Source: Fimbriimonadales bacterium
GTDB taxonomy: Bacteria > Armatimonadota > Fimbriimonadia > Fimbriimonadales > ATM1
Assembly (NCBI GenBank): GCA_041744215.1
Contig: JBGTLG010000033.1
Location: 64,001-128,000, forward strand
Length of the DNA: 64,000 nt
Direction of reading: 5' to 3'
The notes under the pieces were generated by a model that saw only the letters and a list, made by a program, of their open reading frames with translations, made no database searches and had not been told where the DNA came from. Position 1 is the first letter of the stretch, and each line of letters opens with the position of its first letter. A program made the translations under genes and the position numbers. Of this stretch, positions 1 through 64,000 are shown piece after piece.

Positions 1-2
1 TT

Positions 3-1115
3 ACTGATCACAATCCCGAATATATAGCAGGCTTCTATCGCTATGACGACAATGATGGGAGAGGCTCTTATCGGAAGGACAACATCGCGAGTCCTAATCC
101 GCGCCCTAACCTAATGTATGAGTGGAAAGGATTTCCGCATCCGGCTAAGGGGTGGCGGTTCGAGAGAAACACCATGGAAAAGCTGGACTCGGAGGGAAGA
201 ATCTGGTATCCGAGGCATCCAGACGGATCACCCGACACGTCGAAGCGGCCCCAGGTTAAGCGATACCTTGCAGAGATGAAAGGCTCCATCGTTACGAACG
301 TCTGGACAGACATAAGCCCCGTTCAATATGCGAGTAGGGAGAGTCGCGGGTATCCAACGCAGAAGCCCCTTGCGTTACTGGAGCGGATCGTCGCTGCGAG
401 CAGCAAGGAGGGCGACGTCGTACTCGATCCGTTTTGCGGCTGCGGTACTGCCGTGGTCGCTGCCGAGCGAATGGGAAGGCGCTGGATCGGCATCGACGTT
501 ACGTACCTTGCCATTTCCGAAATCGTCTACCGCCTGACCACAGAAACGACTGCGGTTCGCGACAAGGATTACGAACTGCGCGGGACGCCTAAGGACGAGA
601 TGTCCGCGCTCAAGTTCTTTGAGGAAACCGCGCCGTACAATCACAAACCCTTCGAAATGTGGGCAGTGCATCTTGTCGAAGGCGAACCCCAGGAAAAGAA
701 GGGCGGCGACAAGGGCATCGACGGTCGTATTCCGTTTCGAGGCATAGATAAGCAACTTCGCTGGGGCATGATACAGGTGAAAGGCGGTAGCAGCGGGCCA
801 GCACACGTGCGCGACTTCGCGCGCGTCCTCGACCGCGAGAAGGCGCTGTTGGGGCTGTTTATCTGCTTCCGGATCACGAAGGAGATGCGGGAAGAGGCAG
901 AAAAGATGGGCTATGCGGCATCCCTCGGCGGCAGCCGCAAGGTGCCCCGGTTGCAGATTCTTACGATCAAGGACCTGCTCGAAAAGAAGAAGGAGTTCGT
1001 AATCCCGGAGGGCTACCGATTGCCGAGGTCGAAGGGTGTTGGGAAGGGGATGAGGGCCAACCAAATCGCCATCAGCTATGAAGAGGCGGAGGTCGCCGGC
1101 ACCGATGAGAACTGA
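3..1115 (+). CDS. DNA methyltransferase (N6/N4 family) fused to a C-terminal Mrr-like restriction endonuclease domain; 5' truncated by window edge
   Basis: Frame open from base 3. [13 protein letters not shown] and SAM-binding [11 protein letters not shown] motifs; C-terminal DKGIDG...IQVKG nuclease-like motif. Confidence 0.85.
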
Positions 1116-1250
1116 GCGAGGAGGAGGCGCCAACTGGCAGATGCCCCCCCCAAGTCTCGGCGCGGTCGTTAGAGGCAGAGATTGGAAGGCGTCCAATGAT
1201 TCACGTTTTGTGTGGTCTGCGACACGGGAGTAGTTACGCGTTCGTGTTGA

Positions 1251-3254
1251 TTACAATGTGCAGTCTTCGCTTATACCGTTTTGAACCCCAAGTTTATCAA
1301 AAAGGATCTTGTTTCGCTGGTTAGCTAGGCGCAAAAGTTTGTGATAGGGCAATAGCTCAAAGTAGGCCATTAGCGTCTCGTGATGCTTGTACCAGCAGCC
1401 CCGGTCGGGCGCCCTGCGAAAGTCCTCCTTCCTCAGCATCTCTTCGATCGCTTTGCTTTCATCACAGACGATATATGCGAACACTGGTGTTTCCCGCAGG
1501 GCTTGCTCAAGCGGCCTTCCTCTCCAGTCCTTGATATTGCCATTCCGTATTGCTTCTATGTGCCGGACCAGCTCCTGATATGGGGTTTCCCTATAGTCCG
1601 TGAGCCCGGGTTTCTTGAACTCGAACAGGATGATTGCGGATGGCGCCTCCCAATTGTCTGTATACGCGAAGCTATGGTCCAGAATCAGAATGTCGGGGCG
1701 GACATCGCTGTTGGCGGCCACCCGACCTTTCCGCGACCTGAGCCCTACGTCGGATGCAATGTATTCCGAGTAAGCCAAGCGCTCATCAAGCAACCAGAGG
1801 TTGTGGCGGTCGTACTCCACTTCATCGTTGGTCTTTCTTCGGGGGAAAATGAGACCGTGGATTACGGACTCAAGATCGTAGTCTTTTTCGCTGTCGGCTT
1901 CTAAAGCACGCTGAAGGAAGTCCAACACGACTTTCCTCATGGCAACATGCTCTGCGAGCGCTGCTTGCCCAGTCTCGCTTACGAGTTCCAATAAGCGCTT
2001 GGTTCGATTACGGATTTCTTCGCGAGAGGGGTCGCCCTCACCTGCTAGAACCTCACGAGCTTCGCGAGCGATTCTTTGCTTTAGTTCGTGCAACGCGCGA
2101 TCCAACGCGGCTAACATGTCATCGGTAGTCGCGTCCGGATTAAGCGCGCAGGCCACTCGTTCGAGTTTCTTTCGTAGCGGCGCGTAGATCGGATGCTCCA
2201 CTATCAGCTTCCGAAGCTTTACTTCCAGAAGAGTGCGGGCACTTTCGAGGTCGGTCCCAATATGTTCGTACACGTCTTGAATCACTTGTCTTCGAATTGT
2301 GGACAAGTCGATGGGAGCAAGTCCCGCTTCATCATCCGCCGATGCATCGGTTTCAGGGATTTCAAGCCTTGACCGATCTGGCGCCATGTGATCATCCAGG
2401 TATCTGCCCGCAACGAAAGCCTCGTAGAAATATCCGTCCGAGCCGCCTAGTTTCCCGGCTAAATTGGGGACGTATCGAGAGAGATTCTCAGTCTTGATGG
2501 CCCGACTGTTCGCGACGTACCTTAAACGATGACCCTGATTGTATGAGCTGCGTCGCCTATATGCAGAAAGCACGAATGTCTCCCCGCCTACATCGATACG
2601 CTTGTCTGGGAACCGATCACCGTCCTGCGCACCGGAAAAATCGTTGAGCCGAAGCGCTTCACCTTGATCGCGAATGACGACATCAGGGGAGTTGTCAGAG
2701 TGTACTAGCATGAAGCGATCCAGAATCTGCTCTGCGATCTCTGTCAAAGTGCGAGGCGAGTTCTCGGCGTACTCCTGCCTAAGTTCACGAAGCACTACAC
2801 GCGTGCGTGTGTCTTGATCAGGGACAAGCTGCTCTTCGATCTGCGACCTATCAAGTTCTGGATCGCGTCCGAAAACGAAAGCGCGCTTTCGAAACTCGCC
2901 ATCGTTATAAACACTCTCAATCTCGGCTCTCTCGAACACCTTCAGCCACGAAAGGCGCCCGATCCCTTGCCCGCCTATTTCCGCCTTATACGGGGAGTCC
3001 GTTTCCAGGAATGAGTCTAGATTCTCGTCTGTGAACCCAATGCCATTGTCGGTGATTTCCACGTGTGCGATGTCACCGGCAATGCCCGCAAACATCGGAG
3101 GGTTTCGTACGATGTTGACCTCTACCTTTCCATCTTCTCGTTTGGTCGCTTGAATGGCCTCTATGGAGTTAACAATCGCCTCCACTACCGGGACCATGGT
3201 TCGCCTGGGGGCCACCCTGACCTTCTCTAGTCTCCTACGGAAATTCTGTTTCAT
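1251..3254 (-). CDS. GHKL (HATPase/MORC-like) ATPase with C-terminal PD-(D/E)xK nuclease-like domain
   Basis: EAIVNSIEA, ITDNGIGF and GGQGIGR GHKL motifs; coiled middle region; PDILILD...LFEFKKPG at the C-terminus. Confidence 0.75.
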   Translation of the reverse strand: MKQNFRRRLEKVRVAPRRTMVPVVEAIVNSIEAIQATKREDGKVEVNIVRNPPMFAGIAGDIAHVEITDNGIGFTDENLDSFLETDSPYKAEIGGQGIGRLSWLKVFERAEIESVYNDGEFRKRAFVFGRDPELDRSQIEEQLVPDQDTRTRVVLRELRQEYAENSPRTLTEIAEQILDRFMLVHSDNSPDVVIRDQGEALRLNDFSGAQDGDRFPDKRIDVGGETFVLSAYRRRSSYNQGHRLRYVANSRAIKTENLSRYVPNLAGKLGGSDGYFYEAFVAGRYLDDHMAPDRSRLEIPETDASADDEAGLAPIDLSTIRRQVIQDVYEHIGTDLESARTLLEVKLRKLIVEHPIYAPLRKKLERVACALNPDATTDDMLAALDRALHELKQRIAREAREVLAGEGDPSREEIRNRTKRLLELVSETGQAALAEHVAMRKVVLDFLQRALEADSEKDYDLESVIHGLIFPRRKTNDEVEYDRHNLWLLDERLAYSEYIASDVGLRSRKGRVAANSDVRPDILILDHSFAYTDNWEAPSAIILFEFKKPGLTDYRETPYQELVRHIEAIRNGNIKDWRGRPLEQALRETPVFAYIVCDESKAIEEMLRKEDFRRAPDRGCWYKHHETLMAYFELLPYHKLLRLANQRNKILFDKLGVQNGISEDCTL

Positions 3255-3475
3255 AGACCTTCCCTTCGCTCGGGCAATTCGTCGTTGATCTCAATGGCAG
3301 CGCATGCTGCACATCTGGCTGCATCCAATCAATAATACCAACTGAGGGGTTTCTGGTGACCTTTTTTTGGGCGGCGGGGGCTCTAACCTACACACCTAAC
3401 TGGAGGTGCCTCTATGAAGGCGCGACTCTCAATGGCGTTCCGTTTGGCTCCAGCGCGAAGTCTGCGCGCGCAGAT

Positions 3476-3751
3476 CTACTTGTCTTTCTCGAAAATCTGA
3501 TTGAACGGCCAAACTGTTTTGAAGTCGTAGCCAAGCTTCTCGAAGTCGGCCCTTGTCATGGGTCTAGTTCTGCCGTTTTCATCTTTGGTCAATAGGCAGC
3601 TCTGAACCCGTCCGGAAAGGATCGCCGCAACATCTGCCGAAAACCGGGGATCGACGCCAAGAAGCTCCTCCGCCTGCTTGGCAGTTCTTACCTTGTTCTC
3701 CTTTTTTCCCTTTATCACTTCTTGTTCCACCACGCTCGTGTCCGCTCTCAT
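3476..3751 (-). CDS. hypothetical protein
   Basis: 91-aa ATG ORF with protein-like composition; no family recognised. Confidence 0.35.
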   Translation of the reverse strand: MRADTSVVEQEVIKGKKENKVRTAKQAEELLGVDPRFSADVAAILSGRVQSCLLTKDENGRTRPMTRADFEKLGYDFKTVWPFNQIFEKDK

Positions 3752-3857
3752 TCAGACCGAGGAACCCCGCCCTATGCGTCTCATTGCACCTGAGTCTTTT
3801 GATGCAAAGGGCGCGCACGCGCACCAACCTTTGTGGTCAGTTGCTCTACGTTCCCTT

Positions 3858-3895
3858 CAGTTTACTGAATCGAAGAACGCCCACTTGCCCCAACG
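3858..3895. repeat. 38-bp perfect direct repeat, copy 1
   Basis: cagtttactgaatcgaagaacgcccacttgccccaacg, identical to 4387-4424. Confidence 0.95.
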
Positions 3896-3957
3896 GATCC
3901 CGGGGCATATAAATGGGGCTCACGTAGAATGGCGGCAAGGTGTACACTGGTGGCGTT

Positions 3958-4266
3958 ATGATGAAGCTAATGTTAGGTTGGCTACTTGCGATCGCTATCG
4001 CTGTGGTGGTGTTCGGTCTTGCGGTGGATCACCCGGTCGCCAATGGGATTTATCTGGCGGCGATGACGGTGTTCGCGGCCGGTGCGACGTTCGGCGGGGT
4101 GGTTATGGCGTGGCTTATGGTCCGCGCGGCTCTTCGGGGTGACCTGTTCCGGGACACTCGCAGCCGCATGGGTCGGGACGTAGGTTTCGGGAAGGGCGGT
4201 CCTGCCCCGGTTGTTCGGACGGACGAGGAAGCGCTCCAGGAGTTCCTTGATCGAAGCCGTTATTAG
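3958..4266 (+). CDS. small two-TM membrane protein
   Basis: Two hydrophobic segments and a charged tail; lies between the 38-bp repeats. Confidence 0.55.
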   Translation: MMKLMLGWLLAIAIAVVVFGLAVDHPVANGIYLAAMTVFAAGATFGGVVMAWLMVRAALRGDLFRDTRSRMGRDVGFGKGGPAPVVRTDEEALQEFLDRSRY

Positions 4267-4283
4267 GTGTAGGATCTGCGGGG

Positions 4284-4386
4284 TTAGACGTGTTCTCTGA
4301 CGAGTCCTACGACTTGGCCGATCAGTTCGCATCTTAGGGTTTCGAGGGGCGGATAGTCGGGGTTGTCGCTTTTCAGGATGGGCTCG
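4284..4386 (-). pseudogene. 3' fragment of a peptidase S24 (LexA/UmuD/phage CI-type) gene
   Basis: EPILKSDNPDYPPL...CELIGQVVGLVR* matches the S24 C-terminal consensus; homology stops at the repeat. Confidence 0.6.
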
Positions 4387-4424
4387 CAGTTTACTGAATC
4401 GAAGAACGCCCACTTGCCCCAACG
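4387..4424. repeat. 38-bp perfect direct repeat, copy 2
   Basis: Identical to 3858-3895. Confidence 0.95.
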
Positions 4425-4564
4425 ACGGACGCTCCTAACGTCGCGTCCGTCGATTGGGCAAGTCGTTTGAGGCAGGTGACCCTCCGGCAGATCGCGGTCT
4501 CTGGTTAAGGGCCGAGAGGAGCGTAAAGCCACCCGGCCCTGGTCAGCTAAGAGGAACTTCGCTT

Positions 4565-5335
4565 CTACTTCTTTCTTCGCCGCGCGGCCAGAGCCGCAAG
4601 GCCGATGCCGAGGATCGCCAAGCTTGCAGGCTCGGGGACCGCATACCCGACGCCCGTTTCGCCGGAAAAGGCAGCGCGGATATGAAGCTGCGCTGGGTTG
4701 GCCATCGGATCGTATAGCGCTGGGATCCAGCCGGTGGGTCGGTCGATGAAATCCAAATGACCTCGCATCACGCCGCTTTGGCCTATCAACTGGTTTCGGA
4801 TAGCGATCTCGCCGCCAACAATTGTGCCGACGCCCTCGAGCACGTAGGCGTCGAAATCCGAATATCCGTACAGCGAAACGGCATCGAGTTCGAGCGCCCA
4901 CAGCACGCCGAACGGCATACCGAGGGAGGGGATCGAGCCCATGATGACGAGGTCTGGACCTGCTGCGTCGGCGCCCGTACCGGTTAGGCTTACGTCTATC
5001 ACTCCGCCCGGGCCGGCGTATGGCGCGTCTTGGCCGGTGAATATGACTTGCATCCCGAAGTCGCCGCCGAACTCGCCAGCGGCGTTGAAGATCGGATGGA
5101 CCGGCGGGGCCGGCCAGGTTGGCCAATAGGCAGTCACCTCGGTATCCAATGATCCGAGAGTGTAAGAAAGCAGATCGGGCGCCACGCCCCTTGTGCTCCA
5201 CTCTGGCATCGGCACCGTCCTATTGAACGCACCGAAGTTTATGTCGTGGCCGGTTATCGTTGGTGTGAGCGGCGCGGCCATCGCGGCCGATCCCATCAAT
5301 GCTGCCGACGCCCATAAGAAGGCTCTGCTTATCAT
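4565..5335 (-). CDS. PEP-CTERM sorting domain protein
   Basis: Signal peptide; C-terminal VPEPASLAILGIGLAALAARRRKK; AGGAG RBS. Confidence 0.9.
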   Translation of the reverse strand: MISRAFLWASAALMGSAAMAAPLTPTITGHDINFGAFNRTVPMPEWSTRGVAPDLLSYTLGSLDTEVTAYWPTWPAPPVHPIFNAAGEFGGDFGMQVIFTGQDAPYAGPGGVIDVSLTGTGADAAGPDLVIMGSIPSLGMPFGVLWALELDAVSLYGYSDFDAYVLEGVGTIVGGEIAIRNQLIGQSGVMRGHLDFIDRPTGWIPALYDPMANPAQLHIRAAFSGETGVGYAVPEPASLAILGIGLAALAARRRKK

Positions 5336-5722
5336 CGTTTTCTCTCCTTGGCCTCCGGATAAAAATCCCGTTTGGCCTTAGGGCCTCAATCCGGCCCGGT
5401 TACAGGGTATCACAACTGGCATCGACGTGGGCTGTGGGTGCGCAAAACTGGTAATTCTACCGTGGCGCAGGGCGGCGTTCCTCTTGGGTGATGCGGTTTT
5501 CGGATGACGTTGTTGTTGGCGTTGGGATTCGTGTAATTCGGGGGGTCTTGAGAATGGAAGCGGTGCGATGTGCAGATGGCCAAACCTCGCTCCGATCTCA
5601 ATGGCACTCGCCTGATCCTCGAACAACCGCGCTGGTATCTGTCGCCCGTAAAATTGCCATCGTTTGGCATAGGCATATAGATTGCTATATAATCAGGGTT
5701 CACTATCTGGTTGGGGGCAGGC

Positions 5723-6472
5723 ATGATCACAATTCTTTTAGCAGCAACTTTCGGGGTGACTCTCGCACAGGGAGGCCCGGAGTCCTTCTTCTGCTCGTCC
5801 GTTCGTTTCGGATACACGGGGACCATTTCGGTTTACAACACGTTTGCCGAAGCTCAATCGGGTAGGAATCCTCGGCACTCCTCTGTCGTGGTTCCTAACC
5901 GCGACGGCGCGATCTACATAGTTCGCAACCGTCCGACTTTCTATGAGGACTTCAATGCGTTTTTGACGTTTTGGAGTTCGCATGAAGGGCAGAACCCAAA
6001 CAACACAAACTTAGGTTTTATTCAGATGTATGACGACGACGCGTCGAACTGGCTCAACCAGAAGGGCTACTGGAATAGAAGCAAGACCACTTTTACTGTT
6101 GAGGCGATGGGCCGGAACGCTACTTATCCGTCCGGCGCGAACCCGGGCGACTATGCGCGCCTGTGGAATGCTGGTGCGGTGCAAGGCAGCGGCGAATCGA
6201 CGAAAGGCACGTTTTTGCGCTACGAGTACAAGTTCATCGTGACTGGAGTTCAAGGCACGGACGACGATCAAGATGGGTTTTTCGAGTACCGCGGTCCCGA
6301 TGGTCAGTTTTCCGGATACTTCAAGGGGATTTTCGAGAACGAGAGCGCATCTTCGCCAGGATCAAACGGCTTCTACGTTGTTGAACTTTCATTCAATAAC
6401 ACGAGTTGGTCAGTTGCAAACAACTTTACGAAGAACAACGCGTTCGGTTCGTCTCGCACTCAGGGTAACTGA
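5723..6472 (+). CDS. secreted hypothetical protein
   Basis: Signal peptide; N/G/S/aromatic-rich; TATAAT upstream. Confidence 0.75.
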   Translation: MITILLAATFGVTLAQGGPESFFCSSVRFGYTGTISVYNTFAEAQSGRNPRHSSVVVPNRDGAIYIVRNRPTFYEDFNAFLTFWSSHEGQNPNNTNLGFIQMYDDDASNWLNQKGYWNRSKTTFTVEAMGRNATYPSGANPGDYARLWNAGAVQGSGESTKGTFLRYEYKFIVTGVQGTDDDQDGFFEYRGPDGQFSGYFKGIFENESASSPGSNGFYVVELSFNNTSWSVANNFTKNNAFGSSRTQGN

Positions 6473-6479
6473 GCCACAA

Positions 6480-6509
6480 ATAGGGCGTGGACGAATTGCC
6501 GCGCCCTAT
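6480..6509. terminator. hairpin between convergent genes (probable bidirectional terminator)
   Basis: atagggcgtgg...ccgcgccctat stem. Confidence 0.6.
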
Positions 6510-6517
6510 ATGTCTTC

Positions 6518-9010
6518 TTAGTTCTTGACTGCCGACTCTTCTTCTCTCGGCGCGCTGCCGTCGGGGCCATCGGCTTTTTTGAAGACGATTTGGCCAGTGT
6601 CGTCGAGATCTGCGAGAATCGTATCGCCATCGGAGAACCTTCCGAAGAGAATTTCTTCGGAGAGTGGGTCTTCGATGTATCGCTGGACAGCGCGGCGCAA
6701 CGGGCGCGCGCCCATGTCGGGTTGATAGCCCTCTCTTGCGAGGAAATCTTTGACCGCTTGCGTCGCTTCGATTTTCATGTGGCTGCGCTCTGCCTGTTTG
6801 TTGACGCGGTCGAGCTGCAAATCGACGATCTGCAGAATCTCTTCGCGCGACAGGTGGTGGAACACGATGACTTCGTCGACGCGGTTGAGAAACTCGGGTC
6901 TAAAGAGCTTCTTCATTTCCGAAAGCATTTTGTTCTTCATCGCCTCGTAAACTTTTGGATCGTTAGGATCGAGTTTCGCTTCTCGGAATCCCATTCCGCG
7001 ATCTTCTTCGATCGGCTTGACGCCGACGTTTGAGGTCATGATGACGACTGTGTTTCGGAAGTCGACGACTCGACCTTGCGAATCGGTTAGCCGTCCGTCT
7101 TCAAGTACTTGCAGCAAGATGTTGAATACTTCGGGGTGCGCTTTTTCGATTTCATCGAGAAGCACGACGCAATACGGATTGCGACGCACCGCTTCGGTTA
7201 GCTGACCGCCGTCTTCGTGGCCGACATATCCTGGAGGCGCGCCGACGAGCCGGCTTACCGCGAATCGCTCCATGTATTCGGACATATCGATGCGCACGAG
7301 ATTGTTTTCGTTTTCGAAAAGATATTCGGCGAGTGCGCGAGCCATCTCGGTTTTGCCAATTCCTGTTGGTCCGAGGAAGATGAACGAACCCATCGGACGT
7401 TTCGGGTCTTTGAGTCCGCTGCGCGCGCGTCGGACTGCGCGCGACACGGCGGCGACTGCATCATGCTGCCCGATGACGCGCCGGTGCAGTTCGTCTTCCA
7501 TTTTTAGAAGCTTGTTGCTTTCTGTTTCGACCAATCGGGCGACGGGAATTCCCGTCCATGCTTGGACGATGTGCGCGACGTCGTCTTCGGTGATGATCGG
7601 GTCTTGCCTCGGCAAAGCTGCCCACTGCTCTTCTCGCTCTTCGATGCTCGCCTCAAGATCTTTGACTTCTTGATCGAGCTTTTCGCCGCGTGAATCGAGG
7701 TCTTGGTGCTTCTGAAGGTGCTCGAGTTCGATCTTCAGGCGTTCGAGCTTCTGCTTGTCCTGACGGATATCGAGCGGCGGAAGCGTTTGCATTAGGCGAG
7801 CGCGACTGGAGGCTTCGTCGATAAGGTCGATCGCTTTGTCGGGAAGCGTTCGATCGGTAATATATCTTTGCGAAAGCTGCACGGCGGCGTCTAGTGCGTC
7901 GTCGCGTATTTCAACTTTGTGGTGCGCCTCGTAGCGGTCGCGAAGCCCTTTGAGGATTTCTACTGCCTCGTCTTCGTTGGGCTCGCGAACCACCACTGGC
8001 TGGAACCGACGCTCAAGAGCGGCGTCCCGCTCGATGTACTTGCGGAACTCGTCTTGTGTCGTCGCGCCGATGCATTGGAGCTCTCCTCTTGCGAGTGCGG
8101 GTTTCATGATGTTTGAAGCATCGATTGCGCCTTCTGCGGCGCCCGCCCCGACGAGAGTATGTAGCTCGTCCACGAATAGGATGACCTCGCCATCCGCTTT
8201 GCGGACCTCCTCCATAACCCGCTTCATCCTCTCCTCGAACTCACCTCTGTATTTGGTGCCGGCGACGAGTGCCGCCAGGTCGAGAGCGACGATTCGCTTG
8301 TCACGGATTTGCTCTGGGACGTCGCCAGCGACGATTCGCTGTGCGAGTCCTTCGGCGATAGCTGTTTTGCCGACTCCCGGCTCTCCAATGAGACACGGGT
8401 TGTTCTTCGTTCGTCGGCTCAAAATTTGCATGACCCTTTCGATTTCGTTGGTTCGACCAACGACCGGGTCGAGTTTGCCTTGCCTCGCGTAGTCGGTTAG
8501 ATCGCGACCGAATTCGTCGAGGGTTTGGGTTTGGCTCCGCCCCGCTCTGCCGCCGCCGCCCGCTCGGCTTGGTGCCTCGTTGTCTTGAAGCTTCATCACT
8601 TCTTGACGGGCTTTTTCGAGGTCTACGCCAAGTTTTGCGAGTACGCGGCCGGCCAAGCCGTCGCCTTCCCGGATCAGACCGAGAAGAAGATGCTCGGTGC
8701 CTATGTAGTTGTTATTGAGGGTGCGCGCCTCGTCGTATGCCAAGTCGATCACTCTCTTTGCCCTCGGTGTGAGGGTCATCTCCTGCACCGATTTGTGATC
8801 ACCGCGCGGGAGCTGCTTTTCGACCTCGGTCCGGATTCGGCTAAGGCTGATCCCGATTTTTTCGAGAACACGCGCGGCAACGCTGTCGGGCTCGCGTACG
8901 AGGCCGAGCAAAAGGTGCTCCGTGCTCACGTAGCCCTCGCCGAACTTTTGCGCCTCTTCTTGGGCGTAAAAGACGACTTTTCTTGCGCGTTCTGTAAATC
9001 TCTGCCACAT
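6518..9010 (-). CDS. clpC: ATP-dependent Clp protease ATP-binding subunit ClpC
   Basis: [11 protein letters not shown] start, two Clp-N repeats, two AAA modules ([16 protein letters not shown]), MGF ClpP-docking loop. Confidence 0.95.
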
Positions 9011-9135
9011 ATCAGTTTTTGCGTCTTTGCGGGGTCTCACCGCGGTTCCGATGGTCGTTCCTACCTGAACCCGGTGACATTTCCGGGATTCCAAGGAGAA
9101 ATCTACCCCACGGACCCTTTCTTTAGGATTATCGG

Positions 9136-10155
9136 TCAGGGCTCTGCGCCCTGGGAGGTCAAGCCGAGGAATTGCCGAAAAAGCCGGCTCCGCCTGCGGT
9201 TTGTGGGCGGGTCGTCGTCCTCACCGAAGAGGATGAGGGTCAAGAGTGCGTCAAGCCTGCGTGGGTGATATTCACCAATGCCGCGCAAGGCACCGAGTCT
9301 GAGCCACCCGATCGCCCGGGTTGCAGCGTCAATGTTCATGCCTTCTTGGGCATCAATCTTCTTCCGAGCACCGTCAACGCCTTCCCTGATTCTCTGCTCG
9401 TAAAAGGCGCTTTTTGCTTGGCGCTCCTGATAGATAAGAACGTTTAGGCTGTCCGAAAGTTCCGACAGACGGTCGGTTGTGGTTGACACCTGGACGTACC
9501 CGGCGATGCCGAGGGACCTTTCGCCCAGGAGCCCTCGCACCTCAAAACCCTGGGCGTCCAGCTGCCTGACGGCCTCGGGCGCCGCCCCAGAGGCGGCTAA
9601 GCCGCCCAGATGGAGCATGACGCCGAGGCGGCGGCCCGCGCCTGCGTTGCTCGTGCTCGCTGCGAGGAAGCCGAACTCCGAGTCTTGGGCGAAGGTCAGC
9701 CGCTCCGCAAGCCGTGCCTCGGCCGATTGGGCTGCCGACAGCGATGACTCGATGGACAACCCGGCTGTGACCGCCTGGATGCGCAGGTGGTCCTCCTCGT
9801 TCACCATGATCGCTACGCCCCGATCCGGCGAGAGCAGGAGGTTCCTGCCGGGTTTGTTTGGGTCGAACTCGGGCGAAATGAGGCGACTTCCGACCAGAAC
9901 CGCTCGCTGCACCTCTGGGAGGTTCTGGACCTGTGTGAAGTTCCCAGCGAGGCCAGCCGCGAGGCACTCCCTTTCGATGGCTTCGAGTTCCGGGCGCGAC
10001 GCCGAATGTGTGAACGGATAGCCCGACAGATTGCGCATCAGACGGGCACGCGAAGAGATTACGACGTCGCTTTGCGGCGCGTCGCCTTGGAGCCACGCTG
10101 GCGCGACCGCTTGACGCAGCACTGCATCGAGCCAGGGGTCAAACTCTTGCGTCAC
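9136..10155 (-). CDS. mcsB: McsB-like protein-arginine kinase (ATP:guanido phosphotransferase), divergent
   Basis: [28 protein letters not shown] motifs; directly upstream of clpC. Confidence 0.75.
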
Positions 10156-10235
10156 GCTCGGCGCACCACGGGTTGACTTGGAGAGGTGATCGGCCGCATA
10201 ATCGGATCGGCCCATCCCCCTGAGGAAATAGTCGA

Positions 10236-10538
10236 ATGTTTCAACTTGTCGGTGTAGACGTTTACCTGAGATCTGAAGGTGTTCCCGAAGTTCCGCGCGA
10301 ACACGGTCCTTTCAAATTGATTTTCATATCCAATCGCGGCACTCGCGTTTGGCCAAACAAAATCGAAGGCTTTTCGATGATCGATTGGCCGCGGTGTCGG
10401 TATGAAGCGGACGGCGAGATTTCTGACAATGATGTCGAGGGACTGGTGAGCGCGCTTACCCACGGCGGCTTCACATGGACGAAGTGTCAGAAGCTCTATC
10501 GCAAAGACGGGGAGAACCAATACAGTCAGCCTTATTGA
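10236..10538 (+). CDS. stand-alone isocitrate dehydrogenase C-terminal extension domain
   Basis: LVGVDVY...ISNRGTRVWP...DWPRCRY...QKLY.KDG..QYSQ resembles the C-terminal domain of Thermus-type ICDH. Confidence 0.7.
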   Translation: MFQLVGVDVYLRSEGVPEVPREHGPFKLIFISNRGTRVWPNKIEGFSMIDWPRCRYEADGEISDNDVEGLVSALTHGGFTWTKCQKLYRKDGENQYSQPY

Positions 10539-10569
10539 GGCGTGGGTCGTTTGACGAAGTAGAAAAGAT

Positions 10570-11568
10570 ATGCCATACGATGTTTGTTTGATTCGTGGAG
10601 ACGGGATTGGGCCGGAGATCACTGCGGCGACAGAAAAGATCATCGCAGCCGCGGGCGTTGCAATCAACTGGATCGAAGTCGATGCGGGATTGCGGTGTGT
10701 CGAAGCTGGTGAGCCGATTGTTCCGGACAGGACGCTGAAGAAGATCGAGGAAGTTGGGATCGCGCTCAAGGCGCCGATGACGACACCGATTGGGAAGGGT
10801 TCTGTTTCGCCGAATGTAACGCTACGGAAGCGACTGGATTTGTACGCTTGTGTGCGCCCTGCGAAGTCGTTACCGGGCGTGCCGACCCCTTTCGAGGGGC
10901 TCGACATCGTCATCTTCCGCGAAAACACAGAGGATCTCTACGCGCAGATCGAATACATGGAGACGCCGACGGTCGCGATGTCGACCAAACTCATTTCGGA
11001 GATGGGAGCGGAGAGGATTGCCCGCGCGGCGTTTGAGTATGCGCGGAAAAACCGTCGTCGCGCTGTGACATGCGTTCACAAAGCGAACATCATGAAGATT
11101 TCGGACGGCCTTTTTCTGCGCACTTTTCAGCGCGTTGCGGCCGAGTATCCTGACGTAGAGTCGTGGGACGTTATTGTGGATGCGCTCTGTATGCAGTTGG
11201 TGACGAAGTGGCGGATGTTCGATGTTTTGGTATTGCCAAACTTGTATGGCGATATAGTGAGCGATCTCGCTGCGGGCATGATGGGCGGTTTGGGTGTTGC
11301 GCCCGGCGCGAATTATGGAGACAAAGCCGCGATTTTTGAAGCGGTGCATGGCTCCGCGCCGAAATATCAAGGGCTCGACAAAGTGAATCCGATGGCGCTA
11401 TTGCTGTCCGGGACTTTGATGTTGCGGCACATCGGCGAAGACGCTGCGGCGATTCGGATCGAGAAAGCGGTCGAGACGACTTTGGTTAAGGGGATCAAGA
11501 CGTACGATTTGTTCGGCTCTGCTAAGACGAGCGAGTTCGCGGATGCGGTTTGTTCGGAACTGGGTTAG
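10570..11568 (+). CDS. icd: isocitrate/isopropylmalate dehydrogenase family enzyme (probable isocitrate dehydrogenase)
   Basis: GDGIGPE, RENTEDLY, VHKANIMK, NLYGDIVSD and EAVHGSAP motifs. Confidence 0.85.
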   Translation: MPYDVCLIRGDGIGPEITAATEKIIAAAGVAINWIEVDAGLRCVEAGEPIVPDRTLKKIEEVGIALKAPMTTPIGKGSVSPNVTLRKRLDLYACVRPAKSLPGVPTPFEGLDIVIFRENTEDLYAQIEYMETPTVAMSTKLISEMGAERIARAAFEYARKNRRRAVTCVHKANIMKISDGLFLRTFQRVAAEYPDVESWDVIVDALCMQLVTKWRMFDVLVLPNLYGDIVSDLAAGMMGGLGVAPGANYGDKAAIFEAVHGSAPKYQGLDKVNPMALLLSGTLMLRHIGEDAAAIRIEKAVETTLVKGIKTYDLFGSAKTSEFADAVCSELG

Positions 11569-12740
11569 TTCGTCAGCTTATCGAGCGCCTTCTTGAGATT
11601 TGGCGACGGTTTGCCGTAGCTGTGCGCTTCCCCCAGAGTTGTTCGGATGAGGCCGGAAGAGCGATCATATTCGATCATAACGACCACTTTTGCGCGGCGC
11701 AGTACGAGTTTCGCGGTGGGAGTGAACTTCTTTGGAGCGGAGGCCTGATCTACGTCGGCGTCTTTAACTTCGACGGACTGCCTTCCATTGGAAACGGTGA
11801 TCGCGCCGATGCCGAGGTCCCAACGCAAAGGCGCGGCTTTGCCGCCGCCGAATGGCGAGTACTTCTTCACACTCCAGACTGTTCCAGAGTTTGGATCCAC
11901 GTATCCACCGAATGCGGCCACGTCGGTCTTTACCGATTCACCCATGCTGGGTTGGAATGCAGAAAAGCAGTAAGCAAGCGTCGATTCATTCGTTCCGATG
12001 AGATCGAGTACGGATTGCGGCACGGCGTTGACGTTCTGATTGATGTGCTGGGGTTTCGGGTTCCAGATCACCAATTCCGCCACCTCGACGTTGAGTGTGC
12101 TGGCTCCGAAGTTGGTGTAGACGTGGGCGGCGAAGTTGTAGATCGCCGCTTCGAGTGAAATCGAAACCTGAAACGATGTGGGCGGATTTGGGAGCCTGGG
12201 GTCACGAGTTAATCCGGTCAAGCGACCGGTGTTGTAGTCGATAAGAGCGGCGATGCGATGCTCAGGATGAAAGAAAATACTCTCATGGGTAGGCAGGTAA
12301 GCCAGAACATAGGCCGGAAAGCCATTCGCATTCAACTCCCGCACGAACTGCTTGACAACCACCGGCTGCGTGCACCCACTCGCTGCGACGTATTCAGTTC
12401 CGAGGGCCATGGCTAGATTGTCGCCAATAGCATTCTGGTGGTCCCATGACTCGGGCGGAGGGAATACGCGATCCGGAGGGGAATAGCTGAAGCCCACGAT
12501 GAGATGATCTGACCTGCGCAGGCGTACCCTGCCATCCGGGAAGGCAAAGACATACACGTCCGGAGTGTGATCTGCGCTCTCCAACTCAAACACGGGAACA
12601 TACAGATTCGAGTACGTTCCGTTTGCGGTCGCCGCCATGTCGCGGAAAGCCCGGGCTTTTGCGAGAGCGACTGCCTCGTCGTCCACCTGAACCAGAAACC
12701 CCGCAACGACCGCTGGGACCAATAGCGCAGTTATCATCAT
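11565..12740 (-). CDS. exported protein with PepSY-like motifs, paralog 1
   Basis: Signal peptide; LIDYNTGRL and YVDPNSGTV motifs; clear homolog of the next two ORFs. Confidence 0.8.
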   Translation of the reverse strand: MMITALLVPAVVAGFLVQVDDEAVALAKARAFRDMAATANGTYSNLYVPVFELESADHTPDVYVFAFPDGRVRLRRSDHLIVGFSYSPPDRVFPPPESWDHQNAIGDNLAMALGTEYVAASGCTQPVVVKQFVRELNANGFPAYVLAYLPTHESIFFHPEHRIAALIDYNTGRLTGLTRDPRLPNPPTSFQVSISLEAAIYNFAAHVYTNFGASTLNVEVAELVIWNPKPQHINQNVNAVPQSVLDLIGTNESTLAYCFSAFQPSMGESVKTDVAAFGGYVDPNSGTVWSVKKYSPFGGGKAAPLRWDLGIGAITVSNGRQSVEVKDADVDQASAPKKFTPTAKLVLRRAKVVVMIEYDRSSGLIRTTLGEAHSYGKPSPNLKKALDKLTN

Positions 12741-12862
12741 GTATCTCCTGGCGCGTTCCTCGAGGCGCGGCCCGCAGGCTTCGCGGACCAAAGATAGGAC
12801 GTGCGACCAGGGGAAGGAAGACGAGCGAGTTCGGGGATGCGGTCTGCGCGGAGTTGGTTTAG
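12741..12862. repeat. intergenic repeat (upstream region plus copy of icd 3' 45 bp)
   Basis: Homologous to 14038-14159; 12818-12862 reads KTSEFGDAVCAELV*. Confidence 0.9.
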
Positions 12863-14037
12863 CCCGTGAGCCGATCGAGCGCCTTCTTGAGATTCGGCGA
12901 CGGTTTGCCGTAGCTGTGCGCTTCTCGCAGGGTTGTGCGGAGGAGACCGCTTGTTCGGTCGTATTCGATCATGACAACGACTTTTGCGCGTCGGAGTACG
13001 AGTCTCGATGAAGCGTTGAAGGCTTTTGGTGCGGGAACTCGATCGACGTCAGCGTCCTTGACTTCGATCGAATGTCTTCCGTTCGAGGCAATAATCTCTC
13101 CGAGTCCCAGATCCCAACGAAGCGGCGCCAGCTTACCGCCGCCGCCGCCGAATGGCGTGTATTGCTTCACGCTCCAGACTGTGCCTGAATTTGGATCTAC
13201 GTAGCCCTCGAAAAAGGCGACGTCGGTCTTCGTCGATTCGCCCATGCTCGGTTGGAACGCCGAAAAGTAGTAAACGAGGGTCGATTCGTTCGTGCCGATG
13301 AGGTCGAGTACGGCTTGCGGCACGTTGTTCGCAGACTGATTGATGTCCTGCGGCTTCGGGTTCCAAATCACTAATTCTGCCCCATCGATGTTGAGGTTGC
13401 TTGCACCGTAGTTCGAGTAAACCCAGGACGCGAAGTTGTAGAGGGCGGTCTCCGGAGAAATCGAGGATTGGAGAGAGGCGGGTGGATTAGGGGTGTTCTC
13501 CGGACCGAAGTAACCGGTCAGGCGTCCGGTGCTTGGCTCAATCACAGCGAAGGCTTGATATCCACCGTCGAACGGAATTCCATTGTAAGTCGGGGCACAA
13601 TTGAAAACGTATCCCGGCCGACCGGAAACATTATTCTCCCGGCGGAGGCGCATCACCACAAAGTTGAGGGAATGCCCCGCTGCCGTCAAGTAGTTCATTG
13701 CCAATGCAACGGCCGCCGAGTCGCCAATTGCGTTCAGGCTATCCCACGTTTCAAGCGGTATAGCTTCGTCCAGCGGGGAAAAACTGAAGCCGACAACCAG
13801 GTGATTAGAGCGAAGCAGGATCACGCCGCCGTCCTTGAACTCGAAGACATACTTATCCGAACTGTGATCGGTGCCCCTCAATTCAAATACAGGACTGTAC
13901 AGATTCGAGTACGTTCGGTTTGCCGTCGCCGCCACGTCGCGGAACGCCCGGGCTTTTGCGAGAGCGACTGCCTCGTCGTCCACCTGAACCAGAAACCCCG
14001 CAACGACCGCTGGGATCAAAAGTGCAGTTATCATCAT
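12859..14037 (-). CDS. exported protein with PepSY-like motifs, paralog 2
   Basis: Signal peptide; VIEPSTGRL and YVDPNSGTV motifs. Confidence 0.8.
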   Translation of the reverse strand: MMITALLIPAVVAGFLVQVDDEAVALAKARAFRDVAATANRTYSNLYSPVFELRGTDHSSDKYVFEFKDGGVILLRSNHLVVGFSFSPLDEAIPLETWDSLNAIGDSAAVALAMNYLTAAGHSLNFVVMRLRRENNVSGRPGYVFNCAPTYNGIPFDGGYQAFAVIEPSTGRLTGYFGPENTPNPPASLQSSISPETALYNFASWVYSNYGASNLNIDGAELVIWNPKPQDINQSANNVPQAVLDLIGTNESTLVYYFSAFQPSMGESTKTDVAFFEGYVDPNSGTVWSVKQYTPFGGGGGKLAPLRWDLGLGEIIASNGRHSIEVKDADVDRVPAPKAFNASSRLVLRRAKVVVMIEYDRTSGLLRTTLREAHSYGKPSPNLKKALDRLTG

Positions 14038-14159
14038 GTATCTACGGGCGCGTTCCTCGAGGCGCGGGCCCCAGGCTTCGCGGACCTAAGATAGGATGTG
14101 CGACCAGGGAACGGAAGACGAGCGAGTTCGGCGACGCGGTTTGCGCTGAAGTGGCTTAG
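14038..14159. repeat. intergenic repeat (upstream region plus copy of icd 3' 45 bp)
   Basis: Homologous to 12741-12862; 14115-14159 reads KTSEFGDAVCAEVA*. Confidence 0.9.
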
Positions 14160-15325
14160 CCCGTGAGCCGATCGAGCGCCTTCTTGAGGTTCGGCGACGG
14201 TTTGCCGTAGCTGTGCGCTTCTCCCAGGGTTGTGCGGAGGAGACCGCTTGCTCGGTCATATTCGATCATGACAACGACTTTTGCGCGTCGGAGTACGAGT
14301 CTCGATGAAGCGTTGAAGGCTTTTGGTTCGGGAACTTGATCGACGTCAGCGTCCTTGACTTCGATCGATTGTTTTGCGTTGGAAACGGTGATCGCGCCGA
14401 TTCCGAGGTCCCAACGCAAAGGCGCGGCTTTGCCGCCGCCGAATGGGAAGTACTGCTTCACGCTCCAGACTGCGCCCGAGTTGGGATCGACATATCCGCC
14501 GTAACCGGAAATGTCCCGCTTCCCTTCCGCGTATCCGCTCGGCTGCACGGCCCAGAAGCAATAGACTAGAACCGAGTCGTTGGTTCCAATCAAGTCGAGT
14601 ACCGATTGAGGCAGACTATGGGATTCATAGCTGATATGCGACGGTTGTGGATTCCATATCACCAGTTCCGAAGTCTCCACGTTGATATTGCTGGCACCGT
14701 AAGTGGTGAAGACGTGCGCAGCAAAGTTATAAAGCGCCGTTTCATGTGGCACAGACGTCAGAAATGAAGCCGGTGGATTCGGCAATTCGGCGTCCCGTAC
14801 GAGAAACAAGAGGCGACCCGTGTTGTATTCCACCAAAGTTGATATTGCGTACTGAGGATGGTAGAGTACGCTGTTGTGAGCAGGAAGATGTGTCATTGAG
14901 TAAGCTACATACATGACTGCATGCAGATCTCGCTCAAAGTACTTGAGGACGCATGGCTGCGAGCAACCACTCGCTTCGATGTACTGGCCTGCAAGCGTCT
15001 GTGCAGCTGAATCGCCGATCGCGTTCTGGGCATCCCACGTATCGAGAACTGGCCGTGCCGCATCCGGCGGTGAGAAACTGAAACCGACGATGAGGTGATC
15101 CGAGCGGCGAATGCGCACTCCCCCATCTGCAAAATAGAAGTGATAAATCTCAGCGTTGTGATCGGTTTTTTCAAGCTCGAATACTGGAGAATATTGGTTC
15201 GAATATGTTCCGTTCGCGCTCGCCGCTGTCTCACGAAATGCTCGCGCTTTATTGAGCGCAGTTACTTCGTCGTCATAAACGAAGCCTGTGGACAACAAAA
15301 CTGGCAGCAGAACAATTGAGGTCAT
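14156..15325 (-). CDS. exported protein with PepSY-like motifs, paralog 3
   Basis: ATG overlaps the stop of the upstream gene (ATGA); LVEYNTGRL and YVDPNSGAV motifs. Confidence 0.8.
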   Translation of the reverse strand: MTSIVLLPVLLSTGFVYDDEVTALNKARAFRETAASANGTYSNQYSPVFELEKTDHNAEIYHFYFADGGVRIRRSDHLIVGFSFSPPDAARPVLDTWDAQNAIGDSAAQTLAGQYIEASGCSQPCVLKYFERDLHAVMYVAYSMTHLPAHNSVLYHPQYAISTLVEYNTGRLLFLVRDAELPNPPASFLTSVPHETALYNFAAHVFTTYGASNINVETSELVIWNPQPSHISYESHSLPQSVLDLIGTNDSVLVYCFWAVQPSGYAEGKRDISGYGGYVDPNSGAVWSVKQYFPFGGGKAAPLRWDLGIGAITVSNAKQSIEVKDADVDQVPEPKAFNASSRLVLRRAKVVVMIEYDRASGLLRTTLGEAHSYGKPSPNLKKALDRLTG

Positions 15326-16677
15326 TGGCTTCCTCCTGGTGGATTGTTTGGCGTTCCCCCTCCGAAACTTGGCGGGTTGATCAGAATCCACTGGGTTCCT
15401 GTTCCCCCGTATACACCCATCAGTTTCATGTTCCCGTCTCCTACAATTCGAGGGTACGCCCTCGAAATCGATTCATACTGTCCAGCGCGTGGAATGACTC
15501 CGGCACTGATCAAGTCACCGATCACTTTTCCAACCGTCTTGCCGGCCGTCAAATCGCTAAAGAACTTCTCGGCCCAAATGGCGAGGTCAGTAATGTCTCC
15601 AGGGTTCAACGCAGGCGGCGGTCCGTGAGCAAACAATGAGAAGCTCCATCCTACATAGGCTCTATTCTTTGAACCCGATGTTATCGAACCGCCAGGTCCA
15701 AGGACAACATTTGCTATCTCAAAAGCAGCGGCAGGCGTTCTCCCGCTGTCGCGCCCAGTCGTGTCGCAAGCCATCAAGACGACAAGATTGTACGGCGGAG
15801 CGTTCGCCGGATTCGGATCAAGTACCCAGTCTTTGATGTTGGACCAAGTCGCTTCCAGTGGCTGCGGCTGCATAGCAACAGAAGGATAGACACCGCGCTG
15901 GTCGCCATGAGTAATGCCGACCAGCACCGTGCTCTTGCGTATCAGCTCGGTCAATTGTGATAGCGAGACGGATTGTGAATCATCGAACGGCTTTGGCTCT
16001 GCCGTGTGATTCATTCCTTCGAGCGCGCCACCGGCTATGTTGATGCACTCCTTAGCCTTCGAAGACTCCGGCGAACCCGGTGGCACGGCGGTTGCGACAA
16101 GTCCAGCTTTGTTGTACACCTTGATGTCCACTTCGACGACCAGTTCCTTCGTAGAGGTCTCCTGCACATACGTAACTCCGCCGTCGTATGAGACGAGCCA
16201 ATACCCCTCGAATTTCGCGCGAAGGCGGATTTTGCCCTGAGTGTTATCTGGGAAATGGGTCGAAGAGAAGCGCACTCCGTAGCCGTAGGTTGGAGTCGGC
16301 TCATAACTGACCTGCGGCATCGGAGGATCATTCTCGCCAGAGGGGTTTCCCGCTTCCTCCCCCAGGATCTTCAGCTCGAATTCCACAATGCGGACTCCGG
16401 CCCAGTTGTCAATCGCGAAGGGATCATAGCCAGGTGTTCCCATCGGAATCTCTCCCGCTCCAGCATGCACACCGAACTCGACGCTCGTTCCGCTGACAAG
16501 GGTGGGAGAGTGCGATGACAGGACATCCTCTCCACTTACGCTGACCGAGAGTCTTTTCCCTTTGTGATCAAGGGTTACCGCGCCCGGGGGCGGCGGATCG
16601 GGGGAACCACCTCCACCCGTTTGCCCGAACAATCCAGCGCCGAGTAGCGACGCAGCGACGATCCATCCTACTCTCAT
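15322..16677 (-). CDS. secreted protein with putative caspase/CHAT/C25-like (clan CD) cysteine peptidase domain
   Basis: Signal peptide MRVGWIVAASLLGAGLFG; VGITHGD, LVVLMACDT and RAYVGWS motifs. Confidence 0.6.
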   Translation of the reverse strand: MRVGWIVAASLLGAGLFGQTGGGGSPDPPPPGAVTLDHKGKRLSVSVSGEDVLSSHSPTLVSGTSVEFGVHAGAGEIPMGTPGYDPFAIDNWAGVRIVEFELKILGEEAGNPSGENDPPMPQVSYEPTPTYGYGVRFSSTHFPDNTQGKIRLRAKFEGYWLVSYDGGVTYVQETSTKELVVEVDIKVYNKAGLVATAVPPGSPESSKAKECINIAGGALEGMNHTAEPKPFDDSQSVSLSQLTELIRKSTVLVGITHGDQRGVYPSVAMQPQPLEATWSNIKDWVLDPNPANAPPYNLVVLMACDTTGRDSGRTPAAAFEIANVVLGPGGSITSGSKNRAYVGWSFSLFAHGPPPALNPGDITDLAIWAEKFFSDLTAGKTVGKVIGDLISAGVIPRAGQYESISRAYPRIVGDGNMKLMGVYGGTGTQWILINPPSFGGGTPNNPPGGSQ

Positions 16678-16689
16678 CAATATAGTACA

Positions 16690-16722
16690 AGTATAAGAGA
16701 GAGAGAGAGAGAGAGAGAGCAA
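16690..16722 (-). promoter_or_regulatory. sigma70-like promoter whose spacer is a (CT)n/(AG)12 microsatellite
   Basis: On the minus strand: TTGCTC (16722-16717), 21-nt spacer, TATACT (16695-16690); the AG tract spans 16696-16719. Confidence 0.65.
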
Positions 16723-16730
16723 CAGTATTT

Positions 16731-17612
16731 TTACTGGGTTTTAGGCTCATCAGGATCGGTTTTTGGGACGGCTTGCTGGCGATTAGAGAAGCAGACCGCC
16801 AGCGCGATTCCGCCGAGGGTGGCGATGGAGGCGACGATCAGACGCATCGTGATCTGCTCCGAGAGAAGGAGCGCACCTGCGAACGCCGTTAGGATTGGGA
16901 CCGAAAGCTGGACGATGGCGGCGCGTGTCGAGGTTAGGCTTGGCTGCACCGCGTACCACAAGATGTAGCCGAGACCCGACGTGACGACCCCTGAAACAAC
17001 CGCGTACACAACGCCGACGTTTGTGAACTCGATTTGCGAGAAGAGAACTGCGGACAATGCGATTGCGAAAGGCGCGGACCAGCGGAAGTTCTCTGCCGTT
17101 GCGAGGGCAGGATGCTCAGCGCCTCGTCCGCGCAAAGTGTATGCCCCCCACGCGATTCCGGCGATGGCCATGAACGCCGCACCGAGCGGATCAGGCGCTG
17201 ATAGGCCAGGCGAGACGAGATAGACCAAGCCGCAGAGCGCGATCAAAAGCCCCAACCATTCTTGAAGTCCCGGACGCTCCCCGCGCACGATCCCATAAGA
17301 GATCATCGTCGCTTGCACCATGCCGAAGAGAATCAGCGCGCCGACGCCGGATTCGAGCGAAACGTATGCGAACGAGAACGCGATCGCATACAGCGCAAGC
17401 ATAAAGCCGGAGATCGCATTGCCAGCACCCTTTTGTTTTGAGCGAAGCGAGAACAGTAGCCAAAGCGCGATTGCGCCAGAGACGAGCCGGATCGTGGTGA
17501 AGCTCGCCGCATCGATTTGTTCTTCGCGCAGAGCCAGCCGACAAAGAATCGAATTGCTCGCAAATGCGGCGAGAGCGAGAGCTGTCAGCAGACCTGCGCG
17601 AAGCGGTGACAA
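16731..17612 (-). CDS. DMT/EamA family transporter
   Basis: About 10 TM segments in two EamA repeats. Confidence 0.9.
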   Translation of the reverse strand: MSPLRAGLLTALALAAFASNSILCRLALREEQIDAASFTTIRLVSGAIALWLLFSLRSKQKGAGNAISGFMLALYAIAFSFAYVSLESGVGALILFGMVQATMISYGIVRGERPGLQEWLGLLIALCGLVYLVSPGLSAPDPLGAAFMAIAGIAWGAYTLRGRGAEHPALATAENFRWSAPFAIALSAVLFSQIEFTNVGVVYAVVSGVVTSGLGYILWYAVQPSLTSTRAAIVQLSVPILTAFAGALLLSEQITMRLIVASIATLGGIALAVCFSNRQQAVPKTDPDEPKTQ

Positions 17613-18314
17613 TTAGCGAGCGATCTTTACGATCTCAAGTTCGAAAACGAGCGTGCTAAATGGCGGGACCGCGGGCGGCCGACCGGGTTCGCCGTACGCG
17701 AGCGGATATGGGATCGTGACTTTTCGTTTTCCGCCTTCTTTCATGCCAGTCAGACCTTGTGTGAAGCCTTTGATCACCGCAGTCTTGCCGAGCGTAACTT
17801 TGAACGTCTCTCCTCGATCGTGCGAGCTGTCGAGTTTGTGCCCGTTGAGGAAGGTGACAGTGTAATGCACCTCGAGGGCGTCGCCATCTTTTGCGGCCAC
17901 GCCGGAGCCTTCGGTCAATTGCTCGATCTCGATGCTCGGTTCTGCGCCCTGCTTGTCGACTCTGAGCAGCTGAATCTCAAAGACGAGCGTCGAGTTTGCG
18001 GGGATGGGTCCGTTGGATTTGTCTCCGTATCCGAGTTCGGGTGGAACGGACACCATTCGCTTGCCACCCGGCTTCATACCGAGGATCGCCTGCTCGAGCC
18101 CCGAGATGACGATCTCTTTGCCCAGTTCGAACGCCATTGGAGCCTTCCCCTTGGTCGTCCCGAATTCCACTCCGGTGGTCAGCGACCCACGGTAGTCAAG
18201 AGCGACGATATCGCCAGATTGGGCGGTTTCTCCCTTTCCTATAACCATGTCGATGTAGTTGATGGCTGCCGGAGTCTGAAGAATCACGGTGGCAGCGAAT
18301 ACGGAACTGATCAT
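17613..18314 (-). CDS. FKBP-type peptidyl-prolyl isomerase, two domains
   Basis: VPPELGYG...IPANSTLVFEI and IPYPLAYG...VPPFSTLVFEL. Confidence 0.95.
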   Translation of the reverse strand: MISSVFAATVILQTPAAINYIDMVIGKGETAQSGDIVALDYRGSLTTGVEFGTTKGKAPMAFELGKEIVISGLEQAILGMKPGGKRMVSVPPELGYGDKSNGPIPANSTLVFEIQLLRVDKQGAEPSIEIEQLTEGSGVAAKDGDALEVHYTVTFLNGHKLDSSHDRGETFKVTLGKTAVIKGFTQGLTGMKEGGKRKVTIPYPLAYGEPGRPPAVPPFSTLVFELEIVKIAR

Positions 18315-18355
18315 AGCGGAAGACTACCTGGGCAGCGTATGTAAACTGGCAGACT

Positions 18356-18910
18356 ATGGCGAAGATCTACACGAAGACGGGGGACGCGGGCGAGACTGGG
18401 CTGATTGGCGGCGACCGGGTTTCGAAGGGGAGTGCCCGGATGAACGCGATCGGCGAAGTCGACGAGGCTAATGCGGCGATCGGCTTAGCCGTCACCTCCG
18501 GCCTCGATGCAGACGTTGCTGCGGTTCTGCGCCGCATCCAATGGGAGCTTTTTGATTTGGGAGCAAGCCTGGCGACGGTCAAGTCGGGAGCCTATAGGAC
18601 GTCGAGCGTCGGGCAACGTCAGATCGAGCAGATCGAATCCGAGATCGACGGGTTCTCTTCGGAGAACCCTCCGCTGACGCACTTCATCCTGCCTGGCGGA
18701 TCGTTGCTGGGGGCCCACCTGCACCTTGCTCGAACCGTCGTTCGTCGAGCCGAGCGGGCGGTCGTCGGGCTGGCAGAGACGGAGGCTGTTCCTGCCGAAG
18801 CCATCATGTACCTGAATAGGCTCTCGGACTTGCTCTTCACACTTGCCCGTACCGTGAACAGGAGGTCGGGCGTCGAAGAATTGAAGTGGACGCCGGAGGT
18901 TAAGACGTGA
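18356..18910 (+). CDS. PduO-type cob(I)alamin adenosyltransferase
   Basis: KIYTKTGDAGET, FILPGG, RTVVRRAER, YLNRLSD. Confidence 0.95.
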   Translation: MAKIYTKTGDAGETGLIGGDRVSKGSARMNAIGEVDEANAAIGLAVTSGLDADVAAVLRRIQWELFDLGASLATVKSGAYRTSSVGQRQIEQIESEIDGFSSENPPLTHFILPGGSLLGAHLHLARTVVRRAERAVVGLAETEAVPAEAIMYLNRLSDLLFTLARTVNRRSGVEELKWTPEVKT

Positions 18911-19668
18911 TTTCAGTTGTTGCTGCCTTGATTATGAGTTCGCCGTATGCGCTTACGGCGGAAGAACTGTGGACGAACACGCTTCAGAGGTATGAGACCG
19001 CTGTGGCTGTTAGGGGGACGATCGAGTTTGTTCAAACGGGCACAGCCGGGGACTTAGAGGGTCGCTCCGTCGTCGTGACCGAAGTGGCGGCAAAGCAGCC
19101 AAACCTGTTTTCAATTCGTCAGACGAAGCGAACGGGGCAAGCATCGGTGTTCATGGCAGCGAGCGACGGGAAACAGATGTCGTTCACTGCGCCCGCTGAC
19201 TGGCAACGGATCTCTTCGCGTGCACGCACCGTGTATGGGTGGGCTCCAGAAAAACTGGAAGGCGCGCTTGACAGCATTGCGACCCTTTTGCTCGATAGGC
19301 AATTGCCGATTGCACTTGCGGTTTACAATCCAGTCGATGTGAAACTGTTTTCTCGGGCGATTCGAAAACCGGTGATTGCGGATGAATTTGTGGACGGCGG
19401 AAGGACAGTCTATCGCTTGGAGGCAGACTTTGCGTTTTCCCGGTTTGGCCCTGCCGACCCAAGCAAGCGCAATTCGGTCGATGCTTGGATTCCGATCCAC
19501 CTCTACGTTACGAAAGCTGGGGACTTGCTGGCGATGGAGTATGCGGAAACACTGAGCTTTAAGGATCAGCGGACGGGGCTGAACATCTCCCTTCAGGTTG
19601 TCAATCGGTGGAACGTTAACCTCCAGGTGAATGTGCCGATCGACTCGTCAGTCTTTGCGGTGCAGTAG
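18907..19668 (+). CDS. exported LolA-like fold protein
   Basis: Signal peptide; KQPNLF...SDGK pattern; C-terminal PIDSSVF; paralog of the next gene. Confidence 0.6.
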   Translation: MISVVAALIMSSPYALTAEELWTNTLQRYETAVAVRGTIEFVQTGTAGDLEGRSVVVTEVAAKQPNLFSIRQTKRTGQASVFMAASDGKQMSFTAPADWQRISSRARTVYGWAPEKLEGALDSIATLLLDRQLPIALAVYNPVDVKLFSRAIRKPVIADEFVDGGRTVYRLEADFAFSRFGPADPSKRNSVDAWIPIHLYVTKAGDLLAMEYAETLSFKDQRTGLNISLQVVNRWNVNLQVNVPIDSSVFAVQ

Positions 19669-19734
19669 CCGTTTGGGTATCCTGATTCGAACTCGGCGCC
19701 CTGGCTCGGACGTCTTGGCGAGGGAATTCACTCT

Positions 19735-20481
19735 ATGTTTGCAATAATCGTCGCCGCCCTGATCAGCGCACCGCAAGACACGCCGCTCGATGGCAAGGCC
19801 ACGTTCGAGCGAATGCTCACGAAGTATTACAGCGCGAAGTCAATCAAGGGGACGATCGAGTTTAATCAGACCGTCGAAGGGGTTGGCAAGAGTACGATCT
19901 TGACGACAGTGCAAGCGCAGAAACCAAACCTGTTATTCATAGAGCAGACCAAGACCACCGGCGAAAAGGCGAGTTTCCGAGCGATTTGCGACGGAAAGCA
20001 GTTAGTGTTTACGGCGCCTCCCGATTGGACAAACTACCGCCCAGGCGCACGGATGGTGTTTGCAGAGGCCCCGGATTCCTTCTCGAATGCTATGGACTCG
20101 TTCGCTGTGTTGATGCTCGATCGCCAGCTTGCTTCTGGTCTCGCGCTTTACAATCCATATGAAGTCGTTACTTTCACAAAGCAGATAAAGAACATCCGAA
20201 TGGAAGCGGAAGTAACGCTATCCGGGACACCGGCTTGGCGGCTGTCGGCGGAGTATGGAATAGGTGTCGGTGGCCCCGGCACTGGCGAGCGCGCAGCTTA
20301 TGCGAAGGCGTGGTTCTATGTGAGCAAGAACTTTGACTTTTTAGGAATGGTCTATCAAGAGATCTTACAGGGAACAAACGAGCGGACGAGGCAGACCATC
20401 CGGTATCAGATAACGAATCAGTGGATTGTTAATCTTGTGGTGGATGCGCCCGTCGACGCGAGTTTGTTCCGAATACAATAA
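19735..20481 (+). CDS. exported LolA-like fold protein
   Basis: QKPNLL...CDGK; LLDRQL shared with the previous ORF; PVDASLF end. Confidence 0.6.
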   Translation: MFAIIVAALISAPQDTPLDGKATFERMLTKYYSAKSIKGTIEFNQTVEGVGKSTILTTVQAQKPNLLFIEQTKTTGEKASFRAICDGKQLVFTAPPDWTNYRPGARMVFAEAPDSFSNAMDSFAVLMLDRQLASGLALYNPYEVVTFTKQIKNIRMEAEVTLSGTPAWRLSAEYGIGVGGPGTGERAAYAKAWFYVSKNFDFLGMVYQEILQGTNERTRQTIRYQITNQWIVNLVVDAPVDASLFRIQ

Positions 20482-20490
20482 CCAGCCGGC

Positions 20491-20961
20491 TCACCGCACG
20501 ATTTCTATGATTGCGTCCCATTCTTTTTTGGTGACGGGAGTGATGCTCAGCCTGTTTCCTCTCCTGAGCACAACCATCGAGGCGAGTTCAGGCATTTGCT
20601 TCATTTGCGCTAGCGAAAGTGGAGTTTCAAGCTTCTTTACCGGGGCGATCTCGACCAGCCACCAGCGCGGTTCGTCTCGATTCGACTTTGAATCATAGCC
20701 TTCCGATGCAGGATCGAACTGGGTGTCATCGGGGTAGGCCTGAGACGACACCTTTGCAATCCCTGCGATACCGGGCTCAGGGCAGCTGGAGTGATAGAAG
20801 AGGACGCCGTCTCCAACCGACATTAGGTCGCGCATGTAATTGCGTGCTTGGTAGTTGCGGACGCCGTCCCAGCGCCCCGCCCCTGATGGCTCGTCTAAGA
20901 GATCCTCGATCGAATAGCAGTCGGGTTCGGATTTGAATAGCCAGTACGATTTGGGGGGCAC
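20491..20961 (-). CDS. EVE domain protein
   Basis: YWLFKSEP, WDGVRNYQARN, RLSITPV. Confidence 0.92.
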   Translation of the reverse strand: MPPKSYWLFKSEPDCYSIEDLLDEPSGAGRWDGVRNYQARNYMRDLMSVGDGVLFYHSSCPEPGIAGIAKVSSQAYPDDTQFDPASEGYDSKSNRDEPRWWLVEIAPVKKLETPLSLAQMKQMPELASMVVLRRGNRLSITPVTKKEWDAIIEIVR

Positions 20962-21034
20962 AATCGGTTTGTACCCCAGGTGTTGTGAGCGAGATAACTC
21001 GCGGGTGATGCGACCTGTGGGGTATGAAGCAGGA

Positions 21035-22675
21035 ATGCCAGACACGGAACATGGGCCGTCGCGTCCAAGCGGGGGCTCGTTCATTGTTCAGCGTCCTGAT
21101 CAAATCTTCACGCCGGAGGGCTTTGACTCAGATGCGCGCTTGATGGCTGATACCGCTTTGCAATTCGCCCGGAACGAGGTCATTCCAAATCTTGAGCGGC
21201 TCGACGCTCAAGAGGACAACCTTATGATGGACCTCGTTCGGAAGGCGTGCGAGTTAGGTTTTGGGGGACCCGACTCTCCTGAGCAGTTTGGCGGCTTAGG
21301 ATTACCGAAGACCGTTGCGACGCGCATCCTGGAGATGATCAGCCTAAACGGAAGCTTCAGCACAACGATCGGAGTGCATCAAGGGGTCGGCCAGATGCCA
21401 ATTGCGCTTTTTGGAACCGACGAGATTCAGCAGCGTTACCTGATTTCTCTGACATCCGGCGAATACATGGGCGCTTACGCGCTGAGCGAACCCAACAGCG
21501 GCACTGACGCAATGAGTGGTACCGCCAAAGCAGTCCGCGACGGGTCGGACTTTTTGCTTACCGGCACGAAGATGTGGATATCAAACGCGAAGTGGGCGGG
21601 CTCGTTCATTACATTCGCAAAAATCGACGGCGAACGGTTGACAGCGTTCGTGGTTGAGCGGGATATGCCAGGCGTTTCCGTATCGCGCGAGGAGCACAAG
21701 ATGGGGCTAAAGGGCTCATCGACCGCCCGCTTGTTGCTTGAGTCTGCGCGCGTTCCCGTGGCGAACGTCCTTTATCATGAGGGCCAGGGACACAAAGTTG
21801 CCTTCAATACTTTAAACATTGGTCGATGCAAGTTGGCCGCGATGGCTGCGGGCCAGGCTCGCTCGGCGCTGAGTCTTGGAGCGAGATACGCGAAGGAGCG
21901 AAAGCAGTTTGGCAAACCCATCGCGGAATTCGGACTGATCCAAGACAAGATCGCGCGGTCTGTCTCCTCTTTCTTTGCGGCAGAAAGCGCGCTCTACCGA
22001 ACTGCCGAACTGATCGATCAAGCGTTTGCAGCAGCGAATCCTGGTGGGGATCGGTTTGAAGAGAACCGCAAAGCTGCAGAAGAGTTTCAAATCGAATGCT
22101 CTCTGATCAAGATTTTTGCGACTGAAACATTAAGCTACATCGTTGACGAAGCACTGCAGATTCACGGTGGTTATGGCTTTACCGAGGAGTTTCCCGTTGG
22201 GCGACTTTACCGCGATGCGCGCGTAATGCGGATTTATGAAGGGACGAACGAGATCAATCGCATTTTTGCATTCGACCGAATCGTTAAGCGAGGAATACTC
22301 GATGAATTGCTAGACTCAGAACCCATTTCTGCGACACACGAATACTTGATCCAAGGAGCCAGAGCCGCTTGCAAGCGGCTGGATAGCCAGCAGGTACTGG
22401 CTTGTGCAAGCGATCTCGCGATGACGTTTTACGCGCAGCAATCCGCGAGGCAGCGCGCTCAGCAAATGCGATCGTCTGGAAACCCAAGAGCGGATCTCGC
22501 CGAGGCGGCTGCTTCGCACTTCGAAGCGATTGCCAACTCAAGCGCAGCAACCCGACTTGCCGAACTGCTGAGCCGATGCGGGGTAGCGGGCGAAGTGAAG
22601 ATTCCGCCAGGTGACTTCGCAGGCGCAGATTTGATATCGGAGGCCGCCTTCGATGCGGATGGGTACCCGTTTTAG
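21035..22675 (+). CDS. acyl-CoA dehydrogenase
   Basis: ALSEPNSGTD, GTKMWISN, KMGLKGS, QIHGGYGF, IYEGTNEI; start codon uncertain. Confidence 0.92.
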   Translation: MPDTEHGPSRPSGGSFIVQRPDQIFTPEGFDSDARLMADTALQFARNEVIPNLERLDAQEDNLMMDLVRKACELGFGGPDSPEQFGGLGLPKTVATRILEMISLNGSFSTTIGVHQGVGQMPIALFGTDEIQQRYLISLTSGEYMGAYALSEPNSGTDAMSGTAKAVRDGSDFLLTGTKMWISNAKWAGSFITFAKIDGERLTAFVVERDMPGVSVSREEHKMGLKGSSTARLLLESARVPVANVLYHEGQGHKVAFNTLNIGRCKLAAMAAGQARSALSLGARYAKERKQFGKPIAEFGLIQDKIARSVSSFFAAESALYRTAELIDQAFAAANPGGDRFEENRKAAEEFQIECSLIKIFATETLSYIVDEALQIHGGYGFTEEFPVGRLYRDARVMRIYEGTNEINRIFAFDRIVKRGILDELLDSEPISATHEYLIQGARAACKRLDSQQVLACASDLAMTFYAQQSARQRAQQMRSSGNPRADLAEAAASHFEAIANSSAATRLAELLSRCGVAGEVKIPPGDFAGADLISEAAFDADGYPF

Positions 22676-22706
22676 AGTTTGGCCCAGGAATTGCTCGCCG
22701 AAAGTC

Positions 22707-23012
22707 GTGATTCTGTCTCGGCCGCCGATCTCAGTGACGCTTCTGGTGAGTATCGCCTTGCTCGACCTGGTAGTCACTACAGTGCTCTTCTGCTTGGGGC
22801 TAATCGAAGAGATGAACCCTCTGATGCGGCCTCTGATTCACACTCACCCAGCCCTGTTTGTTGTCGTCAAACTCGCGACCATCGCAGCGGCGTTCATCGG
22901 ACTTCAGTGGTACCGGCGTCACGATGAAAAGTTTGTGCGGCTTGTCGCAGGCTACGGAGCAGTCGTCTACTCGGTCGTGTGGGTTGGCTGGTGCATCGGC
23001 GCACACCTGTAA
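22707..23012 (+). CDS. small membrane protein (DUF5658-like)
   Basis: LLD..TT...E.NPLM...KL pattern, three TM segments. Confidence 0.65.
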   Translation: MILSRPPISVTLLVSIALLDLVVTTVLFCLGLIEEMNPLMRPLIHTHPALFVVVKLATIAAAFIGLQWYRRHDEKFVRLVAGYGAVVYSVVWVGWCIGAHL

Positions 23013-23028
23013 GGTGTAAACTCCCGGC

Positions 23029-24648
23029 ATGATTCTCGGGCCACAGGCCCCACCTCCCGTCGATTTCCTGCCTTTTCGGATCGGCGCGGAGGCTAACCTT
23101 GCTCAACAACGTCCGATCCTTCGACTCGGCGACGTGACCATTGAGGCAGACCGTGCCGAATTCGAAATCGACGAACGGCGCCAGACGTTTCGAGGTCGTG
23201 TACTGTTGCGCTACTTCGAAACGACTGTCGTCGCGGACGAAGCGATTGTCGACGCTGAGCGTGGAAAAGTCCTGCTGAACGGCAATCTAACTCTTACGGA
23301 TCCGTTCGGCATCATCAGAGCCACGACAATGGAGTTTGATGTTCGGGAGATCCGTGAGGATGGCGAGAATGATCGGTACGAGTTTCTTGGCGGAACTGCG
23401 CGGAACGTCGATGTAGAAGCGTTTGAGGGACGTTTTCGAGCAGACTTGCTCAGCGTCAGACCACGTATCGGGCGAGAGCCTGGCGCAATCACGATCCACA
23501 TGGAAGGTGTCACCGCGACTGCATGTGACCGCGAAACGCCGGACTTTGAGTTTCGATTCAAAGAACTACAGGTGCATCCCGGTGATGTCGCTCGATGGAA
23601 GGGCGCGGAGTTTCGCCTCGGCAAGGGCTTTAAGCTTCCCTTTCCCGACTACTATGCAACGATTGGCCGTCAGGAAGCTGGCTTGTTGCTTCCTCAGCCG
23701 ACGTTGTCATCCGGCTTTCGCGCGGGATATCGTTGGAGAAACTTGTTCGAGATTGGACCAGCGGCACAAGCCATGTTCGAGCAGTCTGCCGCATTCGACG
23801 CTGTACCGTCAGTAAACATGCACTTTGCGTATGCGCTCGACGGGAACCGATACGACAAGCGCAGACCGATTTTGATTCGCAATGAAGACGGCGAGAGGTT
23901 TAAGAATGGATACTGGGACAACGTTACCGTTCGCGAGATGCGGCACGAGGAAGAGAGCATAGCAGAAGGGGCGATGACCGCCTACATAGGACGGCGGACA
24001 AACGTCGGCTCGGTACAGCGTCTTGACACAAGTTTACGATTTGATCGAGAATGGTTTCTTGGCGTGCAGCATTCTGGAAAATTGGGCAATGCCTCATGGC
24101 AAGCCCAGTTGGACTACGGCGCGGTCCGTCCCCGTTTGTCCAGCGACGGCTTCCGCCGCTTCGAGGGATACGCGACCGTCCTCGTGCCCGATGTCAAGCT
24201 AACAGAGGATGTTTCGTTTCGCGTTCGAGGAGACCTCGGCACTTTTTTCGGCAATGCATCGGGCTACAGCTGGTTTCGGCCGATGGTCGGATTGGCCTAC
24301 TGTCCGTCGAAATCGCTACAGGTGAGCTTGTCGTACTTCAAGGCACAGGCATTTGGAACGCCACAGCTGGATATCGACAGGCTCTACTCATCCCACGCAA
24401 TCCATTTGCGAACGGATGTAAACCTCGCGGCAACCAATCTATCGGTGTTGCTGAAGTACGACTTCGATAGACAGCAATTGTACGACATCGAGATTGGCCT
24501 CAGTCAACTGATGCACTGTGTTCGCCCGTATGTCGCCTATCGAAGTAGCCCAGGTGCTATCAGTTTTGGAATTCAACTTGAAGCACAGAAACTCTTTGAG
24601 AGCTTGTCACAGAGGAATCCTCGCCGCAATCAACCACCAAAAACATAA
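23029..24648 (+). CDS. LptD/OstA-like outer-membrane protein
   Basis: N-terminal OstA-like beta repeats, TAC..PD motif, barrel-like C-terminal half. Confidence 0.6.
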   Translation: MILGPQAPPPVDFLPFRIGAEANLAQQRPILRLGDVTIEADRAEFEIDERRQTFRGRVLLRYFETTVVADEAIVDAERGKVLLNGNLTLTDPFGIIRATTMEFDVREIREDGENDRYEFLGGTARNVDVEAFEGRFRADLLSVRPRIGREPGAITIHMEGVTATACDRETPDFEFRFKELQVHPGDVARWKGAEFRLGKGFKLPFPDYYATIGRQEAGLLLPQPTLSSGFRAGYRWRNLFEIGPAAQAMFEQSAAFDAVPSVNMHFAYALDGNRYDKRRPILIRNEDGERFKNGYWDNVTVREMRHEEESIAEGAMTAYIGRRTNVGSVQRLDTSLRFDREWFLGVQHSGKLGNASWQAQLDYGAVRPRLSSDGFRRFEGYATVLVPDVKLTEDVSFRVRGDLGTFFGNASGYSWFRPMVGLAYCPSKSLQVSLSYFKAQAFGTPQLDIDRLYSSHAIHLRTDVNLAATNLSVLLKYDFDRQQLYDIEIGLSQLMHCVRPYVAYRSSPGAISFGIQLEAQKLFESLSQRNPRRNQPPKT

Positions 24649-25700
24649 ATCAGCAGCGCGATCACTGCAAGTATCGCAACGACGATTAGCGTGACTTTGA
24701 ACCAGCTGACAGGCGCATCACCTGAAACTTCGCCCGTGCGCCCGTTGATCAAGAACGTGTAAGACTTCTTTTTGAACCGATATGATCCCAACCACACTGG
24801 CAGAAGGATGTGCTTAAACGTCACCCCGTCGTACTGAGTCTTAATCGAAGTGATCTGCTGCTGATCGCCACCGATATCCATGCGGATACTTGCTTGAATC
24901 GCGGGAAGCATCATCTCCTTGGCCTCATCAAAGCCATTTTCTAAACTGACTTGGTAACGCTCGGTGCGGAATCCGCTGAGGAACTCGTCTGCATAGGGAG
25001 TCAACTGATCCAAGTCCCAGTTCCTAAGGGCACGGCCATGTTTGGGAGGGATCGAATGGCTCCCGAGGACAAGCAGATCATCAAAAGAGTTCCAAACGAC
25101 GCCGGCCGCTGGAAACCAGCGAGTCTTTCGCACCTGTCGCGTTTGCGTGTTTCCCTGCGAGTCGCGGTATGTTTCAGTTACATAGTAGTACTCGCCACGC
25201 ATACCGGTGTACCAACTCGTCGTTTTAGCGTCGTATGTCCAATAAGGTACGTACATGCCCTGTAGCGCGCCCTCTTCAAGCGCGAATTTCTTGAGAGCGC
25301 TGGGTGCAAGCCAAAGTTTTTGGAGCCAAGATTTGTAAGCTTCCCTGGCTTCTTTTGATTTCAGCTTGAAAGGCAGGAGCGATTTAGGGTGGATTCGGGC
25401 TTCTGCAGGAACAGGGATGATCATGTTCGATCCACAGAAAGGGCACATGTCGGATACTGCCCTGGCTGACGCTGTATATTCGGCAGCGCACGCGCTGCAC
25501 TTTACGGTTTGTTGCCCATCCTCGACAGCTTCTTGCTCAGCGTTGAGAGCGTACTCGTGAAAGTCGAGCTCGACGATCTCGTCTTCGGATTGCGGAATGT
25601 GGTTGACAAAAGCGCAGTAGTCGCACTTCAGGTTTACTGTGCCGGGCTCAAATGAGAGTTGCGCGCCACATTGTTGACAAGGAAAGCGTTTGACAGACAT
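24630..25700 (-). CDS. zinc-ribbon membrane-anchored protein (YdjG-like)
   Basis: Four CxxC pairs, YVPYWTYD, INGRTGEV, C-terminal TM. Confidence 0.75.
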   Translation of the reverse strand: MSVKRFPCQQCGAQLSFEPGTVNLKCDYCAFVNHIPQSEDEIVELDFHEYALNAEQEAVEDGQQTVKCSACAAEYTASARAVSDMCPFCGSNMIIPVPAEARIHPKSLLPFKLKSKEAREAYKSWLQKLWLAPSALKKFALEEGALQGMYVPYWTYDAKTTSWYTGMRGEYYYVTETYRDSQGNTQTRQVRKTRWFPAAGVVWNSFDDLLVLGSHSIPPKHGRALRNWDLDQLTPYADEFLSGFRTERYQVSLENGFDEAKEMMLPAIQASIRMDIGGDQQQITSIKTQYDGVTFKHILLPVWLGSYRFKKKSYTFLINGRTGEVSGDAPVSWFKVTLIVVAILAVIALLIYVFGG

Positions 25701-25763
25701 GAAGAAACAAACTCACTCAAGCCGATCGATACGTGAAGTCGAAGGATGCAAGCGAGATTTGCA

Positions 25764-26870
25764 CTATGGCTGTGGAGGCGGAGGAGGAACAGGCGGCGGA
25801 GTTCCACCGAAGACTTGTGCCAAGTCAGCAACTTGTCCAGCGGGAGCCCAGTTTTCCATGCCCGACTTCCACACAAGCGAGTCCCGAGTAAGGCTTCCTG
25901 ATGTGGCGAGTTCAATGAGCTGCTCCATTGGAAATGGACCCGTTTGGCGGCCTTCGACAGCAACAAAGTAGCCCGCGTTCGGTATCGGTGGCGGGGTTGG
26001 CTGCGTACCCGTTGGCTGATTCTGCTGGTTCATTCCCTGCGCCATCTGCTGAGCCATCGCGAAGCCCATCCCCATTCCCATCGCGTCGCTGGCAGTTCCA
26101 CCGCCAGGCTGGGTGAGCGACTCCGCCGCTTGATACTTGAGGAACTGATCCATGTTGCCGACGGCGCCCATGCTGCTTCGCTTATCGATCGCTTCTTCCA
26201 CTTCAGGTGGAAGCGAAATGTTTTCGATGAGCATCCTCGTAAGCTCAAGTCCATATTCCTGGCATTTCGGTGCGATTGCGCCGACAAGCGCGTCGCCCAT
26301 GTTCTTGTAGTTGCCTGCAAGATCGAGTACGGGAATGTTCGCCTGCCCGATGACGTCGGCGAATTGAGAAACTATCAGGTTTCGCAGTTGGCCGGTGACA
26401 TCGTCTTGAGAGAAGAGGCCGTCGGTGCCGACGATCTCCCGCAAGAACTGCGCTGCGTCCGACACACGTATCTCGTAGGTTCCAAAAGCTCGCACGCGAA
26501 CGATGCCAAAGTCTGGATCCCGCATCATGATTGGATTCATCGTTCCCCATTTGAGGTCCGTGAAGCGCTTCGTGTTAACGAAGTAGACTTCAGCGACAAA
26601 GGGACTGTTGAATCCGTACTTCCACCCCTTGAGAGTTGACAGGATCGGCAAGTTTTGCGTGGTCAGCTCGTAGCGGCCCGGTGCGAAGACGTCTGCAAGT
26701 TGACCCTCGTTGATGAAGACGGCGACCTGGCTCTCGCGGACGGTCAATTGCGCTCCATTCTTAATCTGATTGCCGTATCGCTCGAAGCGGTAAACCATGG
26801 TGTCGCTCGAATCATCTGTCCACTCGATGATGTCGATAAACTCGCCCTTTATCTTGTCCCACAATGACAT
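25764..26870 (-). CDS. SPFH-domain protein (YdjI-like) with C-terminal GYF_2 domain
   Basis: FIDIIEW, QLTVRESQVAVF, LKWGT; QTGPF...LVWKSGM. Confidence 0.85.
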   Translation of the reverse strand: MSLWDKIKGEFIDIIEWTDDSSDTMVYRFERYGNQIKNGAQLTVRESQVAVFINEGQLADVFAPGRYELTTQNLPILSTLKGWKYGFNSPFVAEVYFVNTKRFTDLKWGTMNPIMMRDPDFGIVRVRAFGTYEIRVSDAAQFLREIVGTDGLFSQDDVTGQLRNLIVSQFADVIGQANIPVLDLAGNYKNMGDALVGAIAPKCQEYGLELTRMLIENISLPPEVEEAIDKRSSMGAVGNMDQFLKYQAAESLTQPGGGTASDAMGMGMGFAMAQQMAQGMNQQNQPTGTQPTPPPIPNAGYFVAVEGRQTGPFPMEQLIELATSGSLTRDSLVWKSGMENWAPAGQVADLAQVFGGTPPPVPPPPPQP

Positions 26871-26969
26871 TGCGTTCTCCTTCCCTATTGGGGTTATCGA
26901 TTATACAACGCCGAAGGGGCTTTCGTTGCGGCAGTGAGTCTGAAGATTCGCCCCCCGCAACCGAAAATT

Positions 26970-27755
26970 ATGGCTATGCACCCGCAGATTTCTCCTCGCC
27001 GGGCCGGATTCACGCTCGTCGAACTCCTGGTCGTCATTGCCATTATTGCCATTGTCTCCGCCATCCTGTTTCCCGTGTTTCAACAAGCTAAAGCTGCCGC
27101 CAAGAAGTCTTCTTGTCTTAGCAATGTGCGGCAACTTGGGACGGCTGTTCAACTTTATGTTCAAGATTACGAGGCTTTGCCTCTCCACGAGCAACTCGAT
27201 GGCACAGCGTGGGGACTATCGCTTATAGAATCGACGTGGTCGGATTCAATCTTCCCTTACGTTTCGAAAACGGAGCTCTTTGTTTGCCCAATCGTCGATC
27301 AATCAATCACACGAAAACCGTGGCTGCACGTCATAAACAAAGCGTACGGCGGCTATGGATACAATTACCAGTATCTCGGCAACGGTTTAGTCCCGACATC
27401 AGTAACTGAGTCTGCCATTTCCTCGCCGACGGAAACAGTTTTGATTGCCGACACCAGAGGCGTCGTCGATGCACAGAACACGCCGAGAGCCGGTGTCTAC
27501 GTCGTCGACCCGCCGATCACCGCAGCGGCCGGGTCTGGCACGACCAGCGGCTTCTATGGAGTCGGCAGCGAGTGCGGTCCGGGAGTCGACGGCTGTAGAT
27601 CGAAACCCGACATTCGACACCTTCAATTCGCAATTGTTGCGTTCGTTGATACTCATACAAAAGGGATGAAGTTGTCTACGCTCGACGACTATGATCGTGA
27701 CGGCGTCGCAGACAACGGATATTGGAATGGCCACGCCGATCCGAACATCCGCTAA
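26970..27755 (+). CDS. prepilin-type N-terminal cleavage/methylation domain protein
   Basis: GFTLVELLVVIAIIAI...LFPVF, SCLSNVRQLG, FVDTHTK. Confidence 0.9.
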   Translation: MAMHPQISPRRAGFTLVELLVVIAIIAIVSAILFPVFQQAKAAAKKSSCLSNVRQLGTAVQLYVQDYEALPLHEQLDGTAWGLSLIESTWSDSIFPYVSKTELFVCPIVDQSITRKPWLHVINKAYGGYGYNYQYLGNGLVPTSVTESAISSPTETVLIADTRGVVDAQNTPRAGVYVVDPPITAAAGSGTTSGFYGVGSECGPGVDGCRSKPDIRHLQFAIVAFVDTHTKGMKLSTLDDYDRDGVADNGYWNGHADPNIR

Positions 27756-28438
27756 AGCTTGTGATTCGACAGCAGCTCAGCGCGAATGCGCGCGTGGAGC
27801 GCGGTTACCCACCCGGCTTCGCCGCGTAATGCGAAGCCGGGCTCCTCTCTGAAATCGACCGGTGAGATGATGATCCTTCTCTTTGCGGCAGGAGTGAGCG
27901 CACACAAGGTAAAGATCTCTTCTATTCCTGCGTCCCCCATCGCCAAGCAGCCTATTGAGACTGCCTTGCCATGAACAAAGATTTCCCCACCCATCTCGCT
28001 GCGCGCGACCTTTGAGTAAGTTACATCCTCTGCGTTCGGATAGTCAACAAAGACCGAGAGGTGATACTTGCTGTTCGGATTGAGATACGGAAGTCGATAA
28101 AATCCCTCAGGAACTTGCCGGTCGCCTTCTCTTCTTTTTGGGCCGAGTGATCCGCTTGCGGCCAAAATAGGAAAGGTTGCAATTCGTTGCGATTTCTGAC
28201 CGTCATCCTTAACCCAGATTTCGAGCCGCTTCTCGCGCTTGTACGCTATCAGAACAAGATTTGAGGGTGGCCATCGCAGCCCGTGGCTGCGAAACGCTGG
28301 CTCGTACTTGCTTTCAACTCTCTGACGAGTCTCCTGAAGGACGTCGGCGACCGACTTCTGGCGATTGGCATCGCCCATGCAGACGCAGACCAACGACAGC
28401 CCCGCAGCTGCAGCGACCTTACCGGCGCGAGATTTCAC
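27752..28438 (-). CDS. L,D-transpeptidase family (YkuD/YafK-like)
   Basis: GPKRREGDRQVPEGFY, IFVHG...SIGCLAM. Confidence 0.9.
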   Translation of the reverse strand: MKSRAGKVAAAAGLSLVCVCMGDANRQKSVADVLQETRQRVESKYEPAFRSHGLRWPPSNLVLIAYKREKRLEIWVKDDGQKSQRIATFPILAASGSLGPKRREGDRQVPEGFYRLPYLNPNSKYHLSVFVDYPNAEDVTYSKVARSEMGGEIFVHGKAVSIGCLAMGDAGIEEIFTLCALTPAAKRRIIISPVDFREEPGFALRGEAGWVTALHARIRAELLSNHKL

Positions 28439-30020
28439 CCGCTACACCACCAGTCCCAATTGGCATTGGCACAACTACTGTGCCATCCGAGGAGCGCACC
28501 TGACCTTTACCGGCTTCCTCTCCAGACTCGATGTCGATCCACGTGTACTCGTAGTTCCCGCCTCGTCGAACAGGCATCACAATCGCTCCACGAATCTGCT
28601 CATCGGGTTCCGGAAGCACCAACGCGATGCAACCCGTATCGTCAGCTAACCCCCACGCGTGCATCCCTTCGTCGACTGTCGCAACTACATCTTGAAACCG
28701 GCGTCGAAGCCATTCGATCCGGTTAGCGAACCGGTTGAACGGATCGAAGAAGTTTGCTTCGACTGGAACTTTAGCAAAAATTGTTGAAGTGGCTGCGCCA
28801 CCAAACAGGGGTGCCCAAAGCGCTGCGCGAGCAGACTCTGTGTTCGGGGCGTCCGATTCTGCGATGGGCACAAGAGGGCGATTAGTTTGCGCTCGCATCG
28901 TGCGAAGTTCCGAAACGATAGACGCGGCCGTTTCGTGCGGCGTCGAGCGGTAGGTGACCGGGATCGAAGCATATCCAACGCGCGGCACGCGCCAGACGTC
29001 GGGCGCGCCGGGATGGACAGACATCGGGAGCAAAAACGTGTGAACTCCCGCAACCTCGTTTGACATCTCCTGAACCCAGTAGCCGGGAACATCCACTCCC
29101 GTGAAGAACTCGATGCCCGCAATGCTGCGAAAGTTTTGCAGCCGCGACAAGAGGTAGCGCAGACCGCGCTTGTAAAGCAGTCTCGCCTGGAGGTTTGTCC
29201 AGAACTCTTGCGGCTTATCGCACGGCCCTCCATTCGCTTTGTTGAACGGATTCTTCTCCCAGCCTTTGCCCGGAGTCAGTTCATCTGCTGAAGACAACGC
29301 CAGAATCACGTTCATATCCGTTAGCATCGCCGCGGTTAGGACGGACTCAAGCATCTCTGCCATTCGAAACGTGCGTTCGTCGGGAGAAATGCAAACGCCA
29401 GACAGATTTCGCCAGTTTTGACCCGCGTTGCTGCCCCAGAGGATCCGGATCACAGACGCGCCAGCCTTCTTCAAATCCGCCATTTGGTTCGCTATACGAT
29501 CCGCATCGGCAGCACTGTCGAGAACGTCCGACACGCCAGCAAGGAGGAGCGGAGATCGGTTTAGAGAAAAGTAGCGTGAGTTCCTCTCTACCTGCACAAA
29601 ACCGCCGGGACCGTTGTTTACACGAATTCCAAGCTTCCGGTATTCAATCGTCCCTTTTGTGTCTGCTACGCGGATGAAGATTCCGTATCCGCCGATGTTC
29701 CAAGGTGTGAACCGAACCTTCCAGATTAGCGAAGGGCTGTTCGCGGTTCCAATCTCATCCTGGGGAGGTCTTGGTACGACGAAACCGCTTACGATCGAGT
29801 ATGTGTTTTCTGCGCCTATGACTGTCGCGGTTACATCAACCTGATTCGGATTGAACGGATCGTTCCAGGTTCCACTTAACTCGAACGTGATCTCGACAGG
29901 CTCAAACTGGCGCACTGTCGCTGGAAAAGTCAGGTTTTTGATTTCGAGCGGGCCTTCTGATTTGAACGGATAGCTTTGGACCGGCAAAATCGCCGCTGCC
30001 GCTAACGCTGAAAGTATCAC
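28419..30020 (-). CDS. DUF5060-type exported protein with degenerate glycoside-hydrolase-like barrel
   Basis: NDPFNP...WKVRFTP N-terminal domain; WEKNPFNKANGGP...EFWT motif. Confidence 0.65.
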   Translation of the reverse strand: MILSALAAAAILPVQSYPFKSEGPLEIKNLTFPATVRQFEPVEITFELSGTWNDPFNPNQVDVTATVIGAENTYSIVSGFVVPRPPQDEIGTANSPSLIWKVRFTPWNIGGYGIFIRVADTKGTIEYRKLGIRVNNGPGGFVQVERNSRYFSLNRSPLLLAGVSDVLDSAADADRIANQMADLKKAGASVIRILWGSNAGQNWRNLSGVCISPDERTFRMAEMLESVLTAAMLTDMNVILALSSADELTPGKGWEKNPFNKANGGPCDKPQEFWTNLQARLLYKRGLRYLLSRLQNFRSIAGIEFFTGVDVPGYWVQEMSNEVAGVHTFLLPMSVHPGAPDVWRVPRVGYASIPVTYRSTPHETAASIVSELRTMRAQTNRPLVPIAESDAPNTESARAALWAPLFGGAATSTIFAKVPVEANFFDPFNRFANRIEWLRRRFQDVVATVDEGMHAWGLADDTGCIALVLPEPDEQIRGAIVMPVRRGGNYEYTWIDIESGEEAGKGQVRSSDGTVVVPMPIGTGGVAGEISRR

Positions 30021-30781
30021 ACCGGTTCTCCAAGGTACGCTTCGATCACACGCGGATCATTCCGAATCTCTTCTGGCAAGCCATGCGCAATCTCGGCGCC
30101 ATGATCGAGGACGAATATGCTTTCACATACGCCCATGACGACCTTCATGTCGTGTTCGATCAGAAGAATCGTCTGGCCGAACTCGTCTCTCAGGCGTCTG
30201 ATCTGCGCCATGAGGCCGATCTTCTCGAACGGGTTCATGCCCGCAGCAGGCTCATCGAGCAGGAGCAACTTTGGCTTGGTCGCCATAGCGCGAGCAATCT
30301 CCAAGCGACGCTGATTGCCATAATCGAGGTCGCGACTCCTCGTGTTTGCCTCATCGGCGAGGCCAAACGTTTCCAGGAGATGCATGGCATACTCGACTAG
30401 ACCGTCCGTTTCTCTGACCGCGCGCGGCAGCAGGGTGACCGCTTCTACCATCGTGCTGTGGTGACGCAAGAAACCTCCGAGTACGACGTTTTCGATTGCA
30501 GACAAGTCACCAAATAGCCTGATGTTCTGAAACGTCCTGCAGATGCCCCGGGCTGCGATCTGGTGAGACTTCAGCCCCACGATCGACGAGCCGTCGAAAA
30601 CAATGTCGCCGGAAGTCGGGCGATAGATACCTGTGATCAGATTGAAGCACGTCGTCTTCCCTGCTCCGTTGGGTCCGATTAGTCCGAACAGTTTGCCGGC
30701 AGGAACTTCAAACGAAACATCGTTCACGGCGACGAGACCGCCGAATCTAATCGTTGCTCGGGACACGGTAAGAAGACTCAC
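30017..30781 (-). CDS. livG: branched-chain amino acid ABC transporter ATP-binding protein
   Basis: [32 protein letters not shown]. Confidence 0.93.
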
Positions 30782-32190
30782 GCCGCGATCTCCGTTCTCT
30801 TGTGTGGCAAGCCAAAGATTCGCTTGAGCCAGTCCCAGCTGAACTCGTGGTGGCCGAGCATGCCCTGCGGTCGGGTGAGCATGACAATCACGAGCATTGC
30901 CGCAAAAAGCGGGTACCTCAGGTTGCCCGCTTTGTAGCTGATATCAGCGAGGATGGCATGAGTAAAGGACACAGACTGAAGCAGATGGATCATTGGAATG
31001 GTTAGCGCCGCGACCAATCCTGCGCACAGAACGACCCAACCAAATCCTGCAAGATTCGGGATGCGCCGCTTTGTAAAGATCATTGCGATCGCGAGTCCCG
31101 CACACATAATCGTTAGGCTGACTTGCGTCATTGCTGGAACCTCAACCGACCAGATCCAATACGCGAGGTATCCGGCACCGAGCACACCAATCAGTCCCAT
31201 TCCTGCGAATGCGGTCTGCGTGCCGCCCGCTTGTGTGAGCGACAGACGCTTACGAATCTGAATTGCGACCGTTAAAGCAACGACTGCCGCAAGCACGAAC
31301 CCAAAGACGGCGAACCCGGAAACGTCGGGAAGATCTCTCAGTGATTCAGGCAGCAGGTAAAGAAAGAATCCGGCCATTGCCGCACCTGTGATGCTGCCGG
31401 CGCCGCCTATGACGACCATCGCCACGATTAGGAACGACTGGTTCATATCGAACTGCTTCAACGTAATGAAGCCTTCGTAGTGGGAAAACAGCGCGCCCGC
31501 CATGCCCGCGAATGCTGCGCCCAGTATGAACGCGGTCACTTTGGTGCGGGTTGTGTTGACACCCATCGCGCTTGCCGCGAGCTCGTCTTCGCGGACTGCA
31601 AGAAACGGCAGCCCATGCGCAGTCTTGAGCAGGTTCCTGCAAATTGCAATGACGAGAATAGCGAGACCAGCAATCATCCAGATTTGCGTCAACTTGATCG
31701 CTTCGGGCGAATTCGCCGCTCTGACGGTCAGTCCGTACGATCCCCCAAGCTTTTCCTGATTCTGAATAATGATGCGCACGATTTCGCCGAACCCTAAAGT
31801 CGCAACCGCAAGATAATCACCACGTAGTCTCAGCGACGGCAGCCCCACGACAAAACCTGCGATTCCCGCCGCGACCGCGCCAACGATGATCATCAGCAGC
31901 ACCCACACCCATCCTTCGATCGTGCCGGTGTTGTAATAATGGATGGTCACGAACGCGCTGCTGTAGGCGCCGATCTGATAGAAGGCAGCATGGCCAATCG
32001 AAAACTGCCCTGTGATGCCGTTGATCAAGTTGAGCGACACGGCCAGGGTCGCATAGAGCATCCCAAGTTGAATGAGACGATTGTCCAGAAAGCCAAGTGC
32101 AGGCGCAATCTTCGTTTGGAGCAGAAACAGAAACAACACCACAATCGCAATGCTGCCCAGCCGAGTGATCCAAAATTTCGGCGCGTTCAC
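30778..32190 (-). CDS. livM: branched-chain amino acid ABC transporter permease
   Basis: [28 protein letters not shown]; extra TM insertion. Confidence 0.9.
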
Positions 32191-33230
32191 GCTTTCTCCA
32201 CCGCGGTTGTTCCAAGTAATCCGGTAGGTTTGAACATGAGCACAAGGATCAGGATGACGAAAGCGACAGCGTCTTTATAAAGGTCTTGGCCAATCCAGAC
32301 AACGAGAAGCTCTGCAACGCCCATCAGAAACCCGCCGAGCACCGCGCCGGGAATGTTTCCAATACCGCCAAGCACAGCGGCGACGAATGCCTTCACTCCG
32401 GGAAGCAACCCGTAGTCAGTCTTTAGTGGTGTGCCAAGCGCGGTCGCATTCATCATTGCAGCCGCGCCAGCCAGCGCAGAACCAATGATGAACGTGACAG
32501 TGACGACACGGTTGACGTCGATGCCCATCAGAGCGGCCGTGTTGAAGTCGTGAGAGACGGCACGCATTGCCCTTCCAATCTTCGTGAAGGACACGACGTA
32601 CCACAGCATAATCATCAACACAACCGACACGCCGAACATCGCGAGCTGTCCCCCTGAGAAGATTAACTCGCCGAAGACGGGAAGATCCACTTTGATCGTC
32701 CGAAACGGATTGACCGTCTCGCTGATGCTCGGAGGAGGAGCAGTTCGAAACACCAACAGAAGCGACTGTTGCAAGAACAGAGAAACGCCGATTGCCGTAA
32801 TCAAAATCGAGATTCTTGGAGCGCTTCTCAAAGGGCGATACGCCAGTCGTTCTATCGTCACGCCTAGCGCAGAGCATACGACCATGCTCCCAACAATCAT
32901 CATCAGGAGGAGCAGCCAGGGGCTAATCGAATTCTTTTCGAACCAAACTTCGGCAACGTAGTACGCGACAAACGCGCCAACCATGTAGACCTCGCCGTGA
33001 GCGAAGTTGATGAGGCGAAGAACGCCGTACACCATCGTGTACCCGAGCGCAATCAGCGCGTAGATCGAACCAAGCTGGATTCCATTAATGATCTGCTGAT
33101 CGAGCAGACCCCAGTTCCTCGATCTGATCCATTCCCACATGATTGGGAACCAACCGAAGAGAAGCGACAACAGAAGGAATACGCCAACAACACCGATTGC
33201 CAAAGCGACCCGGTGCTGACGTGCGATCAC
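32187..33230 (-). CDS. livH: branched-chain amino acid ABC transporter permease
   Basis: GSIYALIALGYTMVYG, INFAHGE, AAVLGGIG. Confidence 0.93.
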   Translation of the reverse strand: MIARQHRVALAIGVVGVFLLLSLLFGWFPIMWEWIRSRNWGLLDQQIINGIQLGSIYALIALGYTMVYGVLRLINFAHGEVYMVGAFVAYYVAEVWFEKNSISPWLLLLMMIVGSMVVCSALGVTIERLAYRPLRSAPRISILITAIGVSLFLQQSLLLVFRTAPPPSISETVNPFRTIKVDLPVFGELIFSGGQLAMFGVSVVLMIMLWYVVSFTKIGRAMRAVSHDFNTAALMGIDVNRVVTVTFIIGSALAGAAAMMNATALGTPLKTDYGLLPGVKAFVAAVLGGIGNIPGAVLGGFLMGVAELLVVWIGQDLYKDAVAFVILILVLMFKPTGLLGTTAVEKA

Positions 33231-33273
33231 TCTACGCCTCCCCGGCGCAACATAGTGTCAATGGGATATAGGG

Positions 33274-33306
33274 CCGCACCCCGTTCGATTTGCGAACAGG
33301 GTGCGG
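33274..33306 (-). terminator. stem-loop downstream of the substrate-binding gene
   Basis: ccgcaccccgttcg...cgaacagggtgcgg. Confidence 0.55.
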
Positions 33307-33362
33307 TAGTTGCGGCGTTCGACTCACTTCTTGGCATCGAGTTGAAGCTAACGCCGAGATGC

Positions 33363-34613
33363 TTACCTTTTCGTTGCAGTTAGGATGAGTCCCGCCTTCT
33401 GGGCGTTTCCGTCTGGGCCAATGCTGATGGTTCCAGACACCCCGGCGAAGTTGGTCGTACTTGCGATCGCATCACGAATTCCCTTCGAGTCGTACGTCGT
33501 CGTACGCTTGATGGCATCAATCAACACACCCGCAGCATCGTATCCGAGCGCTCCCATCGCATTGGCAGGCTCACGATTGTACTTTTGGCGGAATGCGTCG
33601 ACGAATGCCTTGACTTCGGGTCGATCTTCCATGTTGCTGTAGTGGTTCGAGTAGTAGGTGCCGATGATTCCTTCGCCACCAGCTTGGAGCAGCTCGCTCG
33701 AATCCCACCCGTCGCCACCGAACATCGGCACATCGAGACCGACGTCGCGCTTCTGGCGCGCGATCGGCCCGATCTCTGTGAAGTATCCCGAACAGAACAA
33801 ACCGTCAGGATTTGCTGCTTTGATGTTGGTCAGCTGGCCCTTGAAGTCCGTCTGATCCTTCTCATAGAACGCTTCCGTCGCGATCTTTCCGCCGAGTTTC
33901 GTAAACACGGCCTTGAAAGCGTCGGAAAGCCCCGTGGAGTAGGGAAGCTTCTTGTCGGTTAGCACGGCAACGTTTCGCAGGCCGAGCTTGTCGTAGGCGA
34001 ACTTCGCCATCATCGCGCCTTGAAAGTCATCCGTGTAGCAAACGCGGAAAAACATGTTGCCGATGTTGGCCAGATCAATACGTGTTGATCCCGGCGAAAT
34101 GATAGGAACACCTTTCTCTTGCGCGACTTGCGCGGATGGCGCTGTAACGCCTGAAGCAATTTCGCCAAGGATTGCCACAACCTTGTGCTGTCCGATGAGC
34201 TTCTCGGTTGCGGACTTGCCTTGCGCGGGATCACCGGCGGTGTCCTCGACAACCATTTCGACTTTCCTACCGTTGATGCCGCCTGCTGCGTTGAACTCGT
34301 CAATCACCATCTTTGCGCCGTTCACGGATTCTTCACCCCACGGCTTCTCGGGGCCTGAGAGGCTGGCGATCATTCCCACTTTGATCGTATCGCCTTCGGT
34401 TGTGTTTCCGGGGCCCGTGGAGACCGGCCGCTGGGAAGCCGGCGCGATGCCAGCGTCGAACCACTCGATGCGGTCCTCTGGAACCCACATCGCCACAGCA
34501 CCAGCGCCGCTGGGGCCTCCGCCAGTCGTGGTGGTTCCTTCTTCTTGTTTGCAGCCCGCCATGCCGGCCACTAAGGCTCCAGCCAGGGCTAAGATCATCA
34601 ACTTGGTTTTCAT
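33363..34613 (-). CDS. branched-chain amino acid ABC substrate-binding lipoprotein (LivJ/LivK family)
   Basis: Lipobox MAGC; NAAGGINGRK, FFRVCYTDDFQG, GGDGWD. Confidence 0.9.
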   Translation of the reverse strand: MKTKLMILALAGALVAGMAGCKQEEGTTTTGGGPSGAGAVAMWVPEDRIEWFDAGIAPASQRPVSTGPGNTTEGDTIKVGMIASLSGPEKPWGEESVNGAKMVIDEFNAAGGINGRKVEMVVEDTAGDPAQGKSATEKLIGQHKVVAILGEIASGVTAPSAQVAQEKGVPIISPGSTRIDLANIGNMFFRVCYTDDFQGAMMAKFAYDKLGLRNVAVLTDKKLPYSTGLSDAFKAVFTKLGGKIATEAFYEKDQTDFKGQLTNIKAANPDGLFCSGYFTEIGPIARQKRDVGLDVPMFGGDGWDSSELLQAGGEGIIGTYYSNHYSNMEDRPEVKAFVDAFRQKYNREPANAMGALGYDAAGVLIDAIKRTTTYDSKGIRDAIASTTNFAGVSGTISIGPDGNAQKAGLILTATKR

Positions 34614-34742
34614 CAGCTACACCTCCTGATCAAGAGCTTGCTCTTGAGTTGGGCGCTCCGCGCCTCTTTTGGTTGGAAATTCGGTGTAGTATAGCGAAAA
34701 TCCTCTGTCTGAACCCGTCTAAGGGGGGAGCGAACTAACAAC

Positions 34743-35267
34743 ATGGCTGAAAACTCTGCAAAAGAACTCGTCACTCTGGCTGTTGAACGATTTGAGTCTG
34801 GCGACCTGGACGGCGCGATCAATCTCGCGCGCCAGGCCATTGACGCCGACAACCGCTCCGCGGACGCCTTCTCGGTGCTTGGAATTGCCCTGGCACAAGC
34901 CGGTCGGGAAGATGAGGCCACGACGTCGCTTCAGAAGGCGATCCAGACGTCCCCATACACCGCAAGCCACTACTACAATTTGGCGCTCCACCACTATCAC
35001 GCCGGACACAAGAACGACGCGATGTCGATGGCCCAGGAAGCGATCAGAACCGATTCGAAGCACCGGCGAGCGCTCACCCTGCTGAAGCAGCTTGAGGCCG
35101 AAACCCACGTTGAGGTCGCACCCTATACGTCTTCTCTGGGCGACAGCCGAGGAGCTTACAAGTACAAAGAAGAAAAGCCCGAGGCCGATGGCCTTAGCGC
35201 GATGGGCGATATGGAAGCTCCTCCCATTCAAGCACCCGGCGAGCACCCACCCGCGTCGAACCAATAG
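34743..35267 (+). CDS. tetratricopeptide repeat protein
   Basis: TPR-like Ala/Leu helical repeats. Confidence 0.8.
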   Translation: MAENSAKELVTLAVERFESGDLDGAINLARQAIDADNRSADAFSVLGIALAQAGREDEATTSLQKAIQTSPYTASHYYNLALHHYHAGHKNDAMSMAQEAIRTDSKHRRALTLLKQLEAETHVEVAPYTSSLGDSRGAYKYKEEKPEADGLSAMGDMEAPPIQAPGEHPPASNQ

Positions 35268-35282
35268 GCCGGTAATCACCGC

Positions 35283-36107
35283 TTGACCGACCGCCGAACC
35301 GAGTTTGCCGATCAGGCGCGAGCCTGCCTTAGGAATGGGCAGATCGGAGAAGCGCTCGGATTCGCGCGGCAAGCGCTGGAGCTCGCCCCCACCCACACCG
35401 ATTCGCTGACCGTCCTCGGCGCAGCCCTTAGTCGCGCCGATATGCCGGACGAGGCAACCGAGGTGCTGGAGAAAGCGACGAAGATTGAGCCGGACAATCC
35501 GAAGCACCGATACAACCTCGCGGCTCACCTGTTTCGGTTCGGCTGGAAAGAAGAGGCCCAGCGCCACGTTTCCACCGCGCTGGATCTCGACCCGAACTAC
35601 GGCAAAGCGAAAGAGCTGCTCCGACGCATCGACAGGGATCAGCAAACCCCGCCGCTAATGAGGTTCAGTAATCCCTCAGGAGGACCGGTCGCGGAGGCCC
35701 CTCCGGTCCAGGCTCCTCCTTCTGACACCTTCTTCCCTGCAGCTCCGCCAAAACCGAAACACTCGGTCGCCCTTCTCGCTCGGCTCGGAAAGGTCTGGGA
35801 CTTCATCTTTGTCGGGATTTTTGCGGTTCAGGCTGGATTCATGGCGTTCGCACTCTCCTCAATGCTCGAAGTCGGCCTCGAGCCCACCTACGATGCCATC
35901 TCCGGCGCGAACACCTACATCGTCGCCTGGCTCGCCTTCACGCTCGCCTATATTCTGGACTTAGCCGACCGACGTCCATCCGGCTCCTACGTCATATTGG
36001 CCATCCTGACCATTTCGCTGTCGGTTCCGCTGTGCCTGCTGGCGTTTCTGCCTGTCCTGGGCGCGGTCATGTTCGCCGCGTATATGATCGGAACAAGAAA
36101 AGAGTAG
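35283..36107 (+). CDS. TPR protein with C-terminal membrane domain
   Basis: N-terminal TPRs similar to the previous gene, Pro-rich linker, about 4 TM segments. Confidence 0.75.
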   Translation: MTDRRTEFADQARACLRNGQIGEALGFARQALELAPTHTDSLTVLGAALSRADMPDEATEVLEKATKIEPDNPKHRYNLAAHLFRFGWKEEAQRHVSTALDLDPNYGKAKELLRRIDRDQQTPPLMRFSNPSGGPVAEAPPVQAPPSDTFFPAAPPKPKHSVALLARLGKVWDFIFVGIFAVQAGFMAFALSSMLEVGLEPTYDAISGANTYIVAWLAFTLAYILDLADRRPSGSYVILAILTISLSVPLCLLAFLPVLGAVMFAAYMIGTRKE

Positions 36108-36178
36108 CGCGAACCTGTCAAATCCTTCGTATAATGGTAGATATGATCCCGACGCCTGTACAAGGAGGCTCGTAATCC

Positions 36179-37363
36179 ATGCTTACCTTCGCAATTCTCG
36201 CGCTGGCTGCGGCTTCGCCGACGGTCATAGACCGGCCTCTTGAGGCGCCCTTTAAGGTGACCGAGAGCGCGATTGTGGTCGATGCGGTAGTCAACGGGCG
36301 TAAAGCATCCTTCATGTTCGACACCGGTTTCGGTGGGTACATCACGATCAACAACAGGATCGACATCGGAAAACCGAGTGGCACGATCGGGCTGCGCGAC
36401 TTCGTCGGTCAGTTCGAAGTGCCAGTCGTAGATCTCAAATCGGTCGAGTTAGGTGAGCTCAAGCTCAGCAATCTGGACGGCAAAGCTGTCCAGGAGCCTG
36501 GAAGTCGCTACACGGACTATTACGGCACGCACTGCGACGGAATCATGGGTTTAGCCATTGTCCAGGATTACGTCACCGAAATCAACTTTGAAAAGAGCAA
36601 GTTCATCTTTCATCCGAAAACCTACGACATCACAAAACTCAAGCCCGACAACAAGCGAACATTTCTTGCAAAGCTGGAGCCGCACGGATACAACTCGCTT
36701 GAGATTGCTGTACACGCAAATGGCAAGGAGTTAATGCTCGCTCTCGACACAGGAAACGCTTTCTACATCGCGACACATAAAGACGTGCTGGAGCGCATCG
36801 GCCTCTGGAAGAATACGGACAAACCGAAACACGTATCGCAGTCTGGCGTAGCATCTGGAGTCGTAGACAGCTGGAGCATTTGGGTTCACGACGCGAATAT
36901 CTATGGGGTTCCGGTACCGCTCTCGATTTGGAACATCATCGACCTGCCAAGTTCAAGCGCGGAACACGACGGCACGGTCGGATACGGGTTCTTGAAGAAC
37001 TTCAACATTACGATCGACTACGAAAGGCGGCACGTCTGGTTGGAGAACTTCACCGGGCGCGTCGTGGATGACTTCAAGGGCGACCCCGGCATCGCTGTGG
37101 CGCTGAACCCTCAGAATCGAGTCCAGATATACCGGGTCTTGGACAACAGCCCTGCTGAGGCGGCTGGCCTAAAGTACGGGGACCTGCTGATTGCGATTAA
37201 TGGCCGGAGCCTCACGACAATCCCTCGGCACCAGATCCAGGGCTTGCTGGAAGGCGATGTCGGCTCCACCGTCAAGCTGACCGTCAGCAGAGGTGGAAAT
37301 GTCCACCAGTTCGACGTTGAGCGCAAAGTTCTCGCGAACGGGAAGCCGCCGACCGGGAACTAG
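36179..37363 (+). CDS. exported aspartyl protease (two retropepsin-like domains) with PDZ domain
   Basis: FDTG and LDTG motifs; SPAEAAGLKYGDLLIAING. Confidence 0.85.
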   Translation: MLTFAILALAAASPTVIDRPLEAPFKVTESAIVVDAVVNGRKASFMFDTGFGGYITINNRIDIGKPSGTIGLRDFVGQFEVPVVDLKSVELGELKLSNLDGKAVQEPGSRYTDYYGTHCDGIMGLAIVQDYVTEINFEKSKFIFHPKTYDITKLKPDNKRTFLAKLEPHGYNSLEIAVHANGKELMLALDTGNAFYIATHKDVLERIGLWKNTDKPKHVSQSGVASGVVDSWSIWVHDANIYGVPVPLSIWNIIDLPSSSAEHDGTVGYGFLKNFNITIDYERRHVWLENFTGRVVDDFKGDPGIAVALNPQNRVQIYRVLDNSPAEAAGLKYGDLLIAINGRSLTTIPRHQIQGLLEGDVGSTVKLTVSRGGNVHQFDVERKVLANGKPPTGN

Positions 37364-37406
37364 GACTGACTTTCGAAACAAAACCGGAATCCATCCGCGT
37401 CTCTGG

Positions 37407-37438
37407 TTGACTTAATAGCAGACATCTGTCTACTATTA
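37407..37438 (+). promoter_or_regulatory. sigma70 promoter overlapped by a 26-bp imperfect palindrome (operator)
   Basis: TTGACT-18 nt-TACTAT; TAATAGcAGACAtcTGTCTaCTATTA at 37413-37438. Confidence 0.7.
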
Positions 37439-37474
37439 CATAGTCTAAAGAGAGAACGAATCAAGGGGGTTCAG

Positions 37475-37924
37475 GTGGAGTTCGGAAACTCATTTTCCGA
37501 TGCCGTCGAGGCTTACGTCGGCGGCATCGAGCGGTCTTCGGAGCGACCGCACTATACGGAGGCTACTCTCCAGCAGAAGCTTCGACGGTCAAACTGCCGC
37601 GCGGTTTGGAATGCGCCGGGGACAGATCCCTCCGCCGCCGCCACGCTGTACCTGCGTGAGCGCGATTTTGCGCGGGCGGTTTCGGGTGCCGGACTGACGG
37701 ACAGGCAGCGGGAGGTGTTCTTGGCTCGCACGAGCGGCGACACGTGGGAAGAAATCGGACGGCGGCACGGTCATTCGAAGCAAGGCGCATGTCACATCTT
37801 TCGGCAAGCGATGCGCAAGATCAGGCGCACACTTCGCGACAATCCGTTGCGGGGTCTTGCAACCGTGTATCGAGAAGAGGTGACTCGATTCTCACCTGTT
37901 CGACAGGCACGGCGTTTCCGCTAA
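37475..37924 (+). CDS. protein with sigma-70 region-4-like HTH
   Basis: LTDRQREVF...TWEEIG...SKQ...AMRKIR. Confidence 0.7.
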   Translation: MEFGNSFSDAVEAYVGGIERSSERPHYTEATLQQKLRRSNCRAVWNAPGTDPSAAATLYLRERDFARAVSGAGLTDRQREVFLARTSGDTWEEIGRRHGHSKQGACHIFRQAMRKIRRTLRDNPLRGLATVYREEVTRFSPVRQARRFR

Positions 37925-38892
37925 CCTTCGAGTTGGACGCCCATATTGCGATACTTTTCGTATCGAGTTGCGCGAATCTCATCGCGAGAAGCGCGTTCGA
38001 GTTCGGACAGGTGACGGCCGATTGCACCTTCAATGTTATCAGCAGTCTCTCTCAAACCTCGGTGTGCGCCTCCGAACTCTTCTGGAACGATTTCATCGAT
38101 CAAGCCAAGTTCAAGAGCGTTTTGCGCTGTGAGCTTCAGCGCGGCCGCGGCTTTGTCGCCAGCAGTCGGATCGCGCCACAAAATCGCCGCGCATCCTTCT
38201 GGCGGTATCACCGAGTAAATCGAATTCTCCAGCATGAGAACACGACTCGCAGCCCCGATGCCGATAGCTCCTCCGCTGCCGCCTTCGCCGATCACTATCG
38301 CGACCGTTGGCACCCCCAAGCTGAACATCTTGAACATTCCTGCGGCAATCGCCTCGCTGATGCCTCGCTCCTCGCTCTCTACGTTTGGGTCGGCTGCAGG
38401 GGTATCGACAAAGGAAATGACCGGCAGGCCAAATCGATCTGCCATGTCGAACAACCGGATCGCTTTTCGATAGCCGTCTGGCTTCGCCATTCCGAAGTTT
38501 CTAAACTTCCTTTCCTTCAAATCGCGACCTTTCTGATGACCAACTATGACGCAGGATCGATCTGCGATCTTGCCCACTCCGCCAACAATTGCCTTATCAT
38601 CAGCATAGCGCCGATCGCCTTTTAGCTCCACCCAATCTGTAACGAGTGTCCGGATGTAGTCCATCGTGTACGGTCGATTGTCTGCGCGAGAAACGAGGAC
38701 GCGCTCCCAAGGTCCGAGACGACCGTACTTGACTCGAATGTAGTTGTCGCGTGTACGTTCAAACTGTTGTATCTGCTCTTCGACCCCAGACTGCTTCTCC
38801 TGCGGGAGTCGCTTCTGTTGCTCGCGCAGTTCCTCAATACCGCGTTCAAGTTCGATCAGGGGTTTCTCCCACTCGGCCCAAGATTTAGCCAC
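37921..38892 (-). CDS. accA: acetyl-CoA carboxylase carboxyltransferase alpha subunit
   Basis: GHQKGR, GYRKAIR, GEGGSGGA, PEGCAAILW. Confidence 0.95.
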   Translation of the reverse strand: MAKSWAEWEKPLIELERGIEELREQQKRLPQEKQSGVEEQIQQFERTRDNYIRVKYGRLGPWERVLVSRADNRPYTMDYIRTLVTDWVELKGDRRYADDKAIVGGVGKIADRSCVIVGHQKGRDLKERKFRNFGMAKPDGYRKAIRLFDMADRFGLPVISFVDTPAADPNVESEERGISEAIAAGMFKMFSLGVPTVAIVIGEGGSGGAIGIGAASRVLMLENSIYSVIPPEGCAAILWRDPTAGDKAAAALKLTAQNALELGLIDEIVPEEFGGAHRGLRETADNIEGAIGRHLSELERASRDEIRATRYEKYRNMGVQLEG

Positions 38893-39682
38893 GTTTGCCT
38901 CCCATGAAGTGCGAGACGAGTTTAACGAGTGTTGGACGAATGTCTTTACGTTGCACGATTGCATCGATCATGCCATGCTCAAGGGAGAACTCCGACGTCT
39001 GAAAGTTATCCGGCAGCTTTTGGCCGCCGCTGGCCTGGGCGGCAACGCGCGCGCCAGCGAAGCCAACGAGCGCTTTCGGCTCCGCGAGAATCACATCTGC
39101 GAGACTTGCGTACGATGCGAGCACTCCTGCCATCGTCGGATCCGTGAACACACAAATGTATGGAATGCCGGCGTCATAGGCTTTGCGGCATGCCGCCGAT
39201 GTCTTCGCCATTTGCATCAGTGACAAGAGTCCTTCCTGCATTCTCGCGCCACCTGTCGCAGTGAAAACAATCGCTGGAATCTGATCGGATGCCGCCAGTT
39301 CGAGCGTTCGGGTGACCTTCTCACCTGCGACTGAACCCATGCTTCCGCCCATGAACCGGAAATCAGCCAGCGCAACTGAGACCGGCTGGCCATCTAACTT
39401 TGCAGTGCCCCGAATGACCGCATCGTTGCGGCCCGTAGCCGCGAATCCTCTCGCAAGTTTTTCGGGATACTCAGGAAACTGGATAGGATCGGCCGACGCC
39501 ATGCTGGCGTCCACCTCAACGAAGGTCCCTTCGTCAAAAGTTGTTGCGATCCGTTCCTCCGCAGGCATGCGATGGTGGTGACTGCAGTGAGTGCAGACCC
39601 GAAGGTTCTTTACGAACTCCTTGGAGAACAGAACCTTCTTGCACCCTTCGCAACGCAGAAACGCATCCGGCTTGGTTTGCAT
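38885..39682 (-). CDS. accD: acetyl-CoA carboxylase carboxyltransferase beta subunit
   Basis: CxxC zinc finger, FMGGSMG, GGARMQEG. Confidence 0.95.
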   Translation of the reverse strand: MQTKPDAFLRCEGCKKVLFSKEFVKNLRVCTHCSHHHRMPAEERIATTFDEGTFVEVDASMASADPIQFPEYPEKLARGFAATGRNDAVIRGTAKLDGQPVSVALADFRFMGGSMGSVAGEKVTRTLELAASDQIPAIVFTATGGARMQEGLLSLMQMAKTSAACRKAYDAGIPYICVFTDPTMAGVLASYASLADVILAEPKALVGFAGARVAAQASGGQKLPDNFQTSEFSLEHGMIDAIVQRKDIRPTLVKLVSHFMGGKRG

Positions 39683-39736
39683 AGCGGCTTTACCCCACCA
39701 GGAGCGGGGGGAACCATGTTACACCATCGTCATGGC

Positions 39737-40180
39737 CTACGGGATCATCCGCCAGATCCCGTAGCCGATGAACGCCGCCAGAAACAGAAGATTAGCCGTG
39801 AGGATCGGTTTTACCGGCGCAATCATCCGATAGCGGAACACAAACTTCGATCCATAGTAGATCGACCCGACAGCGAACCACAGAAAGACCGCCGGACCAA
39901 ACAGGTGCGCCCTTATAGCCAGGGCGAAATCGCCATTGAGCATGGCCGCCCACGCCGTGGTCATTCCGCAAGTTGGGCAGGGCCTCGCGTAAACGGACTG
40001 CCACGGACAGGGCGGGAATCCGATCTGCGTATGGGTGCCGTGGCCAGCCACATTTGGCTCAAGAAATGCAGCGACGGAGATGGTGGCCAACCAAAACAAA
40101 AACAGCACGATTTCTGGAATGAGGTCTCTGCGCGGCACTCCCCTTTGTATATAAAACGCTGGTTGCTCTTTTACCTTCAT
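39737..40180 (-). CDS. DUF2752-like membrane protein
   Basis: GHGTHTQIGFPPC...PCPTCGMTTA. Confidence 0.8.
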   Translation of the reverse strand: MKVKEQPAFYIQRGVPRRDLIPEIVLFLFWLATISVAAFLEPNVAGHGTHTQIGFPPCPWQSVYARPCPTCGMTTAWAAMLNGDFALAIRAHLFGPAVFLWFAVGSIYYGSKFVFRYRMIAPVKPILTANLLFLAAFIGYGIWRMIP

Positions 40181-41043
40181 GTCTGCTTCGTCATCGTCGG
40201 CACAACACATCGCGGCTGCCACACGTCGCCAACAGATTCGGCGACTGCAAGGAACTCACCCTGTTCGTCAAGGATTGTGGCGAATCGTTCACTGTCCAAT
40301 TGTGGCAGGCGAATCGGTTGGCCATTGCGTATCAGCGCCGCTTGTTGCTCCGGCAGACGCACGACTTTGAAAGGCTCGAGTGCCACATCGAGCGGGATCA
40401 GCCTGTCTTCAGCAAGCTCTTCCAGACGCAGAGCCGACTCTAAAGTGAACTTGCCGACCGCAGTTCTGCGCAAACTTGCCAAATGGGCGCAGGTACCCAG
40501 CGCGCGACCCAAGTCATGCGCCAGCGTTCGAATGTAGGTCCCACCCGAACAGACAACCGTGGCCTTCGCAATCGGCGGTTCATACACGTCGATCTCTAAA
40601 GAGTGGATCTCTACGTTGCGAGGCTCGCGATCGATGTCGATGCCTCTGCGCGCATAGGCGTAAAGCGGCTTGCCTGCGTGCTTAATGGCGCTATACATCG
40701 GCGGAACCTGACTGATGGCGCCGAGAAATCCTGACGCCGCCTCGCAAATGCTCGCCAGAGTAACGTGCTCTGCGGACTGTTCATCCACGACCTCCCCTTC
40801 TGCGTCTTGTGTATTGGTAGCAGTGCCTAAAGCAATGTCGCACTCGTAGACTTTGGGTTCCGTGGGAAGATATTGAAGTACACGAGTTGCCGGACCGACT
40901 GCCAACACGAGAACGCCACTCGCTGCGGGATCGAGTGTCCCCCCGTGGCCAATCTTCTTCGTTCCTAAAGCCCGGCGCGCGCGCGCTACGACATCGTGCG
41001 AAGTGAGTCCGACCGGCTTATCAACATTCGCAATGCCAATCAT
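40177..41043 (-). CDS. truB: tRNA pseudouridine(55) synthase
   Basis: GHGGTLDP, QVPPMYSAIK, SGGTYIRTL. Confidence 0.95.
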   Translation of the reverse strand: MIGIANVDKPVGLTSHDVVARARRALGTKKIGHGGTLDPAASGVLVLAVGPATRVLQYLPTEPKVYECDIALGTATNTQDAEGEVVDEQSAEHVTLASICEAASGFLGAISQVPPMYSAIKHAGKPLYAYARRGIDIDREPRNVEIHSLEIDVYEPPIAKATVVCSGGTYIRTLAHDLGRALGTCAHLASLRRTAVGKFTLESALRLEELAEDRLIPLDVALEPFKVVRLPEQQAALIRNGQPIRLPQLDSERFATILDEQGEFLAVAESVGDVWQPRCVVPTMTKQT

Positions 41044-42071
41044 CGACTCGTCGACGCAACCGCGCCCTCTAACGCAGGCAACAAGATGTCGATTGCGCTA
41101 TCAACTCCTGTCTCAAAAGTGCATCCGGCCGCATTTTTGTGGCCGCCACCACCAAATGCACGGCAGACCTGCGCGACGTCGATCTCACCCCGCGAGCGAA
41201 CGCTGACTCGGACCCGGCCAGGACTATGTTCTCTAAACAATGCGAAGACAATCGCCGAGTCTAGTTTTCCAATCTCGTTGACGATGCCCTCGGTGTCTTC
41301 GTCCGTGGCATTTGCCGTAGCGTAATCCGAGTTTCTAATGCGGCTGTATGCCACCGAGCCATCTGCAGCAACTTGAATATTCGCGAGCGCAACGGCAAGA
41401 AGCCGAATCGCCGACAGCGGCTTCCTATCCCAAACCTGTTCGTGGATCTCCGTGATATCTGCACCGTGCTTAACAAGCTCGGCGGCGGCGTGAAGCGACT
41501 TCGCGTCGGTATTCTGAAACTTGAAGCCGCCTGTGTCGGTAGCGATCCCGGTGAGAAGGCATTGTGCAATGGCGGCGCTGAGTTCCAACCCGAGTCGATC
41601 CCAAACCTCGAACAGCAAAAGCGCAGTCGCACTGTAGCTTGGATCGATGAGCAAGATTCCTTCCGCAACCTCATCGCCGAGTTCGTGATGATCAATGACT
41701 GCGATCTGTTTCGCCAACGGAAGCAGGTGCCTAGCATGAGCCAATCGAGTTGGCGCGCTCAGATCCGCAATGATCGCCAAATCAAACGTTCCGACGGTTG
41801 CAGCTGCCCCATCGACTGCTTCGTCGTTCGGAAACAAATCTCGAGCCGACTGAAAATCTTCCCATCCGGGAAGGAAGCGCAGATTTTTTGGCACTTCATC
41901 AGCTCCAATGAGTGCTACAGACTTCCCGATCTTCTTCAACGCATGAGAGAGAGCGAGAGCAGAACCAATTGCATCGCCGTCGGGATTCACATGCGGAATA
42001 ATGACAATCCGATTGGAAACGTCAATGGCGCTGCGCAGAGCGGCAAGGTTTGTATCAAAGTCGATTGACAC
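41040..42071 (-). CDS. nrnA: DHH/DHHA1 oligoribonuclease/PAP phosphatase
   Basis: HVNPDGDAIGS, IDHH, DTGGF, GGGGHKNAAG. Confidence 0.92.
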   Translation of the reverse strand: MSIDFDTNLAALRSAIDVSNRIVIIPHVNPDGDAIGSALALSHALKKIGKSVALIGADEVPKNLRFLPGWEDFQSARDLFPNDEAVDGAAATVGTFDLAIIADLSAPTRLAHARHLLPLAKQIAVIDHHELGDEVAEGILLIDPSYSATALLLFEVWDRLGLELSAAIAQCLLTGIATDTGGFKFQNTDAKSLHAAAELVKHGADITEIHEQVWDRKPLSAIRLLAVALANIQVAADGSVAYSRIRNSDYATANATDEDTEGIVNEIGKLDSAIVFALFREHSPGRVRVSVRSRGEIDVAQVCRAFGGGGHKNAAGCTFETGVDSAIDILLPALEGAVASTSR

Positions 42072-42079
42072 CTTATCAA

Positions 42080-43357
42080 CTATACCGCGTCAGACTTCCC
42101 GATTCGTGATGCAACTTGAAGATACCGCTCGCGCGCAGTTGCAAGGTCGACCACAGCGCTCTCCAGCGGCCTCGGTGACCCGCTGCATTCTGGAACCCAC
42201 CGGGTGAGCCATTCTCCGCTTGGATCGTGAGTCGCTCCTTGCGAAACCGGATTAAAAACACGGAAGTATGGGGCGGCGTCGATCCCGAGCCCGGAACACC
42301 ACTGCCAGCCGCCAACGTTCTGCGCCGTATCACCATCGATGAGCCAGTCTTTGAACACTTGCTCGCCGCGCTGCCAGTGAACCATCAGCACTTTCGACAA
42401 GAATTGGGCTGCTACCATTCTTGCTCGGTTGCTGATGAAGCCGGTACTTCGCAGTTCTCTCATCGCCGCGTCGACCACTGGGAATCCCGTTTCCCCATTT
42501 TTCCACGCGTCGAAGAGACCATTATCTTCTGACCACGGCAGCGCGTCCCATTTTTGATCGAACGCGCTGCTTATGATGTGGGGATGTTGCAGGAGGACGT
42601 CCGCCATGAAGTCCCTCCACGCAAGTTCTGATATCCACTTTTTTGCTGCAAGAGTGTCACGCTTTTGCGCCAGATCAAACGCATACCGCGAAGAAAGAAC
42701 CCCAAGCGTAAAGTAGCAAGATAGTCGTGAGCCTGCCGCGCCGTCGAGCCGGTTCCGCTCTAACTCATACAGTTCGAGGCGCCCGTCAATAAACGTGTGT
42801 AGCGCCGCCAGCGCAGCGTCCTCGCCCGCAGCAGGAAGATCAACATCGGAATCGTACTCAGGAATGTCACCTTCATCGATCGACAACTTCACTTGGCGAA
42901 ACCGTGAAGGTGCCTCCATAACCAAAGGCTGTGCCGATTCAGACCATCTTCGAAAGAACGGCGTGAACACCGCATATCCGGTCCCATCTGCCTTCCGAAC
43001 CGTTCCTGGCTCACGCACATAGCACCCCGAGTGCCACGTGACCCCCGTGACGAGGCCGTCCCGCTTCCGCCCATACGGAGTGTAGCTGCGAAGCGCATGT
43101 ATCTCGCCCGCGCCGAGCGCGGAAGCGACAAAAGGGAGCACTTTCCATGGCGCGCCAGTACGAACAATCAGCTTTCCGCCCAACTCATGGTACTTGTCAC
43201 GAAGCGCCTGCACGTTGCGTGCGAACCACGCACACCGTCTCGGCGAAGTGTTGTCAAGTATCTGTGGATCGAAGATCACAATACCAACACCGCTCGATGC
43301 AGAAGCTGCAGGATGATCGTGGAGCCGAAGATCCCCGCGATGCCACGCGATTCGCAT
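42080..43357 (-). CDS. phr: deoxyribodipyrimidine photolyase
   Basis: WHRGDLRLHDHPA, ELAWRDF, GETGFPVVDAAMR, DAAPYFRVFNP. Confidence 0.93.
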   Translation of the reverse strand: MRIAWHRGDLRLHDHPAASASSGVGIVIFDPQILDNTSPRRCAWFARNVQALRDKYHELGGKLIVRTGAPWKVLPFVASALGAGEIHALRSYTPYGRKRDGLVTGVTWHSGCYVREPGTVRKADGTGYAVFTPFFRRWSESAQPLVMEAPSRFRQVKLSIDEGDIPEYDSDVDLPAAGEDAALAALHTFIDGRLELYELERNRLDGAAGSRLSCYFTLGVLSSRYAFDLAQKRDTLAAKKWISELAWRDFMADVLLQHPHIISSAFDQKWDALPWSEDNGLFDAWKNGETGFPVVDAAMRELRSTGFISNRARMVAAQFLSKVLMVHWQRGEQVFKDWLIDGDTAQNVGGWQWCSGLGIDAAPYFRVFNPVSQGATHDPSGEWLTRWVPECSGSPRPLESAVVDLATARERYLQVASRIGKSDAV

Positions 43358-43437
43358 CCAGCGATGTTATCTCATCGCAGTCGATCTGCGGGGATGATTA
43401 GCGTGATTGACGAACATAGTCGCCAAGTGCGAGAAAC

Positions 43438-43785
43438 TCACGACTTTCGATACTCTGCAGTGACTTCTGATGCGATCCCGCCGCGAATGTTAAACAGCCC
43501 TTGCACCACCGCCCACCTCGGCGAGCATCTCGCGACGAAGTCATCTAAGATCTGGTTGACGACCGCTTCATAGAAGATTCCCTTGTCTCGAAAAGAGTGA
43601 TAGTACAGTTTCAATGACTTCAACTCAACGCATAGGTCATCAGGCGTGTATGTGAGGACAATCGTCGCGAAATCCGGCTGACCAGTTTTTGGGCAGACGC
43701 TCGTAAACTCTTCGGTCGTGTGCTCGATCGTGTAGTCCCTCGCGGGATTCGGGTTCGGAAACGTTTCGAGAATATCTCGGCTCAT
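43438..43785 (-). CDS. queF: preQ0 reductase (NADPH-dependent 7-cyano-7-deazaguanine reductase)
   Basis: [23 protein letters not shown]. Confidence 0.95.
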
Positions 43786-43821
43786 CCCACAGAATTTACC
43801 CGCCGAGTAGACTCCCAGCGA

Positions 43822-44361
43822 ATGGACTTCTTGTGGCAGTTCGATACAGAGGTGTTTCGCGCGGTGAATCGGTCAATGAATTCGCCAGTGCTGGATCCCG
43901 TGTTCTGGCTGATCACCTCCCTCGGGCTGGGCTGGGTCCAAGTCATCCTCGTCCTTGGGATGCTCATGAAAGTGGAGCTTCGAAAACTGGTTTTCCCAAC
44001 ACTCGCTTCGCTAGTTTTAAGCAGTATTCTTTTACATATCGGCAAGTGGCAGCTCCCGAGACTCCGCCCAACGAACTTCGAGGACACGATGCTCCACCCT
44101 CCGGAGGTGCCGACGCTATCGAGTTTCCCTAGCGGTCACACAACCTCTTCGTTCGCCATCGCGACGACAGTTGTGATGCTTTGGCCGGGCAACAAGCTCC
44201 GGGCTGGGCTATTGCTCTTCATGGTGGCAACGCTAATCGGGATCTCGCGCGTCTATCGCGGTGTGCATTGGCCAACAGATGTCATAGCCGGAGCAGCGTT
44301 GGGTTATGCAACCGGCGCGATGGTTGCGCTTGCGATCATGTCAAAGGTGAATGTCAAATGA
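43822..44361 (+). CDS. PAP2 family phosphatase
   Basis: K....[22 protein letters not shown]. Confidence 0.92.
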
Positions 44362-46259
44362 CCTTCCTTCTTGCGGCCGTTTGCTTTTCCGCCCAGAGCC
44401 TCGTTCCTGTCATTGCGATTGATAACGGCAATGAAGTACCAATCGACTCAAGTGCCTCCGGAAGTGAGTGGTCGTTTGCGCTGGGCGATAAACCTTATCG
44501 AATCAGTCGAACATCGGAAGGCTTCGAACTTTCTCCGCCAGCGAAACTCAATGTCATCTTCGCTGCTCCCGAAGGCGCGCGTCCTGCACGATATAGAGGA
44601 TCGGCACGCATAGCATCTGTCTACATTGGGGAATTGAACGAAGGTCCGGCTAATGCCCTGCTATTCCCAGACGAGACGGTTGCCTCGTTCGGGGATGCGC
44701 TCGGTGGGATCAAGACGTCTTCGCGTGGCGTGCAAGTGCGCGCAGAGTTTTCCTCGTCAATCTCGACGCTGTCAGTCCAGTTGCTCAACCTGAAGATCGT
44801 AGGACGGACGATTCCAACCGAAGCGGATCCGCTTCCGGAAGCGCTGGCCAGATTTGCGGACAAGTTTGGCGGCCGGATGCAGCTAACATCGCCGAAACCT
44901 CTTCTGGCCCCGGAGACAGAGGATGGAGGCTATCCATTTGCCACGTTGGCCGCGCTCTCCAATCTCGTTGTGAGCCTGGATTCTGCGCCCTGGACTCGAT
45001 GGCGTGACCGTGCCGGGACTGCGTATGCAGGAGTGACTCGGCTTGATGGCGAGTCGCCGGAGGGTATTCCGGAGATCATCGCCGTCCATGTCGGCATTGC
45101 TGGAAAACCGTACACTGTGCTTTGTGTCTTCAACTTCTGGGACCGGGCGCGGTCGATTCGAATCGTGCCGGATGAGATGGGACTGCCAGCTGCGGCCTAC
45201 GTAGCGTTCGATTTCTGGCGGACGAGGAATCTGGGAACCTTTGTCGGCGATCTCATACTCACCGTGCCCGCACAATCTGTCAGAGTGGTCTCGATGCGCG
45301 AAGCGAAGCCCCACCCGCAAGTCTTGGGGACAGACGCGCATGTCGTTGGTGAGTGTTCGGTATCCCTAACAGAAAGCTGGAGCGAAGAATCGATGCGATT
45401 GACGGGGCGCGCACTCGCGCCGAGCGATAAGCCGTTCAACGTTTTCATTTCGCAAGGCGGTTCTTCGGAGATCTACGGCGCGCCAACAGTCATCGCAAGA
45501 AATGGCAAAGCACACATTCACGCAAACAACGGATTCTATCGCCTAGAATTGCAAGGAGATGCAAACGCGATACTGGACTTCGATATCACATTTGCCGACC
45601 GCAATGAGTTTCCGGACACGACGCATCTCGATATCACAGCTTCAGCGGCGACGCCTTGGGCAGTTAGTTTCGCGCTGCAAGGGCCACACCGCTTTCCGAA
45701 CGCGGGCTACTACCTTTACAAGAACGATGCGCCTTTAGGTTACACCCCCGATTTGCTGCTAACAGATGAAGACGTAAGCCCTGCTGCGCTGTACACATAC
45801 AAGGCAATTCCTGTCGGCTTCACTGGCGCACTAGGCGAACCTCAGTACCTCCCGGTCACTCCAGGGTGGCCTACGGACATCGCGTTGCATCGAATTCCCT
45901 ACGCTCGGTACACCCCTGCGTTCGTGCCCCCACGGATCAATGAAACTCCACAGCGAAAAACCTTAACTTTATCGGGCCGACCCATTGCAGGACTATCGTT
46001 GATCGACGGAGGGAGTGTCGAGTTTGTTTTATCGCGCGCCTTCGCGACTCTTGAGTCGTCCGTGTTGGGTCTCAGCCGAGGATCCCGGCTGCGAGTACTG
46101 CTGGATGGAGAGACAGCTTGGGAAAGCCGAGAACTCGGCGAAAGCGAAATGCAAAATCTGACTATCGACTTGAGCCAAGCGTTTCGATTGAGAATTGAAG
46201 CGAGCAGTGGCGATGTCGCAGTCGTTAACCCTCTGCTACGGGCGAAGCCACGTCCATAA
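44358..46259 (+). CDS. exported protein with alpha-galactosidase-like C-terminal beta-sandwich, FN3-like and NPCBM-like modules
   Basis: VFNFWD...YVAFDFW...HPQVLGTDAHV; VLLDG...WES...LRIE at the end. Confidence 0.55.
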   Translation: MTFLLAAVCFSAQSLVPVIAIDNGNEVPIDSSASGSEWSFALGDKPYRISRTSEGFELSPPAKLNVIFAAPEGARPARYRGSARIASVYIGELNEGPANALLFPDETVASFGDALGGIKTSSRGVQVRAEFSSSISTLSVQLLNLKIVGRTIPTEADPLPEALARFADKFGGRMQLTSPKPLLAPETEDGGYPFATLAALSNLVVSLDSAPWTRWRDRAGTAYAGVTRLDGESPEGIPEIIAVHVGIAGKPYTVLCVFNFWDRARSIRIVPDEMGLPAAAYVAFDFWRTRNLGTFVGDLILTVPAQSVRVVSMREAKPHPQVLGTDAHVVGECSVSLTESWSEESMRLTGRALAPSDKPFNVFISQGGSSEIYGAPTVIARNGKAHIHANNGFYRLELQGDANAILDFDITFADRNEFPDTTHLDITASAATPWAVSFALQGPHRFPNAGYYLYKNDAPLGYTPDLLLTDEDVSPAALYTYKAIPVGFTGALGEPQYLPVTPGWPTDIALHRIPYARYTPAFVPPRINETPQRKTLTLSGRPIAGLSLIDGGSVEFVLSRAFATLESSVLGLSRGSRLRVLLDGETAWESRELGESEMQNLTIDLSQAFRLRIEASSGDVAVVNPLLRAKPRP

Positions 46260-46632
46260 GCATTGCCTGCATTAAATCGATACGCAAAACTACACCGAGC
46301 AATCGCTCCTGCGCGATGACGGGCAACAGCGTCATGCCTTGGCTAAGCATTGTGTGCAGCGCCTCAGCTACCTCGACATCCGGCCCAGCGCAAACAGGTT
46401 GTCTCGTGCCAAGGTCTATCGCTCTCATTGAAGCCAGGCCCGTGATGTCGCCCTTCTGAATCGCCGCGCGGCACAAATCGCCCTCGGTAACGACTGCAAT
46501 CGGCCGACGCTCAAGATCAACAACGACCAGCGCAGGAAACTGGTAGAGGTCAATTTTGTCGATTGCGTCACGCACGGATGATTCGACGCCGAGCGTTGGA
46601 ATATGTACGTGCATGACCTCGCTGAGAGTCAT
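46225..46632 (-). CDS. CBS domain protein
   Basis: Two CBS repeats (VVTEGDL, LPVI...LLGVV). Confidence 0.88.
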   Translation of the reverse strand: MTLSEVMHVHIPTLGVESSVRDAIDKIDLYQFPALVVVDLERRPIAVVTEGDLCRAAIQKGDITGLASMRAIDLGTRQPVCAGPDVEVAEALHTMLSQGMTLLPVIAQERLLGVVLRIDLMQAMLMDVASPVAEG

Positions 46633-46646
46633 GCTAAGAGACTACC

Positions 46647-47195
46647 TTACGCGCGGAAACCTTGAGACCATTCTTTCGACTCGCCTTCCCATGCTTCCCG
46701 CACAAGGTGCAGTGCGAAGAGGTATGTCTCGAACCGTTCACTCAGCTGGCGGAACAGCCTGGCTTCTGTCGCGAAATCTCCGTGTACGAACGTGCTCACG
46801 ATGTGATAGCTCTGCCTGCCGAGGGTGACGTGATCAACCATCCCTGCCGCCCTCCCCTGCCGCTTTAGGAGACTGAGGTGCTCCGGGAAGGTCCCACCCC
46901 AGAAAAGGATGTAGTCGCCAATGTGCTTGTGCACCTCACGCTCCTGCTCGAAACTGTCGGCATTGAGGAGAACGTCTCCTTCCTGAACCATCTCCACCAG
47001 ATCATCGACCTGGCCGTCTCCCACTCTAAGAGGGCTGGCCTCAGCATGGACAAACTCGGTGACGAGGCCCGCAAGGTAGTCTTCTACATCGTGGTCTTGG
47101 AGACCCAGTTTGACGTGGAGGCTACCGTGCACGAGCCCCCGGAAGAATTCCCGGAGCGGGTGGTCATCGCTGACTCGCCAATGTGACATCGTCAT
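46647..47195 (-). CDS. conserved hypothetical protein
   Basis: EREVHKHIGDYILFWGGTFPE motif; plausible ORF. Confidence 0.7.
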   Translation of the reverse strand: MTMSHWRVSDDHPLREFFRGLVHGSLHVKLGLQDHDVEDYLAGLVTEFVHAEASPLRVGDGQVDDLVEMVQEGDVLLNADSFEQEREVHKHIGDYILFWGGTFPEHLSLLKRQGRAAGMVDHVTLGRQSYHIVSTFVHGDFATEARLFRQLSERFETYLFALHLVREAWEGESKEWSQGFRA

Positions 47196-47315
47196 TCTCG
47201 CATTACTGCCGGCTGTGCGTACGGGCGGCCGCGTTTGGCCTTAACCGAACTTATTCCACAAAGCCGGCTGTCACTGTGTTAGGACGAGGCGATAGCAAGA
47301 ATGTTTCTGCACAAA

Positions 47316-48056
47316 CTACGAGTTGATTCCCAAGTCCTCTTCGAAACCAGCCATCACGTTGAACATATGCACAAGCTGCGACGCTCCGCATTTTCCGTCG
47401 CTATGTGCGAGAACTTGTATCCGTAGCATTCCCAGCCCGTCAATCCCTTCGGTAAGTGCGAGCGCGTACTCTGCGTGCGCGGCGCCTCGCAATCTCTCCA
47501 GGTCGAGCGAATTGCTAGCAGCGCCCTTCACAAAGAACGATCGACCGTAAGCTTCGTCGTACAACTCGTCGATTTCTTCTGCACTTTCCGGAACCCTCAC
47601 AGCTGCGAGGCAAGTTGCGCTGAGAACTCCTGCAAATGGCGCGGGTTCACCCGCGCACGTAGCTCCCTGCTGCCACTCCATCGATCCGAGCGCGGCATCC
47701 ACTTCGTCGTAGTCTCCATCGAAACTGAACAGCACAGATGGTCGCTCGACTAACAACCCTCCGCGTATGAGCGGGCCGAGTCCAATGAGCGCGAGAGTTG
47801 CAGCCGGGCCGGGGCAGGACGCGCGATCGGCGCAGACGAGCGGATTGTTGTCCATCAATTCGACCAGTCCATACGGCCCGTCGATTGACGAGCAGCCCAC
47901 GACGGTCTCCCTGTGCCACTCCCCAGACGTGAAGTTGATTCGCTCGGCCTCGGCCTCCTCGAAGTGATCGAGAGCGACCGCGGGATGCGCGGCCAAGTGA
48001 TCCCGCAGACGTTGCGTTCCCATTGCTCGCACGTGAACTATCTTGTTGGCAATCAT
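47316..48056 (-). CDS. degenerate ArgC/Asd-family-like protein
   Basis: YGLVEL, SCPGPAAT (cf. ANPGCYAT), GKCGASQLVHMFNVMAGFEE. Confidence 0.55.
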   Translation of the reverse strand: MIANKIVHVRAMGTQRLRDHLAAHPAVALDHFEEAEAERINFTSGEWHRETVVGCSSIDGPYGLVELMDNNPLVCADRASCPGPAATLALIGLGPLIRGGLLVERPSVLFSFDGDYDEVDAALGSMEWQQGATCAGEPAPFAGVLSATCLAAVRVPESAEEIDELYDEAYGRSFFVKGAASNSLDLERLRGAAHAEYALALTEGIDGLGMLRIQVLAHSDGKCGASQLVHMFNVMAGFEEDLGINS

Positions 48057-48071
48057 GATGCTGCGAGCATT

Positions 48072-48743
48072 TTAGTTCAACCCCGTAAACTGATGCACGA
48101 CGAACCAGATTCGCTCGATCAGTGCAGAAAGTCGCGTCATAACTGTGTTTCCGAAATACGCTCCAAATCCGATCATCAGCCAGAAGCGACCACTTTTCGA
48201 GATCGCGCGCATGATTGCTGATTTGTGGTCGACGCTAAAGAAGAAGAAGAGCATCACGCTAATCAAAGCGACGAGGAAGATCGTGTTGTTAATCGATTGT
48301 GGAGCCGAAACGCTTCCCTCATGAACAACGATCGGAGAACGGAAGGACGCGGTAACCACGGGCATTTGCTGAGTGAATTGGTTTTTGATAGCTTGGCCCG
48401 CGCCAGCTCCCACAACGACCCCAAGCACGAGCCGCATCAGCCACTCCGTCCTCTTGAAGTACATCCCATACCAGCATAGACCGAGCGCAAGTGCAAACCC
48501 TCCACCAAGGATGCCCGTCCAAGCAATGTCGCTCGTTCCAAGAGTTCCAAAGTTCCGAGTCCAAGGATCCCACCACTTGGGCTTTAGAAACTCGAACCAA
48601 GTTACGGCGAACGTGAATCCGACCGTCAATCCCAAAAGTAAACTCTCACCGATTCGGTAAATCCGATTCTCTTTCCAGAGGAGGCTCAAGATCATCAGCA
48701 CGCAGAGCGCCGCGACCCAGCCGCCGACTTCCGCGAACATCAA
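48072..48743 (-). CDS. hypothetical multi-pass membrane protein
   Basis: About 6 TM segments; SLLWKEN, GRFWLMIGFGAYFGNTVMTR. Confidence 0.75.
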   Translation of the reverse strand: MMFAEVGGWVAALCVLMILSLLWKENRIYRIGESLLLGLTVGFTFAVTWFEFLKPKWWDPWTRNFGTLGTSDIAWTGILGGGFALALGLCWYGMYFKRTEWLMRLVLGVVVGAGAGQAIKNQFTQQMPVVTASFRSPIVVHEGSVSAPQSINNTIFLVALISVMLFFFFSVDHKSAIMRAISKSGRFWLMIGFGAYFGNTVMTRLSALIERIWFVVHQFTGLN

Positions 48744-49579
48744 GCTTGCTCCCTCTTCCGCCTAAGCTTGTGGGCGATTGCGCCTACATTTCCGAGGATG
48801 ACAGCGACAAGCAGAATAATGTGACCTGCGGACTGACCAAGCAAGAACCTCGTACCGAACTCGCTGATTCCAAGTTGCTGTTCATACTCTCCTCCTCCTC
48901 GCGCGCCGACCAGCATCCCTTTCAACGTCCCCGCAGTGAAATAGGGGTAGATGTTCGTGGATGAGATGGACGCCATCCCAGAAATGACTGGTACTCTCGC
49001 GGCAGCGTGGAAGTACGTGAGGTATTCGAGATACGGACCATAAGAGATATTGACAACAAGCGCCCAGTCTTCTGCGACGCGAGTTTTTGATAGCCAAGAA
49101 TATGCGCTTACAGGTTGCCCGCGATCATCCTCTTGGACTTGTGCCACAAAGTCACGCGCAAGCGCTTCAATCGCGATGCCTTTCGGATCAGGAACCTTGA
49201 AACCAAATGCAACCCAGTCTTTGCCGTACTCCTTACCGAACTCCGCTGCAAGTTCATCAAGGACGGGCTCATAAAACTGGCGCCCAGTTTGGATTCCGCT
49301 CACAACCGCAAACTTGATGTTCTTTCTGAAAAGATGCCGGACTACGCCGCGAAACTGAGCCCTGAGTTCCCCAATCGTCCCTTGATCCCAGTCGCTATGG
49401 AGGAGCACGGGTTTTGAACCGTCGAGTCGCTCGATCTGGTGGAAGAATCCTCTTGCCTCCCCGCTTGGTTCGATTTTGACAGGAACGCGAATGAATGACG
49501 CCAGCACGATGCATAGCAGGAGCACGCCATAGAACCAACGCACGTCGACGTTGTCAAGTTTTGCAAGCCACTTGGCCAC
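48740..49579 (-). CDS. hypothetical membrane-anchored protein
   Basis: Terminal TMs; YPYF.AG...G..GGGEYE; overlaps the next gene's start. Confidence 0.75.
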   Translation of the reverse strand: MAKWLAKLDNVDVRWFYGVLLLCIVLASFIRVPVKIEPSGEARGFFHQIERLDGSKPVLLHSDWDQGTIGELRAQFRGVVRHLFRKNIKFAVVSGIQTGRQFYEPVLDELAAEFGKEYGKDWVAFGFKVPDPKGIAIEALARDFVAQVQEDDRGQPVSAYSWLSKTRVAEDWALVVNISYGPYLEYLTYFHAAARVPVISGMASISSTNIYPYFTAGTLKGMLVGARGGGEYEQQLGISEFGTRFLLGQSAGHIILLVAVILGNVGAIAHKLRRKREQA

Positions 49580-49629
49580 CCTTGTAGATTCGATACAGCG
49601 AGCCCGGATTCCTTCGGTATCCTGCGACT

Positions 49630-50724
49630 GTGATGGATGAAAAGGACATTTCAAGTGTTCGCCTCGAGATCGACTCTCTGGACGAAAAGCTTCTCGAGTT
49701 GCTCAATAGGCGTGCAGAGCTTGCAATCGAAGCCGGGCGGATGAAAGAAACGGATGAGAAGCCTTACTACACGCCTGAGCGCGAGGTCGAAATCCATAGA
49801 AGACTTCAAGACAAGAGCCCTGGGCCACTCAAGCCATCCCAAATCCGAGCAGTTTTTCGCGAGATCATCAGCGCAGCGAGGAGCCTCGAAAAGAGCCTTG
49901 ATATCGCCTACTGGGGACCCGCCGGAACCTTCACCCACATGGCCGCGATGAAGGGTTTCGGATCGAGTTCGACCTATGAGTCGAAACCGAGTATCACGGA
50001 TGTCTTCCGGGCCGTCGAGAATCGACAAGCGGACTATGGCGTCGTGCCCGTCGAGAATTCGCTCGCAGGAGTCGTTCCTCAGACTCTCGACATGTTTCCC
50101 CAAACCAACGTACGCATCTGCGCGGAAATCTTCATTCCGATTGCACATCACCTCCTGTCGCTTGCGCCAGATTTAGCCAGCGTCCAGCGGGTCTATGTAG
50201 GGCCGCAGCCGCTGGGGCAGTGTGGCAACTGGTTGAGAAACCACCTTGCTCATGCAGAGGTTGTCGAGGTCGTCCCTACTTCTCTCGCCGCGCAAAAGGC
50301 GAAGGACGATCCAAGCGGTGCTGCGATCGCGAGCAACCTCGCCGCCAAAGAACTCAACATGCCGATGATCGCGCAGCACCTTGAAGATGATCCGCACAAC
50401 CGAACTCGATTCCTCGTGGTCGGATACAACGAACCTGCACCAACGGGTAATGACAAGACGTCGCTGATGTTTAATCTGAGAAACAGGCCCGGCGAACTCT
50501 ACCGCGCGCTTGGCGCATTCGACACGAACGGTGTGAACCTGTCGATGATCGAAAGCCGGCCAGCACAGCGCGCGACGTTCGAGTACATCTTCTATGCAGA
50601 CTGTGACGGGCACCACACACAGCCAAATTTGGCAGCAGCGATTCAGGGATTGAAAGCCCTTACACTCGAGTGCGTCGTCTTAGGGAGCTACCCAAAAGCC
50701 CCAGACGCTGATCCATACGAATGA
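49630..50724 (+). CDS. pheA: chorismate mutase/prephenate dehydratase
   Basis: R.EID.LD, VPVENS, TRF, IESRP. Confidence 0.95.
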   Translation: MMDEKDISSVRLEIDSLDEKLLELLNRRAELAIEAGRMKETDEKPYYTPEREVEIHRRLQDKSPGPLKPSQIRAVFREIISAARSLEKSLDIAYWGPAGTFTHMAAMKGFGSSSTYESKPSITDVFRAVENRQADYGVVPVENSLAGVVPQTLDMFPQTNVRICAEIFIPIAHHLLSLAPDLASVQRVYVGPQPLGQCGNWLRNHLAHAEVVEVVPTSLAAQKAKDDPSGAAIASNLAAKELNMPMIAQHLEDDPHNRTRFLVVGYNEPAPTGNDKTSLMFNLRNRPGELYRALGAFDTNGVNLSMIESRPAQRATFEYIFYADCDGHHTQPNLAAAIQGLKALTLECVVLGSYPKAPDADPYE

Positions 50725-50760
50725 ACCGTTTGGCATTGGGATAGCGTATTCATACTAAGT

Positions 50761-51213
50761 ATGTCTAGGGAAAGCGTTACCGCCGGGGCAGTAGGGGTTG
50801 GACTCCTCATATTGCGAATCGGGCTCGGTGCGACCATGATGGCGCACGGCCTCCAAAAGCTGGGCGTTTTTGGGGGAGACAGGGACCTGAACTCCACAAT
50901 TCAGCGCTGGCAGGAGATGCAGGGCATTCCGCCTTGGCTCGGATACCTTGCGCTGATCGCAGAGGTTGGCGGGGGGTTCGCCTTGATAGTGGGGCTATTC
51001 GGGCGGCTCGCTGCGTTCGGTATCGCCTGCACCATGGCGGTCGCCACGTTTAAGGTCCACATGCCAAACGGCTTTTGGAACGCCGACCGAGGAATTGAGT
51101 TTCCGATGATGCTGATGATCGCAGCTGTCTGTCTGATGCTGACCGGCATGGGGCCGATTTCCATCGACTCCAGGATTGCTAAGCGGATGGACAAGACGAT
51201 CGGGGCGAAGTAG
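50761..51213 (+). CDS. DoxX family protein
   Basis: LRIGLG...HGLQK...GIEF...GPISID. Confidence 0.9.
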   Translation: MSRESVTAGAVGVGLLILRIGLGATMMAHGLQKLGVFGGDRDLNSTIQRWQEMQGIPPWLGYLALIAEVGGGFALIVGLFGRLAAFGIACTMAVATFKVHMPNGFWNADRGIEFPMMLMIAAVCLMLTGMGPISIDSRIAKRMDKTIGAK

Positions 51214-51243
51214 CCCCGCGACCATCGTGTACACTGCCACCTA

Positions 51244-52116
51244 ATGCGCGGCGAACTGAAGGAGCTTTGGAGGTACCGCGAGCTCTTGCTCACGTTCGTC
51301 GTCCGCGAACTGAGGATCCGCTACAAAAACTCGTTTCTCGGCTTCTTCTGGTCGATTCTTAATCCCTTGGTGACGGTACTTGTGATGACGCTGGTCTTCA
51401 AGTACGTGATGGGACAGCAGGTGCCCAATTACAGCGCGTATGTGCTCGCCGCATATCTTCCCTACATGTTCTTTCAACTCAGCTTGATGGATTCGAGCCA
51501 ATCGATTCTGTCGCAGATTTCGCTCCTGAAAAAGATCTACTTTCCTCGCGAGATCCTGCCGATTGGGTCGGTCCTTGCGAACTTCACTCACTTCATGCTT
51601 GCAATGAGTGTGTTCTTCGCCTATCTGCTCTTTGTTTGGATCATGAATCCTGGCGAAAGCCCGTTTCGCGCAACAGTAATCTGGCTGCCGCTACTTATGC
51701 TCATGCAGCTTTCGCTGACTCTCGGCCTCGCGCTGATCATTAGCGCGCTGAACACGTTTTATGAAGACGTCAAGTACATAGTCAGCGTCGGCCTCTATCT
51801 GCTCTTCTTCCTTTCGCCCATCGTTTACTTCGTGGAGCAGGTTTACAATGCGCCGGGAATCCCGGAAGAGCACCGTGGGACCGTCTACTTCATCTACAAC
51901 CTAAACCCGATTGCGATGCTGATGACAGCGTATCGCAAAGTTATGCTCGATCCGCAGCCGATCGTCATGACCCGCGATGGACAAACGCATGAAGCGGGCG
52001 TTTTGCCGCTGGATCCGGTTCTTATGACCATCTGTGCCATCACCTGCTTCGGCACCCTGATTTTTGGCTATTACCTCTTCAACAAGAAGAAGTGGCAATT
52101 CGTGGAGCGGCCATGA
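51244..52116 (+). CDS. wzm: polysaccharide ABC-2 exporter permease
   Basis: RYKNSFLGFFWSILNP, KIYFPRE. Confidence 0.88.
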   Translation: MRGELKELWRYRELLLTFVVRELRIRYKNSFLGFFWSILNPLVTVLVMTLVFKYVMGQQVPNYSAYVLAAYLPYMFFQLSLMDSSQSILSQISLLKKIYFPREILPIGSVLANFTHFMLAMSVFFAYLLFVWIMNPGESPFRATVIWLPLLMLMQLSLTLGLALIISALNTFYEDVKYIVSVGLYLLFFLSPIVYFVEQVYNAPGIPEEHRGTVYFIYNLNPIAMLMTAYRKVMLDPQPIVMTRDGQTHEAGVLPLDPVLMTICAITCFGTLIFGYYLFNKKKWQFVERP

Positions 52117-52841
52117 GCAAGCCAGCAATTCGCGTCCGCGATCTTTGCAAGGAATTCGTTGTTTCTCATACCGGATATGCGTCGCTCAAGGGTGCGCTGC
52201 TTTGGTGGAAGAGCCGACAAAAAGAGCAGCTGCAGGCGCTCAAGAACGTGTCGATTGATGTGCAGCCGGGGGAGTGCGTAGCCATCGTCGGGAGAAATGG
52301 CGCGGGCAAGAGCACGTTGCTGAGCATTCTTGCTCGCGTGTATAAGCCGACGAGCGGCGAAATCGAGGTCGCAGGGCGCGTCGCGCCGCTGCTCGAGCTT
52401 GGCGCGGGATTTCATCCAGATTTGACTGGGTCGGAAAACGTGGTTTTCAACGGCGTGGTCCTCGGCTTGACTCGAAAGCAAGTTGCCGAGCGGATGGATG
52501 AAATCGTAGCTTTCAGCGAAATCGGCGACTACATCGACGCTCCGGTTCGGACTTATTCAAGCGGCATGCTGCTGCGGTTAGGTTTTTCCGTTGCCGTGCA
52601 TGTCGACGCGTCGATTTTACTTGTCGACGAAGCGCTCGCCGTCGGAGATTTGGAGTTTCAGCGGAAGTGCTTGAAACGCATCTCAGAGTTTAAGGCCGCT
52701 GGCGGTGCAATCTTGTTCGTTTCGCATGATATGGTCTCGGTTCGGCAGGCCGCGGATCGAGCCGTGTGGATGAGCAAAGGCGAAGTGATCCTAGACGGAG
52801 AGACCGAATCGGTCGTCTCCGCTTATGAAGGCAACTCCTGA
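52113..52841 (+). CDS. wzt: polysaccharide ABC exporter ATP-binding protein
   Basis: GRNGAGKSTLL, YSSGM, DEALAVGD; no C-terminal carbohydrate-binding domain. Confidence 0.9.
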   Translation: MSKPAIRVRDLCKEFVVSHTGYASLKGALLWWKSRQKEQLQALKNVSIDVQPGECVAIVGRNGAGKSTLLSILARVYKPTSGEIEVAGRVAPLLELGAGFHPDLTGSENVVFNGVVLGLTRKQVAERMDEIVAFSEIGDYIDAPVRTYSSGMLLRLGFSVAVHVDASILLVDEALAVGDLEFQRKCLKRISEFKAAGGAILFVSHDMVSVRQAADRAVWMSKGEVILDGETESVVSAYEGNS

Positions 52842-52866
52842 TTCCCAGTTTTCTGCGCCGTCAGAA

Positions 52867-53622
52867 CTATTGGCAACCGTTAGGCGGGGGGGGTGGCGGA
52901 TCGAGCGTGGAGCTGATGAAGATCGGGTCTGGCATCGTGCTCGTCGCGCCGTTTGCAAGCGGCTGGTTCAGGACCATGACCGCATGGCAGTTGGGCACCA
53001 TGGTGCTCGAACTATAACGAACGGCGCGATACAGCCACTCCGCGTACCAGCCTGGTGGCATGAGCGCGCGGTCGAGGTTCACTTTGGTCGCCGTGGTCGG
53101 GACGGAGCCGAGGAAAGTGCCGGACGCGTTTGTTGTTGCTCGGCCGACCTCGGTGTTCGCGTCGTTGAAGAAGACGACGATGACCCCCGAAACGCCGTTG
53201 CCGCTGGATTCGCTTCGGACGCTGCCGGTGACTTTTGCCTGGAGCGGTCTGACCTGGAAGTTGAGGCCGGTAACGGTGTGTCCGGGCCAGGTTGCATTGA
53301 CTGTTCCGGAGCCGACGCCGGTGGCGTTGAATGAGCCGTTCGAATTGAGCGTGCCCGGCGCGCCCTGGACGTTGGTCAGATTCCAAGTGTTGGTCGAGAG
53401 GACGAAGCGCGTGAAATTGACGTCGTAGCCAGCAAGGACGAACTGGACGTTCATGCCGACTTCGAGGTTGAGGGGATCCTGACCTGGGAGTTCGACGCGG
53501 ACGAGGACGAAGGTGGTTGGGGTGCCTCCTCCTCCGGTTCCACCGCAGCCGCCGTAGGAAAAGAAGGCGGCGAGCGCGAGGCCGAGGGTCAGTAAGACGG
53601 CGCGAAGTCCTTTCAAGTGCAT
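52867..53622 (-). CDS. exported (lipo)protein with Ig/carboxypeptidase-regulatory-like folds
   Basis: Signal ending GGC, G/T/N-rich beta composition, AGGAG RBS. Confidence 0.75.
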   Translation of the reverse strand: MHLKGLRAVLLTLGLALAAFFSYGGCGGTGGGGTPTTFVLVRVELPGQDPLNLEVGMNVQFVLAGYDVNFTRFVLSTNTWNLTNVQGAPGTLNSNGSFNATGVGSGTVNATWPGHTVTGLNFQVRPLQAKVTGSVRSESSGNGVSGVIVVFFNDANTEVGRATTNASGTFLGSVPTTATKVNLDRALMPPGWYAEWLYRAVRYSSSTMVPNCHAVMVLNQPLANGATSTMPDPIFISSTLDPPPPPPNGCQ

Positions 53623-53771
53623 CTCCTTATGTCTGCGATCTTGGGCCTAGCCGGTCCAGATCAATACGATTATAGACGTGCCGAGGCTGGGGGCGTGTTC
53701 GGTAGAACTGACAGGGTGGTCGCTCAGGTTCTTGGGCATCCCTGGTTGACTTGCCTGCTCTCGATTTGTTA

Positions 53772-53808
53772 ACGGCTCATCGGACTCATTGGACTCATCG
53801 AACTCATC
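53772..53808. repeat. 4 x 9-bp tandem repeat
   Basis: acggctcat cggactcat tggactcat cgaactcat. Confidence 0.75.
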
Positions 53809-54167
53809 ACGTTTAGACATTGTTAACGCGGTTTCTTGAGTTCATCGGATGGGCTGGATGCGGTGTTGCGAGTGCTTCGGACGCATTCACTCTGGCATTA
53901 GGCCACCATCGGTTAAGTCCTCGGGAGGGGCAGAAGTCAACCGGCTGTGATGAAGCCAGTCGCATTGGCGACGGGGGGAGGATGCTGACCTGAGCAGTTC
54001 ACGGACAGATTCTTAGGGAGCAGTCTGCTTACGAAGTTTGCTGAAGAATCTGTCAGTGCCACCCGGTCGCAACTCTCTAATTGAGTAACACCACGCACGG
54101 AAGGAGTTAACGAGGCCACCCGTCCTATCAGTTCTCAAGACTATCACTTCAGCCACACCGTCACAGG

Positions 54168-54626
54168 TTACAAAGCTTTCCAAATCTTGTTTACTGCCAA
54201 CTCACCTTGCTTCCACACGCGCCACAGCTGGGCCCAATACCACGCAAGTACCGCGAGGCTTAATACTGGAACCCAAATCATAGACCCAAAGTAAACCCAG
54301 ACAGGGAACTCTGCAATCACTACCAAGTCAAGTGCTCGCCGTAGCAAGAAAAACCAAATGCCCAATCCGCTCTTTGAATCAGTCTCAAACAGATTGGCTA
54401 TCACGTGAAGTGAGAGCACCATCGGTACGGCGGAGAGAAAACGAAAGATGCCTTCGTCCAACAACGGGAATGACGCCCGCGCAATCGCCAACCCGAGGCT
54501 GAGCACACTCAGCCCTACAGCGACTACTGCGCTCGCATCGATTTCTTCATTTGTCTTCTTTTGCACTCTACACCTCGGCCATCGCCATTGGCTCCAAAAC
54601 TTTTCCTCCCGCCATCTTTGATTCAC
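54168..54626 (-). CDS. small membrane protein (array member)
   Basis: About 4 hydrophobic segments; start uncertain (alternative GTG at 54566). Confidence 0.55.
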   Translation of the reverse strand: MNQRWREEKFWSQWRWPRCRVQKKTNEEIDASAVVAVGLSVLSLGLAIARASFPLLDEGIFRFLSAVPMVLSLHVIANLFETDSKSGLGIWFFLLRRALDLVVIAEFPVWVYFGSMIWVPVLSLAVLAWYWAQLWRVWKQGELAVNKIWKAL

Positions 54627-54712
54627 ACTGTGTCTGGTGATCGGTCATTCCGTCCACCCGTCGCCGTTTTCCGCATTCCTAAGCTAGTCATCATTGAGAC
54701 CGCCATCCGCCT

Positions 54713-55033
54713 TTACTCATCGTTGTTTTCTCCCTCAGATTCTCCGAAGGAGCGAAGCCTAACGCGGGCTATTAGGTGAGTTGACAATCCAGCAAAAGTG
54801 AGGCCCGTGAGACCGACAACCAAGGGCAAGCTAACATACAGAGGGGTGAATGGTGCCAACGCAATCCAGGCAGCGGATACCAAGTACAGCATGAGCATAC
54901 AGATGCGTCTCCACTCGTTTGCTGCGTATACACGTGGCATTGAGTTGAGACCAAACAAATGGAGCACTCCCCAGGCTGCTAAGAAGCACCCGCTGATTAA
55001 GATTGCCAACGCTAAAAAGTCTGTAGTGTTCAT
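54713..55033 (-). CDS. small membrane protein (array member)
   Basis: Three TM segments, acidic tail. Confidence 0.6.
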   Translation of the reverse strand: MNTTDFLALAILISGCFLAAWGVLHLFGLNSMPRVYAANEWRRICMLMLYLVSAAWIALAPFTPLYVSLPLVVGLTGLTFAGLSTHLIARVRLRSFGESEGENNDE

Positions 55034-55119
55034 GAATAGCAGCCTGTGGTATCTCAGTCGAATTCTGTCATAACGAGCGTAGCTGGCAGAATCAACGAAT
55101 ACGCCGGGTGTGGCCGGGC

Positions 55120-55264
55120 TGAGGTTTCATGCGCGGTTGCCATGGGTTTATTCGCTGCCATTCAGACTTCTCCTTAAGGGACGATGAGATTCCACGGATC
55201 GCATCCTGCTTCGTTCTCACTGTTTGTTTCCTCATTCTGCTCCCTTTCCTCTGTCGCCTGGGCC
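55120..55264. repeat. 145-bp direct repeat, copy A
   Basis: 7 mismatches to 56332-56476; first 76 bp identical. Confidence 0.95.
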
Positions 55265-55285
55265 CTTTGTTCGGAACGGTCTTCG

Positions 55286-55660
55286 TCATCGTTCCATTCG
55301 GCCGCCGGTCCGAAACAGTTTGTGCCAGATTGTTGTCGCAATAGTAAACAGTATCACCGCCAAACAGATGATAAGTGTCGTCGCTGTTGCAGCAGCTACG
55401 AGCAAAGCCAGAATGACCAAAGCCCTCTTAACGTCAAACTCAGTGAAAGCCAAGAGAAGAGTGAGCATTCCAATCACTTGGAAGAATGCCGAGAGCTTCT
55501 TGGATTTGTCGCGAATCTGAGGTAGAGAGCCAATAACAAGCAAACAAACTGCCAGAGATGTTCCTGCAAGCTCAAATTGCTTAGCGGCGAGAAACAGCGC
55601 GCCCATTACTACTGCGTAGCCTATGAGGCTTGGTCGCCAGAATCTTTGGATCTGATTCAC
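55286..55660 (-). CDS. small membrane protein (array member)
   Basis: About 4 TM segments from GTG at 55660. Confidence 0.55.
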   Translation of the reverse strand: MNQIQRFWRPSLIGYAVVMGALFLAAKQFELAGTSLAVCLLVIGSLPQIRDKSKKLSAFFQVIGMLTLLLAFTEFDVKRALVILALLVAAATATTLIICLAVILFTIATTIWHKLFRTGGRMER

Positions 55661-55912
55661 GTCAGGATCACCATAAAATGCCCTTAGAGATGCGGCCGAC
55701 GCGGTCTGGCATGGTTTCGCGGTTTGAGGGGAGAGTTGCCGCGAACGTAGGGATGCTTGTCGAACCGAAACTCCTCGAAATCGGACTTTCATCCATGGCA
55801 CCCAGATTTGTTTCCCGCGTTTGCTCCTTCACTTTGCCTTCCTCGGTTCGACGCACCGGCCACGCCGCCATGCAACCCGACGCATAAACAAACTCAGCCT
55901 CAAGCTCCCCCT

Positions 55913-56305
55913 TCATTCGGTTTCTTTAGAGTAGGCACTTCGATTTTTCCATCCTAGCATGATCAGAATCAACGCAGTGATTACGGTTAAAACGCTGGCA
56001 ATTGTCTGGCCCCCGTTCTGGTTGGTGCGATCCAGAGCAACTAGGAGAATTGGGAGCGGGCCGGCCATCCCAGCGGATAGCACAAACAGAGCCGCTAACC
56101 ACCCCTGTCTGGTGATCATGGCTGTAACGCCGAGCGCTACAGCCACGGCTGCGCCACCTGCGGCAAGCCCTGTGACCTCCGCATTGCCGGAAGGGCTTTT
56201 CAAGTGCACTATAGACAAAGTGAAGCAGAACAGATACCCCGCAGCTGCAAAGCACGCTACGAAAAAGCGCCAATTTCTTTTAATCAACACGAATCCCCTC
56301 TCCAC
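55913..56305 (-). CDS. small membrane protein (array member)
   Basis: Four TM segments. Confidence 0.6.
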   Translation of the reverse strand: MERGFVLIKRNWRFFVACFAAAGYLFCFTLSIVHLKSPSGNAEVTGLAAGGAAVAVALGVTAMITRQGWLAALFVLSAGMAGPLPILLVALDRTNQNGGQTIASVLTVITALILIMLGWKNRSAYSKETE

Positions 56306-56331
56306 TCGGGAGTCTGATCGCGCGGGCTGGG

Positions 56332-56476
56332 TGAGGTTTCATGCGCGGTTGCCATGGGTTTATTCGCTGCCATTCAGACTTCTCCTTAAGGGACGATGAG
56401 ATTCCACCTATCGCATCCTGTTTCGTACTCACCGTTTGTTTCCTCATTCTGCTCGCTTTCCTCTGTCGCATGGGCC
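56332..56476. repeat. 145-bp direct repeat, copy B
   Basis: See copy A. Confidence 0.95.
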
Positions 56477-56851
56477 ACCCGTCGTAGAGCTCTTCAACTG
56501 CAACACTCTCCATGTTATTGTCGCGCCAATAATTACAGCGGCCACCTGATGCGCGCGGTATTCTGCTTCATTGTTCACGTTCATTAGTAGCGACCCGGCA
56601 ACTACCGTTGCTAACATCGCCACGCCAGCGGTACAGCGGTGTGCTTGAGTGTGGAGTTTTCGAAGGCCAATGGATATGGTGGCGAAAACAATCCCCGTTA
56701 CGGCTAAGACGGCACCTATCAACTCCTTCAGGTGAGTATCAGATCCCACCTGTGTTGGCTGAACGAAAGCAACGACGCAAAAGACAGCACTTACGATCAG
56801 TATACTAACGCTGACCAGTAGCGGCAATGTTGCGATTGAGCGTACACTCAT
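56444..56851 (-). CDS. small membrane protein (array member)
   Basis: Four TM segments; AGGAG upstream; stop lies inside repeat B. Confidence 0.6.
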   Translation of the reverse strand: MSVRSIATLPLLVSVSILIVSAVFCVVAFVQPTQVGSDTHLKELIGAVLAVTGIVFATISIGLRKLHTQAHRCTAGVAMLATVVAGSLLMNVNNEAEYRAHQVAAVIIGATITWRVLQLKSSTTGGPCDRGKRAE

Positions 56852-57078
56852 GGCCAAACTCCTGCCTTTTCAAGCGTTTCTCGGCAGGTCTGCTCCAACC
56901 AAGCATCTTCTCCATCGCTCACCATGGAAATGCAGATTGCCAGAGCAAACTGAGATAGGCCTATCGTTGCAAAAATGTTGCTAGCAAAGAGAATGCGACT
57001 CCAGGCACAGCTTGGCTGGCAAGTGAATACTCTGGATCCAATCTTGCGAACTGAACGGCAAAGAATGACGACGGGCGT

Positions 57079-57136
57079 GGCTGGGTTGAGGTTTCGGTCG
57101 TGAGTGCCATGGGTGAATTCGTTGGCATTCGACATC
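57079..57136. repeat. degenerate third copy of the array element
   Basis: ggctggg..tgaggtttc...tgccatgggt..attcg.tg.cattc aligns to copies A and B. Confidence 0.7.
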
Positions 57137-57244
57137 CCCCAATCAGCACAATCAGAATTCACCCGTGCCACGACTGAAACCGGCGGTTGCGCCGCCTCCT
57201 TGGTCACGCAGGCCACCCAACGCATCTTCCTGTGCCGCCGTGTT

Positions 57245-57706
57245 TCACGCATTCTCGTTCTCATCATCTCTACTCATTTCATCCAGACCTTCAGGCTGGC
57301 CAATCATTGCCCAATCGAGTCGCCCATTGCGGATTCGCTCTAATCGAACTAGCCGTACTATCGCGTAAGTTACTTTGCTTGCCATTACATATCCAAGTAA
57401 TGGAACAACAAGCACCCATAGCGGTCCTTTAAGGAGTACGACTAGAACTGCTACCAGCAAAGGAGGAACCCATACGTAGAGAAGAAACGAGATAACAAGC
57501 CACTTGGCACCGCCATATCGATCTGCGAGGCGAAAGAGGACTGGCGGGGTCATACCAATTGCTATCGCCAACACGAGATGCCACGTCACGACATTGGTGA
57601 TCAAGCCAAGCGCTAGCAGTGCCGCTACGATCCCATTCATCCACACTGGTATTCGAAAAAGTCGCGCCTTGCCTGATTCCGTAGCCTTAGCTTTCATTCT
57701 ATGCAA
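57245..57706 (-). CDS. small membrane protein (array member)
   Basis: About 4 TM segments, acidic tail. Confidence 0.6.
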   Translation of the reverse strand: MHRMKAKATESGKARLFRIPVWMNGIVAALLALGLITNVVTWHLVLAIAIGMTPPVLFRLADRYGGAKWLVISFLLYVWVPPLLVAVLVVLLKGPLWVLVVPLLGYVMASKVTYAIVRLVRLERIRNGRLDWAMIGQPEGLDEMSRDDENENA

Positions 57707-57953
57707 GCCACCCAGCAGAAAATGGAGAAGCTAAATGTCCCTCCGCGTGCCGGCGAGTGCACCCAGGTCGGCTCTCACTGTCCCTCCACGTTCTATTCCC
57801 AATCACGTCGCTGTATCAAGTATACGATCCTCTGCCAAGTTTGGGTGCCGGGGGCGTGCGGGCGGGCGGGGCGGCGAATCGAACCACCTGCATCCCGAAC
57901 TCGTCTTTAGCCCAACCGGGGCGGATCGCCGCCTCGAACTTGGAGGAATGTAG

Positions 57954-59783
57954 ATGAGTGGACTGAGAGTTTGGCTGGTCGTTGTGGTCGTCGGGCTGTT
58001 TTGGTGGCCGGCGAGCGCGCAGGTCGCCGGGGCGCAGCGCGCCACGGTGATCTCTGGCGAGTATATGGAGACGGTCGCGTGCTATCTGGACGAGGGCCGA
58101 GAAGAGAGCTTTTACACGCTGACCCTGGAATCTGGGGCGGTGTACGACCTGGATTTCGCGCCTGGGGTTGAACACCCTGAGCCTGGCGCGTTTGTGACCT
58201 TGCGCGCTACGGTGCGAGACAATCGCGCCCGTGTTTTGAGCGTGCTGTCTTCTGAGATGCCGGTTATGCCGGACAACGGCAACTACACGCCGATCGGCGA
58301 GCAAAAGATCCTTGTGCTGCTGATCAATTTCCAAGACGCGACGACAGAGAACACAACGCCAGCGACGGTTTACAACCGGTTTATGAGCCCAACGAGTTCG
58401 GTCAACAAGTGGTATCAGGAGACATCGTTTGGGAAGATGTGGATCGATGTCGACGTGTTCGGCTGGTACACGCTTCCGGTGAATCGAAGCTGCGACCCGA
58501 ACGGCTGGCGCGATCTTGCGATTCAGGCTGCGTCGCCGCACGTGACGTTTGCCGACTATAACCGGCTTGTGCTGCTTGTTCCTGGCGGTGGCGGCTGCAG
58601 CTGGGGCGGGCTTGGCACGCTTGGGTTTAGCAATTTGAGCACCCCTCAAGGCACTTGGCGAACTACGACGTCTTGGTGCCGATCGGAGTATTACAACGAC
58701 GTTCGGCAGGCGATTGCGATCAGCACGCACGAGTTGGGCCACAACTTGGCGCAGCATCACGCGAGCTCTCGCGCTTATGTCGGCGAGACGCTGGGCTCAT
58801 TCGACACGAACGCTGCTGGCGGAACGCAGGACGAATACAACGATCGTTTCGACACGATGGGCAACTGGAACTTGGGTGCGTATAATGCGCGTCACAAGTG
58901 GAATCTCGGATGGTTCGATCCGGGACATGTTGTCACCGTAACCGCAAGCGGCACGTATCATTTGACGCCGTACACGCTTTTCTCGACTGGGCCGAAGGCG
59001 CTGAAGGTGTTTCGCGGATACGGTCCTTCGACGCAGCGAAACGAGTGGCTGTATCTGGAGTGGAGACAGCCGATCGGATACGACACTGACATCAACTGGA
59101 ACAGTGGCATCAACTATACGGGTGCGCTGGGGCATTTCCATTGGAACAACAACAATACGCGGACGCACTTGCTCGACTTCCGGCTGCAGAACGGATTTTT
59201 GGATTCCGCGCTGCAGGTTGGGACGTCTTGGACTGACAACTATCGGTCGCTCACGGTGCAAGTTGTTTCGATCAACGCTGGTGTGATGACCGTCAATGTG
59301 AACATTGGGTTTTTCGGTGTGAATCGCAACCCGACGTCATACACGATTACGCGTGGCGAGCATGTTTCGGGTGGGTTGTCTGACATCTTGTCCAGCGATG
59401 ACAGCCGCTTGGTGATTCGCAACGCGCCGATCTTGAATCTTTCGGAATCGGAAGTGATGGTTGTGTTCAACGGCACTTCGCAGGTTTCGAATCCTGCCGC
59501 GATCAGCTTCAAGATCGAGGGTCATACATCGACAGGCGGCCTAAGGAAGATGGTTGAGCTGTATAACTTCTCGACGAGTCAGTGGGTCGCGACCGATTGG
59601 CGGACGACGTTTGTTGGAACCGATGGAACGCATGTTTTTGCGGAAGAGAATCTGCCGCAATACGTTCAGTCTGGAACGAACGCGATTCGCGCTCGTTTGC
59701 GGGTTGACGGTCAGCTTGCTTTCTCGCCGAGTTGGCAGGTGCGCATCGACCAGGCGATTTGGCAAGTGTTTCCCAGATCGTAA
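57954..59783 (+). CDS. secreted metzincin metalloprotease (M11/M6-like)
   Basis: Signal peptide; HELGHNLAQHH zinc motif; DTMG Met-turn; LYLEWRQPIGYD. Confidence 0.85.
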   Translation: MSGLRVWLVVVVVGLFWWPASAQVAGAQRATVISGEYMETVACYLDEGREESFYTLTLESGAVYDLDFAPGVEHPEPGAFVTLRATVRDNRARVLSVLSSEMPVMPDNGNYTPIGEQKILVLLINFQDATTENTTPATVYNRFMSPTSSVNKWYQETSFGKMWIDVDVFGWYTLPVNRSCDPNGWRDLAIQAASPHVTFADYNRLVLLVPGGGGCSWGGLGTLGFSNLSTPQGTWRTTTSWCRSEYYNDVRQAIAISTHELGHNLAQHHASSRAYVGETLGSFDTNAAGGTQDEYNDRFDTMGNWNLGAYNARHKWNLGWFDPGHVVTVTASGTYHLTPYTLFSTGPKALKVFRGYGPSTQRNEWLYLEWRQPIGYDTDINWNSGINYTGALGHFHWNNNNTRTHLLDFRLQNGFLDSALQVGTSWTDNYRSLTVQVVSINAGVMTVNVNIGFFGVNRNPTSYTITRGEHVSGGLSDILSSDDSRLVIRNAPILNLSESEVMVVFNGTSQVSNPAAISFKIEGHTSTGGLRKMVELYNFSTSQWVATDWRTTFVGTDGTHVFAEENLPQYVQSGTNAIRARLRVDGQLAFSPSWQVRIDQAIWQVFPRS

Positions 59784-59792
59784 GTTGAATCG

Positions 59793-59828
59793 ATCGGCCC
59801 GCGCAATGCGTATGCGCGGGCCGATTTT
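59793..59828 (+). terminator. intrinsic terminator
   Basis: 13-bp perfect stem atcggcccgcgca/tgcgcgggccgat followed by T residues. Confidence 0.8.
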
Positions 59829-59831
59829 GTT

Positions 59832-60740
59832 CTATCTGGCGAGTTGCGCCTGGTTTTCTAAGAGTGTGCCGAGGTCGATGATCATGCCTTGTCCACCGCC
59901 ATAGACTGCGGGGAGAGTGCCGTTCCATTTTTCGATCCATTCGCGCGCTATAACCAGCGAGCCGCCTTGGACTCGTAGCGCGTCTGCGTTCAGCTTCGCA
60001 GATTCGGACTTACCTTCCGCGATCGTTATCGCGGTTTGTTTTTCGAGTTCCGCCTTTTGTAGGATGTATCGTTGCTGTTCTGCTTGCTGTTGGGCGACCT
60101 GCTTTTGCTCGATCGCTTTGTTGAACTCGGGTGAGAAGTCGAAGTTGGTGATCGAAAGCCCCGCTGGCTCGACGAGGATGTTGTACGCACCGAGCCTTTC
60201 GGTGATGTCTAGCTCGACCTCCGACTTGACTCGCGCGCGGAGCTTGATGAGCTCTTCCGCGGTGTATTGCGCGGTTACAACTTTGATCGATTCTTGGACG
60301 GCGGGATCGATGATTCGCGCCTTGTATTCTGTGCCGACGTTTCGGTAGAGCGTGTGGACTCTGTCTGGATCGACTCGAAAGTTGAGCGCGAGCGTCGTGC
60401 TGACGATTTGGAGGTCTTTCGACGCGGCGGAGGCTTCGCTCTGCTCTTTTTGCGTTCTAACCTCCATGAGGATCACCTCTTGAAGAAACGGGGCGATGAG
60501 GTGGAAGCCCTCTTGCTTCAGGCCGCGGACCGCGCCCAGATGGAGCAAAACGCCCCTGTGTCCTGCCGGCACGATAACCGCGCAAGCCCAGAGCACCCCC
60601 CCGACGAACATGACCAGACCCACGACCCTCGCGATCCAAGCTGTGGGCGCGAGGTTTGATTTGTCGGAGGTCTGTCGATTGAGACCCCCGATGATGAATG
60701 AAAGAACGAAAAGAACGATTCCAAAAAAGGCCAGACCCAT
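59832..60740 (-). CDS. prohibitin/SPFH family protein
   Basis: VPAGHRGV, SKDLQIV, FSPEFNKAIEQKQVAQQ, IEKWNG.LP. Confidence 0.92.
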   Translation of the reverse strand: MGLAFFGIVLFVLSFIIGGLNRQTSDKSNLAPTAWIARVVGLVMFVGGVLWACAVIVPAGHRGVLLHLGAVRGLKQEGFHLIAPFLQEVILMEVRTQKEQSEASAASKDLQIVSTTLALNFRVDPDRVHTLYRNVGTEYKARIIDPAVQESIKVVTAQYTAEELIKLRARVKSEVELDITERLGAYNILVEPAGLSITNFDFSPEFNKAIEQKQVAQQQAEQQRYILQKAELEKQTAITIAEGKSESAKLNADALRVQGGSLVIAREWIEKWNGTLPAVYGGGQGMIIDLGTLLENQAQLAR

Positions 60741-60809
60741 CAATGTTTCTCCTACTGATTCACGGACGGTTGGCGTCCGGGGTTGCGATTCTGGCTTATC
60801 TTGCGTTTT

Positions 60810-64000: not shown

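Follow-up and report, generated by a model that had tools for sequence, protein, structure and literature searches.

The window analysed here, a stretch of 64 kb, raises the question of why the 3' end of a single icd-like gene is found three times, each copy beside one of three paralogous genes, and whether it was left there by a phage-like element or by ordinary duplication. The icd-like gene itself (10570..11568, plus strand) is intact and encodes a 332-aa protein of the isocitrate/isopropylmalate dehydrogenase family, which matches PF00180 (Iso_dh domain) with an E-value of 2.7e-100. Its best NCBIfam model, NF006673, gives 388 bits against a cut-off of 509 bits, and the match covers only model positions 6–342 of 482; relatives of the protein are labelled NAD-dependent IDH in the sources. 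This is the sole gene that has one of the three 45-mers as coding sequence: tail c1 (11524..11568, plus strand) comprises its working last 14 codons and stop and reads KTSEFADAVCSELG before the stop. Tails c2 (12818..12862) and c3 (14115..14159), also on the plus strand, read KTSEFGDAVCAELV and KTSEFGDAVCAEVA before their stops and are non-coding relics of an icd 3' end.

As the original prediction had claimed, the three tails share an identical 16-mer, AAGACGAGCGAGTTCG; they open with it, and it occurs exactly three times in the 64-kb window. When up to three mismatches are allowed, the window holds six matches to it compared with 1.15 expected, a count reached by none of 100 shuffles. The pairwise differences between the tails (7, 8 and 7 of 45) are confined to positions 17–45, where the tails diverge by 24–28% beside the identical core; that every difference lies behind a start common to all copies is an observation that speaks against duplication. 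Read in the icd frame, c2 and c3 differ by five synonymous and two non-synonymous changes (P = 0.0035 under uniform random substitution; about 0.04 by a hand estimate with transition bias), which bears out the earlier description of the differences as largely synonymous. Such a bias is unexpected for neutral relics left by a duplication. The C-terminus CSELG encoded by c1 is that of the sister icd P0100, while c2 and c3 both have Ala at codon 11, as in the other icd clade, again a feature that counts against duplication. Each tail closes with the motif TTAG, at 11565–11568 (P1 stop), 12859–12862 (P2 stop) and 14156–14159 (P3 stop). Since minus-strand open reading frames end at 11565, 12859 and 14156, each TTAG contains both the icd-frame TAG and the TAA of the P gene, so that the predicted overlap of the two stops holds at all three tails.

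Each 45-mer is the left edge of one of three head-to-tail units of about 1.3 kb. A unit consists of the 45-bp icd tail and a minus-strand gene of about 1.18 kb for a PepSY-like protein (P) that is either secreted or anchored in the membrane, and the two icd-proximal units additionally contain a 77-nt leader. When unit 1 is aligned to units 2 and 3 by self-BLAST, the alignments start exactly at 11524/12818 and 11524/14115, which confirms that the 45-mers bound the paralog units, and the array is in register, with three tails for three P genes and one boundary relic per unit. Tandem Repeats Finder reported no repeat in the array at its period limit of 500 nt, because the unit is longer than that limit. 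The 45-mer is thus present three times because it is the boundary sequence of a tandem array in which a variable secreted-protein gene occurs in three copies.

The leaders are the least easily derived part of the array. As P1 starts at 12740, both are 77 nt long (12741..12817 for P1 and 14038..14114 for P2, minus strand), and they are 92–94% identical to each other; the leader of P1 carries AGGAGA 3 nt before the ATG, and in that of P2 the ribosome-binding motif has decayed to GTAGA. No further copy of the leader was found in the window or in the related genome L001, and no match in icd or upstream of P3. Two candidate origins were rejected accordingly, namely decayed icd or the 3' end of the 451-aa gene described below (no similarity) and a dispersed repeat (no other copy in the window or L001). 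The leader cannot be derived from two local breakpoints of the array, and a simple duplication of tail plus P3 does not predict 77 nt of this kind. A leader without a local source makes a cassette-type origin of P1 and P2 possible, in which both would be single-gene cassettes (tail, P and leader) that entered serially at the 16-bp core, joined either through short-homology recombination or by a recombinase whose gene lies elsewhere. The block of c3, P3 and the 451-aa gene would then be the resident state, and each arrival would bring a new working icd end and shift the previous one a unit rightward. Two leader-bearing cassettes with three tails fit the expected N+1, and a core identical three times beside more diverged sequence is consistent with such entry, as are the synonymous-biased tail differences. 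The non-synonymous ones are of kinds found in working icd C-termini, for example SEFGDAV in 3 of 45 C-termini among the matches listed (120 relatives). Nonetheless we consider serial capture unlikely. Because the leader/core junctions are 92–94% alike, one junction-forming event and one duplication suffice; moreover, the icd sequence left of c1 is dissimilar to the leader ends by alignment and inspection, and the statistics rest on 45 nt.

Several features of an integrative element were absent. Among the 63 open reading frames of 100 aa or more in the window (Pfam, 6 of them scanned at E ≤ 0.01 and 57 at E ≤ 1e-5), none belongs to an integrase, transposase or recombinase family and no phage gene was found, in agreement with the statement that the window holds no integrase and at odds with cassette capture. 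Phage 21 and e14 integrate into the icd 3' end of E. coli, and the original prediction had drawn on them as an analogy. As a mechanism this analogy is not supported: besides the missing integrase and phage genes, we found no inverted repeats at the leader/tail junctions (12770–12900 and 14065–14195) and no stable RNA fold in the intergenic repeats (z of -0.13 and +0.43 against shuffles), which also counts against cassettes. There was likewise no sign of a terminator or promoter in these repeats: a consensus scan picked out nothing in the leaders and tails, and its counts stayed close to those expected from shuffles. A weak, decayed icd similarity had been reported just upstream of the copies and taken as the ground for leaving plain duplication open, but it is not present in the sequence. 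The stretches from each P start to the next 45-mer show no similarity above shuffles to icd 11404–11523, to the whole of icd or to the sequence upstream of P3; they score 11–17 compared with shuffle means of 12.8–17.9, and the observed values are reached by 633–1959 of 2000 and 339–482 of 500 shuffles.

P1 and P2 are each flanked by tails; for the whole block, no tail could be detected on its far side, beside the EamA-family transporter gene (16731..17612, minus strand; PF00892) that is its right-hand neighbour. For a fourth icd tail at this place, 333 of 3000 shuffles were as good by local alignment and 267–1024 of 3000 by right-anchored alignment, and the best anchored score was equalled by 67 of 500 random window sites. 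The sequence ACTGGGTTTTAG was tried as an icd-tail remnant beside EamA and rejected, since its homologue is the right end of the L001 module. In the window, the right end of the module, the upstream region at 16678..16743 (minus strand), contains (AG)12 at 16696–16719 and aligns locally with its L001 counterpart at 28 of 34 positions, a score reached by none of 1000 shuffles. A displaced icd end beside EamA, of the sort left by e14 or phage 21, is thus undetectable, and the supposed cassettes are paralogs with gene-conversion tracts.

The three P genes, all on the minus strand, are intact, with starts, stops and register: P1 (11565..12740) encodes 391 aa, P2 (12859..14037) a 392-aa paralog and P3 (14156..15325) a 389-aa paralog. 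P1 is predicted to have a hydrophobic segment at its N-terminus, followed by PepSY-like domains in tandem and by a beta domain at its C-terminus. Its AlphaFold model (pLDDT 92.6) has as best Foldseek match in the PDB the C-terminal domain of YpeB (5boi, E = 1.4e-8), followed by the propeptides of vibriolysin MCP-02 (3nqy, 1.9e-4) and a fungal metalloproteinase (4k90, 8.5e-4); P1–P3 are accordingly assigned the repeated helix-plus-sheet PepSY fold. Pfam finds no family in P1 at E ≤ 1, and 12 of 47 aligned family members match PF03413 weakly (best E = 2.4e-4). Upstream of P3 and start/stop-coupled to it through ATGA, in which the P3 ATG overlaps the preceding stop, is a gene for a 451-aa protein (15322..16677, minus strand), the first gene of the operon. 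This protein has no match in Pfam, NCBIfam or the PDB, and Pfam at E ≤ 10 gave one chance match. Its structure model has a pLDDT of 33, and its Atlas matches are all below 0.9, a CHAT-domain cluster in 27th place at 0.81 being a lead only; His257 and Cys304 are invariant in four sequences.

How the array came about can be judged by comparison with L001, a Fimbriimonadales MAG and the sole related genome compared at the icd flank (n = 1), whose icd protein is 93.1% identical to that of the window. There, icd converges directly on EamA, with the stops in one common TTAG and no array between. Copy number at icd is therefore not fixed, L001 having none of the putative cassettes, an outcome consistent with cassette entry in this one relative. 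The single P gene of L001, of which P3 is the positional counterpart, lies beyond clpC, 6 kb from icd. Behind it stand 14 nt, of which 13 agree with L001's own icd end; the chance of 10 of the 11 non-stop positions matching is 8e-6. The 5' part of a tail right of the L001 module was not significant (182–1696 of 3000 shuffles). The 14-nt relic indicates that the arrangement of a P gene adjoining an icd tail predates the array.

This relic also bears on an older origin, in which at least three tailed P paralogs stood beside icd before the genomes diverged. Relatives would each have kept one paralog, and in the window the unit ends and tails would have been kept alike by concerted evolution. The relic in L001 fits such an ancient array, as do central P types common across genomes (P2 with P0007; P3 with P0004 and P0005) and the saturation of four-fold sites between the paralog centres, which are 50–80% different. 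Still, we regard it as very unlikely. Four relatives would each have to retain one paralog, a different one every time, and lose the rest, and each P match outside the window is on a separate contig. If P0005 belongs to the P0101 genome, genomes with 99.1% identical icd have P alleles only 64% identical, which suggests allele turnover rather than slow loss. Divergence among the tails, moreover, is far lower than at neutral sites compared between the window and L001 (16–18% as against 45–54% at four-fold sites), so that the tails were copied or homogenised after the two lineages split.

The icd phylogeny further constrains which tail is native. All 12 informative sites support the tree (window,P0100),(P0101,L001), and the two variable residues of the tail (alignment sites 329 and 332) are among them. 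By this criterion c1 is the lineage's own working tail rather than an imported one, which contradicts the idea that an incoming element supplied the working icd end. It is awkward for cassette capture in the same way: c1, supposedly the newest import, is identical to the P0100 tail, and c3, the supposed resident, has those of the other clade. Plasmid and phage collections gave no match to P, which weighs against cassettes as well, and the GC content of the array block is that of its flanks.

The units themselves are mosaics, in which near-identical tracts are common to different pairs. P1 and P2 share 88–100% identity across the leader and the ~130 coding nt next to it, P1 and P3 are 92–98% identical over alignment columns 960–1050, and P2 and P3 are 95–100% identical over columns 1050–1260. 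Over the last ~50 codons P2 and P3 differ at none of the 34 four-fold sites, in contrast to the saturated centres. The P centres are 31–48% identical among themselves, and the signal-peptide region of P1 and P2 is unlike that of P3 (35% identity), both of which are observations against duplication. In its centre P2 shares 74% identity with P0007, which comes from another genome, and only 31–41% with P1 and P3; the centre of P3 is 73% identical to P0005. As the centres are nearer to alleles of other genomes than to each other, a pattern that cassette capture would also produce, the copies are not simply recent mutual duplicates.

Mosaics of this kind could in principle be made by a metagenome assembler that chained together the alleles which co-existing strains have of a single-copy P gene. 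Tracts of 100–200 nt at 95–100% identity between units are repeats that mislead assemblers, and a single contig of ~180 kb is the only source of the window proteins. Allelic variation, however, cannot create the leader/tail junction, which is present in two versions that differ by ~8% and run on into different P genes, and all three P genes have kept their reading frames; an artefact is therefore highly improbable.

Taken together, the locus looks like the product of ordinary duplication and recombination rather than of phage-like insertion. We think it somewhat probable that duplicative recombination built the array and that gene conversion and allele exchange then reshaped it. The starting point would be one module, the 451-aa gene followed by P, converging on icd with overlapping stops. 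A single illegitimate join would have created the leader/tail junction, and unequal crossing-over between units would have given the third copy with the same boundary. The relics c2 and c3 would have been copied along with P because the unit edge fell inside icd. Gene conversion between units may since have homogenised the unit ends, while the variable P centre may have been exchanged with alleles that circulate among related genomes, leaving the diverse middles; no dedicated recombinase would be required. Of the serial addition of cassettes at icd that had been proposed, the bounding of units, the variable copy number and the synonymous bias stand, and the e14/phage-21 mechanism is not supported.

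Compared with known systems, the array resembles e14 and phage 21 in having more than one icd 3' end in direct orientation, of which the icd-joined copy works and the others are relics, and in the empty site of a relative (L001, n = 1). It differs in lacking an integrase, phage genes and a far-side relic, in repeating only 45 bp between paralogous single genes and in having a working tail that is the lineage's own. Loci shaped by tandem duplication and concerted evolution, such as contingency or variable surface-protein loci, share with it in-register units with one boundary relic each, pairwise gene-conversion tracts and conserved unit ends around a variable middle; in contrast to these, the leader filler does not come from local flanks and the middles match alleles of other genomes better than each other. 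Integron cassette arrays and Xer-dependent modules (IMEX, pdif modules) consist of single-gene units in one orientation with a short repeated site between them and no recombinase inside the unit. The array likewise has recombinase-free single-gene units in the same orientation with a short repeat between, but it lacks intI and a hairpin-forming attC-like or dif-like inverted repeat, and its P genes point towards the putative insertion point, not away from it. The modelled fold of P1 aligns with YpeB and with the PepSY propeptides of M4/M36 peptidases, whereas P has an extra C-terminal beta domain, P1 has no Pfam match at E ≤ 1, and its partner is the 451-aa protein of no known family instead of SleB or an M4 peptidase.

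Judging by the fold of P, the array probably supplies the cell with three versions of a regulator or inhibitor of PepSY type that are expressed as part of the 451-aa gene's operon. It is quite unlikely that in this Armatimonadota lineage cassettes use the last 45 bp of icd as their landing pad, in an integrase-less, e14-like system. That each arrival gave icd a new C-terminus and stranded the old one, with variant alleles of a hypervariable secreted protein stockpiled in the process, is to be doubted to the same degree. If the cassette reading were true, it would represent a new way to target the 3' end of a housekeeping gene without a resident integrase. As by-products, the analysis brings to light a family of PepSY-like proteins that is small, with 88 cluster representatives in 1.84 billion proteins, and uncharacterised, and whose centre varies sharply even between genomes with near-identical icd, and a conserved pairing of P with the 451-aa protein of no known family. 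There is also evidence that the pair moved within the chromosome while retaining a piece of the icd end. On the reading that we favour, duplication followed by conversion and exchange, a tandem array can keep, as a relic at its boundary, a piece of the essential gene beside it, and relics of this sort can look like the attachment scars of prophages.

The icd-like gene (10570-11568, plus strand; PF00180, E 2.7e-100) encodes an intact Iso_dh protein of 332 aa and is followed by three minus-strand paralogs, P1 (11565-12740), P2 (12859-14037) and P3 (14156-15325), with an overall identity of 60-69%, and by a minus-strand gene for a 451-aa protein (15322-16677), whose stop overlaps the P3 start (ATGA). 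The original prediction placed three copies of the last 45 bp of icd along this block, and we found their positions and readings to be correct: c1, the working icd end, at 11524-11568, c2 at 12818-12862 and c3 at 14115-14159. As had been proposed, stop codons overlap at each copy; all three 45-mers end in TTAG, where the icd frame stops at TAG and TTA, read on the minus strand, gives the TAA stop of the ORFs ending at 11565, 12859 and 14156. The first 16 nt are common to all three; the window contains this 16-mer at exactly these three places, and its observed number of near matches was reached in 0 of 100 shuffles. The pairwise differences (7, 8 and 7) all lie within nt 17-45.

The repeat unit is composed of tail, P gene and leader, since 77-nt leaders, 92-94% alike, precede P1 (12741-12817) and P2 (14038-14114), and self-BLAST alignments begin exactly at 11524/12818 and 11524/14115. 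No further leader copy was found elsewhere in the window or in L001, a locus of a related Fimbriimonadales MAG. The weak, decayed icd similarity that had been described just before the copies is absent: the stretches upstream of c2 and c3 score at or below shuffle means against both icd and the region upstream of P3. The neighbourhood is ordinary chromosome, including clpC, mcsB, gyrA, accA/D and ABC transporters, with the same GC content in the block and its flanks, and none of 63 window ORFs encodes an integrase, transposase or recombinase, in agreement with the earlier reading. The three 45-mer copies are real, and they are the scar left at the unit boundaries of a tandem array of three units.

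The units are mosaics. P1 and P2 are 88-100% identical over the leader and the ~130 nt that open the coding sequence, P1 and P3 share one tract at 92-98% identity, and P2 and P3 are 95-100% identical over their last ~200 nt, where 0 of 34 four-fold sites are different. The P2/P3 tract ends at the P stop; in the tails just beyond it, 7 of 41 positions differ (Fisher test of tract versus tails, P=0.004 for all 215 coding sites and P=0.014 for four-fold sites). In their centres (alignment columns 111-200), P1, P2 and P3 are saturated at four-fold sites and share only 31-48% identity. P relatives from other genomes come closer, with 74% identity between the P2 centre and P0007, and 73% and 61% identity of the P3 centre to P0005 and P0004, respectively. 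Because the tail differences of 16-18% are far below the four-fold divergence of 45-54% between the window and L001, the unit ends are either young or have been homogenised, in contrast to the centres, which are either old or imported. That the array is an artefact of assembly is very improbable. Two antisense frames of 79 codons (12623-12862 and 13920-14159, plus strand), closed by c2 and c3, run through the 5' end of P1 or P2 and the leader; they are Arg/Pro-rich and resemble each other because the underlying DNA is 88-100% identical, and we do not take them for genes.

The bias of the 45-mer changes towards synonymous ones, already noted in the original prediction, was borne out, with five synonymous and two non-synonymous changes between c2 and c3 although both are now non-coding (P=0.0035 for the icd-frame differences under uniform substitution; P about 0.04 for the synonymous bias by hand estimate, if one third of random changes are synonymous). 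Judging from the coordinates, the wobble positions of the icd frame coincide with those of the P frame read past the P stop, so this bias alone is no pointer to icd.

Among 120 relatives, the common icd C-terminus is ...ADAVCSELK(G). All 12 of 12 informative sites agree with the icd tree (window,P0100),(P0101,L001), where P0100 and P0101 are icd relatives, and both variable tail residues fit it (Ser/Ser/Ala/Ala and Gly/Gly/Ala/Ala). Since the tail residues follow this tree, c1 (CSELG) is the lineage's own end, and the idea that an incoming element had supplied it did not stand. The other two copies, c2 (CAELV) and c3 (CAEVA), have Ala at codon 11, like the other icd clade; each is 12/14 identical to P0101 and 11/14 and 10/14, respectively, to c1, a margin too small to weigh. 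The isocitrate dehydrogenase itself looks split and permuted in both genomes. Of the 482-aa NF006673 model, positions 6-342 are covered by the 332-aa ORF and positions 374-478 by a separate 100-aa ORF just upstream of icd (10236-10538, plus strand), which corresponds to PF18324, the bacterial IDH C-terminal domain. L001 has the same arrangement (5032-5400 and 4006-5004, minus strand); the current icd 3' end is thus the place where the C-terminal domain attaches in longer relatives.

A contig search of genomes returned one locus, L001, whose icd is 93% identical to that of the window in amino acids and 81% in DNA, and whose clpC is 96% identical in amino acids. Its convergent icd and EamA genes share one TTAG with no sequence between, so the 5.2 kb holding P1, P2, P3 and the 451-aa gene is missing there. 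The number of units beside icd had been expected to vary among relatives, and in this one relative it is zero.

L001 carries a single P gene (9947-11119; protein P0006) beyond clpC. Upstream of it lies a remnant of the 451-aa gene, its last ~45 codons, and farther upstream the promoter-side sequence known from the window recurs, otherwise alignable (28/34) but with a shorter run of AG at about 9225-9240. Of the 14 nt after the P stop, 13 agree with the icd end of L001 itself (for 10 matches at the 11 non-stop positions, the chance is 8e-6). The two genomes therefore carry the module of tail, P, 451-aa gene and promoter at different places, and the adjacency of P and icd tail predates the array; the relic suggests that the module may have left icd in the L001 lineage, which would require a duplicative step. 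The stretch at 11116-11300 of L001 is a patchwork of recent rearrangement junctions, in which the P gene and the 14-nt relic are followed directly by a piece from inside L001's own clpC (gene positions about 2206-2329), copied at 96% identity, and then by an ORF end that we read as a PEP-CTERM-like sorting tail. EamA is 15 residues longer at its C-terminus in the window (...AVCFSNRQQAVPKTDPDEPKTQ; 16731-16795) than in L001 (...AVLTRR; 3994-4012), and its last codons and stop in the window are homologous to the right end of the L001 P module, so arrival or departure of the module rewrote the end of the neighbouring gene.

On balance, and with moderate confidence, we favour an origin in which duplicative recombination at the icd/P boundary would have built the array, and gene conversion and allele exchange would later have reshaped it. 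Because the two leader/core junctions are so alike, one junction-forming event and one unequal crossover would be enough for both. The original prediction was instead a serial addition of cassettes at the icd 3' end, on the model of e14 and phage 21. Plain duplication leaves unexplained a leader without local source, tail differences that all fall outside the first 16 nt, and the synonymous bias of c2 and c3, and these three points keep a cassette-type origin of P1 and P2 alive. Serial capture at the 16-bp core is nevertheless unlikely, as the like junctions can be had from the single event and crossover; of the features that define e14-type elements and integrons, an integrase in the window, an imported working icd end, and inverted repeats or a stable fold at the junctions were looked for and not found. 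Differential loss from an ancient array is also improbable. Integrons and IMEX/pdif modules served as further comparisons. For e14, PMC13626634 describes an icd gene that runs on into the prophage from one flank, the C-terminal pseudogene icdC on the other flank, and an excision that recombines the two.

The P proteins had no match in Pfam or NCBIfam, and their close family has seven members among 5.8 billion proteins, three of them from the window. Among 1.84 billion cluster representatives, a profile search gave 88 at E<=1e-3, nearly all of about 400 aa, and weak PF03413 matches occur in 12 of 47 family members. The model built from the 47-sequence alignment is confident (pLDDT 92.6), and its best PDB matches are the C-terminal domain of YpeB, a triple PepSY (5boi, E 1.4e-8), and two propeptides with PepSY domains, one from vibriolysin MCP-02 and one from a fungal metalloproteinase. 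The sequence of P also shows a hydrophobic segment at the N-terminus, and with this fold the best description is a PepSY-like protein that is secreted or anchored. By its fold and by analogy with YpeB (PMC13556211), P may regulate or inhibit a partner enzyme.

No family was found for the 451-aa protein in Pfam, NCBIfam or PDB. Its homologs and three P homologs are on contigs of equal size (49,190; 1,342,751; 48,436), which hints that the gene pair is conserved. The His in THGD and the Cys in MACDTT are invariant across four homologs, a pair that resembles the His/Cys dyad found in cysteine peptidases of clan CD; the sole outside hint is a CHAT-domain cluster at Atlas rank 27 (0.81), below the meaningful level.

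The P operon is headed by an (AG)12 run (16696-16719) immediately upstream of the 451-aa gene. A dinucleotide repeat of variable length in such a promoter region could be an on/off switch of the operon. P0005 and P0006 are 64% identical (93% in the last 67 alignment columns) beside icd proteins, P0101 and that of L001, that are 99.1% identical, assuming from equal-size contigs that P0005 and P0101 belong to one genome; the turnover of P is thus much faster than that of housekeeping genes.
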